From Myxococcota bacterium (lineage in GTDB: Bacteria; Myxococcota_A; SURF-8): a stretch of DNA of 64,000 nt. The notes under the pieces were generated by a model, which was not told the origin of the DNA, ran no database searches, and worked only from the letters and a program-made list of their open reading frames with translations. A program made the position numbers and the translations under genes. Shown piece after piece: positions 1 through 64,000 of this stretch; position 1 is the first letter of the stretch; each line of letters opens with the position of its first letter. Location: the NCBI GenBank assembly GCA_965140415.1, contig OZ223209.1, forward strand, positions 2,528,001 through 2,592,000, read 5' to 3'.

Positions 1-1466
1 CGGAAGTTTCCTTCCTGAACCTCGCGCTCCAGGTCTTTATTCGTGGCGCAGACGACGCGCACGTTGACTTTACGCGCCTGTGTCGCTCCAACGGGCATGA
101 CTTCGCCTTCCTGCAATGCGCGCAATAGCTTGACTTGCAGGTTATAGGGCGTTTCCCCGATCTCGTCTAAAAACAAGGTGCCGCCATCGGCGACCTCGAA
201 GAGTCCTTTTTTGTTTTCGACCGCGCCGGTAAAGGCTCCCTTCATATGGCCGAACAATTCGCTTTCCAGTAGCGTGTCGGAGAACGTGCCGCAGTTGACC
301 GCGGCGAAAATGCGATTCCGACGCTTGGAGTGGTTGTGGATGGAGCGTGCGACCAGTTCTTTGCCCGTACCCGTATCGCCAAGAATCATAACCGTCAATT
401 CGGAAGGACCGACGGTTTCGATTTGACGCCGAACCGAAAGCATAGCTGCCGATTCGCCGATCAACCGGTATTCATCTTCTTCGCGATGCACGATGGATTT
501 CAGATAGAGGTTTTCATTCTGTAGTTTTTCCTCGGCCTCGCGCACGATTTCGATCAGTTTCATGTTGACGATGCGCGCGCCAAGAATATAGGAAACCACC
601 GAGGCGAAATCGAGATCGGCTTCCGTTAAAGCCGATGAATTGGTCGTGTTGCCGATTTCCAGATAACCGATAACCCGGTTCTGGTGAATCAGGGGAGACA
701 GAATCATGGTGCGCAGCGGCAGTGCTTCCTTTCCGGAACTTCGGATTCCCTGCAATTGGTCTTGGTCGATCAGCAGGGCGCGGGCTTGCCGGTGGGCTTC
801 GTCGAAAAGTTCATTCGAAACCTTCAGCGCGGCATTCACGTCTTTGCATTTACTGGTAAAATACACCTGTCGCCAGCCGCTTTCCTGAATGGTTTCCTCC
901 CGGTGTTGGGCAACGTACTCGGCATTGGGAATATTGTTCAGTAAAAACAAGGCAGTTTGCTGGTAAATGTCCTGGGGCTTTTCCAGTTCGTGCACTTCTT
1001 TCTGAAAACGGAAGAGGGAGCGAACCAGGCTTTTATCATCCAGAATCTGCTGGGAAAGTAGGGAAAAATCGCTGATCGCTCTGGATGCCAGAATGGTTTT
1101 GCCGGATTCTTCTTTCGCTTCGCCTTCCGCTTCGCCCTCGAAAATCCGTAGCGAGATGCGGGCCGGTTCGGACACATCACCCAATAACAATGCATCGCCG
1201 TCCAGCAGTCGATGTTCCTTGAACTTGACGCCATCTACGACAAACCGTTCTCCGGCGCATTCGACCATGGAGCCGTTGGTGCTTTGCAGATCCTGATAAT
1301 AGAATGCGTTATCACGCAGGACGATCTGACCGTGCAGGCTTGATACGCGCGGGTCGTAGAGCACGAAGTCGTTGGACTCCGCTCGCCCGATCAAAATATG
1401 GTCCTTGGAAAAGGTGCGTTGGATTTTATCTTTTTCGGTATCGACGCTCATTTCGATGAGCCACAT
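1..1466 (-). CDS. FHA-GAF-AAA+ sigma54-dependent enhancer-binding protein (runs off the left window edge)
   Basis: Read by hand; absent from the ORF track because its stop lies outside the window. ATG at 1466 after AAAGGA. FHA motifs [22 protein letters not shown] and DLQSTNGS, a GAF-like middle, then [31 protein letters not shown] and [11 protein letters not shown]. Confidence 0.93.
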
Positions 1467-1491
1467 GGTTTGCGTCCTTTCAAAAACGTGA

Positions 1492-2487
1492 TTACCAACT
1501 TCCCAGAAGCGAAAGTCCGATCGTAAAATACGAAGAGGAGCGGGCCGGATCGAACAGGATCATCCCACCGGTGCCGATCGTCGTTCCCAGCGCGAGTTCG
1601 GGCAGCGCTCGCCAGTACGCGCCGGGTTCCGCCTTCCATGCCAGCCCGACTTCATCCGCGACTCCCCCGCGACCGAAAATTCCCACTCCCAGGCCAATGG
1701 GAATGTGGAGCAGAAATCGATTCTTGACGAACAGGTAAGCGGGTTGAAGTTGCAAGTTGAGTGCGTTTAGGGCGTCATTACCGCCTTTGCCCTCGTGGCG
1801 TTGATAGCCCAATGCTGCGCCTAAATAAAAGCCGTTTGCCAGTTGATGCTCGAATGTGACATCCATCGCCAGACCGGCATGATAGGCATCGCGGTCTTCT
1901 TCGCCCAACAGGATTGCGGCTTTCAGTGAAAATCCGAACAGACGCTCGGGCCGGATCCATGGATCGGGTTCGGGGATCGGTTCGGGTAAGGGTTTTTCTT
2001 CCGGAATCGACTCCGGCTCCGGTATGGGGTCCGGTTGCTGAATGGGTTCCGGCTCTGGAGCGGGTTGTTGTGCCTTGACTTGCAGGAATACCTGATAAAT
2101 CTTGGGAGAAACTTTCGATTCGGAAAGATCGAAGCCGGGATTTAGCGCGAAAATGTCACGAAAGGCATCTTTGGCGGCTTCTGTCCGATCCAACGCGACC
2201 AGGGAATAGGCTCGGAAGCGGTGGATTTCAATCAACAGATCCGTATCGGCAGACGTCTTTTCTTCGATTTCCCGGGCCTGCTCCAGTTTTTCTAGCGTGC
2301 AGGCGAAGTTGATTTCGCCATAACACATCAACGCTTCCTGAAAGAGCATTTTGGCCTGCTCGGATTCGGCGTAGCAGGGCGGACCGATCCATCCGAACAA
2401 GAGCCACAATATCAGGCTGCACAGTCCCCAGTGTAGCGCCCGCGATGCTTTGGGAATTTCGAACTGTTGCACAGTCACCTGTGTCAA
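1492..2487 (-). CDS. Secreted TPR-like + Pro/Glu linker + C-terminal outer-membrane beta-barrel-like protein
   Basis: Signal-like N-terminus, helical TPR-like segment, (PEPI)n linker, alternating aromatic/Gly strands ending in Trp. The start codon is uncertain. Confidence 0.65.
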
Positions 2488-2689
2488 GAAATTGTTACAC
2501 CCGAGTCTTCCATTCGCTACAAAATGACGAGTCCGAGGTGAATGGATTCAGGTTTTTCGTTTAGTAATTATCCGGTAATACTATTGAAACGGATTTCGTC
2601 AAGCATAGTTGCAAATGAGCGGCAACCGTTTCGTAATTGATTGAGGATGCTATCAGTTTCAGTAGATGTAGGCAAGAATAATTGTCAAT

Positions 2690-4837
2690 TCAGGGTTCGC
2701 GGAGTTGCAGTGTCAAACGATGGGTATTCGTTTCTCCTGAAAATCCATACTGTAGCCGATGGGTTCCGCTGTAGATTCGATGGCCTGAACTGGGAGTCGT
2801 GATGGCCTTGCCTCCATCGATGGAGAGAGTCGCCCAGGGTTGCGCGTCTACATTCAGTGTGGCCACAGCTTTTAAAAGTCCGCTGCCGTTTTTTTCCTGC
2901 TTAATGTGAATGCGCAACAGCAGGCGTTCTTTGCTGTTTGCACTGCCAATCGAAACCAGGTGAACCGTCTGTTCCGCGCGAGGAATGCGTAACCGGTTTC
3001 CGCCTTTGCGCCCGTTATGGCCGATGATGCTGTTTGGCGGTGCTTCAAAAAACAGCGTGCTGCTGAATGGAACGAGCTTGAACTCCACGTCGCCCTGCTG
3101 GCGAGCAGGGGTGATGCTGGTGCTTACACTGGTGTAACCGCTCAGGCTTGCCATAAGTTTTACCGGACGATTCGGTATCAGCGATTCGAGCAGATAAGGC
3201 GAGTGCCCCGGTTGCTTTTTGCCGTCCACATACAATTCCGCATTTTCCGGTTCCATTTTGACGGTAACGGCTTTGTAAATGGATTGCAGGCGGTAATGGA
3301 ACTCTTTGGAATCCTTTTGCGTTTCTTCGATGATGAATTCGGTTTGAATCGGGACGAAATCGTCTTTTTCGATTCGCAGACGCTGCTTGATTCCCAATGG
3401 CAGTTTGCCCAGTGCAAGCGGGGTTTGTCCCTTTACCTCTTCTTCGTTCAACCAGACGGAAGCTCCTGGGGGATCCGTGTTCAGTTTGCAAGCCTGCTGG
3501 CTACGCTGCAACGTGGGGGAAAGCTTCAGGACTTCATCGGCTTGTAGGCGAATTTCCTGCTGCCAGATTTGATGATACGCCAGTTGAAGCGCGAGGCGGT
3601 GAGGTTTCCCTGCCGTGATTTCAGGTAAAATCGCCGGAGTACGGTAGGGCGTGGGAACGTCATCCAGCAGCACCCGCGCACCCGGAGGGGTCGAATCGAT
3701 CTGCACGCTTGCCAATGGGATGTTGTTGAGCCAGAAGAAAAGAGCGATGCCCAACGAGGCAGCAAGAAGCAGCATGAAGACCCAGGAGGCTGCTCTTTTT
3801 CGTTTGACCACGGGTGCACTGCTTGAAATGACTGGTGGAGCCGTGGGTGTCGATTCGGCTTCGGGTTTGGGTTCCGAGATCGGTTTGGCGGATAGTATCG
3901 TGCGTTCCGGCGCGACCACTCGTTGCTGTAAGCGATCCGGGAAGAGTTCGGCCATCATTCGGTCAAGAGGTTGCGTCGCTGCCGGAAGTTTAGCCAGGAT
4001 GCCTTCGATTTCGTGCAGCATTTCCCGCGCGGTGGAGAATCGTTCCGCTTTTTCGGGATGGCAGGCACGGTGCAGCAGATCCGTCAATTCCGCAGGTGCC
4101 TGCTCGATAGGTGGATAATCGATGGCCCCGGCTACGATGCTGCGCAGTAGCGCTTCCGTTGGAAGTCCAAGTGGAAAGGCGCGTTTTCCGTAGAGCATTT
4201 CGTATAGCACCAGCCCCAGCGAATAAATGTCCGAGCGGCGGTCGTGGCTTTCGCCCCGCACCACTTCCGGTGGCATGTAACCGTATTTACCGACCAGTTG
4301 ATCGTTGTTGTTGCGCGCTCCTTCGTGCGCATCGGCCAATCCGAAATCCGTTACTTTGACTTCGCCTTCGAAGCTTAACAGAATATTGGACGGGCTGATA
4401 TCGCGGTGGGTAAGCTGGAGGTCTTGGCCTCCATCATCTTTGAGCCGGTGAGCGTAATCCAAGCCCCGGCAGATATCGGCGGCGATATGTAAGGCGATGG
4501 CGAGGGGAAGCTTTCGGTCTTGTTGTTGAAGACGATTGAGCAGCGAGCCCAAATCGACGCCGTCTACATATTCCATCGCCAGAAACAGCGATCCATTCAA
4601 GGTTCCGAAATCGTAGACGTGCACGATGTTCGCATGATTCAGTCGCGCGGCCAGTCTCGCTTCGGAAGAGAAGCGCGCCTCGAAGCCTTCGCGACAGGTA
4701 AGCGCGGGCAGGATGCGTTTGACTGCGACGGTTTTTTCGAAGCCGCCTTCGCGGGACAGACGGGCCTTGAAGACCTCTCCCATGCCGCCCGCTGCGATGC
4801 GCTCCAGCAGGTGATATTGACCGAAACGATCCGTCAT
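2690..4837 (-). CDS. Membrane Hanks-type Ser/Thr protein kinase with extracytoplasmic PEGA domains
   Basis: GGMGEVF, VAVK, HRDISPSNIL, DFG and YMPPE motifs; one TM helix; PEGA starts STPPGARV, TDPPGASV and MEPENAEL. Confidence 0.95.
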   Translation of the reverse strand: MTDRFGQYHLLERIAAGGMGEVFKARLSREGGFEKTVAVKRILPALTCREGFEARFSSEARLAARLNHANIVHVYDFGTLNGSLFLAMEYVDGVDLGSLLNRLQQQDRKLPLAIALHIAADICRGLDYAHRLKDDGGQDLQLTHRDISPSNILLSFEGEVKVTDFGLADAHEGARNNNDQLVGKYGYMPPEVVRGESHDRRSDIYSLGLVLYEMLYGKRAFPLGLPTEALLRSIVAGAIDYPPIEQAPAELTDLLHRACHPEKAERFSTAREMLHEIEGILAKLPAATQPLDRMMAELFPDRLQQRVVAPERTILSAKPISEPKPEAESTPTAPPVISSSAPVVKRKRAASWVFMLLLAASLGIALFFWLNNIPLASVQIDSTPPGARVLLDDVPTPYRTPAILPEITAGKPHRLALQLAYHQIWQQEIRLQADEVLKLSPTLQRSQQACKLNTDPPGASVWLNEEEVKGQTPLALGKLPLGIKQRLRIEKDDFVPIQTEFIIEETQKDSKEFHYRLQSIYKAVTVKMEPENAELYVDGKKQPGHSPYLLESLIPNRPVKLMASLSGYTSVSTSITPARQQGDVEFKLVPFSSTLFFEAPPNSIIGHNGRKGGNRLRIPRAEQTVHLVSIGSANSKERLLLRIHIKQEKNGSGLLKAVATLNVDAQPWATLSIDGGKAITTPSSGHRIYSGTHRLQYGFSGETNTHRLTLQLREP

Positions 4838-4856
4838 CGACCGATATCCTTACCCG

Positions 4857-7853
4857 TTAGGCGTTTCGTCGCCGTGCGACAAGCAAGAGGGCAAGCGCCA
4901 ACAGCAGTAAACTTGCAGATCCGCTTGATGTAGTGCGGCAGCCGTCTGAATCATCGGAGGAGACCGAATCCAAGTCGGCATCGCCCGGAGTCATATCCTG
5001 GTCTCCTGGCTGTATGCTGTCGTCTTCATCGCCGTCAATGGTGGCTTCCGAATCGAATTCGACCGCTTCCGCATCGCCGTCGATAAGAGCGTCTGACTCA
5101 GCGTCGAGATCACCATCTATGTCCCCATCGGTTGTAGAATCGGCAAACCAGGCGGATAGCGTACCGGAATAGAGTACGTCCTTTCCTGCTGCATCGGGAA
5201 GCAGCATGAGGTACCATTGTCCTTCAACAGGTACGTCGAAGCTCGCTTGTAGACCATGCACGATCTCGGTTGCAATGCGCTGCCCGCCTGTTGCATAGGC
5301 GTTCAGTTGCTCCTCGTTCAATAATACCAGTACGCCATCGGGAGTATTGCTCGGTTGGTAGGTCGTGTCTCCCGTGTAGCTGTTACGGCCCTTCAATACG
5401 GCGTATTCGCCCTGTACGATGAAATCCACCCGGTGGTGACCGTCCGAGTCCAACTCGTCTTTTGCACTCTGTACCTGCCAGTAATCGTTCATGCTTCCCG
5501 ATAAAGACTGCGACCAGGTAAAGCTTTCACCTGCATCCGTTGCCGTATCCGTCAAAATTTGGGTGGCACCGTCTTCCGGGTAATTTCCCAGCACGCTTTC
5601 CACACGAATGTAATAGTTCTGGTGTTCTCCCACTTCAAATGTGATTTCTCCGTTGTCATCGGTCGGTCCCCAGATGCAGGCGGTCAGATCCGAACTGTAA
5701 TAGGTTTCGCTGGAAAGCTGCACGTGCGCGCCGTCCACCGGGCGGTCATCGGCATCGGTGATGCGCACCGTGATTGTGATGGAGTCGGAGTAATCGCCGA
5801 TCACCGAACGTACCGTGCCATCGGGTTCTATTGACAGAATGCAGGAGCAGTCTTTCCCGCCACCCTGTTGCTTGTCGTAACTGACGCCCGGATTGGCGAT
5901 GCGCGTATGCAGATCGCTCCAGTCCACCTGGAAAGGGAACCAGCGGTCGTCCAGGTATACCTGGTTCCATACGTGATCTTCCGGGTGATCCGTAACAAGC
6001 AGGGTGGGGATCAGGCTGGCGCGTGCCGCCGCGCCGATGGTGTCCTGGATTTCTCCGCAATTGCCGAAGTGGTTGTAAGCGGTGCGCACCGGCTGAACGG
6101 CCCGATCCGCCGTGGGATGCATCGAGAAATATTCGCTGACATTGTAATTCAGCAGATCGCCTACGAAAAAGCCGATTTTGTCCAGCGCGAAGGTCTCCGG
6201 GTCAAGCTTGCGCTCGCCACCGATGCCATCGTGGCGTTGCCCGTCCCATGCGAGGTTTGTAGCGGTCATTACTTCCGTCAGTTTGTAGAATCCGCCTTCT
6301 TCCAACGTGTCACGAGTAGTCGTTCCCAGCGTTTGGCGAGTGAAGCCGCCAGGCATGACCAGACCGTCCCAGAGGTCTACGTCGTTTTCTACTGCACCAT
6401 GGAGTTGCAAAACGCCTCCCCGGTCGATGTAGCCTTCCAGATCGGACTTGCGATCCGCCAGAACCTGATACAACGCCAGCGGCTGATCGGAAGGGACGAT
6501 CACTTTGCGGTAGACGTCCAGCGCGTTCGCGTTTAACGCGGCGAATGCGGAGGAATCCATGACCGTGTAAGTCATTTCCATTTCGGTCAAGGTGTCGGTG
6601 ACGGTTGCCGAACCGAAGGGGTCGCGGTCTTTTACGACCAGCGTATGCTTGAAGCGGTTCAATTGCGCGTGACCGTTTAGAAATCCGAGCATGTTTTTCA
6701 ACAGGTTCTTGTCCGCCAGCTTTTCCACAGCGATCAAGCTTGCCAGCACCGATCCGTCCGGGCCTTGATCGTCATTGCCATACGAACTGTTGCCGAAGGT
6801 GAATTCAACCATTACGGGCAATCCATCGCTGCTGCGGCGAACCAATATTCTTGGACCGATGGCAAAATCGGCAAAGACGGCGTCCCGCTCCGTTTGTAGA
6901 GTAGGGAATTGATCGCCATGAAGATTGTTTGGCAGCGTGAAGACATCGTGGGCGGAATATGCAATCGGCGGTTCTTCCGCATCGAGGTAGTAGGGACGCC
7001 AGAAAATGCCGTCGGGTGCGCTTGCTGGATCGCCGGTCGTCGGATCGATTCGCTGCACCCGCTCGAAATCCATTTTCATATTGACCACCGCCCGGTAGTA
7101 CATCTCTTCCGGCAGTTGCCATTGAACGGTTTCGTCATCGCGCGTGATCCAATACGTCAAGGTCGTCTTTCCGCCATCCAACTCCACAATATCCACGTAA
7201 TTCAACAGCGTGGCGCGTTCGTAGATCAACTGCGCGTTTTCAGCAATCAGTTCCGGTTCCGAGGATAAATAGACCAGATCCCGCACGGTCATGTGCGATA
7301 GCACCCAGGCGATTTCGTCGTCCAGTAGTGGATCGGTGTTGGAAACGAGCAGATTGCTAAGCGCCCAGTTCTGGCTGCTGCTCATCGAACTCATCCGGGC
7401 CAGAAATGCAGCTTGCCAGTTTTCGTCAATGTTTCCGATGCGTTGCGATGCCGCATCAAGGGTGTCATGCAACGCGATTTCGCTTTTCGCAAAGCTGTGC
7501 TCGTCGACAACAAGCTCCTGATTCTCGACATCGATCTTGTAAATGGCCGGTCGATATAAATTCGTTCGTACTTTGATGTCCAGTTGCGCGTCGCTGGGAT
7601 CATTTACGGGCACCGGTTTGATTACTTGGTCTTTAATTTGTTTTTTATGCTCGGCAAGTGGCAGCAGCGTATCTTTTACTGCCGCAGAAAAAGGAATGCT
7701 TTCGCTGTGTGCAATCAACGGAACTGCCAGACCGGTTTGAGGGGAAATACTCCACGTTGAGCTTGGATCGGCAAGCGCGCTTGAGGAAACAAGAAAAGCA
7801 CCGAGCAGCATCACACATGCCAAATGCAACTCACCAGCGAACATCTTCTTCAT
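4857..7853 (-). CDS. Large secreted transglutaminase-like protein with Ig-like domain, Asp-rich tail and MYXO-CTERM-like anchor
   Basis: Signal peptide; GNCGEIQ...DHVWNQVYLDDRW catalytic-like Cys/His; VRITDADDRPVDGAHV domain; DGD-rich linker; GC-Ser linker-TM-RRR tail. Confidence 0.8.
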   Translation of the reverse strand: MKKMFAGELHLACVMLLGAFLVSSSALADPSSTWSISPQTGLAVPLIAHSESIPFSAAVKDTLLPLAEHKKQIKDQVIKPVPVNDPSDAQLDIKVRTNLYRPAIYKIDVENQELVVDEHSFAKSEIALHDTLDAASQRIGNIDENWQAAFLARMSSMSSSQNWALSNLLVSNTDPLLDDEIAWVLSHMTVRDLVYLSSEPELIAENAQLIYERATLLNYVDIVELDGGKTTLTYWITRDDETVQWQLPEEMYYRAVVNMKMDFERVQRIDPTTGDPASAPDGIFWRPYYLDAEEPPIAYSAHDVFTLPNNLHGDQFPTLQTERDAVFADFAIGPRILVRRSSDGLPVMVEFTFGNSSYGNDDQGPDGSVLASLIAVEKLADKNLLKNMLGFLNGHAQLNRFKHTLVVKDRDPFGSATVTDTLTEMEMTYTVMDSSAFAALNANALDVYRKVIVPSDQPLALYQVLADRKSDLEGYIDRGGVLQLHGAVENDVDLWDGLVMPGGFTRQTLGTTTRDTLEEGGFYKLTEVMTATNLAWDGQRHDGIGGERKLDPETFALDKIGFFVGDLLNYNVSEYFSMHPTADRAVQPVRTAYNHFGNCGEIQDTIGAAARASLIPTLLVTDHPEDHVWNQVYLDDRWFPFQVDWSDLHTRIANPGVSYDKQQGGGKDCSCILSIEPDGTVRSVIGDYSDSITITVRITDADDRPVDGAHVQLSSETYYSSDLTACIWGPTDDNGEITFEVGEHQNYYIRVESVLGNYPEDGATQILTDTATDAGESFTWSQSLSGSMNDYWQVQSAKDELDSDGHHRVDFIVQGEYAVLKGRNSYTGDTTYQPSNTPDGVLVLLNEEQLNAYATGGQRIATEIVHGLQASFDVPVEGQWYLMLLPDAAGKDVLYSGTLSAWFADSTTDGDIDGDLDAESDALIDGDAEAVEFDSEATIDGDEDDSIQPGDQDMTPGDADLDSVSSDDSDGCRTTSSGSASLLLLALALLLVARRRNA

Positions 7854-8178
7854 GGTTCGTACCCCCAGGTATACGTCGAACTTATTTGATTCTAGACCCT
7901 CTATTACTCATTTCTGTCCATCTGGCAATCGGGATGTGCCATGGTCTCACGGAATGGAAATTCCGGGAGGCCGTGTTTAACTTACTGAAGACACACAGCC
8001 TTCCACGATCTTCGATCGCGTAAGACTATGGCACAAAATCTTCGAATCCGTGACTAAAATGATTAAGAGTTACTATATATCGAAAACCGGGCACAGCTTA
8101 CCACAGACCCGCAACAATGCGCAACGCGCGGAATCGCCGTTTCATGCTTTTCTTCGTTTTCTATCTGGTTGAAATCGT

Positions 8179-9711
8179 TCAGGGACAGGCGAGAGGATAA
8201 CTGTTGGAGGGGTCCACTCCTGAGCCTCCACAATAATAGCCGGTGGAATCGTCTACCCAGCCGCAGTCCAGCCCGTAGGTCGAGCAATCGTCGGCGACCA
8301 GCTCTTGCGTATCGGTATCGCACCAGCGAGCCACGGAGCCGTCGCAGCAGCCAACCCATTGCACATCGCCGCAGCCGAGGTCCGGTTCGTCGCTGTCTTG
8401 ATCGCCGTCGGGAGAGATTTCGTCTGTGCAGTAGTAGCCCAAAGCATCATCGACCCAGCCGCAGCCCTGGTCGCAGGGGGCGCAGTTTTTGAAAAGAATC
8501 TGACCATCTTCGCACCAGCGGGCGACATGCCCCGTATCGCAGTAGCCTTCGAAGGTGACGCCCTCGCAGGGATCGGGCAGGCAGCGATACTGATTGCTGT
8601 CGTTCTGGCCGCACACCATTTCAAGGTTGCGGCAGTTTTGCTGGATTAAAATGTCGTTGTCGCAGAATATCGCCGTACTTCCAGAACAGGAGCCGGTTTC
8701 CGTCACATCGCCGCAGCCTTGCGGTTCGCTGATGAAACTGTTGATCCAAGCGAGATCGGCCTGGGCGCTGGCGAAATGATCGACATCCAGGCAGGATTCG
8801 TCGCCCCAACTAACCGTGCCGATAAGGCGCAATCCCTCACCGAAGTCGTAGAGTGACGGTCCACCCGAATCGCCGAAACAAACGCTTCCCTGGCCGTTGC
8901 CATTGACGGCGAATTCGGCGCCGGAAACATATTCGATATCTTCGACTATCCAGAACTTCTGGCTGTTGTTGTCATCGTTCTGAGTTGCTCCGTAGCCGCC
9001 ATTCTGTACGCGCTGATCGACCAGAGTCTGATCCAAGGCCCGATCGTTGACGGGAATCGGTTCGATGTTCGGGGCCTTGGTATAGGCGGATTCGCTAAGC
9101 ACCAGCACGGCGTTATCATGGCTGGCTGCGGTGTAGCTGTTGGGACTGTATAAGGAATTGGCTTCCATCTGTTGAACGTCGAAAACCGCTTGCGGAGAAC
9201 TGGCGTCGGAACCGATGGCAAACTGGACCTGGCTGGGACTGTAGAGTCCCTGTAGGCAGTGTGCGGCAGTCAAAACGACATTGCTGGCAATCAAGGTGCC
9301 GGTACAGAAATTGCTGTATCCGCCGCCCCAGGCACTTTGCTGTACCAGTGCGCCGACCGCCAATTGCTGGCCAGAAGTCATGTTGAACAGAGAAGGGGTT
9401 TCGGTTCCGTTGTAAATCTTGAAACTTGGCGCTTGCAGAGGGGCTGTTTTGGTGTAATCACCAACACCGCACATATTGACTGCCGAGTCTCCATCGGAAG
9501 TGCTATCCCCGTCTGTGATTATCCTGTCGCCGTCCACAACGGGAATCCAGGGAATACTGCTGTCGCTATCACCATCCGAATCGGAGCTTTCCGAATCGCC
9601 ATCGGTTTCGTCACCGTCCAACTGCAAACCGCTATCTTCAGAGCAGGAGGCCAACAGGGAAAGAGTCACAACTACACAAATTGCCAGTAACATCCCATAA
9701 CTGCGTTTCAC
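8179..9711 (-). CDS. S1 (trypsin-fold) serine protease lipoprotein with Cys-rich C-terminal modules
   Basis: Lipobox LLASC; IYNG mature start; TAAHC, HDNAVL and GDSGGP triad motifs. Confidence 0.93.
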   Translation of the reverse strand: MKRSYGMLLAICVVVTLSLLASCSEDSGLQLDGDETDGDSESSDSDGDSDSSIPWIPVVDGDRIITDGDSTSDGDSAVNMCGVGDYTKTAPLQAPSFKIYNGTETPSLFNMTSGQQLAVGALVQQSAWGGGYSNFCTGTLIASNVVLTAAHCLQGLYSPSQVQFAIGSDASSPQAVFDVQQMEANSLYSPNSYTAASHDNAVLVLSESAYTKAPNIEPIPVNDRALDQTLVDQRVQNGGYGATQNDDNNSQKFWIVEDIEYVSGAEFAVNGNGQGSVCFGDSGGPSLYDFGEGLRLIGTVSWGDESCLDVDHFASAQADLAWINSFISEPQGCGDVTETGSCSGSTAIFCDNDILIQQNCRNLEMVCGQNDSNQYRCLPDPCEGVTFEGYCDTGHVARWCEDGQILFKNCAPCDQGCGWVDDALGYYCTDEISPDGDQDSDEPDLGCGDVQWVGCCDGSVARWCDTDTQELVADDCSTYGLDCGWVDDSTGYYCGGSGVDPSNSYPLACP

Positions 9712-9866
9712 AACCTTCTCCTTACATAAACCTTTACCCAGTCGAATTTTGCGAGGTCATCGCATCTCGACCTATTTTACATGGTTTGTCCGGCATGTAA
9801 AAGCAAACTGATTGATAAAGCCGAGGTTTTTTGTATGTATGCAATAATGACGGTTCAGTTCGGCAA

Positions 9867-11399
9867 TCAGAATGTCATATTCAATTGCAGCATGGCCTGC
9901 TTTTTGTCCGGGTCAACCGTTGGCGTGATTGCAATCTCATGTTCGGGAGGCAGGACCAGGAACACAATTCCGGTGATGATCGCCGCCGAGCCGAGACCCA
10001 TTAAAATACCACCGCCGATGCGGCTGTATAACGCGGTGTCGCGCTCGCCATTATAGCTTTCCTCGTCGGGAGTGCTGCCACTGGGACCGAAGCGGTCGTC
10101 TGCATTGTCATAATGTTTCTGGGCTTCGGTTTCCAGGAAAATTCCGAAGCTCAGAGCGACAACGCCCAGTGCGGTGGCGAAGCCGCCCGGTTTGTAATCC
10201 TTTTCGACATCGACCAGTTGACCCGGTCTAAGGGCCAGTCCTTTTTCCAGCGTCGGATTTAAAACGACGTTTTTTCCAGGTTCGACGGTTACTTCTTCTT
10301 CGAAAGGCGCGTAGCCGTCCTGTACCAGTTGCACGCGGTAACGTCCGGTGGGTTTTTCCGCAAGGTAGGTGTTTTCTGCGACCTTGATGCCGTTGATGAA
10401 GATATCTACGTTTTTACCTTTTTCCTGGTTGGCGCAACTGATTTGCAACGAGCCGTTTTCCGGAATGAACCCATGACGGATGCGCGTGACCTGGTTGGGA
10501 ATTACGTCCACTTCGTATTCCGCATCGGGATAAGGTGGCATGCGCAGCGTTAAATCGTGCTTGCCTTCCAGAATGTTGTGAAGAACCAACGGCGTTTCGC
10601 CGTGACGTTCGCCGTCAAGCAGGATGGTTGCTCCGGCTGGCTCGGAATCCACCAGGATTTCACCTTGTCTCGCGATCAGATCCGCATACCATTGGGTGAC
10701 ATGGCCCATACGTCCTTTGATCGACGTATACACCGGAGGATGGCCGGGGCGCTGCGCCCGGATGGCAACACGCTTACCATTGTCCAGACCGAAGCTACAT
10801 GGTGTTTTACAGAGTGATATGTCATCTATTGCGACATCGGCTCCCAGTGGAAAGGACGAAACGCGCACGACGCCGCGCTCGGGACCGACGGTCGGTGCCA
10901 GACCGATAAGGTCCGGGATCATTTTTTCAAGCATTAAAGGAGCCGCACCGAATTCTGGAATTGTTTCCACGAATTCCCGTCCTTCTTCACCCTCAAACAA
11001 TGTCATACGCAGATTCAGTTTTCCATCTGCACGAGAACGCAGTGCCAGGGTGATGTCGTGCTTGATTCCCAGCATGGCGCGTAAAGCGGTCTGACAGTCT
11101 TCGGTGAACTGGCAGTCGATCTGCTTTTCCTTGCGCGCCCAGCCGAGCTGGGAGGAAAATTCTTTTTCGGTATAAATCGTCAGCGTTTCATAGCGATACA
11201 GTGTTTCAAGCAGAATCTTGCGCAGAATGGCCGCATGTTCCTTGCTCATGTCACCCTCGAGTTCATGAACGAGAATCGGCAGGCGCGTATTCGCAATGGA
11301 ATCCGTCCGGTCTTGTGCCATAGCCGGGGAAGAGGCGGCGACATTGAAAAAGAGTAATGCCGCCAATGCAATCAGGATCAGACGAATTCCAGCGGTCAT
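9867..11399 (-). CDS. Secreted PEGA-domain protein
   Basis: Signal peptide; PEGA repeats (SFPLGADV, SEPAGATI); Gly-rich hydrophobic C-terminal helices; the start overlaps the purB stop (ATGA). Confidence 0.85.
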   Translation of the reverse strand: MTAGIRLILIALAALLFFNVAASSPAMAQDRTDSIANTRLPILVHELEGDMSKEHAAILRKILLETLYRYETLTIYTEKEFSSQLGWARKEKQIDCQFTEDCQTALRAMLGIKHDITLALRSRADGKLNLRMTLFEGEEGREFVETIPEFGAAPLMLEKMIPDLIGLAPTVGPERGVVRVSSFPLGADVAIDDISLCKTPCSFGLDNGKRVAIRAQRPGHPPVYTSIKGRMGHVTQWYADLIARQGEILVDSEPAGATILLDGERHGETPLVLHNILEGKHDLTLRMPPYPDAEYEVDVIPNQVTRIRHGFIPENGSLQISCANQEKGKNVDIFINGIKVAENTYLAEKPTGRYRVQLVQDGYAPFEEEVTVEPGKNVVLNPTLEKGLALRPGQLVDVEKDYKPGGFATALGVVALSFGIFLETEAQKHYDNADDRFGPSGSTPDEESYNGERDTALYSRIGGGILMGLGSAAIITGIVFLVLPPEHEIAITPTVDPDKKQAMLQLNMTF

Positions 11400-12703
11400 C
11401 GTTCTTCTCCGAATACGCGGTTGAAAATCGTATCGATATGCTTCAAGTGATAGGAAAGATCGAAGCTTTTTTCAATTGCGTCCTTGCCGATGGCATCCAC
11501 CAGTTCAGTGTCGGCCAGCATGGCGTCTTTGAGATTCAGATCTTTTTCCTGCCAGACACGCATAGCGTTTCGCTGAACCATTTCATAGGCTTTCTGCCGG
11601 GGTAGACCGTAATTGACCGTATCTAAAAGCAGTTTCTGCGAGAAGATCAAGCCACGCATGCGTTCCAGGTTGGCGGTCATGTTCTCCGGATAAACCACGA
11701 GCTTGTCGAGCATACGGGTGAGCCGTTTCAGCATGTAGTCGATCAGGCTGGTGCTGTCCGGGCCGATCACACGCTCGACCGAACTGTGGCTGATGTCGCG
11801 TTCGTGCCAGAGCGGCACGTTTTCCAAGGCTGCGATGGCATTGGCACGAACGATGCGCGAGAGGCCCGAAAGGTTCTCCGAACCGATCGGATTGCGCTTG
11901 TGCGGCATGGCCGAGGAACCCTTTTGGCCCTTGCTGAAGGCTTCTTCGACTTCGCGCACTTCGGTGCGTTGCTGGTGACGAATCTGCACGCTGATTTTCT
12001 CGATCGTCGAGGCGATCTGGGCCAGCGCGGTAAAGTATTCCGCATGACGGTCGCGCTGAATGACCTGGTTGGATACCGGTTCGGGAGTCAATCCCAGCTT
12101 TTCACAAACGAATTCCTCGACTTGTGGAGGAATGTTGGCGAAAGTGCCCACTGCACCGGAAATCATGCCCACGCGCACCGACTCGGCGGCGTGCTCGAAA
12201 CGCTCCAATTGGCGCGTCAATTCCGCGTACCACAGTGCCAATACCAGACCGAAGGTAATCGGTTCGGCGTGGATGCCGTGCGAGCGACCCACCATCACGG
12301 TGTGCTTGTGCTCCATTGCGCGACGCTTGACTACCTCACGGAGTTTCATGAGGTCGTCGATGATCATGGCGCTGGCTTCTTTCAATTGCAGCGCGAAAGC
12401 GGTGTCCAGTACGTCCGAACTCGTCATACCATAGTGAATCCAGCGGCTCGGTTCGCCGATCTGTTCTTCAAGGTGCGTCAAAAAGGCGATGACGTCGTGC
12501 TTGGTGACCGCTTCGATTTCTTCGATGCGATCAGGGTCGATATTCACGGTGGCGTTCAGTACCGGCTGCAAGGCGTCTTCCGGCACCAGACCGGCCTTGA
12601 CCATGCCTTCCAATGCCGCTAGTTCAACTTTGTACCAGCATTCGTATTTAAATTTCAAATCCCAGATGCGGCCCATTTCCGGCCTGGTATAACGATCGAT
12701 CAT
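11396..12703 (-). CDS. purB: Adenylosuccinate lyase
   Basis: MIDRYT start; GRSHGIHAEP, GSSAMPHKRNP and WHERDISHSS signatures. Confidence 0.98.
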   Translation of the reverse strand: MIDRYTRPEMGRIWDLKFKYECWYKVELAALEGMVKAGLVPEDALQPVLNATVNIDPDRIEEIEAVTKHDVIAFLTHLEEQIGEPSRWIHYGMTSSDVLDTAFALQLKEASAMIIDDLMKLREVVKRRAMEHKHTVMVGRSHGIHAEPITFGLVLALWYAELTRQLERFEHAAESVRVGMISGAVGTFANIPPQVEEFVCEKLGLTPEPVSNQVIQRDRHAEYFTALAQIASTIEKISVQIRHQQRTEVREVEEAFSKGQKGSSAMPHKRNPIGSENLSGLSRIVRANAIAALENVPLWHERDISHSSVERVIGPDSTSLIDYMLKRLTRMLDKLVVYPENMTANLERMRGLIFSQKLLLDTVNYGLPRQKAYEMVQRNAMRVWQEKDLNLKDAMLADTELVDAIGKDAIEKSFDLSYHLKHIDTIFNRVFGEER

Positions 12704-12804
12704 ATTGCTGTCCTTCTCTCTAATCTCGGATAAACAGAGGGCGTATTTTACGGTGCTTTTTCACGAAACGCAACGACTCTTTTCCCTGTGAAAATCATCA
12801 ATAA

Positions 12805-12836
12805 AAACGGGGAAAGTATTCACTCTTTCCCCGTTT
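12805..12836 (-). terminator. Intrinsic terminator downstream of the protease gene at 12865
   Basis: AAACGGGGAAAG-8nt-CTTTCCCCGTTT, with an A-run that reads as a U-tract on the minus strand. Confidence 0.75.
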
Positions 12837-12864
12837 GTGGTTCTCTTGATTGTAGCGGTGCGAT

Positions 12865-14925
12865 TTAAACGTTTTCTCGATTGCGACGTCGCAGAATAAC
12901 CGTCAGCAACAGAAACGCAAATACGATTGTGGAAGCATTGGCCGACTGGCTGCAGCCTCCGTCGGTTCCGTCCTGCGGGTTGCCCGGTTCGTCTCCTGTA
13001 TCACCATCGACAGGATCAGTTGTGTCCCCATCGGTAGGAATTACGGAAGCCGCCTGGCATTGGCAGACATCTTCATCTACGGCATCCAGGTAAATACAGG
13101 CCACAAATTGACGAGAATAGCGGGAACACTCGGTCGGACAATCGAGTTCGGTCCATTGACCGTCACGGCAACTGCACAGTGTTTGACCGTCTTCTTGACA
13201 ACTGTCCTTATCCGCTTCCGTGCAAGTTCCGGAGCAGCCAACGGGAGTGTTTGGATCGACGCATTGGTTGTCCCGGCATTCCAGATCTCCGCTGCACAAG
13301 CCGCACTCGCAGCCTTCATAACTGCCGCAATCGACTTCTTCACACGCGTTCAGGCATTCCGTGTTGTTTGAAATGCATTGATTGTTCTGGCAGGTGCGGT
13401 TGTCGGTGCACAGACCGCATTGACAGCCCTGGTATTCACCACATTCGACCGAACTGCACACGTCGGTGCAGTCCACTCCTTGAGTGACGCAGAGATTGTC
13501 GCGACATTCTTTGTCGCCACCGCACAGGCCGCACTCGCAGCCTGCATAGCCGCCGCAATCCACCTGCGAGCACAAATCGGTACAGGTGGCGCCCTCGGGA
13601 ACGCAGATGTTGTCCTGGCAGCTTTCTCCTGCATGGCATAAACCGCACTGGCAACCGAGCTTTTCGCCGCAATCCACCGTTTCGCAAAGCTGGTCGCAAT
13701 CCGCACTGCCATCGCAGTAAAGCGGGTAACGTCCGCTGGGATCTTGAACACCGTCTGCGCCGCAGCCATAGCCTTGTTGATTGTTTACCCAGCCGCAACC
13801 CTGTGAGCCGCATTCGGTGCTTGCGTATTGGCCGTTTTCGCAGCGATACAACGTAGAATCATCGCAGCAGCCATAGGAACCCATCGTGTCGCAACTGATG
13901 CCTTCGGGAAGGCATTGATTGGCGTTACAGGCCAGTCCATCATCACAACCGCCGCAATAGCAGCCGTTGATGTAGCCACATTCAACGCCATCGCAACCAT
14001 CGGTGCAGACTGGATCGTAAGGACCGACCAGGTTCTCCAGCCAGTCTTTATGGGCGTCCAGGCGCGAGAAGTGTGCAGGCTGATTGCATTCGTTTGCAAT
14101 ACCCCAGCTTGTGGTGCCGATCAGGGTGAGAAAGCCCTCGAAATTGTGCAGCAAAGGACCGCCGGAATCGCCGCTGCATACACCCGAATAGTAGTTCGGA
14201 TCTCCGGCGACCAGTTCCATGGAACTGATTTGCATCAGGCTTAATGTCGCCCAGTATTTAATAAGATTGTTCTGGGTAGTGTGAGTCATCCCGTAACCGC
14301 CTGCCTGCACGGTCGAATTGCGCAGGGTGCTTGGGATGTCGCTTCGATTGTACGGGATCGGTTCAATACTGCTAACCGAACTGGACAGAATCAGCACGGA
14401 AACGTCGTAATAAGCGGTTTGCAGGGTCATTGCGCCAGTGTAGCTGGGATGGTACTGGATTTGACTAACGGTTAACATTTGGTCGGGATTGTTCAGATTA
14501 TCTCCCATACCGATTCGTACCCAGTAGGGTTGCACGTCCTGACAGTTGTTGCCGTAGTCGTCACATTGGTGAATACAGTGAGCGGCGGAGATTATCACTC
14601 GGTCATTGACCAGCGTACCGGTACAGAAAGGAGAATAGCTGCCCCAGCCACTGCTGACCATCAAGGCTACGACAGCCTTTTTTTGTCCGCTTGTCATGGC
14701 GATTCCGGTTGGGCTGCTTTCTCCATGCCAGATTTTGGTTCGGTCGAATCCTCTGGGAGCTTGATATTGCTGAACCATATCTTCCATCCACCAGACCGGA
14801 TAACTCTGGGTAGAGGTCACAGAAGCTGATTGCTCAGACGGAGTCGTTTCGGCTACGCCAAAGGATGGGAAACTGAGTTGTAAAAAAGAAAGAAGCGCAA
14901 CGAAAAAAATGCAGCGGGCAGGCAT
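12865..14925 (-). CDS. Secreted S1 serine protease with tandem Cys-rich repeats and MYXO-CTERM-like anchor
   Basis: ATG at 14925 after GAGGTG; IWHG start, SAAHC, YDVSVL and GDSGGP; C-terminal GGC-TM-RRR. Confidence 0.92.
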   Translation of the reverse strand: MPARCIFFVALLSFLQLSFPSFGVAETTPSEQSASVTSTQSYPVWWMEDMVQQYQAPRGFDRTKIWHGESSPTGIAMTSGQKKAVVALMVSSGWGSYSPFCTGTLVNDRVIISAAHCIHQCDDYGNNCQDVQPYWVRIGMGDNLNNPDQMLTVSQIQYHPSYTGAMTLQTAYYDVSVLILSSSVSSIEPIPYNRSDIPSTLRNSTVQAGGYGMTHTTQNNLIKYWATLSLMQISSMELVAGDPNYYSGVCSGDSGGPLLHNFEGFLTLIGTTSWGIANECNQPAHFSRLDAHKDWLENLVGPYDPVCTDGCDGVECGYINGCYCGGCDDGLACNANQCLPEGISCDTMGSYGCCDDSTLYRCENGQYASTECGSQGCGWVNNQQGYGCGADGVQDPSGRYPLYCDGSADCDQLCETVDCGEKLGCQCGLCHAGESCQDNICVPEGATCTDLCSQVDCGGYAGCECGLCGGDKECRDNLCVTQGVDCTDVCSSVECGEYQGCQCGLCTDNRTCQNNQCISNNTECLNACEEVDCGSYEGCECGLCSGDLECRDNQCVDPNTPVGCSGTCTEADKDSCQEDGQTLCSCRDGQWTELDCPTECSRYSRQFVACIYLDAVDEDVCQCQAASVIPTDGDTTDPVDGDTGDEPGNPQDGTDGGCSQSANASTIVFAFLLLTVILRRRNRENV
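13258..13698 (-). repeat. Four tandem 38-codon (114-bp period) 8-Cys repeats inside the protease; a fifth copy lies near 13909-14007
   Basis: Consensus CxxxCxxVdCGxxxGCxCGlCxxxxxCxxNxC, e.g. CTDLCSQVDCGGYAGCECGLCGGDKECRDNLCV. Confidence 0.9.
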
Positions 14926-15166
14926 GAAGAACACCTCGTGAAGTACGTGAACAGGCAAAGTGAAATCGCCACTGGGGCGAAAAACTCAACTCTTAACTAT
15001 AGAACCGGAATGCATGGGATTTCAAGATCTTTTGTGTAGTGATGACAGAAAAATGAAAAAAAACCTTGAAACATTGGCTTTTCGCTCGGTTTCGGGAGTA
15101 TGATAACTGCAAAAAGAATGTCACATTCGGGATGTTTTCTTATCGGATTTTCGCAAGTAATCCGGA

Positions 15167-16294
15167 ATGTCGGAAAGTAAGGCTGTTTTGATTTCCGTGG
15201 CAGAAACAAAAGATTGTTCCCGGCAGATCCTGGATCTTGGAGCTGCGTTAGCGGAAATGTCGAACTATCACGAATTACCGGAACTACTTTATCATTTTTT
15301 AAATCCCATTCTTCCTATCGATTGGATAGCGGTTTTTACTTTTACATCCAACCCTCATGGATCTCCTGCATATGAATTTCTAACGTATAACGACAGCTTG
15401 GCTGAGGGGTGGTGGGAGATGCATGTGTCCTTGCTGGCGCAGGATTTCTTTCATCAACACTTGATGTCTTTACCGGCATGTACGGTGGTGACGGCGACGG
15501 ACGCCTTCGATCCACAAAACGAATCCCACTTGCAGTTTCTTGAACTGGCGTCCAAGCAAATGGGTGCAATGCAGGTAATGGGTGGTTATCCTGTGAAACA
15601 AGCCGATGCCATCTGTGGAGTTGTGGTGTATCGACGTGATATTCAACACTTATTCAGCGAAGAAGAAAAACGCTTGCTTCAGACTTTATTGCCGATGCTT
15701 GCCTGTACAATGAAGCTTTTTCCCATTCATCTTCAATCGAAATTCGAGTTGCAAGCGGCTGAAGATCTGTTGTTTGAAAAGGATTCCAGCGTTCTTTTGC
15801 TGGATCACAATTTGGATCCGATATTTGTACCGGTCGGATTCCGAGAGTGGCTGGAACCCCATTTCAAGTCAAATTGGACGGAACAGATTCCGTCTCCCAT
15901 TCTGCACTGGATTCTTCGTGTGGTCGCTCCCGGTCGACGCCTGAACGTTAGTGCGGTTCCATTTTTTCAGCATTACAGCAATTCTCATGGGTCGGTGTAT
16001 TTGAAAGCAACGGTGTTACGTGGAGTGTTGAATCAGCCGATATTACAAATTCAGGTTCGGGTCGTTGTTCGCATTCGAGATTTCTCTCCTTTGAGGAAAC
16101 TCGGTCTGACGGCGCGTGAGATTGATGTCTTGTCGTGTTTACCAAAGGGCTGCACCAATCGGCAGATTGGCGAGGAACTTGGCATCAAGCCGGTAACCGT
16201 AAAAAAACACCTTGCCAATATTTCCGAAAAGCTGGATGTGCAAGGAAAAACAGAAATTCTTTCCGTTGCATTGCAGTTATTAAGGAAAGTGTAA
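15167..16294 (+). CDS. LuxR-family HTH regulator with N-terminal GAF-like sensor region
   Basis: C-terminal LTAREIDVL...TNRQIGEELGIKPVTVKKHLANISEKL. Confidence 0.88.
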   Translation: MSESKAVLISVAETKDCSRQILDLGAALAEMSNYHELPELLYHFLNPILPIDWIAVFTFTSNPHGSPAYEFLTYNDSLAEGWWEMHVSLLAQDFFHQHLMSLPACTVVTATDAFDPQNESHLQFLELASKQMGAMQVMGGYPVKQADAICGVVVYRRDIQHLFSEEEKRLLQTLLPMLACTMKLFPIHLQSKFELQAAEDLLFEKDSSVLLLDHNLDPIFVPVGFREWLEPHFKSNWTEQIPSPILHWILRVVAPGRRLNVSAVPFFQHYSNSHGSVYLKATVLRGVLNQPILQIQVRVVVRIRDFSPLRKLGLTAREIDVLSCLPKGCTNRQIGEELGIKPVTVKKHLANISEKLDVQGKTEILSVALQLLRKV

Positions 16295-16333
16295 ACCGCT
16301 TTGTAGACTTCGTTTTTGCAGAAAGCGGTTTAC
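16291..16333. terminator. Hairpin between the convergent luxR and mscS genes
   Basis: GTAAACCGCTTT...AAAGCGGTTTAC, a 12-bp inverted repeat. Confidence 0.6.
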
Positions 16334-16348
16334 AGCCTATTCCACAGT

Positions 16349-17182
16349 TCAATCTTCCTTGCCATGATGGTGAACATCCATTTGCGGGAAGGGGATTTCG
16401 ATTCCATTTTGGTCCAGGGTCGCTTTGATACGGCGCTGGAATTCGAAGAACACCGCCCAGTAATCACCGGTTTTACTCCAGGGACGAACGACGAAATTGA
16501 CCGAGGAGTCCGCCAGCTCCACAATTTCAATTGTCGGAGCCGGATCCTTGAGTACGCCCTCGATTTCATTCAAGGTTTGAATGATGAGTTCCTTGGTTTT
16601 TGCCAAATCGGCGGAATAGCTGACTCCAACTGTCATGTCCACACGTCTTTGCTCGAAAGCCGAGTAGTTGATGATTGAACCACCCCAAACTGTCCGGTTA
16701 GGGACGATAATCTTCTTGTTATCGGGTGTTGTCATGGTGGTTGCCATCATGTTGATTTCTTGAATGACTCCCTGGTGTCCCGCCGCTTCGACAAAGTCGC
16801 CTTTTTGGAAAGGCTGGTTCAAAATAATCATCAAACCGGATGCCAGATTGCCAAGTGACTCCTGGAAGGCGAAGCCAACTATGAAACCGGTGACACCCAG
16901 CCCGGCGACCAATGGTGCGATATCGATCCCCAAACGGGGTAGGGCGATCATGAGTAGAACGACCCAAAGCACTTTGTTAATAGCGTTTAGCAGAAAACGT
17001 TCGAGCGTTTCTGTGACTCTGCTGGATCTTTTAAGGATTTTCCGCATTGTTCTTGTGAGAAGGCTGATGACAAGAGCACCGATGATCAGAATTGCAATGA
17101 ACATCAGCAAATCCACCAGGAAGTTCACGCCGTTATTCAGTAGCCAATTTTTAGCGTTTTCAACAAGTTCGAGTTCTTTCAT
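16349..17182 (-). CDS. mscS: Small-conductance mechanosensitive channel
   Basis: Three TM helices, GFAFQESLGNLASG, PFQKGDFV and C-terminal GIEIPFPQMDVH. Confidence 0.95.
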   Translation of the reverse strand: MKELELVENAKNWLLNNGVNFLVDLLMFIAILIIGALVISLLTRTMRKILKRSSRVTETLERFLLNAINKVLWVVLLMIALPRLGIDIAPLVAGLGVTGFIVGFAFQESLGNLASGLMIILNQPFQKGDFVEAAGHQGVIQEINMMATTMTTPDNKKIIVPNRTVWGGSIINYSAFEQRRVDMTVGVSYSADLAKTKELIIQTLNEIEGVLKDPAPTIEIVELADSSVNFVVRPWSKTGDYWAVFFEFQRRIKATLDQNGIEIPFPQMDVHHHGKED

Positions 17183-17394
17183 TGTTTTTCTCCCGATTTA
17201 GACATGAGCGAATCTTCATGACAAAATGGACAGATACATATTTGTAAATTCCCCAGGATGCGTTGTTCGATGTATTCCAGAGAGCGGTCAAGCATTTGGA
17301 TTTATTCCGCATTCCTTATTACAACAGCTTTGCATACTTGGAGATCTTGTTCAATCTAACGGAAACCCATTTGAGACAGTTTAGGATGAGATAT

Positions 17395-17429
17395 AAAAAA
17401 CCGGACTTCCTACTCTAAAGAAAGTCCGG
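17395..17429 (-). terminator. Intrinsic terminator
   Basis: CCGGACTT/AAGTCCGG stem followed by T6 on the minus strand, just after the stop at 17461. Confidence 0.75.
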
Positions 17430-17460
17430 AAGTTGTTTGAAAGCGTGGTCGCGAAAACGA

Positions 17461-17895
17461 CTATTTCTTCTCGGAGCAGGTCGTCGATTCGATTTTGGTT
17501 TTTTTCGGGATATCTTTCGTTTTATTCTCGACGATCTTTTTTTCGCGGCTTTCACACTTGATGCGGGATATCCGGCAATTGTCCATGCATTTTTTGTGCT
17601 GTGGATCAACAACGGGTTGCGGTTTTCCGGGAATGCTATTCCGTCGCTTTTTGGGGCAGGCTTTGCCGCATTGTTCGTAGGTTGGGTAACATTCCAGATT
17701 GGTGGGGTTTTTAGCTAGCATGGCCTCGTACAGGTTGTTTTGAGCACTTTCCTTGGCGGTGGCTTCAGTGGTTCCTGACGCTTCCGAGCAGGCTTTTTCA
17801 CCTTTGTATTCGCCACAGATTTTGCACTGGTAATCAGCCCAACTTGTGGTGGAGAACAGTGTCATGCAGAAAACGAGAAGAATGAGTTTTTTCAT
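17461..17895 (-). CDS. Small secreted Cys- and Lys-rich hypothetical protein
   Basis: MKKLILLVF...SWA signal peptide after AAAGGGG; 10 Cys in the mature part; own terminator. Confidence 0.8.
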   Translation of the reverse strand: MKKLILLVFCMTLFSTTSWADYQCKICGEYKGEKACSEASGTTEATAKESAQNNLYEAMLAKNPTNLECYPTYEQCGKACPKKRRNSIPGKPQPVVDPQHKKCMDNCRISRIKCESREKKIVENKTKDIPKKTKIESTTCSEKK

Positions 17896-18076
17896 GTGAT
17901 GACCCCTTTCATCTTGATCTATGTGCCCCAGGATACAGAATCGAGAAAAACGGCTGCATACAGTTTCGAAATCACCATCCCACATCGGCAAATTCCGAAT
18001 GAATCAGCAGAATTTCATAGTGTTTCTATGGTAGTCCATTGTCTGGCAATGTCAAATTTATTGTTTGTACAGAATC

Positions 18077-19378
18077 CTAGCCAGTTTCAGACAGGCGGGA
18101 CGTTTCGTCGTCCCTAGTCCCAGTATCATCGTCGTCGTCATCATGCCCATCGCCGTTTCCATTTTCATGACCGTTCGGATTTTCAAGGACAGTAACCAGG
18201 TATCCTCGTTTGCTGCGCCGAATCAAAGCATCGCCGATGTGCAGTTTGGCGGTGGATTTACTTCCAAGATGTTGCGCATACAACGAAGCAATGGACATTT
18301 CCTGGACTTCGATTGGCAGTTCGACATTGAGAATGCGTGAAATGTCCGCCATTTCAAGGTCGCCTCGGACGCAATATTTGTTTGGTCCCATGCTGTGGAT
18401 CGGATCGTCTTCCTGGTCGTGTTCGTCCGCAATTTCGCCGACGATTTCCTCCAACACGCTCTCCATCATGACAAATCCAACCGGAGCGCCATCACCGTCC
18501 AACACACCGGCGAAATGATAGCGTTCGATCTGCATGTCTCGCAGTAGATCGTCTAGGTGTGTATTTTGAGATTTCCAGGGAAGATTGCGCTTCAATGCTA
18601 GCCAATCAGGATTGTTGCCACTGATTAGAATGTCTTTTACGTGCAGCATTCCAATGGGGAGCAGTTGATCTCTGTCCATGATTGGATAACGAGTATGCTG
18701 CTGTATTCGAATCTCATCCAGCAGGCGTTGAAAGGACCAATCCGAATAGACTACGGACGTTTTTTCCAGCGGAATCATGACATCTCGGATGCGCATTTCA
18801 TCGAGGTCGAGTACTTCCTGGGCCATGCGGGCTTCCGCCGGTTCCAGTTCTCCGGCATCCGCACTTAAATCCAAAGCCGTTTGCAGCTCTTCACGAGAGA
18901 AGAAACGGCGTTGCGGTCCCATTTTTCGTGTGATTGGCAGCAGAATCAGGTCGGTCAGCGTTGTGGTAATCCAGACGAAAGGAAGGAACAGCCGTTTCAA
19001 TATGGCGATCGGATACGAAACCAGTCGTGCGATGCGTTCCGGCCATTGCGCCGCCATGGTTTTCGGCGGGATTTCCCCGATCATCAACAGGGCCAATGTC
19101 ACGAAAATGGTGGCGTATACCGGACCGAGCAGAGTCGCTGCTATAGCAGCGGCTGCAACGTTTACGAGGTTGTTGCCAACCAAAATGGTGCCGAGCAGAG
19201 CGCCTGGATCTTCCAATAGCTCCAGCGCTTTTTTTGCACCCTTGCTGCCCTGGTCAGCCCTGGAAATCAGCTTAACCCGTTTGCTGCCGATCAACGCGGT
19301 TTCCGAGCCGGAAAAAAAAGCCGACAGCACCAGCAGGATGATAAACAGAATTATACTGGTAATGTCTCCTTCGGACAT
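18077..19378 (-). CDS. CNNM/HlyC-CorC family membrane protein (DUF21 + CBS pair + CorC)
   Basis: LSAFFSGSETAL, ILVGNNLVN, GEIPPK and LEEIVGEIADEHD. Confidence 0.93.
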   Translation of the reverse strand: MSEGDITSIILFIILLVLSAFFSGSETALIGSKRVKLISRADQGSKGAKKALELLEDPGALLGTILVGNNLVNVAAAAIAATLLGPVYATIFVTLALLMIGEIPPKTMAAQWPERIARLVSYPIAILKRLFLPFVWITTTLTDLILLPITRKMGPQRRFFSREELQTALDLSADAGELEPAEARMAQEVLDLDEMRIRDVMIPLEKTSVVYSDWSFQRLLDEIRIQQHTRYPIMDRDQLLPIGMLHVKDILISGNNPDWLALKRNLPWKSQNTHLDDLLRDMQIERYHFAGVLDGDGAPVGFVMMESVLEEIVGEIADEHDQEDDPIHSMGPNKYCVRGDLEMADISRILNVELPIEVQEMSIASLYAQHLGSKSTAKLHIGDALIRRSKRGYLVTVLENPNGHENGNGDGHDDDDDDTGTRDDETSRLSETG

Positions 19379-19810
19379 CGTGTGCTTACTCCGATTCTAA
19401 ATTTGTTGTAGGTAAAGGTGTTCCTGAAGCAATAACCACTATGGGTATGCTTTGGTGGCTACTGATACGAATGGGTTCAGAAAAAAGTACGGATGAGTTC
19501 CGATAGTATGACCGTTGCGAAAAACGGCCGATACAAGGGGGAGGTTCGTCTCTTTCCGGTAGCTCAGTTGTGGATTGTTCGTAACTCAAAATGGCCTTCG
19601 ATTAAAGTGATACATCACACTAAATATAGCATCAAATCGAAATCATGGCAAGTTAGCAATTCGAAGATTTGGAATAATTCGTAGATCCGGAATTGAATCG
19701 CTGTGAATTACCTCTGAATTGCTTGCACGACAGCAAGTTTTAAGCTATAAACGCTGCACTCTTTTAAGAGACAAGCAAGAACAATGAATACGCAAGAAGG
19801 AGAAATGACA

Positions 19811-20242
19811 ATGGAACGTACGTTTGGGATCATCAAACCGGATGCCGTGGATGAAAGACATATCGGTCACGTAATTTCCGGTATCGAAAAAGCCGGTTTG
19901 AAACTGGTCGCCATGAAGTTGGTTCATCTTAGCAAAGAAGAAGCGGCGGGATTCTATGCCGTTCACAAGAAGCGTCCTTTCTTCAAAAGCCTGCTGAAAT
20001 ACATCACCAGCGGTCCGGTGGTCGTGATGGCCATGGAAGGCGAAAACGCGATCGAAAAATGGCGTAAACTGATGGGTCCGACCGATTCCACCAAAGCTCC
20101 GAAATCGACCTTACGCGGCAAATACGGCAAAAACATCGAAGAAAACGCCTGCCATGGTTCCGATGCTCCGGAAACCGCCGCAGTTGAATTGGGCTATTTC
20201 TTTAACGCGCTGGAATACATTACCCCGAAACGCAAAAAGTAA
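19811..20242 (+). CDS. ndk: Nucleoside diphosphate kinase (canonical)
   Basis: ERTFGIIKPDAV, FYAVH, SGPVV and NACHGSD; ATG at 19811 after GGAG. Confidence 0.97.
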   Translation: MERTFGIIKPDAVDERHIGHVISGIEKAGLKLVAMKLVHLSKEEAAGFYAVHKKRPFFKSLLKYITSGPVVVMAMEGENAIEKWRKLMGPTDSTKAPKSTLRGKYGKNIEENACHGSDAPETAAVELGYFFNALEYITPKRKK

Positions 20243-20265
20243 TTTCGCACTTATCAGGAGTTTTC

Positions 20266-20808
20266 ATGGCTTTGGAACAAACCCTGGTGCTTATCAAGCC
20301 GGATGGCGTTCGCAGGAAGCTGGTTGGTGAGATTCTGGCCCGCTTCGAGCGGGTCGGACTGACAATCGATAAGATGCAACTGTTTCATGCGACACCACAG
20401 CGCATCGAAGAGCACTATCCGTCGACAGACGATTGGTTCGAGAGTGTTGGCTCGAAAACCAAGCAGGCCTACGAGCGCGACGGCTTGGATGTGATGGCCA
20501 CTTTCGGTACGGCTGATGCGGTTGGTATCGGCAAAGTCGTAAAAAGCTGGCTGGCCGACTACATGACGAGTGATCCCGTGATCGGCATGGTCCTTTCCGG
20601 TAACCGAGCGGTTGAACTGGTGCGGAAAATGGTTGGGCATACGTTCCCTTCTGATGCTGCACCCGGTTCGATTCGTGGAGATTATTCCATCGATTCTCCC
20701 GAAGTTGCCAATGCGGAAAAGCGCTCGATTTACAACCTGATTCATGCATCAGGTGAGATCGAGGAAGCGCAGCGAGAAATCGCGCTCTGGTTCGGAGAAA
20801 ATAACTGA
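20266..20808 (+). CDS. ndk: Second, longer nucleoside diphosphate kinase
   Basis: EQTLVLIKPDGV, PGSIRGDY and NLIHAS, with an internal insertion. Confidence 0.92.
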   Translation: MALEQTLVLIKPDGVRRKLVGEILARFERVGLTIDKMQLFHATPQRIEEHYPSTDDWFESVGSKTKQAYERDGLDVMATFGTADAVGIGKVVKSWLADYMTSDPVIGMVLSGNRAVELVRKMVGHTFPSDAAPGSIRGDYSIDSPEVANAEKRSIYNLIHASGEIEEAQREIALWFGENN

Positions 20809-20872
20809 CATTGCGCCCGCAACAATGTTTTGCGGGCGGATTCTATCGACTCCCAAAATAGGAGAACGATCT

Positions 20873-22396
20873 ATGGCGCAGGACAGCGGAACCCAGCAGG
20901 CAAACGCAACGGAAGAAAAGGTCAAATACAGCGCCCGTCAGCGACTGGAAATGCTGTTTGATCCCGGTACCTTCCATGAAATCGATCGATATGTGACCCA
21001 TCACATCACCGGCTATGGAATGGAAAATAAAAAGCGAGCAGGGGATTCTGTCGTTACAGGCTTCGGAATGGTCAATGGACGTCCGGTATACGCCTATAGC
21101 CAGGATTCCAGCTTCATGGGGGGCTCGCTGGGAGAGGCGCACGCCAAGAAGATCTGCAAAGTGATGGAGATGGCAACCAAAGAGCTGGCTCCTATGGTCG
21201 GCTTTAATGATTCCGGCGGCGCGCGCTTGCAGGAAGGTGTTATCGCGCTTGGCGGTTATGGCGATATCTTCATGCGAAATGTGCGTAGTTCCGGCGTGAT
21301 TCCACAGATTTCCGTAATCAGTGGTATTTGTGCCGGTGGTGCGGTGTATTCACCGGCATTGACGGATTTCATCCTGATGGTCGAAGATCAGGCGCACATG
21401 TTCATTACCGGTCCCAAGGTCGTGGAGGCTGTCACAGGAGAAAAAATCTCTATGGCAGAGTTGGGTGGCGCCATGGCGCACTCGACAAAGTCGGGTGTGT
21501 GTCATTTGAATTGTTACGACGATCAGCATTCCATCGACACCGTGCGCCATCTGCTCGGTTTTTTGCCGCAAAACGCACAGGAAAAGCCACCTGCCTACGA
21601 ACCCTGGGACGACCCGGAGCGGCTGTGCCCGGAACTGTTGGATATCGTTCCGATGGACAACAGTAGAAAGGGGTTCGATGTCCGGGACGTCATCGAGTGT
21701 GTCATGGACACCGAAAGCTTCTTCGAAATCCATCCCAATTACGCACAGAACATCGTGGTAGGGTTTGCGCGTTTGGATGGCTATGCAGTGGGTGTTGTGG
21801 CCAATCAACCCAATTTCATGGCCGGTACGCTTGATTGCAATGCCTCGCGTAAAGGTTCACGCTTTATCCGCACCTGCGATGCCTACAATGTGCCGATCAT
21901 CAGTTTTGTCGATGTTCCCGGCTTTTTACCCGGTGTCAACCAGGAGCACACCGGTATCATTCTGCACGGGGCGAAAATGCTCTTTGCCTATGCGGAAGCA
22001 ACTGTACCTAAGCTCACGATTACATTGCGTAAATCTTTCGGTGGCGCTTATGACGTCATGAGTTCCCGACATCTTGGGGCGGATTACAACTTCGCCTGGC
22101 CATCCTCTGAAATCGCGGTGATGGGTTCCGCCGGTGCGGTTGGTATTTTGTACAACAGCACTTTTAAAAAGATGAAAGCCGAAGGCAAGGCGGACGAGAT
22201 TCCCGCCATGAAGCAGAAGTTGATCGGGGAATATGAAGAAGTCTACCTGACGCCATATATGGCAGCGGAGTATGGCTTTGTGGATGACGTCATCGCCCCT
22301 GAAAGTACGCGCCAGGTGCTGATTCGAGCCTTCCATACCATCCGAAACAAGCAAGAGCCGCTGCTTCCAAGAAAACACAGAAACGTGCCACTGTAA
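20873..22396 (+). CDS. Acyl-CoA carboxylase carboxyltransferase (beta) subunit, PccB/MmdA-like
   Basis: DSGGARLQEG, GGAVYSPA, FVDVPGFLPG and C-terminal RKHRNVPL; ATG at 20873 after AGGAG. Confidence 0.95.
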   Translation: MAQDSGTQQANATEEKVKYSARQRLEMLFDPGTFHEIDRYVTHHITGYGMENKKRAGDSVVTGFGMVNGRPVYAYSQDSSFMGGSLGEAHAKKICKVMEMATKELAPMVGFNDSGGARLQEGVIALGGYGDIFMRNVRSSGVIPQISVISGICAGGAVYSPALTDFILMVEDQAHMFITGPKVVEAVTGEKISMAELGGAMAHSTKSGVCHLNCYDDQHSIDTVRHLLGFLPQNAQEKPPAYEPWDDPERLCPELLDIVPMDNSRKGFDVRDVIECVMDTESFFEIHPNYAQNIVVGFARLDGYAVGVVANQPNFMAGTLDCNASRKGSRFIRTCDAYNVPIISFVDVPGFLPGVNQEHTGIILHGAKMLFAYAEATVPKLTITLRKSFGGAYDVMSSRHLGADYNFAWPSSEIAVMGSAGAVGILYNSTFKKMKAEGKADEIPAMKQKLIGEYEEVYLTPYMAAEYGFVDDVIAPESTRQVLIRAFHTIRNKQEPLLPRKHRNVPL

Positions 22397-22550
22397 GCGG
22401 CTATCAGAATTCTACAAATCCGATCCGAAAACTAGATCTTTCTGTTGAAACGGGAATGATTCGGGGGAGTACTGTCTCTATATCTGTACGTTAAGGATAG
22501 TGGCGCAGATGCTTTTATGTCGCAGTCCTGAAGACAGTGAGGATAGTACC

Positions 22551-22880
22551 ATGACCGATCTAGCTTCTAAAACCTGCCTGCCTTGTCAAGGTGGTGTGGA
22601 ACCGATGAAGGGGGACGATCTTCTGCTTTATCTCGAGCAGGTGCACGAGGATTGGCACCTGGTCAACGAGCATCACCTGGAGCGGGAGTATTGGTTCAAA
22701 GATTTTAAAGATGCTCTGGCCTTTGCCAATTCGGTTGGAGATCTGGCGGAAAGCGTAAATCATCATCCGGACATTCATTTGAGTTGGGGGAAAGTGGTTC
22801 TTCATCTGTGGACACACAAGATCGATGGCTTGTCCGAAAGTGATTTTATCTTTGCGGCCAAGGTGGATCGTTTACGCTAG
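22551..22880 (+). CDS. Pterin-4-alpha-carbinolamine dehydratase
   Basis: CLPC N-terminus, NHHPDI, WTHKIDGLSESDFIFAAK. Confidence 0.93.
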   Translation: MTDLASKTCLPCQGGVEPMKGDDLLLYLEQVHEDWHLVNEHHLEREYWFKDFKDALAFANSVGDLAESVNHHPDIHLSWGKVVLHLWTHKIDGLSESDFIFAAKVDRLR

Positions 22881-22945
22881 AGGTGCATGTGAAATAGAAT
22901 TGACAATACAAACATATAGAGCCAATTGTTAAAGAGGAAAATGAA

Positions 22946-23389
22946 ATGAAAACAGTCAAGGACTTGATAGAAAACAAACCCGGGCCGATCATCGATATTC
23001 TGCCGGATAAGGCATTGACCGAAGCTGCCTCGAATCTGGTGGATCATAATATCGGTGCATTGATTGTCACCAATGAGAAGCAGCAGGTGCTTGGTATTCT
23101 TTCCGAGCGCGACATATTGAGGCAGCTTAAAGAGCATCCCGCTGAATTTCAGCAGCTACAGGTCAAAGATGCCATGACGGAAGATTTGTATGTAGCGTTG
23201 CCGGAAGATGAACTCGACTATGTCATGAGTGTGATGGTCAAATACCAAATACGTCACCTCCCAGTGATTGATGCCGGCAAACTGATCGGCATCCTTTCCG
23301 TGCGTGATGTCATTGCCGCGCTGAAAACGCAAAAGGAATATGAAAATCACCGCTTGAGAGACTATATCAGTGGCGATTATCCCGGTTGA
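22946..23389 (+). CDS. CBS-pair domain protein
   Basis: IGALIV, GILSERD, IRHLPV and GILSVRDV. Confidence 0.92.
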   Translation: MKTVKDLIENKPGPIIDILPDKALTEAASNLVDHNIGALIVTNEKQQVLGILSERDILRQLKEHPAEFQQLQVKDAMTEDLYVALPEDELDYVMSVMVKYQIRHLPVIDAGKLIGILSVRDVIAALKTQKEYENHRLRDYISGDYPG

Positions 23390-23450
23390 TTTTTTATCGG
23401 GATTTAATCCTTGGTTGATGTGTAAGCGTTTGAATTGACAGTTGAAATAC

Positions 23451-24389
23451 TTATCGAGTGCGTTTGAGATACTGGTATACTTCACGGGCGACGACGGCTC
23501 CATCTCCAACAGAAGCGGCAATGCTTGGTGATTTGGGATTGGCGATATCGCCAGCGGCAAAGACGCCGTCTTCCGAACTATGAAGGTAGCGATTGACTTC
23601 GATATAGCCCGCGCCATCTAAATGTAACGAACCGGGAGGAATCAGGTCCGTATTGGGTCGATATCCGATTTTCAAAACCAGCCAGTCCGTTTTGCGTTTC
23701 TCATCTACTCCTTGAGTAATCAACTTGATATGACTCAGTTTTTCATCGCTCTCCTGCAAACCCACGACTTCCGTTTCCATAAGACAATCGATGGTTGGAT
23801 GTTCCTGAACGCGACGGATGAATTCCTCTCTCCCACGAAACTCGGCTTTTCGGTGCACGATCGTGACAGATGGGCAATGATCGGCAAGGATCAAGGCGTT
23901 CTCAAGTGCGCCGTCTCCACCGCCAACGATGTAAACGGTTTGACCTGATATTTTTTCGAGATCGCTGCTGGCGGAGAGAGAAACTCCTTTTCCATACAGT
24001 TTCCAGAAGTTGTCGATTTCCAGCTCACGTGGCCGGATTCCCAGTGTGAGTATCAGTGCTTTGGCCTGATAGTTCCCCCATTCTGTCCGTATGAGTTTTC
24101 GCTGCGGATCGATGGAGAGGATTTCCGTATTCAACTCAGCAGAGAGACCTTTTCTTTGGTATTCTTCTTCAAGTAAAACTTGCAGTTCTTTTCCGTTATT
24201 AGCGTAATGTCCAAGGAAATCGTCAATAGGTAGGTTGATTCGGGGAAGGGAGCCGCCCAAGCGTTCCGCCCGTTCGATCAAGACGAACGGCACTTGAAAT
24301 TTCTGCAACCAAATGGCCGCCGATAGTCCAGCCGGACCGCCACCCAGAATCAACGCTTCTGTTTGTTGTGGTTTTCCGATGATTCCCAT
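23451..24389 (-). CDS. Thioredoxin-reductase-like FAD/NAD(P) oxidoreductase lacking CxxC
   Basis: GGGPAGLSAA, VGGGDGA, HR and GVFAAGD; GVSLSASSD where TrxB has GVSxCxxCD. Confidence 0.88.
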   Translation of the reverse strand: MGIIGKPQQTEALILGGGPAGLSAAIWLQKFQVPFVLIERAERLGGSLPRINLPIDDFLGHYANNGKELQVLLEEEYQRKGLSAELNTEILSIDPQRKLIRTEWGNYQAKALILTLGIRPRELEIDNFWKLYGKGVSLSASSDLEKISGQTVYIVGGGDGALENALILADHCPSVTIVHRKAEFRGREEFIRRVQEHPTIDCLMETEVVGLQESDEKLSHIKLITQGVDEKRKTDWLVLKIGYRPNTDLIPPGSLHLDGAGYIEVNRYLHSSEDGVFAAGDIANPKSPSIAASVGDGAVVAREVYQYLKRTR

Positions 24390-24397
24390 GGGATCTT

Positions 24398-24958
24398 TTA
24401 TAAGACTTTTTTAAAGAATTCCTGGCGTAATTCGCCAGATGTCAGCACTCCCCTGGATGCGGTATAGTCAACGCTGCCTACGTTTTTCAATCCTCGCATT
24501 TCCATGCACATATGCCGTGCGTTCAGGTGTACGATCAGCCCTGCCGGTGACATTGCCTCGCCAAGAAAATCGGCTACCTGCTCCGCCAGACGTTCCTGCA
24601 GTTGAGGTCGCCGGGAGAAGAATTCCAGCACCTTCGGCAATGATCCCAGGCCGACGACTTTGCCCGCAGGAACATAGCCCACGTGCGCCCGCCCGAAAAA
24701 AGGAAGCAGGTGATGGGCGCACATCGAGTAAAACGTGATATCGCGAATAATCACCATTTCACTGCCTGGATAGTCGGTTACGGACAGTTCAGGTGGTTCC
24801 GACGGTTCCATGCCTGCAAAGAGATCCTGGTACAGGGTGGTGACTCGCTCGGGCATGCCCTGCAATTCGGAATCCTGCTCCATTGGAAAGCCGAGCAATT
24901 TAAACGCGGTGCGAAAATGTTCGGCAGCTTCTATGCGGTTTCGTTCCCGTTCATTCAT
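24398..24958 (-). CDS. folE: GTP cyclohydrolase I
   Basis: SMCAHHLLPFFG, RPQLQERL and HMCMEMRG. Confidence 0.96.
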   Translation of the reverse strand: MNERERNRIEAAEHFRTAFKLLGFPMEQDSELQGMPERVTTLYQDLFAGMEPSEPPELSVTDYPGSEMVIIRDITFYSMCAHHLLPFFGRAHVGYVPAGKVVGLGSLPKVLEFFSRRPQLQERLAEQVADFLGEAMSPAGLIVHLNARHMCMEMRGLKNVGSVDYTASRGVLTSGELRQEFFKKVL

Positions 24959-25140
24959 AATCTAAACTCCTGAAGGATAGATTCCGAGTATACCTTGCTT
25001 GGGTGGAATAGGCGATGCTTTTCGTCGGTTTGTCTTGCGTTTCTTCCGTTATGCTTGGAATTTTCATCCCTAAATATGTGTTGAAAGCTTAATATTGTCT
25101 GACGCGGATTGTCAAATGTTCATTCCGATGAGGGATTTGA

Positions 25141-25169
25141 TTGACGCAGTGTGCAATTTCGCATAACGT
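25141..25169 (+). promoter_or_regulatory. Putative sigma70 promoter of cysE
   Basis: TTGACG-17 bp-TAACGT. Confidence 0.5.
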
Positions 25170-25221
25170 AGCGGCTGGAAAATAACCAGTTATTTGGCGT
25201 TATACCGCCCTGGGAGGCGAC

Positions 25222-26169
25222 ATGACGATACCTACTTCGAAAGAGAATTCCGTTGCAAAAAACGGACATTCCCGGTTGGCGGCTATCGTAGCGGATTTAC
25301 AGCGTTCCGGTCCGGAAGCCATGCGTGTTCGGAATTCTCAATGTAAGCCTTTGCCTTCGAGAGATGCCATTATCGGCATGGTTGAAGCGTTGCGGTCGAT
25401 CGTTTTTCCTCGTTGTTTCGGCCAGGAACATATCGATAACGAAAGCTTGAGTTTTCATTTGGGCGCGCAACTGGATAAGCTGTTTCATGTGCTGAGGGAA
25501 CAGATCAATCGCGGCCTGTGCTTCCGCTGTGAGGGGACAAAGGATAGCTGCGAAATGTGCGAAATTCAGGCCGATGAGGTTGCGAATCAGTTTCTGGAAC
25601 GAGTACCGACCATTTCCAGCATGTTGCATAAGGACGTTCGAGCGACCTTCGAAGGCGATCCCGCCGCAAAAAGCGAGGATGAAATCATCTTCTGCTATCC
25701 AGGAATCAATGCGACACTGGCGCACCGCATTGCCCATGAACTGTTCAAACTGGATGCAATTACGATTGCGCGCATCATGTCCGAATACGCTCACAGTATT
25801 ACCGGAATCGACATTCATCCGGGGGCGACAATCGGGGAAAATTTCATGATCGACCATGGCACCGGTGTGGTTATCGGTGAAACCTGCGTGATTGGGAATA
25901 ACGTTAGGATTTATCAGGGGGTGACATTGGGTGCGAAAAGTTTCCCGGTCGATAAGGATGGCAACCCGATCAAAGGGGTCAAACGTCATCCGAACATCGA
26001 AGATGATGTGATTATATACTCCGGAGCGACGATACTTGGCAATGTGACGGTAGGCAAGGGGAGTGTCATTGGTGGTAACGTCTGGTTGACGGAAGACGTT
26101 CCTCCGGGGACACGCGTGTTGCAGAACAGGCCGATACATGAACTATACAGCCAGGGTGGAGGAATTTAA
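25222..26169 (+). CDS. cysE: Serine O-acetyltransferase (EpsC-type)
   Basis: GDPAA, GIDIHPGATIG, IDHGTGVVIGET and YQGVTLGA hexapeptide repeats. Confidence 0.93.
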   Translation: MTIPTSKENSVAKNGHSRLAAIVADLQRSGPEAMRVRNSQCKPLPSRDAIIGMVEALRSIVFPRCFGQEHIDNESLSFHLGAQLDKLFHVLREQINRGLCFRCEGTKDSCEMCEIQADEVANQFLERVPTISSMLHKDVRATFEGDPAAKSEDEIIFCYPGINATLAHRIAHELFKLDAITIARIMSEYAHSITGIDIHPGATIGENFMIDHGTGVVIGETCVIGNNVRIYQGVTLGAKSFPVDKDGNPIKGVKRHPNIEDDVIIYSGATILGNVTVGKGSVIGGNVWLTEDVPPGTRVLQNRPIHELYSQGGGI

Positions 26170-26321
26170 TCATCTGGATGGCCGGGTTAATCTGCTTTTA
26201 TCCGAAACGCGATGGCTTCAAGCTGGATTTTGCACGAGTCGTTTCTCTCTCTTTTTCGCTTTGTATCGGTTGCCTTCATGCCGATAAAAGCTCTTTGTCG
26301 GAGTTGTAGAAAGGAAGTTCC

Positions 26322-28064
26322 ATGCAATTTGACACAATTATAGAAAATCCAAGAATTTACGACGGTAGTGGTCGCCGACCGAGAAGAAACGATGTGGCAA
26401 TCAGTGGTGATCGCATCGCTGCAATCGGGGATTTGAAAAAGGCGCAAGCCGCCACCCGTATTTCTGCGAACAAACTGGCGCTATGTCCTGGTTTCATCGA
26501 TGTACACTCTCATGCGGATATGGGAATGCATCATGCCGACCATATTCCCGTTCTCGAACCGCTGGTGAGGCAGGGAATTACGACATATGTTGGTGGCAAT
26601 TGTGGTGTTGGAATGGGACCGATTTCCCCAACCAATGACGTTCCGCAATTCGAATTCTACAACTTTTTCCTGGGAGAGGATCAGCGTCCCCACATTCACT
26701 GGAAAAGCTTCGGTGAGATGATGGAAGCCTATGAAGGTCATGGCATGCTGCTTAATGCGGCTCTATTGACCGGGCACGGCATTCTTCGCATGGATGCGAT
26801 GGGCGATAAAATGGATCTGGCTTCTCAGGGAGAAGTTCGTCACATGCGGAAGAAACTGGCGGAATGCTTGGAGGCTGGTTCGATTGGATTGTCTACCGGT
26901 TTGCAGTATTTTCCCGGTTTGAACTCGGATCAGTGGGAATTGACGGAGTTGGCCAAGGAAGTGAAAAAGTACAACGGCGTGTTCACTTCTCACTTGCGCT
27001 CTTATAGTTCCGATACGCTTGGCAAAGCGATTAAAGAAGTGTTGGATATCGGGCGTGATGCCCAGGTGCCGGTGCAGATCAGCCACCTGTTCTGGATTCC
27101 CAACCTTCCCGGTCCATTGAATGGGGCGATGAACCGCCTGATCAAAGGCGTCAGTTACTTGTACAGCAAGAAGGAGTTTCCGGTTCCGATCGATAGTGCG
27201 GTGAAAGTACATCTTGAAGCGGTTGCGCGCCATATCGAGAAAGGCTATCCGGTTGGTATCGACGGTATGCCGACTTCGGCAGGCTTTACGCATCTGCTTG
27301 CCTTTTTCCCGCCATGGTCGTTGCAGGGAGGGCTGGAGGTCGTTCGTGCTCGCCTGGCGGACCCGGAGCAACGCAAGTTGATTCGACGCAGCATCGAGAA
27401 GGGCGATACGAAATGGCCGCACCGCGGGCGCGATTCCTGGTCGATGAATCTGTTTAAGGTCATGGGTTGGGGCTGTGCCAGCATCATGAGCCTGGTCAGC
27501 GAAAAGAACCAGCCTTTGGTTGGGAAAACGTTGTTGGAAGTCGGCGAATCCCGTGGGGTGCATCCATTCGATGCAATGTGCGATCTGTTACTGGAGGAAG
27601 ATGGTCGCGTACTGATCTTCGAAACCGCTACCTATCCGGGCGATCCACTGGTGGAGCGTTCGTTACTGGGAACGCTATTGGACCCGAATGTGTCGATCGT
27701 CACCGATACCATTCCGATGGGTTTCGGGTTGCCTTCCCATCTTACCTACGACTGTTTCCCGAAATTCCTGGGAACCTATGCACGGGAATGGGGTGCGTTA
27801 AGTATGCAGGAAGCGATTCGGAAATCAACGTCGTTGCCTGCCAAGCAATTGCAGATCAAGCAGCGCGGCGAAGTGAAGGAAGGGTATTTCGCGGATCTGG
27901 TTCTTTTCGATGAGAATACGATCGGAACCAACGGTCACGCCAAAGATCCGGCTCATTTCCCAAGCGGCATCGAGCGGGTATTCATAAATGGCCACACCGT
28001 AGTGGATGGTGACGGTCTTCATGCGGACCCACGACCTGGGCGCATGTTGCGCCGTGGTGCCTGA
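26322..28064 (+). CDS. N-acyl-D-amino-acid deacylase family amidohydrolase
   Basis: PGFIDVHSH, GGNCG, SHLR and GYFADLVLFD. Confidence 0.9.
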   Translation: MQFDTIIENPRIYDGSGRRPRRNDVAISGDRIAAIGDLKKAQAATRISANKLALCPGFIDVHSHADMGMHHADHIPVLEPLVRQGITTYVGGNCGVGMGPISPTNDVPQFEFYNFFLGEDQRPHIHWKSFGEMMEAYEGHGMLLNAALLTGHGILRMDAMGDKMDLASQGEVRHMRKKLAECLEAGSIGLSTGLQYFPGLNSDQWELTELAKEVKKYNGVFTSHLRSYSSDTLGKAIKEVLDIGRDAQVPVQISHLFWIPNLPGPLNGAMNRLIKGVSYLYSKKEFPVPIDSAVKVHLEAVARHIEKGYPVGIDGMPTSAGFTHLLAFFPPWSLQGGLEVVRARLADPEQRKLIRRSIEKGDTKWPHRGRDSWSMNLFKVMGWGCASIMSLVSEKNQPLVGKTLLEVGESRGVHPFDAMCDLLLEEDGRVLIFETATYPGDPLVERSLLGTLLDPNVSIVTDTIPMGFGLPSHLTYDCFPKFLGTYAREWGALSMQEAIRKSTSLPAKQLQIKQRGEVKEGYFADLVLFDENTIGTNGHAKDPAHFPSGIERVFINGHTVVDGDGLHADPRPGRMLRRGA

Positions 28065-28090
28065 CGAAGTTCCATTGAGCGATTAAGAAC

Positions 28091-28122
28091 AAAGGGAGGT
28101 GGCTTGCGGGCTTTCTCCCTTT
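28091..28122. terminator. Probable bidirectional terminator between convergent genes
   Basis: AAAGGGAG...CTCCCTTT inverted repeat. Confidence 0.6.
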
Positions 28123-28125
28123 CTT

Positions 28126-28884
28126 CTATTTCAGAACCAACTCGACCGGGCAGTGGTCGCTACCCAGGACATCGCTCAGAATTCCTACGGATTTGACTTT
28201 CGGCAGCAGTTTTTCATCAACACAGTGATAGTCGATTCTCCAGCCGACATTCCGTTCTCTGGCGCGAGCGCGATAGGACCACCAAGTGTAATGATCCGGC
28301 TCCTTGACGAAGTGGCGGAATGTATCGATGTATCCGTTTTTCAGAAATTCCGTCATCGCCTGGCGCTCTTCGATGTAAAAGCCGGGACTTTCTTCGTTGC
28401 CTTTCGGGCGGGCCAGATCGATTTCGTTGTGCGCGATGTTGTAATCTCCGCACAGTACGATGTGATGTCCTTTTTTAACGAGATCGTTGCAGAATGCGGT
28501 CATCTGCTCGCAGAAATCCAGTTTGTAATCGAGTCTTGCGCGTTCCGGGCGCGAATTGGGAAAATAGGCGTTGATTAGTGTGAAGTCCTTGAACTCCAAG
28601 GCTTGCACCCGACCTTCTTCGTCGAAGCGGACCACGTTCATGTCGGTAACGGAAAGTGGCTCTGTTTTACAATAGGTGGCAGTGCCAGAATAGCCTGGGC
28701 GTTGTGCGGATTGCCAGATTACATGGTAGCCGTTTACGTTCTGAGCCGATTTCGGGATTTGCTCCGGTTTCGCTTTGATTTCTTGAAGGCAAATGATGTC
28801 CGGACTTTCTTTTTCCAGCCATTCAAGAAACCCCTTTTTCAGCACTGCACGAAGACCATTGACATTCCATGAAAGAATTCGCAT
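28126..28884 (-). CDS. xth: Exodeoxyribonuclease III / AP endonuclease
   Basis: SWNVNGLR, CLQEIK, GDYNIAH, GWRIDY and SDHCP. Confidence 0.97.
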   Translation of the reverse strand: MRILSWNVNGLRAVLKKGFLEWLEKESPDIICLQEIKAKPEQIPKSAQNVNGYHVIWQSAQRPGYSGTATYCKTEPLSVTDMNVVRFDEEGRVQALEFKDFTLINAYFPNSRPERARLDYKLDFCEQMTAFCNDLVKKGHHIVLCGDYNIAHNEIDLARPKGNEESPGFYIEERQAMTEFLKNGYIDTFRHFVKEPDHYTWWSYRARARERNVGWRIDYHCVDEKLLPKVKSVGILSDVLGSDHCPVELVLK

Positions 28885-29035
28885 CCGCCAGCTCCCTTTC
28901 TATTGAACAAACGGTTAGGTGAAGTTATTATAAACAGGCAAAGCGTTTTCAAAAGGAAAAGAGATATCTTTTTATAAAATTTGCATGGAGAATTTCTGGA
29001 AGAGGAAAAAGTGAAAAAAGTTTAGGCAAAAATCC

Positions 29036-29064
29036 TTGACAAAGAGATGACCTTCGGATAGTTT
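29036..29064 (+). promoter_or_regulatory. Putative sigma70 promoter for the hypothetical gene and tRNA pair
   Basis: TTGACA-17 bp-TAGTTT with an A-rich upstream element. Confidence 0.65.
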
Positions 29065-29094
29065 TTCGTCTCGCTACTGCTGAGGACAAAGACC

Positions 29095-29442
29095 ATGTCG
29101 AGATCCTTACAAGTTCTTTTAATTGTTGTGATTGCCTTGTTGCTCTTCTCTGTTTCCGCTACAGCGGAGGAACGATGCCTTGGTTTCGCTTTGCCGCGCG
29201 ATAGCGTTCAGGTTGAACCGAACCGGTACTTGGTTGGCCAGAGTTACAAACGAGTACTGAAGTTCTATCGTAAAACCTATATCGGTGTGAAAAGCGTGCA
29301 GAAGACCAAGGGTATCGTCGTTCCGGGCGTCAAATCCGTTCACTATTCCAACCATTCAAAAAAACGTGGAGTGTGGGCGGGAGCTAACGTCAGCTGGATA
29401 AAAGGCAAAACCTACGTGTTTTGTTATCCTTCAGAGAAGTGA
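29095..29442 (+). CDS. Small secreted basic hypothetical protein
   Basis: GAGGA RBS; signal peptide ending in ATA; the stop is 10 bp before tRNA-Gln. Confidence 0.8.
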   Translation: MSRSLQVLLIVVIALLLFSVSATAEERCLGFALPRDSVQVEPNRYLVGQSYKRVLKFYRKTYIGVKSVQKTKGIVVPGVKSVHYSNHSKKRGVWAGANVSWIKGKTYVFCYPSEK

Positions 29443-29452
29443 CAATAAGTGT

Positions 29453-29526
29453 TCGGGGATGGTCTAATGGCAGGACGACGGGTTCTGGCCCCGTTAATCA
29501 AGGTTCGAATCCTTGTCCCCGAACCA
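29453..29526 (+). tRNA. tRNA-Gln (anticodon CTG)
   Basis: Acceptor TCGGGGA/TCCCCGA, anticodon arm ACGGG-TTCTGGC-CCCGT, T arm CAAGG-TTCGAAT-CCTTG, encoded CCA. Confidence 0.96.
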
Positions 29527-29544
29527 TTTTTTTATGCTAACGCT

Positions 29545-29619
29545 GACCCCATCGTCTAGCGGTTAGGACGCCGGCCTCTCAAGCCGGTAGCGCGGGTTCA
29601 ATTCCCGCTGGGGTCGCCA
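29545..29619 (+). tRNA. tRNA-Glu (anticodon CTC)
   Basis: Acceptor GACCCCA/TGGGGTC, anticodon arm CCGGC-CTCTCAA-GCCGG, T arm GCGGG-TTCAATT-CCCGC, encoded CCA. Confidence 0.96.
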
Positions 29620-29632
29620 AAATAAATACTAG

Positions 29633-29675
29633 AACAGCATTTTCGGTAATACTACTGAAAATGCTGTTTGTTTTT
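29633..29675 (+). terminator. Terminator after the tRNA pair
   Basis: AACAGCATTTTCGGTA-ATAC-TACTGAAAATGCTGTT followed by TGTTTTT. Confidence 0.8.
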
Positions 29676-30145
29676 ATGGGTTAAGAATTCTCGCCTCAAA
29701 GCCTAACCTCTTATTTTCTATAAAGCTTTGTAACCAGATCCAATCGTTGAGTACAAAGAGATTGATTGGTGCAAAAAGAATGCAGTAATTAGGTTCGTTT
29801 ACCAACGAGCAAGCGCTGTCATGTCGCCATTAAAGAAAATGAACCCGGTTGTATCACTGCTAGAGGAGGAAAAAGTCGGAAGATTAATGAGAAAATCGAT
29901 CTCATCCAAGAATACGTTTGGTGTTCTGTGTCTACTAAAGAGGAAAAATTATGAATATTACTAATGTGGCCAAAGGGTAAACCGGACATGGTTGTGTGCG
30001 GTTCTTAAGTGGCACAATGGTGTTTTAAGATTCGATATCCGTTCATGGTTTATAAGTGCCTGAAAAAGCACGATAATAGTAGCGTGGAAAAAAAATAATA
30101 AGAAAACAATCATTTTTTAGTTGATTTGTACGAATTAGTATGAGA

Positions 30146-30185
30146 GGCTAATAGGCAAGTCGGCCAAATGGCCAAAAGGTCATTG
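30146..30185 (+). repeat. Five imperfect tandem 8-bp direct repeats upstream of the HTH-REC regulator
   Basis: GGCTAATA GGCAAGTC GGCCAAAT GGCCAAAA GGTCATTG. Confidence 0.6.
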
Positions 30186-30265
30186 GGCTTTCTGGCAATT
30201 CGTGTAAAAGCAGTATGATTTTCTGGGAGGCTCTGTTTGGCAGTTATCGCTGTCGAGGGTAAGGC

Positions 30266-30874
30266 ATGAAGCATAAAGATCACTTTACTAGTGGAGATGT
30301 TGCCCAATTGTTGGGGATACCGTCACGGACGGTCAGACGATATTTAACGAGTGGAAAAATTGCGGCGGTGCAGAATCCGATTACCGGAACATGGTCCATC
30401 AGTCGAGATGCGCTGGTCGCATTTATGGTACAGCACGATCTTGATACAGGGATTTTGGTAAACGATTGCAAGGTACTTATTGTCGATGATGATGAATCTG
30501 TGTTGCATTTTGTGTCGCGCGCACTACAGCGGTCAAAATGGAGTATGGATGTGGAATCCGTATCGAGTGGCTATGACGCGCTGATCAAACTGGGCATGAA
30601 ACTGCCAGATATTGTGATTTTGGATTTACATATGCCTGGCACGGATGGCAGGCAGGTGATTGAGGCAATTCGTGGCAATGAAGAGACTCGTAATATCAAG
30701 ATCATGGTTATCAGCGGATACCCGGATGAAATGCGGTTATTGCCCAATGGGTCAGTGGATTATGTCTTGGGAAAACCTTTTGGAATAAACGAATTGTACT
30801 CGGCCTTCAGCAAGTTGCTGTCTCGCGGATTAAATGAGGGGGCAGATTCTGGAATTGAAATGTCAACGACATAA
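30266..30874 (+). CDS. Response regulator with N-terminal excisionase/MerR-like (HTH_17) DNA-binding domain and C-terminal REC domain
   Basis: FTSGDVAQLLGIPSRTVRRY...GKI; VLIVDDD, LDLHMP and KPF. Confidence 0.9.
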   Translation: MKHKDHFTSGDVAQLLGIPSRTVRRYLTSGKIAAVQNPITGTWSISRDALVAFMVQHDLDTGILVNDCKVLIVDDDESVLHFVSRALQRSKWSMDVESVSSGYDALIKLGMKLPDIVILDLHMPGTDGRQVIEAIRGNEETRNIKIMVISGYPDEMRLLPNGSVDYVLGKPFGINELYSAFSKLLSRGLNEGADSGIEMSTT

Positions 30875-30932
30875 AGCAGATATAATAACGGTTCTGAAAA
30901 GATTGAGATAAGAGCGAATAAAGGGGAATTCA

Positions 30933-33602
30933 ATGGGAAAACGTGAACCTGAAGAACTAGTTGAGGAACTGGCCTCTTCGGTTGTCATGGCGGATAGCGG
31001 CGATAAGCCTGCTCTGGCACAAATCCTCTCGTCTTTTGAAGAGTTGGCTGAACTTGTTAAAGATGCGGAAGATTCTATTCAGGTTTTAATTTCCGATTCG
31101 ATTGCAAAATTAAGAAATATCATCATGGATGATTCGGAAGATGCCGAAGGGGATTTCGGAGCGGTTTCCGAATCGGTTTCTCGCCTGCAAAATGCTCTGC
31201 GCGAAGGAATAAAACCTAGGAGTGAAACGGCACAATCCGCTGTTGAGGATGTTTCTGATGTAGAGGAACGGTTTGAACTCCCAAGTTGGGTCGATGAACC
31301 AACTTTTCGTGACTTCTTGTCGACCCAGAAAGTGGTTATTGATGAAATCGAAGGTGATATTTTAGGAATTGAAACGGGCGAGACGGATCTTGCGGGCTTG
31401 AAACGACGAATTCACACGATGAAGGGTGAAGCCGGAGTTGTGGGCTTGGATGATTTGCAGGAAGTTTGTCATAAATTGGAAGATTTTATGGAGTCCACTG
31501 GGGATTTGACTGAGAAAGTGGACATTTTTCTGCAAGTGAAAGATTGGATTGCACGTGCCGTCGAAGCATATTCCGAGTTCAGGAAATTTCCGAAGGATGA
31601 AATCTGGCCGGTGCTAACCGCGGGGTTAGATTCTTCAGGAGAGACGGCTGGTGAGCCTGCTGTGAAATCGGAGAAAGCTGAAATTGGATCATCAGAAAAA
31701 AGCGATGAAGATGATTCCACCCAAAGTGCCGAAGCTTCAGAACAGGAAGATGCTGAAAAGGTAAAAAGCGTTTCCCGCGATGATGAAACCATTTTAATGA
31801 TAGGTGACTTTCTTCAGGAAAGCGATGAAGGGCTCAACCAGGCTGATCTGATTCTGATGCAGGTGGAAGCGGATGGTCCTGATCCGGAAAAAGTCAATGG
31901 CTTGTTTCGCGTCTTCCATTCTATCAAGGGAGTCGCTGGATTTCTTGAGCTTGCAGACATCTCTTCTCTTGCTCATACAACCGAGACTCTTTTAAATAAT
32001 GTAAGACGAGGTTCTCTGGAGCTGGCAGGAACCAATCTGGATCTGGTCTTTGATTCCGTTGAAATGATGCGAGGAATGCTCGATAAAGTACGCAATGCAA
32101 CCGAGCAATCGACTTCTATCCAGCCAACAGAAGAACTTGAAGAACACCTTGTTCGCTTGAATGCCGCAATTGAAGGCGAGGAAATTCCGGAAAAGGACGA
32201 AATAAAGGCTGAAGCGGGCGACCGATTGGGTGAAGTGTTGGTCGCAAGCGGAAGAGTAAAGCGGGAAGATGTTGATAGTGCATTAATCGACCAGGTTGGT
32301 AGTGGCAAACCGATCGGTGAGCAACTTGTTTCCAAAGGAGTTGTAAAACCCAAAGAAGTTGCAAAGGCGATCCGTGCTCAGAATAAGGCTCAAGCCCAGG
32401 CCAAGATTAAAGAAACTGTGAAAGTCGATCTGGAAAAAGTTGACGATCTGGTTGAAATGATCGGTGAGCTGGTGATCGTCGAATCGATGGTGGCCAATCT
32501 GCCGGAAATCGCGCGAATCGTCAACCCTGCGGCTCGAAACTATCTTGGTCAACTAACCAAAATTACAAGAGATCTTCAAATCGTCGGCATGGGAATGCGC
32601 ATGGTTCCGGTGCGTGGCGTTTTCCAGAAAATGGCTCGTATGGTTCGCGATCTGTCCAGGAAGGGCGGAAAGAAAATCAATTTCGTTCAATCGGGTGAAG
32701 GTACGGAAATGGATCGCAGTATGGTTGAACAGATCAGTGATCCACTTGTTCACATGATACGAAACTCCGTCGATCATGGGATCGAGTCCGTTGAAGATCG
32801 TTTAAAGGCAGGCAAATCGGAAACCGGGGTGATTCATCTTAGCGCTTACCATGAAGGTGGAAGCATTGTGATTGAGATTGCTGACGACGGTAAAGGGTTG
32901 GATCGTGAAGCGATTCTTGCCAAAGCGATTAAAAATCAATTGATCAAAGAAAATGACAATCTATCCGAAGGTGAGATCTTTAATTTGATCTTTGCTCCGG
33001 GTTTTTCAACGGCAAAGAAAGTGACAGAAATCAGCGGGCGTGGAGTTGGCATGGATGTTGTTCGACGCAATATCGAAGCCATGCGAGGGCGGGTAATCAT
33101 CTCTTCCAAAGCTGGGAAGGGGAGTACCTTCAAACTTACACTGCCGCTGACTCTCGCGATCATCGACGGCATGTTGGTTTCATCTGGTGATGAGCGATAC
33201 ATTATACCGACTCTTTCCATCATCGAATCGATCAAGCCGGATGCTTCCATGTTGTCAACTTATGGAGGTAAGGGAGAGCTGATCAATGTTCGAGGTGAAA
33301 TTCTTCAACTCGTGCGTTTGGATCGGTTGTTCAATATTTCCGGAGCGAAACAGGAGCCAACCGATGCGCTGGTTGTGATTCTTGAAAGCTATGGGAAGAA
33401 AATCGGTTTATTGGTTGATGATGTTCTTACCCAGCAGCAGGTGGTTATCAAGAGTCTTGGTGAGGGTATGCAGCAAATGAAGTTCGTTTCCGGTGCGGCG
33501 ATTCTGTCTGATGGTCGCGTTGGCTTGATTTTAAATGTAGAGGAAATCGGTTCGATTATAATGGATGGAAAATTTGGTTCGGCAAAGAAAGATCCGAGTT
33601 GA
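30933..33602 (+). CDS. cheA: Chemotaxis histidine kinase CheA with two HPt domains
   Basis: IHTMKGEAG and FHSIKGVAG HPt motifs, HMIRNSVDHG, GRGVGMDVV, C-terminal CheW domain. Confidence 0.96.
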   Translation: MGKREPEELVEELASSVVMADSGDKPALAQILSSFEELAELVKDAEDSIQVLISDSIAKLRNIIMDDSEDAEGDFGAVSESVSRLQNALREGIKPRSETAQSAVEDVSDVEERFELPSWVDEPTFRDFLSTQKVVIDEIEGDILGIETGETDLAGLKRRIHTMKGEAGVVGLDDLQEVCHKLEDFMESTGDLTEKVDIFLQVKDWIARAVEAYSEFRKFPKDEIWPVLTAGLDSSGETAGEPAVKSEKAEIGSSEKSDEDDSTQSAEASEQEDAEKVKSVSRDDETILMIGDFLQESDEGLNQADLILMQVEADGPDPEKVNGLFRVFHSIKGVAGFLELADISSLAHTTETLLNNVRRGSLELAGTNLDLVFDSVEMMRGMLDKVRNATEQSTSIQPTEELEEHLVRLNAAIEGEEIPEKDEIKAEAGDRLGEVLVASGRVKREDVDSALIDQVGSGKPIGEQLVSKGVVKPKEVAKAIRAQNKAQAQAKIKETVKVDLEKVDDLVEMIGELVIVESMVANLPEIARIVNPAARNYLGQLTKITRDLQIVGMGMRMVPVRGVFQKMARMVRDLSRKGGKKINFVQSGEGTEMDRSMVEQISDPLVHMIRNSVDHGIESVEDRLKAGKSETGVIHLSAYHEGGSIVIEIADDGKGLDREAILAKAIKNQLIKENDNLSEGEIFNLIFAPGFSTAKKVTEISGRGVGMDVVRRNIEAMRGRVIISSKAGKGSTFKLTLPLTLAIIDGMLVSSGDERYIIPTLSIIESIKPDASMLSTYGGKGELINVRGEILQLVRLDRLFNISGAKQEPTDALVVILESYGKKIGLLVDDVLTQQQVVIKSLGEGMQQMKFVSGAAILSDGRVGLILNVEEIGSIIMDGKFGSAKKDPS

Positions 33603-33657
33603 AGTTGTGGCAATCGGATCGTTGATGTGCTGAGCCGGATGAATCAAGGAGGGCAAA

Positions 33658-34206
33658 ATGGAAAATGACAAAGGAACGGATGTGGGGCGAACGGAGAAGG
33701 ACGCCCAAAACGAAGATGCGCTTTCAACAGGAGTTGGTGAAGCCTTAGCGGGGAAGTATATGACTTTCAAGCTCGCCAAAGAAGAATACGGGCTTGAAAT
33801 TCTGAAGGTTCGTGAAATTATTGGAATGATGGATATTACGCGAGTTCCCAAGACCGATGAGTTTATCCGAGGAGTCATTAACCTGCGGGGAAAAGTGATT
33901 TCCGTTATCGATTTGCGTATGAAATTCGGAATGGACCAGACAGAAGAAACCGATCAGACGGTCATCATTGTCGTTCAGGTGCAACACAATGACATCGAAC
34001 TGACGATGGGAATTCTAGTGGACGAGGTGCTGGAAGTGTTGGATGTCAGTTCCTCTCAGATCGAGCCTCCTCCTACTTTTGGTGGCGGATCGATTAACAC
34101 GGACTTTATTCTTGGTGTAGGAAAGATCGACAAGCGTGTGGTTTTCCTGCTGGATATCAACAAGGTACTTACCGCTGAAGAAACGAAAGCGGTGATGAGC
34201 GTATAA
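33658..34206 (+). CDS. cheW: Chemotaxis coupling protein CheW
   Basis: EEYGLEILKVREII and GVINLRGKVISVIDLR. Confidence 0.96.
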   Translation: MENDKGTDVGRTEKDAQNEDALSTGVGEALAGKYMTFKLAKEEYGLEILKVREIIGMMDITRVPKTDEFIRGVINLRGKVISVIDLRMKFGMDQTEETDQTVIIVVQVQHNDIELTMGILVDEVLEVLDVSSSQIEPPPTFGGGSINTDFILGVGKIDKRVVFLLDINKVLTAEETKAVMSV

Positions 34207-34254
34207 GGTGAAAAGCTTGGTGATGTTGAGTGAAAATAATTACGCAGGTTGAAA

Positions 34255-35064
34255 ATGGACGCAAAGCTATTTGATAAATTTCGCGAGATTGCATACTCGA
34301 TGGCAGGGATTGATATCAAGCCGGGTAAAGAAGCCTTGGTTTCTGCGCGTGTGCAAAAACGCTTGCGCGTGTTAAAAATCGATAGTGCCTGGGATTATCT
34401 CGATTTCTTGCAGAATGATGTGACTGGTGAAGAGCTTATCCACTTTCTTGATGCCATCTCAACAAACTTCACAAGCTTTTTCAGGGAATCGGATCATTTC
34501 GATCTGCTAGCGGAATCTGTCAAAGCGCGTTTGGATAAAGGTCAGAAGCGTTTTCGATTCTGGTCTGCGGCATCCTCAAGCGGTGAGGAGCCCTACAGTA
34601 TGGCCATGACGATCGAAGAGGCAATGGATGGAAAGTCGGCAGAATATCGGATTCTGGCAACGGACATTTCTACTCGGATTCTAGCGAGAGCCCAGTCCGG
34701 TCTTTATGATCCCAAAACGGTGGGGAGCATTCCTAAGACTTTGCGTATCAAGCACTTTGAACGTGAAGGCCATGTTGGAAAAGAAGATGAATTGTTTAGG
34801 GTAAAACCGCTGTTGCGCGAGAAAATCGTATTCAAGCGCTTGAACCTTTCTGCTCCGCCTTTTCCAATGACAGGCCCGCTTGATTTCGTGTTTTGCAGAA
34901 ACGTTATGATTTACTTTGACAAGCGAGTACGCCAGAATCTTATCAGTGAAATCGAACGGTTACTCGCTCCGGGTGGTTACTTGGTAATTGGTCACACAGA
35001 AACGCTTACTGGGTTGAAAAACGGATTTAAAGTTATTCGACCTTCAGTCTACAGGAAAAACTGA
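34255..35064 (+). CDS. cheR: Chemotaxis methyltransferase CheR
   Basis: TNFTSFFRE, WSAASSSGEEPYS and FCRNVMIYF. The start could also be 34249. Confidence 0.96.
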   Translation: MDAKLFDKFREIAYSMAGIDIKPGKEALVSARVQKRLRVLKIDSAWDYLDFLQNDVTGEELIHFLDAISTNFTSFFRESDHFDLLAESVKARLDKGQKRFRFWSAASSSGEEPYSMAMTIEEAMDGKSAEYRILATDISTRILARAQSGLYDPKTVGSIPKTLRIKHFEREGHVGKEDELFRVKPLLREKIVFKRLNLSAPPFPMTGPLDFVFCRNVMIYFDKRVRQNLISEIERLLAPGGYLVIGHTETLTGLKNGFKVIRPSVYRKN

Positions 35065-35134
35065 GAAGGTGTTGAACCGTTTGGGAAGATGGTGGCTATC
35101 ATAATAATTCAAATCGTTTAGATAAGGTCTGATC

Positions 35135-35614
35135 ATGAACCTGATAACGGTAGATATTTCAGACATACAGGTAAGCAATGATGCTGATGGGGTGCTGGTA
35201 ACATATGCCTTGGGTTCTTGTATCGCAGTGATGTTGTACGATCCTGTGTTGCATGTCGGAGGTATGATTCACTATATGTTGCCATTGTCTAAAACTTCTC
35301 CGGAAAAAGCGAAGGTAAAACCGGCGATGTTTGCAGATACCGGTGTCCCTCTTCTGTTTAAGAAAATGTATGAGCTTGGATGTAAAAAAGACAATTTGAT
35401 CGTCAAGGTAACAGGTGGCGGAAAAGTCTATGACGACAAGGGTGTCTTTGATATCGGAAAGCGTAACTATACAGTACTGAGAAAAATCTTCTGGAAGAAT
35501 GGTGTGATAATAAAAGCGGAAGATGTGGGGGGGAATCGTTCCCGGACTGCACGATTATTCCTTGGTGATGGTCGTGTGGAAATTCAATCCCAAGGGGAAA
35601 GGTGGGAGCTATGA
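35135..35614 (+). CDS. cheD: Chemoreceptor glutamine deamidase CheD
   Basis: TYALGSCIAV, GGMIHYMLP, IGKRN and EDVGG. Confidence 0.94.
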   Translation: MNLITVDISDIQVSNDADGVLVTYALGSCIAVMLYDPVLHVGGMIHYMLPLSKTSPEKAKVKPAMFADTGVPLLFKKMYELGCKKDNLIVKVTGGGKVYDDKGVFDIGKRNYTVLRKIFWKNGVIIKAEDVGGNRSRTARLFLGDGRVEIQSQGERWEL

Positions 35615-36477
35615 CCTTAAAAGATCAAATCCTCTCACAAGTAGAGCGAATTCCGCCTATTCCGGGTGCGGTGGCGCATCTTTCAACTCTAATCCACTCA
35701 AAGAATGCAGGAGCCGGGGATTTTGAAAAGGTTATCAAACTCGATCCCGCGATGACGGCCAATATTTTACATATTGCCAATTCCAGTTATTTCGGTTGCC
35801 CCAAGGAAGTGACAAGCGTACGCCAAGCGGTTGTTGTGATTGGAGCAAGGCGTGTTTTCGAAGCTGCTTTGGCGACATCCATGTTGGGAGTGTTGCCGGA
35901 TAAGATAGCCGGTTACGACATCAGTTCCGATTCATTTTGGGTTCACTCTATAGCTGTTGCCATGGTTTCAGAGCGGTTGGCGAAAGAGTTGAAGTTGAAT
36001 GTTTCAGACCTTGTCTTCACCGGAGGTTTGTTGCATGATATAGGAAAACTGGCTATCGGTACGTTCCTTTCAAAGCAGCAGCAAGCGGTAAAGGATAATT
36101 TGGATAAGGGAGATGAGGCTTTCGTTTCACTTGAAAGAAAGCTACTTGGCATTGACCACAGTGAGATCGGTATCGATATCGCGAAGCAATGGAATTTCCC
36201 CGATCCGATTGTCTGGGCGGTAGGATGGCATCATCGGCCCAATGAAACGCCAGAAGGTGCGGACCAGAACTTGATTGACTTGGTACATATTGCTGACAGC
36301 TTGGCCCATTCGCTTGGTTTTGGAGCGGATGTCGGTGAGTTGTCCCGTAAAGTCGAGCCGGAAACGATCTCGCGCTTGGGATTAAAAGTTGGCCGACTTG
36401 AGTATGTAGCTAGTGAGATCTTAGATCAAATTAACGAAATTGGACATATTTTCAGGAAGGCTACTGGAGGAGAATGA
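35611..36477 (+). CDS. HDOD domain protein
   Basis: DPAMTANILHIANS, FWVHS, GLLHDIGK and WHHRP. Confidence 0.93.
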   Translation: MTLKDQILSQVERIPPIPGAVAHLSTLIHSKNAGAGDFEKVIKLDPAMTANILHIANSSYFGCPKEVTSVRQAVVVIGARRVFEAALATSMLGVLPDKIAGYDISSDSFWVHSIAVAMVSERLAKELKLNVSDLVFTGGLLHDIGKLAIGTFLSKQQQAVKDNLDKGDEAFVSLERKLLGIDHSEIGIDIAKQWNFPDPIVWAVGWHHRPNETPEGADQNLIDLVHIADSLAHSLGFGADVGELSRKVEPETISRLGLKVGRLEYVASEILDQINEIGHIFRKATGGE

Positions 36478-36875
36478 TGGGGTACAATATTTTAGTGGTT
36501 GACGACTCTGACATTATCCGTTCCGTGATCAAGAAATCACTGGATATGTCCGGACTGCAAATCGGTGTTTTGCATGATGCCGCGAACGGGGTAGAAGCCC
36601 TTGAGGTCTTGGACAAAGAATGGGTGGATATCGTTTTCTCCGATATCAATATGCCGGAAATGAACGGGTTGGAACTGGTGGAAAAAATGTCTGCTGATGA
36701 GGCATTTAACCAAATTCCCGTAGTCATCATTTCCACCGAGAGAAGTCAGGCCCGTATCGATTCCCTGATGCGGCGTGGCGTTAGAGGGTATATTAACAAG
36801 CCGTTTACTCCGGAACAACTACGGGATATCGTTCTTGAAGTCCTCAAAGGGGAAGGGGAGGCTAGTCATGAGTGA
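36474..36875 (+). CDS. cheY: Single-domain response regulator (CheY-like)
   Basis: ILVVDDS, SDINMPEMNG and KPFT. Confidence 0.85.
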   Translation: MMGYNILVVDDSDIIRSVIKKSLDMSGLQIGVLHDAANGVEALEVLDKEWVDIVFSDINMPEMNGLELVEKMSADEAFNQIPVVIISTERSQARIDSLMRRGVRGYINKPFTPEQLRDIVLEVLKGEGEASHE

Positions 36876-37332
36876 ACTGCCTAATCGTGAACAGATAGCC
36901 GAAGTGGCGGGACGTGTATTAGAGGAGGCTGCATTTATATTTACCGAACCCATGGAAGAAGAGGAAGAATGGGACGATGATGTCCTGATGTCTGTTATCT
37001 CTTTCTCTGGTCCGAAAAAAGGTAGAATTGCGCTGGCCTCTTCATTTCAGTTTGGTACGGAACTGGCTGCTAATCTGTTGGGAGTAGAGCCTGATGATGA
37101 ACAGGCTGCCGAGAAAGCAGGTGGAGCATTAAGCGAAATCCTGAATATGCTGGCCGGTTCACTTGTTGCAGAAGTGTTTGGTACCGGTGTCGTTGTCAAT
37201 TTAGGTATTCCTGAAACCAAGCGAATTGATAAAGAAGACTTTTCTTCTCAAAGCGGAGATTATTCGGAATGGCTTCATTTCCAGACGGACGATGATAGCC
37301 GGATCGATTTGGGCATCCAATTTGACGAGTAA
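36868..37332 (+). CDS. cheX: CheX/CheC-like phosphatase
   Basis: ISFSGP, LAANLLG and EILNMLAG (ExxN motif); ATG at 36868 after GGAGG. Confidence 0.8.
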   Translation: MSELPNREQIAEVAGRVLEEAAFIFTEPMEEEEEWDDDVLMSVISFSGPKKGRIALASSFQFGTELAANLLGVEPDDEQAAEKAGGALSEILNMLAGSLVAEVFGTGVVVNLGIPETKRIDKEDFSSQSGDYSEWLHFQTDDDSRIDLGIQFDE

Positions 37333-37337
37333 GCCCA

Positions 37338-38940
<1,603 letters not shown>

Positions 38941-39048
38941 AGAACGCATTAAAAGTATCGTGTTCAAAGTGTAAACGACTTTTCCTTGCATCGTTCCTTG
39001 CAAGCAGGTATCAAAGAAGAGTCTTACTCTATAGGTGATGGCTTTGCG

Positions 39049-40314
39049 ATGGAGCGAAAGTCTGTACTGATCAATAAACAAAATGAAGAAAAGATCAAGC
39101 GGGAGTTGATTCAAGCTCTTGCTGAACGTCCGTTGCATGTCGTATTGCAGGCGGAATCCGAATCGGCAGTGGCAGCCATGATCCGGTTGGCAAGATTGGC
39201 CAAAGTCAATGGTGCTAGTCGTGTTGACATACAGGACGATGGTCGATTGATTTCGCGTGAGTCTGTTCGCAAAGCCTTAAAGTATGTAGGGATTACATCC
39301 GTTATGCCAACTCCTGAATCTGTTCAGGATCCTGTTGGGGCAAAGCGCATTGCCCAGATTGTGCTGAATTACCCCGAGTGGCTGTTGCCATATTACGTAG
39401 TATTCAATCACCGAAATCATGATGGTCAGATGCGTTCGGAAGCCATTTTACGTCCCACCTTCAAATGCAACGAAAACTGCCATTTCTGTTGGCTCAGGCA
39501 GGATCAAATTGATCCCGGCTTTGAATTGAATAAGGCAATGATCGGGTTATTAGCGCAAAAGGGACTTCATTACCTTGCATTCTCCGGGGGAGAGCCAACG
39601 TTGCTAAATGAACTGCCTGAATTGATTAGACTTGCCAAGCAAAAGGGTATTGCGGAAGTTTCATTGCAAACCAATGGTTTTAGCATTCAAAGTAAACGCG
39701 ATGTCAATGCACTGAAAAAAGCAGGTTTGGATTGGGTTTTCCTCGCTTTGCATGGAGCCTCTGCCGATGTGGCTGATTGTATTACTGAAAAGCCGGGAGG
39801 TTTTAGCCGAACGCTTAATGCCTTAAGGAGCTTGCTGGATGGCAATGTGCCTGTCATGTTGAATTTTGTCATGACGGATTTAAACATTGAAACTTTGCCG
39901 GAATACGCTCGTTTTGTGATCGCAGAGCGTGACAGATCGGGTCGGGAGTTGATGATCAATTTCTCATTGGCTGCGCCCATGGGGCGTTATGAAGAGGATT
40001 ACCTCGCACATACTCCACGATTGTCTGCGCTTCGAAAGCCGTTGACGCGCGCATTGCATCTGTTGGCTGATGCTGAAATTGGGTTGGATGGTTTAAGCAG
40101 TGCCTGCGGTCCACCGTTATGTGCCATCGAGGATTTATCTCTATTAAAGGATTTACCCATAATTGCAGAGGATATTTCCGAATCGGATTTTGTGAAGTCG
40201 TCTGACTGTTCCTATTGCGGAATGACTTCGTATTGCCACGGAATACGCAGGATCTATGCCGAGCGGTTCGGTTTAGATGAAGTTCGCCCATTTCCTGTAA
40301 TCACATACTCGTGA
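39049..40314 (+). CDS. Radical SAM protein with C-terminal Cys cluster
   Basis: CNENCHFC, SGGEPT, QTNG and C-terminal CSYCGMTSYCHG. Confidence 0.9.
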   Translation: MERKSVLINKQNEEKIKRELIQALAERPLHVVLQAESESAVAAMIRLARLAKVNGASRVDIQDDGRLISRESVRKALKYVGITSVMPTPESVQDPVGAKRIAQIVLNYPEWLLPYYVVFNHRNHDGQMRSEAILRPTFKCNENCHFCWLRQDQIDPGFELNKAMIGLLAQKGLHYLAFSGGEPTLLNELPELIRLAKQKGIAEVSLQTNGFSIQSKRDVNALKKAGLDWVFLALHGASADVADCITEKPGGFSRTLNALRSLLDGNVPVMLNFVMTDLNIETLPEYARFVIAERDRSGRELMINFSLAAPMGRYEEDYLAHTPRLSALRKPLTRALHLLADAEIGLDGLSSACGPPLCAIEDLSLLKDLPIIAEDISESDFVKSSDCSYCGMTSYCHGIRRIYAERFGLDEVRPFPVITYS

Positions 40315-40431
40315 TTGGGTTCGTTTATTGCCCGATTTGTTCAGTGTTGACAGTAATTCTCCATACTGATATCCATTAAATATTGTGCTTTAAGCGCACC
40401 GCCAGAATATCGTGAATGATGGAGGTTTTCG

Positions 40432-42000
40432 ATGCTTCGATATGCATTTGTCGCCGTTGTAACTCTTTGCTGCATCCTTTGGTTGACAAGCGCTTGCTCA
40501 AACTCCGCTGACTGTGACCAGGCATGTGGTGAAAATCAAAGTTGTATAGACGGTTCTTGTGTGGACAACAGAACGGACGCTGATGTGGATCTTGAATGGG
40601 AGGGGGATATCGATTCAAGTATCGAAGCGGAAGCGATTCCATTCATTACGGATGAACAGGGTAGGGTGATGATCCTTCATGGAGTCAACATTGATTATGG
40701 AACGAAATCAAATCCAGAAGTTTTACCAGTCATCCCAAAAGAACAGGCAGAGCGATTGGTAAATAGCTTTGGGTTAAATTTCGTACGTCTCTTGATGGTT
40801 TGGGAGGGAGTGGAACCACAAGCGGGAGTAACTGATCGGAATTATTTGGATATGATCGAACAGCGCGTTGATCTGCTATGGGAAGCTGGCTTGTATGTGG
40901 TGCTTGATATGCATCAGGATGTCTATGCACAGCGGTTTTGCTGTGATGGTGCTCCAGAGTGGGCTATTCGCGATGATGACCTACCTTATGAATTACAGGA
41001 TCAGTGGTTTTTAAACTATTTCCAACCGGCAGTGCAGCGTTCTTTCGACAATTTCTGGGCCTATGATAAAGGCGAGCATGCCGATCTTCAGGACCACTAT
41101 GCTGCAATGTGGGTGGAGGTTGCGAAGCGATTCAAAGATCATCCTGCTGTATTGGGTTATGATCTTATGAACGAGCCGCATCCAGGTTCCGATTTTGATG
41201 CCGCCGAAGCCGTAGGATTGAGCCCTTCACGTGAGAGTCGTTCCGAATCCTTTGATAAAGAAAAACTCACACCGTTTTACCAACGAGTCACGAATGCCAT
41301 TCGAAGTGTCGATACGGAAAATTGGATTTTCTTCGAATCTCGCTATGGCGGTCCTGGTAACGGTAGTGCCAGTTGGATCGAGGGGTTGGATGATCCTCGT
41401 AACGGTTCGCCTCGACTTGCTTATTTTCCGCATCTCTATTCAGTGAGCGTGGAAAACAATCAATCCTATAATCAGGATACAATGACAACAATACCTGACT
41501 GGGAAGCGCACCGCTCTGAAGAAGTAACGAAGGAAGGTTGGCCGTTGTTGATTGGCGAATGGGGACTCGATTCTGCTTGGACGAATGCCGATCTGTTTAT
41601 GAAGCAGGTGTTGGCCATGGCGGATCGTCAAATGGCGGGGTGGGCGTATTGGGCATGGGATCCCGGAGGATGGAGTTTTATCGATTCCGATTTGAACGAG
41701 CGTGAAAGTGCGGACATAATTGTGCGCACTTATCCGCGCCGGATTGCCGGCAAACCGATCTCCTTTGGGTTTGATCCAGATACGAGAGTGTTCGAATTGA
41801 CCTTCGTGGATCGTGCCGGTGTTAGCGGTTCTACAGAAATATATCTGCCTGCTGTTCGCCATTATCCGGATGGTTGGACTGTGACTGTTAGTGATCCAGT
41901 GGATAGCTGGAGCATGGAATGGGATCAGAAGAAAGAATTGTTGACAATTACAACCACTCCCGATGCCGATGGTCACGAGATCCGTATCGAACCGAAATAA
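40432..42000 (+). CDS. GH5 endoglycoceramidase-like lipoprotein
   Basis: Lipobox TSAC; LHGVN, LDMHQD, DGAPEWA, NEP acid/base, IGEWG nucleophile, RTYPRRIAG C-terminal domain. Confidence 0.88.
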   Translation: MLRYAFVAVVTLCCILWLTSACSNSADCDQACGENQSCIDGSCVDNRTDADVDLEWEGDIDSSIEAEAIPFITDEQGRVMILHGVNIDYGTKSNPEVLPVIPKEQAERLVNSFGLNFVRLLMVWEGVEPQAGVTDRNYLDMIEQRVDLLWEAGLYVVLDMHQDVYAQRFCCDGAPEWAIRDDDLPYELQDQWFLNYFQPAVQRSFDNFWAYDKGEHADLQDHYAAMWVEVAKRFKDHPAVLGYDLMNEPHPGSDFDAAEAVGLSPSRESRSESFDKEKLTPFYQRVTNAIRSVDTENWIFFESRYGGPGNGSASWIEGLDDPRNGSPRLAYFPHLYSVSVENNQSYNQDTMTTIPDWEAHRSEEVTKEGWPLLIGEWGLDSAWTNADLFMKQVLAMADRQMAGWAYWAWDPGGWSFIDSDLNERESADIIVRTYPRRIAGKPISFGFDPDTRVFELTFVDRAGVSGSTEIYLPAVRHYPDGWTVTVSDPVDSWSMEWDQKKELLTITTTPDADGHEIRIEPK

Positions 42001-42044
42001 AAGGAAGCTCGAACACGAAGAAAGGATTTTATGCGGTTCTTGAC

Positions 42045-42161
42045 AGAATACCACGGGCTTGCCCGTGGATGAATGAGCCTTCCCGTCGCTGCGGTTGAGC
42101 AGCGGTGGGTCGGTTCCAACAGAACCGTAACAGTAAGTACCCCGGGTTTACCCGGGGGAAT
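42045..42161. mobile_element. Short multi-hairpin element resembling IS200/IS605 ends or REP sequences (possible non-autonomous element)
   Basis: CCACGGG-CTTG-CCCGTGG (42051-42068) and CCCCGGG-TTTA-CCCGGGG (42140-42157) flank two smaller hairpins; no ORF inside. Confidence 0.5.
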
Positions 42162-43952
42162 CTATTCATTGCTGGGATCTGGAGAAGGTGTTTCGGTATC
42201 AAAGCGGGAACAATAACGCTCTTGAAGGTCCATCAGATGGTTCACTTCATTATCTCCACTTAACGCTTTTGCCAGTTCTTCCATTTTCGAGCGATAGTGC
42301 ACACAGGCTTTCTGAGCATAGCTCGTATCAACTCCCCATACTGGTACTGGAGTTGGGTGAGGCGGACGCGGCATAGGAGGCGGCGGAGAAATCAGGCGGT
42401 AGCAGGGCATCGTCCAGCATGGCCAGTTCCGATACGTTGCTGGGCTGGTTTGTGCCAGCAGATCGGTGAAGGTCAGGATCAGCCGAGCTTTTCGGACCGT
42501 TAATGCTGAGTCGGACTGCATCTGAGAGATTTTCCACTTGAAGTTTTCCGTTTTTGCTTCGCCACTTTTCGGATCGAAATACTCGATATCAAGCCCGATT
42601 TCATCTCTGGATGCAGGTTCGCCTTTAAGATCCATAAGGAAAAGTTGGGCCGAATTTGCGAAATAGTGAATGGCCTGAACTTTTTCTTTCTTTTCGCTGC
42701 TTTCTTCTCCGTAGAAAATATCCATTTTCAGAGATTCTGGTAGAGTCAATTTGAAATGAACGTCACGAGCGACTACTTCTAGAAGCGAAATGAATTTATC
42801 TCCGAATACTCGGGAAACGGCATTCTCACTGGATAGAAACAGATAGGCACCTTTTCCTCGTTCGGTCAATGTATTCAGCATACGGTCGTTGAAATCATGG
42901 CCGACCCCAATACCTGAAAGAGCGATATGGCGTTTGTCATAGTATTTCGTGACCGTTGCGGTCAAATCTTCGTTGGTCACACCGGTATTGGCCAGGGCGT
43001 CGGTAATCATGACAACACGATTGTTTTTGGACTTCTCCAAATAGTTTTCGGCGAGTTTGTACCCTTGATTCAAACCGTCGTGAAGGTTGGTTGAACCCCA
43101 GGATTCCAGTCGCTCGATGGCTTGTTCATATAGTTCTCGTTTGTCGCGTCCCACAACAAAGCCTTTCAGTGGGCTACAGATCTCGTGATTGAACTGGACA
43201 AGATTGACGACATCGCCTGTTTTAAACTGATCGTAAACTTGCTTCATCCCTTTTTTCAAGTAGTCCATCTTATTGGAAGAAGCCATGGAACCGGATTGGT
43301 CGAGAACGAAAGAGATAATCGCAGGTCTGCGCTCTTCCTTTGTCAAAGTCTTTCCGCGTACGCTTAACGACAACGTGGTTTGATTGCGCAGCAGTCCTTC
43401 TGTCAATTGCGGCTGCACAGCGAAAACGTAATCGCCTTTGGGGAGGCGACCATCGAAGCGATAGTAGTTAAGAAACTCGTGCGGACGCAGATGATTGACG
43501 GGAATGGGTAGCATATTGTCGATTGCATATTCGATGCGCTGGGCTGAAGACAGGCTCATGGAATCGTCGTTGGAGAGGTAAATAACGGACCCGGTGGTTT
43601 GGGGCGTTGGTGCATCCTGGCACTGTGGTGACTTAACTTGTGAATCTTGCTGCGGTATGGCGGCGGATTCAGCCATCTTGGCTGGCATTGGTGCTTGAAT
43701 TGCGCCCGGTTGTAGTGTTTTCTGAATGCCAATACCGCCGCGACCTCGAGGATTGCCGGTGGATTCGTCATAGCGTGCAGACTGGCGGCAATCGGTCACA
43801 ATTACGGGGCTGCCGACAGCAGATCCGGCAGGAGTAATCCATGAATCGGCAGGTGCTTTTTCTTGAGCTACGGCGAGTGAGTAGAAAACGACAGTAAGCA
43901 ATAGTGCCGTTAATACGAAGAAAAGGCTGAAAGCACGTTGCCTTCTAGACAT
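42162..43952 (-). CDS. Secreted vWA domain protein (YfbK-like)
   Basis: Signal peptide, MIDAS DQSGS, GSTNLHDGL, ITDALAN and IGVGHDFN. Confidence 0.9.
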   Translation of the reverse strand: MSRRQRAFSLFFVLTALLLTVVFYSLAVAQEKAPADSWITPAGSAVGSPVIVTDCRQSARYDESTGNPRGRGGIGIQKTLQPGAIQAPMPAKMAESAAIPQQDSQVKSPQCQDAPTPQTTGSVIYLSNDDSMSLSSAQRIEYAIDNMLPIPVNHLRPHEFLNYYRFDGRLPKGDYVFAVQPQLTEGLLRNQTTLSLSVRGKTLTKEERRPAIISFVLDQSGSMASSNKMDYLKKGMKQVYDQFKTGDVVNLVQFNHEICSPLKGFVVGRDKRELYEQAIERLESWGSTNLHDGLNQGYKLAENYLEKSKNNRVVMITDALANTGVTNEDLTATVTKYYDKRHIALSGIGVGHDFNDRMLNTLTERGKGAYLFLSSENAVSRVFGDKFISLLEVVARDVHFKLTLPESLKMDIFYGEESSEKKEKVQAIHYFANSAQLFLMDLKGEPASRDEIGLDIEYFDPKSGEAKTENFKWKISQMQSDSALTVRKARLILTFTDLLAQTSPATYRNWPCWTMPCYRLISPPPPMPRPPHPTPVPVWGVDTSYAQKACVHYRSKMEELAKALSGDNEVNHLMDLQERYCSRFDTETPSPDPSNE

Positions 43953-44031
43953 GTTTACGTCTCCTTAGTATCGAACAGATACTTGTGTTATGCGAAAATC
44001 AGTTTAATCGTTACAAACAATTGAATTGGAC

Positions 44032-45354
44032 TTAAGGCTTTTGGTTGAACGTAGAGAAGACGTCACGTTCAACTTCGTTTTCTTTGCCAACCACAGCGAA
44101 GGAGAAGTCTACCATCGTCGCGCGGGCGGCGTCTCGAACCTGCTCGGGAGTTACCTCGCGAATCGCATCGATAACCGCGTTGCGGTTTTGATAACCACCC
44201 AAATAAACTTCAGCAGCGGAAAGAAAACCGGCTTGTGATTGATTGGCTTCGATGGCCATGTAGAATTTCGTACGATAAACAGCCTTGGCTGCCTTTAAAT
44301 CTTCCGGTGCGATTAGTTCCGTTTTTAATCGCTGCACTTCGTTGTAAATTGCGGGTAGTGCCTCGTTTTCATTCGGAGTGGTGACGTATAGATAGCCGAA
44401 GTTGCCATGATTGGAAGCCAGACCGCTATAGACCGCATAAGATAAGCCTCGCTTCGTTCGGACTTCGTCCCACAGACGCTGCGACAGCAATTCCAAACCG
44501 ATTTTCAAAGCGGCGTAATGTGGTTTCCCTGGAGCGGGTGTCACAAACTTTCCAAGGATATACTGGGTGGGCTGCTCCCGGTCTTGAATCGTGAGCCATT
44601 CGGAAGATGGTGTCAGTCTCGGTGCTACGGCCTTAGACGGTAAATCGCGAGAGGTTTGTCCGAACAGAGAGTCCAGCAAGGGGCGAAGTTCATTAATCGA
44701 TAAATCTCCGACAATGACCAGAAAATGTCCCTGCTCGCGAATAAGATCTTTATGATGTTTTACGAGATCTTCCCGAGTGAAGCTGGTTACACTGGTTTCC
44801 GTGCCGTCGATATCGTTTTTGTAGGGATGGCCTGCATAAAACTGTTCGTTTAAAACAAGTGACAACAATTGATCTGGATCATCCTGTTTTGCTCGAATGC
44901 TGGCTAATTGTTGTTGTCGCTGCAATTCGATTTCATCTTCTTTCAATAAAGGTTGCGCAAGCACATCGGCAAGGATTTTCAGCATCGGTTCGGCAAAAGG
45001 CCGGATGGAGCGGATTTTCAGTAGCGAGTAATCCTTGTCCACGGACGATTGCAAACTGGCGCCCATGCGATCCAGTTCCTGATTCAACGTTAGCTTCGGA
45101 TGGTTGAGACTGCCCTCGATCATTACCTGTAATAAAAGCTCCTCGACGCCAGCAGTAGCCTCCGTTTGGCGCAATGCGGCTCCTGGCATTACCAGTTGCA
45201 CTGCCACCACTTCATTGTTCGGTGTTGGCAGAAAGATTACTTTCAGGCCGTTCTCTAGTGTAAAATCGACGGCGGGATCGTTTGTCTCTGTAGCTTGTAA
45301 ACCAGCGGGAAGCAACCATACAAACAAAAGAAATGTGATGATTTGACGAGTCAT
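44032..45354 (-). CDS. M16 (pitrilysin) family peptidase, non-catalytic-type subunit
   Basis: TLENGL and LWDEVRTKRGLSY; lacks HxxEH. Confidence 0.9.
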   Translation of the reverse strand: MTRQIITFLLFVWLLPAGLQATETNDPAVDFTLENGLKVIFLPTPNNEVVAVQLVMPGAALRQTEATAGVEELLLQVMIEGSLNHPKLTLNQELDRMGASLQSSVDKDYSLLKIRSIRPFAEPMLKILADVLAQPLLKEDEIELQRQQQLASIRAKQDDPDQLLSLVLNEQFYAGHPYKNDIDGTETSVTSFTREDLVKHHKDLIREQGHFLVIVGDLSINELRPLLDSLFGQTSRDLPSKAVAPRLTPSSEWLTIQDREQPTQYILGKFVTPAPGKPHYAALKIGLELLSQRLWDEVRTKRGLSYAVYSGLASNHGNFGYLYVTTPNENEALPAIYNEVQRLKTELIAPEDLKAAKAVYRTKFYMAIEANQSQAGFLSAAEVYLGGYQNRNAVIDAIREVTPEQVRDAARATMVDFSFAVVGKENEVERDVFSTFNQKP

Positions 45355-46790
45355 GGGCGGACCTCCTTTTCATCTTGTGCGGAAGCCATCGCCGCTTCGA
45401 TACTTGCGCGATATTCACTGGCCGTCAATATGCCCAGGATTTTGGGTTGGTCAATCACATAGCGATTTAAATAACGTTCGATATCCGCTATGGTTACGGA
45501 CTCCACATTTTTAATGTAGTTAAGGCGATAGTCAGTGTCGGCAACGCACCACCAAAATCCAAGTTCCTGGGCGATAGTGGAAGAGCGTTCGAAACTGTAC
45601 ACGCTTTCTATGGCCAGCATGCGCTTTGCGTTTTCCAATTCCTGCTCCGAGAAATAGTCTGGTTGCACAAATCGGGGAAATTCCTCGCGGATCGCGGTCA
45701 GTGCCTCGGCGGCTCGCTGGGGAGAGGTGAAGCCCGTCAGGTAAATTGGTCCAACATGGCGTTGGGTGAAATAGCTGAAGGAGGCGCCCAGAAGGAGACC
45801 GGAATCCACCAGTCGTTTTTGAAAACCGGATGCGCGTTGTTGAAGAATGTAGGAAAATACATCTGCGGCATACGTGGCGATCGGGTCTTCCGAAACACTC
45901 GGGCCTTGCCAGCCGAATTGAAGAATCACGTTCTGGAAAGGACGTTCGACAATAAAGCTTCCATCCTTTGTTAATGGGGGATGCGTTGGAACTGGATGCT
46001 TGATGTAAGGATCGTCGGTCTGCGACCATTCTCTAAACAGTGGTTCAACCATTGCTTTGACCTGCGAGGCAGTCACGTCGCCGGAGACGATCAACAGGGA
46101 GTTGTTGGGGACGTAATACCGATTCTTTACGGTTTGCATCTTTTCTCGTGTTACGCTCGAAATCACATCACGTTCGCCTATGACGTTTTTACGAGAAGGA
46201 TATTTCGAAAACAGTGCTTTCGTCATCGCCTGGTGCAAATAAAAAACCGGGCTGGATTCGTTACGGTCGTATTCATTCAGTACTACAGATACTTCTCGTC
46301 GCAATTCGCCTTCTTCGAATATGGGAGAAACCAGCGCGTCACGCATGAAGGTCAGGCCTTCTTGTAGATTCTCTTTTGGCAAGGTGAAGTAATATTGCAC
46401 CGATTCGGTTGAGGTCGAACCGTTGAAAGACATTCCTAACTCACGTGTGCGGCGCATGTAGCTTTGTTGATCGGGCAGCACCGTGTTTCCCTTGAAAAAC
46501 ATGTGCTCGTACAGGTGAGAAAGTCCGTCGTATTCGGGCGATTCGGCCATCGCGCCGTTTTTTACCGCCGTAAGAATCGTGACCAGAGGTACGGTCTTTC
46601 GTTGCACAACGAGTACCTCAAGACCGTTTTCCAACGTAAACCGATCAATCGCTCCGCTAGGATCTTTCAAATTCAAGACTGTCGGAGATTTACCTTCAGG
46701 CTTTGGTTTTGCGCTGGTGCAGGCCATAATCGAAACGGCCAGTAACAGCCATGTAATCATCAGGATCGCGTATCTTCGATTTTTACACAT
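45351..46790 (-). CDS. M16 zinc peptidase, catalytic subunit (lipoprotein)
   Basis: GLSHLYEHMFFKG, NGST, YVPNN; lipobox-like IMAC. Confidence 0.93.
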   Translation of the reverse strand: MCKNRRYAILMITWLLLAVSIMACTSAKPKPEGKSPTVLNLKDPSGAIDRFTLENGLEVLVVQRKTVPLVTILTAVKNGAMAESPEYDGLSHLYEHMFFKGNTVLPDQQSYMRRTRELGMSFNGSTSTESVQYYFTLPKENLQEGLTFMRDALVSPIFEEGELRREVSVVLNEYDRNESSPVFYLHQAMTKALFSKYPSRKNVIGERDVISSVTREKMQTVKNRYYVPNNSLLIVSGDVTASQVKAMVEPLFREWSQTDDPYIKHPVPTHPPLTKDGSFIVERPFQNVILQFGWQGPSVSEDPIATYAADVFSYILQQRASGFQKRLVDSGLLLGASFSYFTQRHVGPIYLTGFTSPQRAAEALTAIREEFPRFVQPDYFSEQELENAKRMLAIESVYSFERSSTIAQELGFWWCVADTDYRLNYIKNVESVTIADIERYLNRYVIDQPKILGILTASEYRASIEAAMASAQDEKEVRP

Positions 46791-46897
46791 TGTGCTTCCT
46801 CCACTTCTGCAAAATCGCTCCCACCGTAGCAATCCTGTATTTATTGTGTCAAGGTGAATTGTTGGAACGATTTTCCTGGACGTGATATACTGCTGCC

Positions 46898-47908
46898 ATG
46901 AAGGAAGCGCGTTGGTACAAAAAAGAAGAGGGGGGGCGGGTCCGTTGCGGGCTATGCGCCCATCGATGTTTGATAAAACCGGGAAAAAAGGGCATTTGTG
47001 GCGTGCGGGAAAACCAGGATGGCACGCTATATACTCTGGTGTACGACAAGGTCATCGCAACGCACATCGATCCGATAGAGAAAAAACCTCTTTTTCATGT
47101 AAAACCGGGGTCATTCAGTTTTTCGATGGCTACCGTTGGATGCAACTTCCGCTGCCGTTTCTGCCAGAATCACGATATCAGTCAGTGGCCTCAACAAAAC
47201 GAGGGGCTACTGCCGGGAGAATCAGTGTCTTCTTCACGGTTGGTACAGGCGGCGAAAGACAACGGATGCGAAACGATTTCGTTTACGTATACCGAACCAA
47301 CGATTTTTGCAGAGTTGGCGTATGATGTTGCCGTTGAAGCCAGAAAGCAGGGCATCGACTCCGTTTTTGTAAGTAACGGTTACATGAGCCGCGAAATGAT
47401 AAGCGACTTCGGGGAGCTTATAAAAGCGGCAAATATCGATTTGAAGTGTTTTAGCGACGACAGTTACAGGCGGGTGATCGGTGCTCACTTAAAGCCAGTA
47501 CTAGACTCCATTGCCGCACTGCATGAAAACGGGACGTTTCTTGAAATTACCACGCTTGTGATTCCTGGTTTCAATGATTCGGAAGCGGAACTAGAGCAAA
47601 TTGCCGGATTCATCGCTGAACTGGATGATAATATTCCCTGGCATATCTCTGCTTTTCATCCCGATTATCACATGCTGGATCGTGCGCGAACCGAAACTGA
47701 AAGTTTACATCGCGCTTATCGTATTGGTAAAAACAAAGGTTTGAAGTATGTCTATACAGGCAACCTGCCTGGGGATCGACACGAATCCACCTACTGTCCT
47801 TCTTGTAATGCTTGCGTAATTGAGCGCATGGGATTTCGAGTGTTGGCGACTCGGATGGTGGCTGGGAGCTGTGCTTCGTGTGGGGAGGTTATTGCAGGGA
47901 TTTATTGA
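46898..47908 (+). CDS. amrS: AmmeMemoRadiSam system radical SAM enzyme
   Basis: CGLCAHRC...GICGVR, DPIEKKPLFH, GCNFRCRFCQN and TYTEP. Confidence 0.92.
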   Translation: MKEARWYKKEEGGRVRCGLCAHRCLIKPGKKGICGVRENQDGTLYTLVYDKVIATHIDPIEKKPLFHVKPGSFSFSMATVGCNFRCRFCQNHDISQWPQQNEGLLPGESVSSSRLVQAAKDNGCETISFTYTEPTIFAELAYDVAVEARKQGIDSVFVSNGYMSREMISDFGELIKAANIDLKCFSDDSYRRVIGAHLKPVLDSIAALHENGTFLEITTLVIPGFNDSEAELEQIAGFIAELDDNIPWHISAFHPDYHMLDRARTETESLHRAYRIGKNKGLKYVYTGNLPGDRHESTYCPSCNACVIERMGFRVLATRMVAGSCASCGEVIAGIY

Positions 47909-47985
47909 CGCCAAGTACATCCGCAATTATAATAAATGCATTGGATCACCTTGGATGTCCATCCCATTGATGGGGAGTCTGCTTC

Positions 47986-48372
47986 ATGAAGAAATTGTTA
48001 ATTGGGGTCGTTCTGCTCGCCATACTAGTGTGGGCGGTTTGTTCCATACCGGCAGTGCGTAACTTTGTCAGTGCTCCGGCAGACATGGTGGACGCTGTGT
48101 CTACAGGTATGGAGATAAAGCAGATCCAATCGTTGATTGCAGGGTTCCAGAAAAAGAGTAAGCGCTGGCCTACCGAGGAAGAATTTCAACAGTTGATCGA
48201 GCAGGCGTTTCCCAAAGATCGCACCGATTCGCTTGGCTCCGACAGTCTGGTTGATCTTTGGGGTGAGCCATATAATTATTTCCGTAAGGGATCCGGGTTC
48301 GCTCTGGTGAGCATGGGACCGGATCGCAAACCCGGCACGCAGGACGATATAATTCTGCTTCAAAGGAACTGA
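47986..48372 (+). CDS. Protein with GspG/T2SSG-like C-terminal domain
   Basis: N-terminal hydrophobic helix; DLWGEPYNY...SMGPDRKPGTQDDI motif. Confidence 0.75.
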   Translation: MKKLLIGVVLLAILVWAVCSIPAVRNFVSAPADMVDAVSTGMEIKQIQSLIAGFQKKSKRWPTEEEFQQLIEQAFPKDRTDSLGSDSLVDLWGEPYNYFRKGSGFALVSMGPDRKPGTQDDIILLQRN

Positions 48373-48373
48373 C

Positions 48374-48937
48374 ATGGCCCAGAGTAAACCGTTTAAACGT
48401 AAGCGTTATCTGATTCAAAAAAACTTTCAGTTTTCGTATATCGGGAAAATCTTGGCCTTGGAACTGCTCGCGGTCGGGGCCACGGCTTTGTTGATGAGCT
48501 ATATGTTTCTCTACGTCTTTAACGATGCTGCGATGGTTTCAAGTGGTCCGTGGGGAAAGGGCATCTTCTGGTCCACCATTGTGCTGGGAATAGTTCTGAT
48601 GCTTATTTTAGGCTATCTTGGCGTCTTGGTTTCTCATCGCATCGCAGGTCCGATGTTTCGATTTGAAAAGACATTTCGCGAGGTGCAAGACGGCAATCTG
48701 AAAGTGCGTGTGTATCTGCGCGGCAAAGATGAAATGAAACCCTTGGCGCAAGCTTTCAACTCCATGCTTGATACGTTGGTGGAACGTATTCAACCAGCGT
48801 CCGTAGAGCCAAACCAAATAAATAGTCCCAAAAATCAGATACAGAGTATTTTAGTTGCTGTGGCCAATTCCGATCTGCCTGCAAACGAAAAAGACCAATA
48901 TCGTAAAACGCTGGAAGGACTTAAAGCCAAACTATAA
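48374..48937 (+). CDS. Two-TM HAMP-domain membrane protein
   Basis: KRKRYLI..FQ N-terminus; SHRIAGP...GNL...LRGKDE...FNSM. Confidence 0.85.
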   Translation: MAQSKPFKRKRYLIQKNFQFSYIGKILALELLAVGATALLMSYMFLYVFNDAAMVSSGPWGKGIFWSTIVLGIVLMLILGYLGVLVSHRIAGPMFRFEKTFREVQDGNLKVRVYLRGKDEMKPLAQAFNSMLDTLVERIQPASVEPNQINSPKNQIQSILVAVANSDLPANEKDQYRKTLEGLKAKL

Positions 48938-49088
48938 CGGAAGGGGTTTGCGTTAAGCCGCTTATTGTTGGAGCGGCAACAGCTGTAGAGGGGCGAACTG
49001 TTTTCTCCAGAGGTCTGGTTGGTACTTGTGGTTTGTGGTCGGGTGCCTTTATCGTTTGATACGTGTGAACCAATCCAACAAAGAATAG

Positions 49089-49197
49089 AAAAAGCGGACG
49101 GCGAAGTCCTGACCTCGAAAGCAACCACTCTGCCACTTGGGGGGGACGGTGGGACTCTAAAGCGGTCGTCTCAAGGTCAGGACTTCGCCGCCCGCTA
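49089..49197 (-). ncRNA. Candidate stand-alone small RNA (long hairpin, C7 apical loop, U tail)
   Basis: 23-bp terminal stem extended by inner stems that gain G-U pairs only on the minus strand; followed by a T-run; promoter directly upstream. Confidence 0.65.
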
Positions 49198-49204
49198 ACT
49201 ATAT

Positions 49205-49233
49205 ATGATTACCAAACTTTGCCCCGATGTCAA
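49205..49233 (-). promoter_or_regulatory. Sigma70-type promoter for the candidate sRNA
   Basis: Perfect TTGACA (49233-49228), 17-bp spacer, AATCAT (49210-49205); the hairpin starts about 8 nt downstream. Confidence 0.65.
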
Positions 49234-49311
49234 GAGGAGACGACAGAAATTTACACCACAGTTTAATGTGAAACTTGGCAGACAGTAAATACTACTTGTA
49301 ATATCAAATGA

Positions 49312-49857
49312 TTACCAGACCCACTCGGTTTTCCCCAATTCAGATAAAAGATTTTTTGGAACCCAGCCTTGCACGGATTGTCCAGTTTTTAATGCTTCTC
49401 GTAGCTTTGTACTGGATAAGTCAGGTAGTACCAGCCGATCCTGCGATTCCAGAAAATGATTTTGCCGACCGATCCAAATAATGGGAAACTGTGTTTGCAG
49501 ATCGTCGAAACGCTTCCAACGATCCTTCTCTCCACGAATGTCTGAGCCGAGAATCAGAGAGAAGTGAATGTCCGGGTGGCGTGATGCAAGGGATTCCATG
49601 GTGTCGATAGTACGGTTTTCATTCGGTAGTGTTCGTTCGATATCATTGACTTGGCAGGAGTCGCCGAAAGGCTCTGCCAGCAGTTCACACAGTCGATGGC
49701 GAAGTCCATAAGGGGCAAGTGCCTTTCCGAATGCGTGTTGGTTACAAGGGACCAGCCACACCTGATCGATGTTGCAGCTTTGCAGTGCATAAAAAATGGT
49801 TAGTTGGTGGCAGATGTGAGGGGGATTGAAACTGCCACCATAAACTGCAACTTGCAT
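49312..49857 (-). CDS. nadD: Nicotinate-nucleotide adenylyltransferase
   Basis: YGGSFNPPHICH, RTIDT, ILGSD and SSTKLR. Confidence 0.9.
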   Translation of the reverse strand: MQVAVYGGSFNPPHICHQLTIFYALQSCNIDQVWLVPCNQHAFGKALAPYGLRHRLCELLAEPFGDSCQVNDIERTLPNENRTIDTMESLASRHPDIHFSLILGSDIRGEKDRWKRFDDLQTQFPIIWIGRQNHFLESQDRLVLPDLSSTKLREALKTGQSVQGWVPKNLLSELGKTEWVW

Positions 49858-49861
49858 GGTT

Positions 49862-50716
49862 TTAGAATCCCCAGTCTCGAGCATAATTGAAATCCCTGTC
49901 GATCGTGCGCGGACTGACCTTGGCAATAACAGGCAGGCGACGCTTGAATTGAGAGGAACGAATCATCTCCTGAATGCGCTGGATGAAGGTCGTATCGAAG
50001 CCAGCTTCAATCAATTCATCAACCGAGCGACGACGGTCGATCATGGCAATTAACAGCCGATCGACTTCGGCATAGGTGAATCCCAGTTGTCCTTCATCTG
50101 TCTGTCCGGACCATAAATCGGCGCTAGGTGGTTTGTTGAGGATAGCTTCCGGAACACCTAAATGTGCGGCCAACTGGAAAATCTGCATTTTGTACAGATC
50201 GCCGATCGGATTGATGGCGCTGGCCAAATCACCGTGCAGGGTGCCGTAACCTAATAGCAGTTCCGTTTTATTACTGGTGCCCAATACCAGTGCGCGTTCG
50301 ATTACCGAGAAATCGTACAGGATCGTCATACGTTCCCGGGCCATTTTGTTACCGATGCGGTTTCTCATCACCGCTTCATCATTGCTGGTAGGAATTTCCG
50401 GCTTATCAAAGTAAGTTTCAACTTGTGGAGAAACGGACACGACGTGATGCCTGGGTAGTTGCAGATCTTCAACACAGGCCAGCGCATCTTTCAGGCTGTT
50501 CGGGTTGGAAACACCAGATGGCATGATCACCGGAATGACATTTTCCTTGCCTAAAGCCCGGGCTGCCAAATAGCAAACTACGGCGGAATCAATGCCTCCG
50601 GAAAGTCCCAGCACCACGCGATTCACGCCCACCTTGGTAACTTCATCCATCAGAAAGGCCGACAATATCCGTTCAACTAGAACCGGTGAAATTTCAAGTT
50701 CTTTTGCTGCATTCAT
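49862..50716 (-). CDS. nadE: NAD+ synthetase (synthetase domain only)
   Basis: LGLSGGIDSA, GNKMARERM, GTSNKTE and PPSADL. Confidence 0.96.
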   Translation of the reverse strand: MNAAKELEISPVLVERILSAFLMDEVTKVGVNRVVLGLSGGIDSAVVCYLAARALGKENVIPVIMPSGVSNPNSLKDALACVEDLQLPRHHVVSVSPQVETYFDKPEIPTSNDEAVMRNRIGNKMARERMTILYDFSVIERALVLGTSNKTELLLGYGTLHGDLASAINPIGDLYKMQIFQLAAHLGVPEAILNKPPSADLWSGQTDEGQLGFTYAEVDRLLIAMIDRRRSVDELIEAGFDTTFIQRIQEMIRSSQFKRRLPVIAKVSPRTIDRDFNYARDWGF

Positions 50717-50719
50717 AGT

Positions 50720-51622
50720 CTATTCTCCGTCCAGATGCTGTCGCCCGATACGTTTCAACTCGCGCGTGAGCAACTCGTAGTCGTCCATCGCTCCACCGGG
50801 CAGCATGATGCGTTGCTCACGGATCAAAGCACCTGGATCGACATCCGCCACCAACATGTCCTCGTCGAACAGTTTCGCACGGGCGATTTCTATGCCTCCT
50901 GGGCCGACTATTGCTGATCCGCCTGTGTAGACGAAGCCGTCTTCTACACCCACGCGCTGGCAGACCAACACCAGGGCGTTGTTCGTCAATGCGGCTGATT
51001 GTGCCAATACACGCCAGCGATCGGCGTTGGCGGGTTCTTCTCGTCCGCTTTCCACTCCTCGTGCAGGAGAGTTGGCGCCCACGATCATTACTCCAACGCC
51101 TTCCAGTTTGGGACCGTCGAGGGCAAGCATCAATGTGTTGGCCGGATGCCAGAGATCTTCGCATATCAGCAGACCACAGCGGCCCAGCAGCGGCGAATCG
51201 TAGGCTCGCAGGCTGTTGCCACGGCTGAAATAGCGTTCTTCTTCGAACATGCCATAGGTCGGCAGGTTGATTTTGCGGTGATTGTGCAGCAACTGCGCCT
51301 TGCCTGCTTTGTCGATATGGAGATGTGCCATGGCATTGTAGTATTGATAACCGGCAGACTGTTCCAGGTAGCCACAGACAATTTCGATTTCGCGTCCCAC
51401 GCCTAACCCGCTCCAAAGATCGAGGAGGCGATCCGGTGTCAATGCCACATCAGAAGTCAGGTCTTTTAGTTGATAGCCGGTTAGCGACAATTCGGGAAAC
51501 ACCACCAGATCTGCGCCTTGAGTGCGTTGATCGGCGACGATGCGTGCTTGTCGCTGGAAATTATATTCAACCTGTCCAAGTTTACTGGATACTTGCACCA
51601 ATGCCAGTTTGATCGTCGGCAT
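50720..51622 (-). CDS. Nitrilase-family C-N hydrolase, likely the glutaminase subunit of NadE
   Basis: FPELS, HRKINLPTYGMFEE and ICEDLWH (E-K-C triad); ends 3 bp upstream of nadE. Confidence 0.9.
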   Translation of the reverse strand: MPTIKLALVQVSSKLGQVEYNFQRQARIVADQRTQGADLVVFPELSLTGYQLKDLTSDVALTPDRLLDLWSGLGVGREIEIVCGYLEQSAGYQYYNAMAHLHIDKAGKAQLLHNHRKINLPTYGMFEEERYFSRGNSLRAYDSPLLGRCGLLICEDLWHPANTLMLALDGPKLEGVGVMIVGANSPARGVESGREEPANADRWRVLAQSAALTNNALVLVCQRVGVEDGFVYTGGSAIVGPGGIEIARAKLFDEDMLVADVDPGALIREQRIMLPGGAMDDYELLTRELKRIGRQHLDGE

Positions 51623-51963
51623 ACCTTTTCCTCTAATCATCAAAACGAGTTCGTCTTAGTGGTTCAATAAGTTTTACCAACAACGAGTCATTAAGGTCGA
51701 TTTCTAGGTAAGCTGAACTTACTACCACAGAAATTACTGCCAGTGTAGTCGTCTTGTTGATGTATTTACAAGTTTTTCATGTGCAGTTGTGCAAACTTTC
51801 TTGCAATTGCGATCAATTCGAGTTGATCTGACCACAATGCCTTTTTCGTTGCAACCCAGCGGTAACTCACGTATAAACCTAGTGGCGTTTTTACTGAAAA
51901 ATGTTGAAGATGTAAACGGGCATAGATACTGTTAATAAATCATGGATTGAATGACGGAGCATT

Positions 51964-53550
51964 ATGGGACAACGAGGTAATATTCCAAGGAAAATCAAGG
52001 GATTTCGTGATGTCGAGCCTGAGGCGGCAGACTTTCGCCAGTGGATGGTCGAAACGATTTGCAACGTGTACCGGTCTTACGGTTTCGAACACTGGGATAC
52101 TCCGGCATTGGAATACGCGGATTGCCTGGGTAAATATTTACCCGACGCCGATAGCGTGGCGCAGGGCGTCTTTTCTTTCCGCAACCCAGAAGAGGAACCG
52201 ATTCTCGATACCTTGGGCAAGCCGCTGCGCGATGAGAAGAACAACGTATTGATGGAGAATCATTTCACCACGCTGCGTTATGATTTAACGGCTCCTCTTG
52301 CACGGTTGTATGCAGAAATGCTCTGGAACAAGGGCATGAAGAAAATCGATCCGAACACGTTCAAGCCGCCGCTATTACGTCGCTATCAATATGGACCGGT
52401 ATATCGTTTCGAAGCGAAACTGGATCCCGGTCGTTATCGAGAATTCTGGCAACTTGATTTCGATACCGTAGGCGTGGCCGATAGCGCTTGCGATGCGGAA
52501 GCCTGTTGTATTCTCTGTGATGCGCTGGAAGCGCTTGGCATCGAACGCGGCATGTATGAGGCGCGCATCAATAACCGCAAATTGCATCGTGGACTGTTTG
52601 AGAAGGTCGGGATTGCCGGACAGGAACAACTGGAACAGGATGTGATGCGGGTGATCGACAAGGTCGACAAAATCGGTGCAGACGGCGTGGTGGCCGAGTT
52701 GGGGAAGGGGCGCAAGGATCAGGAGTCCGGTGCGTTCATCGATGGTCTTGGCTTGTCTACCGAAAAGATCGATCCGATCCTTGGTTTCTTGCAATCCTGC
52801 ATCGGTCAGCAGAATCGCGAAGTGGTATTGGAGAATTTAACTTCGATGCTTGGCGATACTCCTTCGGGACGAGAAGGCATTGAGGAATTACAACAGATTC
52901 ATTCCCTGTTGCAGGATCTTGGTTATCAGGATGACCGGGTGGTGTTCGATCCTTCCGTTGCACGTGGCATGGCTTATTACACGGGACCGGTATTCGAAGT
53001 CGTTTCCAAGATGGAGTACAAAGACGAAAAGGGCAGGGTACGTCCTTTTGGCTCAATAAGCGGTGGTGGTCGATATGACGGGCTGGTCAAGCGTCTGTTA
53101 AACATCGAAATTCCAGCGACCGGAGCCTCTATCGGCGTGGATCGATTGATGGAACTGTTGCGCCAGATGCAAGCCCCGCGCAAAGGAAAAGGACCGGTGC
53201 TGATCGTCATGTTCGACGAGCATTTGAAAAACGAATATCACCGAATGGCCATGGAATTGCGCAGGGCAGGAATCGCTGCCGAGGTTTATTACGGCATTCA
53301 GCGGAAAATGAAGGCGCAGATGTCCTATGCGGACAGTAAAGACGCCCCGATCGCGGTATTGGCTGGAGAAGACGAGATGCGCAATGGAACGGTTTCGCTC
53401 AAAGATCTGACGCTTGGCAAGCGTTTGGCCGAGAAAGTCAAGGAACGTTCCGAGTGGCAAAAGGCACGACCGGCCCAGCAGGAAGTCGCTAGGGATAAAC
53501 TGGTTGAGAGTGTGGCGGACATTCTAAAGGCCCAGCAGAACGGGGAATAG
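51964..53550 (+). CDS. hisS: Histidine--tRNA ligase
   Basis: KGFRD, LRYDLTAPLAR, GRYREFWQLDFD, RGMAYYTG and GGGRYD. Confidence 0.97.
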   Translation: MGQRGNIPRKIKGFRDVEPEAADFRQWMVETICNVYRSYGFEHWDTPALEYADCLGKYLPDADSVAQGVFSFRNPEEEPILDTLGKPLRDEKNNVLMENHFTTLRYDLTAPLARLYAEMLWNKGMKKIDPNTFKPPLLRRYQYGPVYRFEAKLDPGRYREFWQLDFDTVGVADSACDAEACCILCDALEALGIERGMYEARINNRKLHRGLFEKVGIAGQEQLEQDVMRVIDKVDKIGADGVVAELGKGRKDQESGAFIDGLGLSTEKIDPILGFLQSCIGQQNREVVLENLTSMLGDTPSGREGIEELQQIHSLLQDLGYQDDRVVFDPSVARGMAYYTGPVFEVVSKMEYKDEKGRVRPFGSISGGGRYDGLVKRLLNIEIPATGASIGVDRLMELLRQMQAPRKGKGPVLIVMFDEHLKNEYHRMAMELRRAGIAAEVYYGIQRKMKAQMSYADSKDAPIAVLAGEDEMRNGTVSLKDLTLGKRLAEKVKERSEWQKARPAQQEVARDKLVESVADILKAQQNGE

Positions 53551-53607
53551 CCGATTTCATAATGGAAAAGGCATCGTTCGTTTCCAATCTTTCTTATTCT
53601 TTTAAGG

Positions 53608-55359
53608 ATGCAACGGATGATTACGATTGGAAAAGAGATTAAGTTGACGATGGCGGAAGTGGTATGTGTCGCCCATGGTGAGACGGTCTGTCTGGACCGT
53701 AAAACATCGAAAATTCTCGATGAACGTCGCCGCCAGATCGAAACGTTTATCAGTGCTTCTAAACGGCCTTCTTACGGTTTCAATCGAGGTTTCGGGCACA
53801 ACGTAGATAAAGCTGTGGAACCGCATCGGCTTAAAGATCTACAAGCTAACCTGATCCGCTCTCACGCTTCAGGTGTAGGCGATCCGGTTCCGGTGGAGGT
53901 CGTGAGAGCCACTATCTTTTTGCGTGCCCAGTCTTTGGCGCAAGGGCATAGCGGCGTACGCGCTTTGATAATTGAGCGATTGCTGGATTTGATCAACCTG
54001 AATATCATTCCCGTCGTGCCGAAGTATGGTTCGGTGGGAGCCAGCGGTGATCTTGCCCCATTGTCTCATATTGCGTTGAGCTTGCTGGGTGAAGGGGAAG
54101 TCTATTATGGAAGCGAACGATGGGTGACGCCTGCTGCCGAAGCTCTTGAAGCGGAAGGACTGGAACCGCTTGAATTGCAAATGAAGGAAGGTCTGGCGCT
54201 TAGCAATGGGTTGCAATTCTCTACTGCGCTTGGCATCTTATCGCTAGACAAATTGCAGACGCTCTTGCGCACGGCAGCCGTTACGACGGCGGTTTCCGCC
54301 CAGGTTATGCTAGGGAGCGATGAGGCGTTTCGGCCCGACCTGCATGCACTGCGTCCCCACCCGGGAGCGTTGCAGGTGGCGCATTGGATCTGGAACTTGA
54401 TGCAGGATTCTCCATTGCGTCGTTCGCATGAATCTTATGAAACGGATGGCGAAATTCAGGATCCCTATTCCATTCGATGTGCCGGGCAGGTGCTTGGAAG
54501 CTGCTATGACCTTTTAGACGAAGCCAAACGTACCTTCGAAATTGAAATCAATAGTGTAACCGATAATCCTCTTGTGTTGGAAGATCCGCAGACATTGGAC
54601 AGTTACACGTCCATCGTTTCCGGTGGACATTTTCACGGGATGCCGGTGGCAGTCAAACTGTATAACTTGATGCAGGCCATGGGCATCATGGCAAGGCTGT
54701 CCAATATGCGCTGTGCACGATACGTTGACGAGGGCCGTAACAAGGGGTTGGGCAGCGATCTCGTTTGTCCTTGGCTGGACCCGGAATCACAGGCAACCAG
54801 CAGTGGCATGATGATCCCAGAATATGTCACGGCGGCTTTAACCAACCATATCTGGGGTGCATGTTCTCCAAGCCATCTGTATTCCCTCTCGACAGATGCT
54901 GGACAGGAAGATCACGTCAGCATGAGTGCAGGTCTGGCCGTAAGGGTGTGGGAGACGATTCCTCGTTTGGCGGAAGTATTGGGAATTGAGTTGGCTTTCG
55001 GTGCGCAGGCAGCAGCCATCAGGCGGCAGATGGAGCATTTTCCTACAAAGAGGATTTTGTCCGAAGAAGCGCGAACGAAAGTCCAGGACGCACGCGATGA
55101 GTATGAGGCGGCGCTTCGCAGAGAGTTGGAAGATGGCGATTTCGACATCCGTTTGAGCTTACGTCTGGAACATCACTGGCCACCCGAACAACGCAGGTTA
55201 AGCGAAGTCTGTGAGAAAATTGTCGAGCGGGTAGAAGAATACTTCCCAACAGTGACGCTGGATCGTTCCATGTCCAATCAGTTACGGGCGCTGGCCGATG
55301 CCGTATTGGCTGGCGAGTTTTCAGAGATTGCACAGTCATGTTTGACGGATTTGCCGTGA
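53608..55359 (+). CDS. hutH: Histidine ammonia-lyase (MIO-dependent aromatic amino acid lyase)
   Basis: LIRSHASG, GSVGASGDLAPL (MIO ASG), QDPYSIRC, GGHFHG and QEDHVSM. Confidence 0.88.
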   Translation: MQRMITIGKEIKLTMAEVVCVAHGETVCLDRKTSKILDERRRQIETFISASKRPSYGFNRGFGHNVDKAVEPHRLKDLQANLIRSHASGVGDPVPVEVVRATIFLRAQSLAQGHSGVRALIIERLLDLINLNIIPVVPKYGSVGASGDLAPLSHIALSLLGEGEVYYGSERWVTPAAEALEAEGLEPLELQMKEGLALSNGLQFSTALGILSLDKLQTLLRTAAVTTAVSAQVMLGSDEAFRPDLHALRPHPGALQVAHWIWNLMQDSPLRRSHESYETDGEIQDPYSIRCAGQVLGSCYDLLDEAKRTFEIEINSVTDNPLVLEDPQTLDSYTSIVSGGHFHGMPVAVKLYNLMQAMGIMARLSNMRCARYVDEGRNKGLGSDLVCPWLDPESQATSSGMMIPEYVTAALTNHIWGACSPSHLYSLSTDAGQEDHVSMSAGLAVRVWETIPRLAEVLGIELAFGAQAAAIRRQMEHFPTKRILSEEARTKVQDARDEYEAALRRELEDGDFDIRLSLRLEHHWPPEQRRLSEVCEKIVERVEEYFPTVTLDRSMSNQLRALADAVLAGEFSEIAQSCLTDLP

Positions 55360-55488
55360 TCTCGAAAGATGTTAAGAGCCAGTATTCGATATGGCGCTGC
55401 CGTTCGAATTGCGATTTGTCATTAATGTGCTACTATACTACGGTCCAAAGAGGGAAATTGTTTTTCTTGGAAAGGAGGCGGCGTTTCG

Positions 55489-55947
55489 ATGCTGTCTACC
55501 GTTGAAAAAGTGTTGTTCTTGAAGCAGATCGAACTGTTTCAGCGCATTCCTGGTGAAGAATTGGCGCGGATCGCGCGCATCACACGCGAAGTGGTGTTCG
55601 GAGAAGGTGAGCATTTGATCTTCGAGGGTGATATCGGCGACGCGCTGTATCTGATCATCGAAGGCGAGGTGCGCGTGCAGGTGCGCGGACGTGATATTGC
55701 GAGCCTGGGTAATAATCAGTGTGTTGGGGAAATGGCTATTTTAGATAGCGAACCGCGCTCTGCAACCGTATTGGCTTCCACTTCGGTGCATGCTCTGAAA
55801 ATCGAGCGTGATGATTTTCATGATATTCTGAACGAGCGCAACGAGATTGCGCTGGGGATCATTCAGGTGTTGACCTGGCGCTTTCGAAACGAATTGCAGA
55901 AAACCGCCGAGCAGAACCCGGAGGATCTAACCCACCTTAAAGCTTGA
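55489..55947 (+). CDS. Cyclic-nucleotide-binding domain protein
   Basis: EGDIGDALYLI and GEMAILDSEPRSATV. Confidence 0.92.
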   Translation: MLSTVEKVLFLKQIELFQRIPGEELARIARITREVVFGEGEHLIFEGDIGDALYLIIEGEVRVQVRGRDIASLGNNQCVGEMAILDSEPRSATVLASTSVHALKIERDDFHDILNERNEIALGIIQVLTWRFRNELQKTAEQNPEDLTHLKA

Positions 55948-55955
55948 GTCCGTGA

Positions 55956-56684
55956 TTAGGCTTTGCTGTAATCTTTATTTTCTTCGTATCGTTTCATCAT
56001 GTCAGAGATGACACGTTTCTCATCTAACCCCAGAAAACGCGAATATTGCTGGATGAAGCCTTTGACATACACAATGGCTGGCAGCTTTTCCCAATCTTCC
56101 TGTTCGAGCATTTGCAGATTGCTTACGGATAGTTTTGTATAGTCTGATACCAGGCGCAAATCTACATTGGCTTGTTCTCGCAGTTCCTTGAGGTATTCTC
56201 CAGAAAATACGGCATCTTCAGGAATTTCCAGTTCGCGACGCATGTTAGCTAGATCGAATTCCTTTTCGATTTCCTTTTCCGAATTCTTGTTCTCTTTAGA
56301 ATTTGGTGGAGCCTCCATCTCACTTGAAGTAGTGTGTGTTTGGTCGTTTTCAACGTTGTAAGAATCGCTGATATCGTCGTTTGATGTGGAACTGATGGTG
56401 AGATGCAAATGCTTTTTTCGTTTAAGCGGTTCCGCAATCAGGGTTTTGTCGTATTCCCGTCGGTTCTCCGGGTCAATTAGAACCCGGTATACCTGCTCGA
56501 CCTGTTCGAGAAAGGAATTCAATTCCTCCTGTGAGTAAAGCCCGTATGTGGCCAGCGAGTCGCCGGAATAGATTTTTTTTATACGATCGTAGGCTCTGCG
56601 GATTTCCTCCTCATCTGCTCCCGGACTAATTTCCAGGATATCATAGTAGCTTTGAGAGAATGGTTGTCGCGTGTTCTCGCTCAT
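55956..56684 (-). CDS. J-like domain + RodZ-type HTH protein
   Basis: YYDILEISPGADEEEIRRAY...LIDPENRREYD; SGEYLKELRE...LPAIVYVKGFIQQY. Confidence 0.85.
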   Translation of the reverse strand: MSENTRQPFSQSYYDILEISPGADEEEIRRAYDRIKKIYSGDSLATYGLYSQEELNSFLEQVEQVYRVLIDPENRREYDKTLIAEPLKRKKHLHLTISSTSNDDISDSYNVENDQTHTTSSEMEAPPNSKENKNSEKEIEKEFDLANMRRELEIPEDAVFSGEYLKELREQANVDLRLVSDYTKLSVSNLQMLEQEDWEKLPAIVYVKGFIQQYSRFLGLDEKRVISDMMKRYEENKDYSKA

Positions 56685-57691
56685 GCCTGTTTTTCGTCCT
56701 GTTTATCCTTGATTTCCTGAGAAAGGAGTTTGTGCGAAATATATTCGATCTGCTCGGTAGCTTTAGAGTCTTTTGAAACGATATGCAATGGTTTTCGCTG
56801 GCGAACCGATGCGAAAACGGAGCTGTCATGATCCACTGTGCCCAGGTATTCAGGAGCCATACCGAAATAGCGTTTACAGGCGCTGATGATACCTGATCCT
56901 AACTCGGCTTCCGCGCTGGATCGAGATTGATTGAGTAACAGTCTTAGTTTCATGCGTTCAACTTCGTTGAACAGCAGATCTCCGGCTGCGGGATCGAAAA
57001 AGCGGACTGCCGAGACAAGGTCGCGTGGAGTTTTGATTCCAAGCTCACGCCGGTTCATCATGGCTTTTTCCACAACGTCTTCAATCTGAAGCTTGGTTTC
57101 GATGGTCTTGAACAAGCGGAAGAAGAGGCTGCGGAGCAATTCGTACGTGCGTTCAATGGCCGTTGGCTCCGGTACGGCAGTGATTACTGCGTAGTCGGCC
57201 CAGATGGCGTGATCGAACAGATTGAAGCAAAGGTGGCTGCCCAAGTCCATGATGACTAGATCGAAGGGGAGTCCACGGGTTTTACGAATTAAATAGGGGC
57301 ACTGGATGGCAGAATTATGGGTGGATGATTCTCGCATGCCGCTGATCAACTTCAGCTTGACAAACGGTGTTTCCACAATCAGATCTTCCAGATGTTCGGA
57401 TTCTTCCTCTAGAAAGTCTACTGTTTTTCTAGGTGGGGAGATTCCAAGCAGCGTATGCAGGTTTTGTCCCCAGCGGACGCCGTCCACCAGCAGAACGCGT
57501 TTTCCCATTTGCGCGAGGTACACTCCGATATTCGCGCATAACATGGAATTCCCTACGCCGCCTTTTCCGGAGAAAAACGCTAAAATTCTTGGCGTATTGG
57601 ATTCGTAGGAGGAATGCCGTTCAATGATCGGTTCCTGTGCATATGGACCGGCATGGTCCACTGAATCGCTGGTTTGCTCCTCAACTGCCAC
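56681..57691 (-). CDS. MinD/FlhG-like P-loop protein with degenerate Walker A
   Basis: SGKGGVGNS, GKRVLLVD, MDLG and PEPTAIE; GTG at 57691 after AGGAAGG. The start is uncertain. Confidence 0.85.
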   Translation of the reverse strand: MAVEEQTSDSVDHAGPYAQEPIIERHSSYESNTPRILAFFSGKGGVGNSMLCANIGVYLAQMGKRVLLVDGVRWGQNLHTLLGISPPRKTVDFLEEESEHLEDLIVETPFVKLKLISGMRESSTHNSAIQCPYLIRKTRGLPFDLVIMDLGSHLCFNLFDHAIWADYAVITAVPEPTAIERTYELLRSLFFRLFKTIETKLQIEDVVEKAMMNRRELGIKTPRDLVSAVRFFDPAAGDLLFNEVERMKLRLLLNQSRSSAEAELGSGIISACKRYFGMAPEYLGTVDHDSSVFASVRQRKPLHIVSKDSKATEQIEYISHKLLSQEIKDKQDEKQA

Positions 57692-57842
57692 TGTTACCTT
57701 CCTGTTTCTGATAGATCGAACAGAATCTCTTGTATCATCCGGGAGTGTACCCGAGCGTTGGCATGAAGCCAACTCTTTTCTTGCCCGTGCTTATCCTAGT
57801 GCTAAATGCGCGTCCGACCTAGTGTGCATGGTGATTAGATGA

Positions 57843-60452
57843 TCAAGGTTTAGGATTGATCGTTTTCAAATCTAGTCCACCTGTATAGGCATAAGAGACG
57901 AACGCCGAATAGCCGTAAAGGTATACTCCTACAGGCTTGGTTGCAACCAGATGATGGGGGCCGTCTGCCAGACTCATGCGATGGCGGCGGTATTCGCCCG
58001 AAACAGCTGTAAAGGTGTTGGAGTCCAGGGTCATCACATCGTCCAGTGTGATTTGAGTGTCCAAGGGGGCAATGATCGTTGCGTTGTCATACTTGTAGTT
58101 TGGTGGCACCAAGAAAATGTATTCCTTGCGGAATTGCTCGTTGGGTGCCAATAGCATCATTGCCGGATCACCTGCTTCCGGGGTGCAGACATAGCCGCAC
58201 TCATAGCAACAGGTGTAGCCTTCTGCACAATCGGAATCGTAGTTACAATCATTGGCGAATTCCAACCCGGTGGCATCCTGGCCCGCCAGGAAATGACCGA
58301 CCATAATCGGTTTTTCCGCTGCAATCGTGAAGTCGTTGCGCGTGTTGAATTCCCATTTCTCACCGATTCCCAATGTACGTGGGCTTTGTCCGGTTGGATC
58401 GGGTGTGATTGTCACGCGCGTGTCGGCTTCGGAGGCAACGATTTTATAGTAGTCCGATTCCTGGCTGCGTGGTTCTGTACGGACAGCACAATAATTCTCA
58501 CCCCAGGTTTCTACTGGGAAGAGCTGGTGCTCCATGTGATCGCAAGCGTAGAGGTTTTCCGGGATGAACGTGCATCCATGACCGCCGTATACGGCGATCG
58601 GCTGGCTTGCCTCAATAACGCTTCCCGTCAAATCGTTATTTGCACAGAACGTGTAGGTGTCATCGTCTACATCAGGACAGTTCGTTTTGGCCGATTGCAA
58701 ACTGAGTACTTCGAATTGGTTCAGCGTGTAACTACGGGTCGCACCTGCTGTTTCGGCAGAGACGCCGCTCCCGCTTCTTGATGCGGTCGAATACTTGACC
58801 GTTACCGTTGTCGTACCTGGTTTGGTTGCTGCAATACTTAAGTAGCCGGGGGTGTCCCAGCGCTCGTCGCAATCATAACCTCCGATGCAGGTGATCAGCC
58901 AGAAGGTGCATTCGCAGATTTCAGAGCGATGTGTTGGCCAGGTTAGGCCGATGTAGTCGGATCCCATCGCTCCTTCCGGTAATAGCAACGAGGCGTCGTT
59001 ACTGTAAATAAGTACATCACCATAAGGATTCATCTGGCTGGCGATGATAGGTGCATCGCTGTGCAGGTGATAGGCTTTGGCGCTGATTCCCGCCGCGGTG
59101 ATATGATTGGCGGATCCTAAAAGAAACACCTCGACAGCACCGGGTTGAATGGTTTTGCTTTGCAATTGACCGCTTTGATTGCTGATACTGGCGTTGACGG
59201 GGAACGTTTGCGGGTTGGAAACCACCACCGCGAATTCGCCTTCGTCACCTTCTGCGCGACTTTCATTGTATAAATCCACCGGCCAATAATCGCAACCGAC
59301 ATAGCTCTTATCGAATGCGGCCATTTCACACAGGCTCATGCATTCGCCATCACGGCATTCATCGGTACCAAGGCAGGTTTCGCTTTCTTCCCACGTGGTG
59401 CCTGATTCATTGCATTGCTTAACAAGCTGAGCATCCGTTTCGTCGCAAGCCAATACTCCCGGCTCGCAGATTTGCGCCATGCACGCACCTTCGGTGCAGA
59501 CCGAATCCGATTCGGTGCAGTCCATAATCTCATCCCAATCCGTTCCAAGGGCGTTGCAGTAAAACAGAACGTCATCTTCACATTGCCAATCGCCCGCTTC
59601 ACAGATGATTTCCACACAACCGGTTCCGCGACAAATGGTGTCTTCCGGGCATTCTTCGGTGTACCAGTCGTTTCCTTCCGGCGTACACTTTTTGACAGTG
59701 TTTTCGTCCACACATTCCAGTTCGGCGTTGGGGTCGCATTCAATCGCCAAACATCCTTGATTGGCTTCACAATACGTGTGCTCGGAGCAAAGAACTTCCT
59801 CTAGTCCGGTGCCGTGACTGTTGCACTGATAGATCATGATTTCGCTGACGCATTCCCCATAGACTCCAGGTTCACAGACCTGGGTAATACATGTATCGAC
59901 GATGCAGGACTGACCCTGGGAACAATCTACCGGATCGGACCAGGCATCTCCAGTTGCATTACAAGTGATGATGCCGTTACCCAAGCACGCTTTTTCTCCC
60001 GGATTACAGGATACTTGAGGAATGTCCGGCTCCTGATCTCCATCCGGTTGTAGATCGCTGTCGGCGGGAGGAAGTTCCGTATCGCCATCAGATATTTCGA
60101 TTTCTTGATCACCATCGGGTGATGGTTGTTCTATTTCGTCATCACCGTCTGTTGTAACGGGAGATTCCGGTAAGCAGATATGATCTTGGCAGAAATATCC
60201 TGTCGTACAGTCCGTATCCTCAAAGCAGTCTGCTTCACGGCATTGTCCATCGTCGCAATAGTATGAATCCTGACAATCTAGATCGGTTGTGCAGGCTGTT
60301 ACAATGGGCGTCCAGTCGCTGTCTCCGTCGCTATAGCCGGTATCCTCGTCGGAAGATGGGGGCGTGTTTGTGGCTGAGGATGAATCACAACCATTTAATC
60401 CAATCAAAAGAAAACAAAACGACAACGAGAACAGTATTCCCAGGCGTGACAT
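57843..60452 (-). CDS. Cys-rich lipoprotein with IgGFc-binding-protein N-terminal domain
   Basis: Lipobox LNGC; Cys repeats; SYVGCDYW, SNDASLLLP, CDHMEHQLFP..TWG and VSYAYTGG. Confidence 0.88.
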   Translation of the reverse strand: MSRLGILFSLSFCFLLIGLNGCDSSSATNTPPSSDEDTGYSDGDSDWTPIVTACTTDLDCQDSYYCDDGQCREADCFEDTDCTTGYFCQDHICLPESPVTTDGDDEIEQPSPDGDQEIEISDGDTELPPADSDLQPDGDQEPDIPQVSCNPGEKACLGNGIITCNATGDAWSDPVDCSQGQSCIVDTCITQVCEPGVYGECVSEIMIYQCNSHGTGLEEVLCSEHTYCEANQGCLAIECDPNAELECVDENTVKKCTPEGNDWYTEECPEDTICRGTGCVEIICEAGDWQCEDDVLFYCNALGTDWDEIMDCTESDSVCTEGACMAQICEPGVLACDETDAQLVKQCNESGTTWEESETCLGTDECRDGECMSLCEMAAFDKSYVGCDYWPVDLYNESRAEGDEGEFAVVVSNPQTFPVNASISNQSGQLQSKTIQPGAVEVFLLGSANHITAAGISAKAYHLHSDAPIIASQMNPYGDVLIYSNDASLLLPEGAMGSDYIGLTWPTHRSEICECTFWLITCIGGYDCDERWDTPGYLSIAATKPGTTTVTVKYSTASRSGSGVSAETAGATRSYTLNQFEVLSLQSAKTNCPDVDDDTYTFCANNDLTGSVIEASQPIAVYGGHGCTFIPENLYACDHMEHQLFPVETWGENYCAVRTEPRSQESDYYKIVASEADTRVTITPDPTGQSPRTLGIGEKWEFNTRNDFTIAAEKPIMVGHFLAGQDATGLEFANDCNYDSDCAEGYTCCYECGYVCTPEAGDPAMMLLAPNEQFRKEYIFLVPPNYKYDNATIIAPLDTQITLDDVMTLDSNTFTAVSGEYRRHRMSLADGPHHLVATKPVGVYLYGYSAFVSYAYTGGLDLKTINPKP

Positions 60453-60884
60453 GTTCTTACCTCATCATTCTTTGTAATTCCGGGCAAGTCTCTATAGATC
60501 ATGTTACCTTAGAGTCTGGTATGCAATCAATAAAAATTGCCGGTGATTTTGGATTTGGGAAATCAAGTGACTCGTATTTAAATAAGAGAGTAGAATCGCA
60601 AAGGTCATCGGTTTTTCTTTAGAAAGCGTTTCCACTTGATGAGAGAGCAGTATTCACTGGTGCAAGCTCTCCTTCGCTAAACGGGGATAAGTCAATTTAA
60701 TTTTATATGTGCCCCACTTGTTCCTGTTAAAATAGTGCTTGTTCCCTTTATTTGATTGAGAAATCTGATATAATGGCAGAGTACACTGATAAATGGCAGT
60801 TGCTGCCAGAATGGCCGAGTACAACAGGTTCATGGAAACCATCTGCTTTATGGCTTGTATGTGTTTATTAAGCAAGGAGTATGG

Positions 60885-61490
60885 ATGCCAAGACTTTCTC
60901 TTCGTGAACTGAAAAAAAGAAAAACGCGCGAAAAGCTAATTGAAATCGCCAATCGAAGGTTTCTTGAAAAAGGATTCGAGAAAACGACAATTGATGAAAT
61001 CGTTCTTGAAGCGGAATTGTCCCAGCGAACGTTTTTCAGGTATTTCGCAACGAAAGAGGCTGTTGTTTTCTGGGATTTTGATCGGCGAATTGATCAATTG
61101 CAGCAACTCCTCGCTGAGGAAGGAATCTATTCTTCCCCGTTTGATCGCATCAACAGAGTTTTCCGCTTGATGGCTGAGGAGTACCACGAAAATCGGGTGC
61201 AACTTTTTCAAGAATACAAGATTGTGATGTCCTCCAAATTTCTGACTGCAATGGATATCGAACAAGACTTGGCCTATGAGCGCCTGTTCGCAACGAGTTT
61301 ACAGTATTGGAAACAAGCTCCCTGTCTGTCTTCAAGCAAAGCTAATCTCATTGCTGCTGCGCTTTTTGGCGCGATTCGTTCCGTAATGGGAACCTGGTTT
61401 GAAGATGAATGCAGGCAAAACCTAGTCGAACTTAGCGAAGACCTATTTCTGCTCAGTGATGTTTTGGAAAAGGGTATTGCAAACAGATGA
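60885..61490 (+). CDS. TetR-family transcriptional regulator
   Basis: LRELKKRKTR, GFEKTTIDEI and SQRTFFRYFATKE. Confidence 0.93.
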   Translation: MPRLSLRELKKRKTREKLIEIANRRFLEKGFEKTTIDEIVLEAELSQRTFFRYFATKEAVVFWDFDRRIDQLQQLLAEEGIYSSPFDRINRVFRLMAEEYHENRVQLFQEYKIVMSSKFLTAMDIEQDLAYERLFATSLQYWKQAPCLSSSKANLIAAALFGAIRSVMGTWFEDECRQNLVELSEDLFLLSDVLEKGIANR

Positions 61491-61767
61491 TGATGAGGGA
61501 TCGCACGGATTATGTGCTGTAAACATGATAGATTGTATTCTTGAATCAGGGTGATTGGGTCAAATAAAGAAACGTGGTAAGTATTCCGGGATTGTCGTTC
61601 TTTCTGAATCCAATTCATTGCAGCTTAAAAAGGTTGTGTTTTGGTGTGGGGGTGCACCTAAACAAACCTTGCTTTATCATACCGGCTATGCTAACCCAAT
61701 CAATAATATATCTTGGAAAGTCCAGTGACTTCCTGTCCAATGTCATTTCCCATACTTGGAGGAGCCA

Positions 61768-62973
61768 ATGACCCGACATCGCTTTTTGTTGATGTTTACC
61801 TTGATTCTGCTTGCCTTGGCGTTTTTCGTCGGTTGCGAGAAGAAGTCGGATGATTCTTCTGCGGTAGATAAAGCCGAAAAAGCTTCGAAACAGGAAACCG
61901 CAAATCCGGAAGGTACTGCAAAACCTGAAGAAATCAAAATCGAGGAAGACGCTGCTAAAGGCAAAGATCAATCCTACGCGGCCTCGCACATTCTGATCGC
62001 GTATAAGGGCGCCACAAGGGCTGCTGAAACGGTAGTGCGTAGCAAAGAAGAAGCTGAAAAGCTGGCGAAGGAACTGGCGGCAAAGCTTGCCAAGGATCCT
62101 GCCCAGTTCGAAACTCTGGCGAAAGAGAATTCAGATTGCCCAAGCGCTCCCAACGGAGGCGATTTGGGTTCCTGGCAGAGTGGCATGATGGTGCCGGAAT
62201 TTGAAAAAGCGGTGCAGGGGATGGAGATTGGACAGATTACGGCGGCTCCCGTTGAGACTCCGTTTGGTTTTCACGTGATTCGCCGCAATAAAACCCTCAA
62301 GCAGGAAGAAGTGGCTGCCGAGCATATTCTGATCGCTCATAAAGACAGTTCCCGAGTGCCTGAAGGTGTCACTCGCACTGTGGAAGAAGCGGAGAAACGT
62401 GCGCAGGAAATCGTCAAAAAAGCGAAAGCCAAGCCGGAAGCGTTTTTAGAGTTGGCTAAAGAAGTTTCCGACGATAATTTCAACTCGCTGCCCGCATGGA
62501 AAACCGGCACCAATCGTATGCCGCCGGAATTCGATATGGCGCTGTTGGAATTGGAAATGAACGCCGTGTCCGAGCCGATTAAAACCCAATATGGTTTCCA
62601 TATTTTCCATCGTATTCCGCTGCCCCCCAAAATGTCGGCTTCTCACATCCTCGTTCAATACAAAGGCGCGCAAAGTGCGCCGCTATCGATTACTCGCAGC
62701 AAGGAAGAAGCTTTAAAGCGTGCAGAAGAAGCATTGGCGAAAGTTAAGGCCGATCCTGCAAAATTCGGTGAAAACGTAAAAGAATACAGTGACGATCCCA
62801 GTGCCGTGATGAATCAGGGAAACCTGGGAATTTGGAACAAAGGTTCGATGGTTCCGGAATTTGAAGAAGCTCTGGGAAAACTGAAAGTAGACGAAATCGG
62901 TGGTCCGGTGGAAAGTCCTTTCGGTTATCACATCATTTTGCGTCAGGATCCGGCAAAACAAAGCGGCAAATAA
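61768..62973 (+). CDS. Peptidyl-prolyl isomerase lipoprotein with three parvulin domains
   Basis: Lipobox FVGC; three SHILI/EHILI...FGFH/YGFH/FGYH rotamase units. Confidence 0.93.
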   Translation: MTRHRFLLMFTLILLALAFFVGCEKKSDDSSAVDKAEKASKQETANPEGTAKPEEIKIEEDAAKGKDQSYAASHILIAYKGATRAAETVVRSKEEAEKLAKELAAKLAKDPAQFETLAKENSDCPSAPNGGDLGSWQSGMMVPEFEKAVQGMEIGQITAAPVETPFGFHVIRRNKTLKQEEVAAEHILIAHKDSSRVPEGVTRTVEEAEKRAQEIVKKAKAKPEAFLELAKEVSDDNFNSLPAWKTGTNRMPPEFDMALLELEMNAVSEPIKTQYGFHIFHRIPLPPKMSASHILVQYKGAQSAPLSITRSKEEALKRAEEALAKVKADPAKFGENVKEYSDDPSAVMNQGNLGIWNKGSMVPEFEEALGKLKVDEIGGPVESPFGYHIILRQDPAKQSGK

Positions 62974-62997
62974 CGGCTGCTCGATTTTAGCTCTTTT

Positions 62998-63027
62998 AAC
63001 GGCCACCAGCGATTGCAGGTGGCCGTT
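62998..63027 (+). terminator. Hairpin after the PPIase gene
   Basis: AACGGCCACC-10nt-GGTGGCCGTT. Confidence 0.55.
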
Positions 63028-63039
63028 TCCCTTGGGGAA

Positions 63040-63390
63040 ATGATTGTGGATTCGAACTGGTTTGTTTACATTCTTCTGTGTGCTGATAACACCTTGTATA
63101 CAGGATGTACAACCGATCCGAAACGAAGGGAATCAACACATAATCGTGGAAAAGGAGCTCGCTATACGGCTGCACGGCGTCCTGTCAAATTGGTCTGGAT
63201 TCAGTGTTGTCCGAATCACTCGGAAGCACTGAAGAAAGAGGCGGCTATCAAGAAGTTATCTCGAAAAGAGAAGCTGCGAAGCATTTTACTGGCACCTTAT
63301 TGTACGATTATTGAAAGTGTGGATCGGTGGATGCCTGGAGTGCAGATTCGCCTGGTTCGAAAATCGGAGCCATTTTTAAATAAACGGTAG
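63040..63390 (+). CDS. GIY-YIG nuclease family protein (UPF0213-like)
   Basis: WFVYILLCADNTLYTGCT, HNRGKGARYT and EAAIKKL. Confidence 0.9.
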   Translation: MIVDSNWFVYILLCADNTLYTGCTTDPKRRESTHNRGKGARYTAARRPVKLVWIQCCPNHSEALKKEAAIKKLSRKEKLRSILLAPYCTIIESVDRWMPGVQIRLVRKSEPFLNKR

Positions 63391-63402
63391 CAGAATGGGA
63401 TT

Positions 63403-64000
63403 ATGGTAAACTTACCTTTACAAAAAGAATCGAACAGCCTGCTTCCGTTTTTCGGTCTGTATGGTTTCTTCTTTTGTGCATGGGGAATCATGTTGCCGTT
63501 CTTCACGTTGTATCTGGTGGAAGAAGGCAACTCCAGGCGATTCGTCAACTGGGTGTTCGCCTGCTTCCCTCTGATGAGCATCATCGCCCCACCTTTTTGG
63601 GGATACATGATGGACAGAGTGTTGAACCGGCGCTGGACCATGATGGCATTGTTGGCGATTTCCGGTTCGGTATACACGCTGTTCATGTACATTTCCAAAG
63701 GACCTGAACTGATTCCGATCATGCTGGTGTTTTCCTTTTTCGGTGCGTCCATGATTCCAACTATGGATGCGCTTACTTTACGCAATATTCGGGAACAGTT
63801 TGCAACGGTTCGTTCTGCTGGAACATTGACTTTTTTGATCACCAGTCTAGCCGGTGGCATTCTGCTGGATTGGATCTCGATGCGTACATTGCTATGGGTG
63901 GTCCCGATTTGTTTATGGTTGACGATCATTCCCGTATGGTTCGTAAAGGATCGTTCGGCTCTGGATCGGACAACGGGGCAGCGGGCGGTTACATTGCCGC
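63403..64000 (+). CDS. MFS transporter (runs off the right window edge)
   Basis: Read by hand from ATG 63403: LYGFFFCAWGIMLPFFTLYL, PPFWGYMMDR and FATVRSAGTLTF, with successive TM helices. Confidence 0.85.
   Translation, partial: MVNLPLQKESNSLLPFFGLYGFFFCAWGIMLPFFTLYLVEEGNSRRFVNWVFACFPLMSIIAPPFWGYMMDRVLNRRWTMMALLAISGSVYTLFMYISKGPELIPIMLVFSFFGASMIPTMDALTLRNIREQFATVRSAGTLTFLITSLAGGILLDWISMRTLLWVVPICLWLTIIPVWFVKDRSALDRTTGQRAVTLP

Follow-up and report, generated by a model that had tools for sequence, protein, structure and literature searches.

In a branch of uncultured Myxococcota we have identified a conserved, structured small RNA gene, and we are confident that it is real. The gene lies on the minus strand of the window, i.e. 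the whole stretch of 64,000 nucleotides that was analyzed, and is distinguished by its structure, its conservation, the covariation of its stems, its promoter and terminator signals and a single-copy, lineage-restricted distribution. Our preferred reading in full is that the gene encodes a base-pairing sRNA of ~105 nt, which acts through a C-rich loop independently of chaperones and is specific to one uncultured Myxococcota class. We assign this complete statement a probability of about 0.55; from the features described below we infer that the gene is transcribed, that the RNA base-pairs and which target it may have.

A long hairpin between promoter and terminator signals

The predicted promoter is composed of a TTGACA -35 box (49228..49233, minus strand) and an AATCAT -10 box (49205..49210, minus strand), which are separated by a 17-nt spacer, and the hairpin starts ~8 nt further downstream. 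Both boxes were recognized in a promoter scan, in which the TTGACA-17-AATCAT arrangement represents a 10/12 match, and the -35 box is in addition conserved in homologous copies. Over the region the scan returned 2 sites as compared to 2.1 expected from shuffles, which is chance level. As the scan count is not above that of the shuffles, the promoter call rests on conservation rather than on the scan. From the geometry of promoter and terminator a minus-strand transcript of ~104-112 nt is predicted (49089..49200), which would start 5-9 nt past the -10 box (49200-49196) and end within the T-run.

Most of this transcript would be taken up by a long hairpin of 104 nt (49093..49196, minus strand), for which RNA folding predicts 43 base pairs including 6 G-U pairs. 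The hairpin doubles as the stem of an intrinsic terminator and is followed at its 3' side by a T5 run, the terminator tail (49089..49093, minus strand). The sequence-only reading had called this succession of promoter, hairpin and T-run on the minus strand, and a check of the sequence confirmed it. The minimum free energy of the minus-strand RNA is -72.3 kcal/mol, while dinucleotide shuffles reach -34.6 +/- 3.7 kcal/mol (z -10.1) and none of 200 shuffles was as good. Folding of the same hairpin from the plus strand yields -58.8 kcal/mol. It had been argued that the stem acquires G-U pairs only on the minus strand and that selection must consequently act on an RNA. This argument from strand asymmetry is right, because 6 of the 43 pairs in the minus-strand fold are of the G-U type.

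Within the hairpin, the P2 stem is formed by the 5' arm CGACCGCUUU (49159..49168, minus strand) and the 3' arm AGAGUGGUUG (49122..49131, minus strand), as defined by the RNA fold and the core alignment. Written as DNA, this inner stem reads CGACCGCTTT/AGAGTGGTTG, with positions 49168-49159 paired with 49131-49122. An internal loop separates P2 from the closing stem CCAC/GTGG (CCAC/GUGG in the RNA; 49152-49149 with 49136-49133), which carries a 12-nt apical loop, CGUCCCCCCCAA (DNA CGTCCCCCCCAA; 49137..49148, minus strand). Seven consecutive cytosines in this loop (49139-49145) represent the proposed seed. Inner stems and C7 loop are thus present as the sequence-only reading had claimed, and the RNA fold confirms them. 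The tip of the hairpin represents a near-invariant 35-nt apical module, CUUUAGAGUCCCACCGUCCCCCCCAAGUGGCAGAG (49128..49162, minus strand), which is evident from the alignment of 14 copies.

Upstream of the sRNA lies a gene for a cytidylyltransferase-like protein of the nadD type (49312..49926, minus strand), and no terminator is found between this gene and the sRNA. The downstream neighbor is convergent (48374..48937, plus strand), codes for a HAMP-domain membrane protein of 187 aa and is syntenic in two further genomes of the family. The nadD-type neighbor recurs in only one other genome, i.e. in two genomes in all; a leuS-like gene is located upstream of the sRNA in two genomes, and unrelated genes are found at this position elsewhere. 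Only members of the own family share the convergent HAMP protein, a pseudopilin-like protein and radical-SAM genes in the neighborhood of the sRNA. Because promoters and terminators are conserved while the neighbors differ, the sRNA represents an independent gene rather than an appendage of one of them.

The locus matches no known RNA family

A search with the 4227 models of Rfam 15, which include sX13, SRP RNA and 6S RNA, gave no match at the locus when gathering thresholds were applied. At these thresholds the only matches in the entire window were two tRNAs (29453-29616), which are encoded by adjacent genes on the plus strand and score 63.7 and 68.4 bits. When E-values up to 10 were admitted, the locus yielded only chance-level rows for lncRNA, CRISPR and snoRNA models, the best being vertebrate lncRNA models (E 0.6-2.9). 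Comparison with Rfam had been proposed as a check on the novelty of the RNA, and no known family was found at either stringency. The sequence-only reading had further set the RNA apart from SRP RNA by the lack of its motif and from 6S RNA by its short length. In agreement, both RNAs are found elsewhere in the genome, SRP RNA (RF00169) with 71.1 bits and 6S RNA (RF00013) with 73.8 bits, and neither model matches at the sRNA locus. The 6C model (RF01066), for which membership requires 47 bits, produced no row for 48900-49400 at E<=10 and none genome-wide at E<=1.

The element is present in single copy in the genome, a single contig of 5,975,757 bases. A BLAST search against the own genome returned, below E 0.4 and beyond the locus itself, only the two arms of the element matching each other. 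Being single copy, the element is no dispersed repeat; many dispersed copies lacking promoters, which had been named as evidence for such a repeat, do not exist in this genome. In viral contigs the core pattern of the sRNA had 0 matches.

We also searched the full text of the literature, a body that leaves most subscription journals and the supplements outside. Within this scope the core sequence of the sRNA was not found, nor was any text combining Myxococcota, small RNA and C-rich, and a broader search was equally unproductive. The family is therefore undescribed, given that there is neither an Rfam family nor a literature match, while RNAs of the C-rich-loop kind as such are already known.

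The sRNA is restricted to one class of uncultured Myxococcota

When 40 related genomes were searched by BLAST with a 161-nt query, significant matches (E 4e-17 to 2e-6) came from all 9 that belong to the same order. In several relatives the alignment covers the middle of the hairpin only, with 91-98% identity, and the outer arms are mostly unaligned. An exact-pattern search retrieved 10 loci from assemblies of uncultured Myxococcota, which represent the identical set of genomes; the organism is known solely as metagenome-assembled genomes. The order searched comprises 10 genomes (G000-G009) and equals the whole class in the genome set used.

A covariance model, R1, was built after aligning 14 copies. 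Its matches cover all 10 class genomes, with scores of 77-82 bits, the four copies of genome G007 scoring 64, 62, 56 and 34 bits. Apart from G007, every class genome carries one copy (9/10). The G007 paralogues L018, L039, L040 and L056 each have a promoter of their own, and their loops contain C8, C8, C7 and C6, respectively. Outside the class, R1 was applied to a sample of 141 other Myxococcota genomes, of which 4 gave weak and mostly partial matches of 20-24 bits (E 0.006-0.06 per genome). These are attributed to chance, since they are expected when 141 genomes are searched. The C-rich segment also gave weak BLAST matches to high-GC genomes outside the class; these fell within coding sequence and were likewise put down to chance.

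In a large metagenome collection three further contigs were found, one of which has the same sequence as a genome copy over the stretch compared. The sequencing runs listed for the locus are two DNA runs from one study, with no RNA run among them, and their contigs show that the sRNA gene is present. In one DNA run the assembly breaks at the sRNA hairpin. One DNA run contains a second contig (24 kb, lower depth), which carries the invariant core (corresponding to window positions 49131-49162) extended by two cytosines, and the stems flanking it are unrelated. This variant probably stems from another member of the class in the sample.

Gene signals are conserved and the stems covary

Upstream of all 15 copies that were fetched a -35 box of the TTGACA type is present, 13 being exact and 2 having one mismatch, and -10-like hexamers occur at matching spacing in the relatives. 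Behind the last hairpin, 14 of these copies have a T-run, the exception being G007 copy L039. The sense strand folds more stably than the antisense strand in 12/15 copies, and the three exceptions are G007 copies.

In the core alignment (14 sequences), 88.6% of the cells are paired, and shifting the partners by 1-3 columns lowers this value to no more than 49%. In four P2 pairs both partners vary within the class, one of these pairs occurring as C-G, U-A and U-G, and the covariation score of the core is reached by 0 of 500 shuffles. Among the five long forms of the RNA the consensus contains 42 pairs, 16 of which show compensatory double changes. The covariation analysis that the sequence-only reading had called for thus reveals covarying stems both in the core and in the long forms. 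Its central proposal, an undescribed promoter-driven structured RNA of ~105 nt under selection as RNA, is strongly supported by the single copy, the lack of an Rfam match, the presence in 10/10 genomes, the covariation and the conserved promoter and terminator.

Three architectures can be distinguished. A hairpin of 41-44 pairs, which itself serves as the terminator, is found in the own genome, in three relatives and on one metagenome contig. Eight copies have a hairpin of 16-20 pairs, which is followed by a separate small terminator hairpin, and an intermediate form is found in G007. In total, 10/15 fetched copies are shorter forms, 16-20 pairs being present in the eight copies outside G007 and in the fourth G007 paralogue. 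All three architectures carry one and the same tip.

The apical module and its cytosine run

The alignment of 14 copies, which covers four families of the class, contains 29 invariant columns, and all but one of them fall within the 35-nt module. Helix 2, the 4-bp closing stem, shows no variation among orthologues. The loop of all 15 fetched copies contains a run of 6 to 8 cytosines and that of one further contig C9, so that the length of the run varies from 6 to 9 on otherwise constant flanks. The fourth G007 paralogue, in which closing stem and internal loop differ and the loop is shorter, has kept a C6 run flanked by U. Since the diverged paralogue as well as the length variants retain it, the constant feature of the family is a cytosine run in a hairpin loop. 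The invariance of the whole 35-nt module among orthologues, including closing stem and internal loop, exceeds the needs of a seed and also fits recognition by a protein.

The comM leader is a candidate target

Targets were predicted in the own genome by combining 7-nt seeds with duplex energies, and the reversed sequence served as control. Predicted duplex sites were not enriched in 5' regions, to which 4.2-4.8% of the sites mapped as compared to 4.07% of strand-space (reversed control, 3.2-3.4%). The gene starts underlying this count and the GGGG count below were obtained with a crude ORF caller, whose start choice favors SD-like motifs. Sites matching the 14-nt complement with at most two mismatches were searched in the 10 genomes; they were not clearly over-represented relative to the reversed-pattern control in most of them, and most of the sites examined are located within open frames. 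In one class genome (G008:C1) the 14-mer GTGGGGACGATGGG occurs at at least 6 places (e.g. 553026, 789128, 997483), a pattern suggestive of a dispersed repeat with no relation to the sRNA.

The sequence-only reading had proposed G-rich ribosome-binding sites as possible pairing partners of the C7 loop, and its examples are short runs of G4-G5. One of them, the G5 run ahead of the ATG on the minus strand (7855-7853), is present as stated. GGGG is ~2.5-fold enriched at -15 to -6 of the crude starts (281 in two bins vs ~55 per 5-nt bin), which corresponds to roughly 280 of 4225 crudely called genes and has to be read in light of the preference of the start choice for SD-like motifs. Genes for a 313-aa and an 819-aa protein, which have G-runs at their ribosome-binding sites, were rejected as targets, as these runs are lost in the orthologues. 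Pairing of the loop with G-rich ribosome-binding sites is thus plausible by analogy with known RNAs, but it receives no backing from the distribution of predicted sites in 5' regions, nor from the two candidates whose G-runs are not conserved. G5 runs are strongly under-represented in the window, 38 being found as compared to 102 +/- 11 expected from dinucleotide shuffles.

The best match in a 5' region is GGGGGGACGGUGGGAC at G000:C1:3770951-3770966 of the own genome, a perfect 16-nt complement of GUCCCACCGUCCCCCC in the sRNA. The site is preceded by a sigma-54-like motif, TTGGCA-N5-TTCGCA, and is followed 29 nt further downstream by the ATG of comM/yifB, a gene with ChlI and Mg_chelatase domains. 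Among all matches it ranks third behind the antisense strand of the sRNA itself and one other site, and the top non-self matches apart from comM are located outside called 5' regions. The comM leader of G007, a genome from a different family, contains a tandem GGGGACGGCGGGGACGGCGGGA, which pairs with the G007 sRNA copies with one C-A mismatch per repeat. In comparison with 500 shuffled cores, a z of -4.3 was obtained for the own comM leader (1/500 as good) and a z of -3.8 for the leader of G007 (0/500 as good). The other seven of the 9 comM leaders compared exhibited no complementarity (z -0.9 to +1.0); the leader of G005 was left out of this comparison due to its uncertain start. Two of 9 leaders are too few for a core target, and on these sequences chance complementarity in two distant genomes appears unlikely. 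We regard the comM 5' leader as a candidate target in the own genome and in G007, and it is the only candidate.

Two further observations concern comM itself. At most of the 10 class comM loci a sigma-54-type motif, TTGGCAC-N5-TTGC(T), is readable 30-90 nt upstream of the start codon; comM would therefore be sigma-54 dependent in the class. In the own genome comM/yifB is split, the N-terminal half being encoded at 3770995-3771681 and the C-terminal half at 3825126-3825995 (G000:C1, outside the window). The 53.4 kb between the halves have a GC content of 45.4% vs 52.4% and contain a type I-E CRISPR-Cas set (Cas3, Cse1, Cse2, Cas7-like, Cas5, Cas6e-like, Cas1). Also present are a reverse transcriptase, a D12 methyltransferase and a TIR-domain protein as well as an IS3-type transposase, a tyrosine integrase and a large serine recombinase of 694 aa. 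From its gene content the insert looks like a defence island that has integrated into comM.

Discussion

In the mechanism that we propose, a sigma-70-type promoter would drive synthesis of an RNA of ~105 nt as a transcription unit of its own. The long hairpin would expose the near-invariant apical module at its tip and, in combination with the U-run, would also terminate the transcript. The functional element would be the exposed 12-nt loop with its cytosine run, which by analogy would most likely pair in trans, in a G-C-rich manner, with guanine-rich stretches of mRNA leaders or ribosome-binding sites. Pairing could alter translation or stability without the help of Hfq, as is the case for 6C and sX13. 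A profile of Hfq matched none of the 10 class genomes (G000-G009), which may be incomplete, the own genome being one closed-looking contig, and a ProQ profile had no match in the own genome. The lack of an Hfq match fits chaperone-free G-C pairing of the kind known from 6C and sX13.

Pairing of an exposed C-rich loop with G-rich mRNA leaders is a design used by GsrN of Caulobacter, and an exposed C-rich or C/U-rich loop serves the same role in RsaE/RoxS of Firmicutes and RepG of Helicobacter. For these RNAs the transcripts have been measured and the stress or metabolic regulons are defined. The sRNA described here, which is known from sequence alone, follows the same design principle and is not homologous to them. 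In hairpin shape and in its conserved apical or internal loops the sRNA also resembles SRP RNA and 6S RNA, both of which are abundant. C-rich-loop sRNAs are stand-alone genes with a conserved cytosine run in the loop, and the signals found here agree with this type, the -35 box being present in 15/15 copies, the T-run in 14/15 and the C-run in all 15.

The closest parallels are 6C and sX13. For Mycobacterium 6C (B11), an RNA of Actinobacteria, direct and chaperone-independent binding of several mRNAs by the C-rich loops, which form multiple G-C pairs with them, has been reported (PMC6486639). Like 6C, the present RNA is small and stand-alone and has a hairpin loop with at least 6 cytosines; it occurs in a class with no Hfq match. 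Unlike 6C, which has two hairpins with a C-rich loop each (PMC6486639), it consists of a single long hairpin whose loop is the only C-rich one. It also belongs to a different phylum and matches 6C neither in sequence nor by model. The three C-rich loops of sX13 from Xanthomonas are reported to act on G-rich motifs near translation starts, Hfq is dispensable, and G-rich motifs are present at the ribosome-binding sites of ~5% of the Xanthomonas genes (PMC3771888). The two RNAs have in common the C-rich loop and a host genome with G-rich motifs at ribosome-binding sites, seen here as a GGGG peak based on crude starts. In contrast, sX13 carries three 4C loops on three stems; it is unrelated in sequence and lineage, and the present locus has no Rfam match.

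Because the invariance goes beyond the seed, the main rival of the base-pairing reading is an RNA that binds or sequesters a protein. The apical module with its AGAGUC internal loop, the CCAC/GUGG stem and the C-rich loop would provide a docking site for an RNA-binding protein specific to the lineage; the RNA itself would then be a scaffold, sponge or cofactor instead of pairing with mRNAs. This would account for 29 invariant columns that cluster, all but one, in 35 nt across four families, for a closing stem that is invariant among orthologues, and for the fact that target scans and candidate orthologues revealed no shared mRNA target. However, the gene is not linked to any candidate protein, and its neighbors vary from genome to genome. 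Moreover, the diverged paralogue has changed closing stem and internal loop and kept the C-run, which speaks for the letters of the loop rather than a fixed shape, and the complementarity of the comM leaders in two distant genomes would be hard to explain. We consider a protein-docking role unlikely. A yet bolder scheme, which we deem improbable, would make the 35-nt tip the recognition module of a class-wide, Hfq-free riboregulation that operates through a dedicated protein or loop-loop kissing and controls the leader of a sigma-54-driven comM, encoding a DNA-uptake/recombination helicase. The stem of 41-44 pairs would in this scheme be a precursor processed by RNase III and resembling a bacterial pre-miRNA.

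That the stem as such matters, either as an RNase III substrate that releases the apical module or as a decoy for enzymes acting on double strands, would be in keeping with the 41-44 pairs of the five long forms. The same tip is, however, kept by nine short copies with 16-20 pairs in the conserved hairpin. As these forms lack the long stem, the latter is no feature of the family and RNase III processing not its function; a role as double-stranded substrate is quite improbable, and cleavage of the long stem may be an extra of the own family. We give even less credence to a purely cis-acting role, in which an outsized bidirectional terminator or insulator would separate the convergent nadD-type and HAMP genes and the RNA would have no free role. 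Read-through from the upstream gene, which ends at 49312 and has no other terminator before the hairpin, would admittedly be stopped by hairpin and T-run. Against such a role stand the non-conserved neighbors, the -35/-10 promoter of its own at each copy, the separate small terminator that follows the conserved hairpin in the short forms and the invariant 35-nt tip, which a terminator would not need. Finally, a long inverted repeat with four copies in one genome, G007, might bring to mind a mobile palindromic repeat (MITE, REP-like) or a phage or plasmid remnant. This origin is excluded: the own genome and 9/10 class genomes in total have a single copy, no viral contig contains the core pattern, and the G007 copies each have a promoter of their own and differ in their stems.

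Taken together, an uncatalogued and well-supported RNA family is added to a deep, uncultured branch of the Myxococcota, for which no regulatory RNA has been described. With the seed alignment and a working covariance model in hand, the sRNA can be annotated in new assemblies. The base-pairing reading adds one more independent case of a C-rich loop in a lineage that apparently lacks Hfq, and use of this design in such a lineage supports the idea that strong G-C pairing can replace RNA chaperones. The sRNA and the comM leader make up one concrete, testable pair. In the own genome comM is also the landing site of the 53-kb defence island, and if the link holds true, a small RNA would take part in controlling a gene for a recombination helicase.
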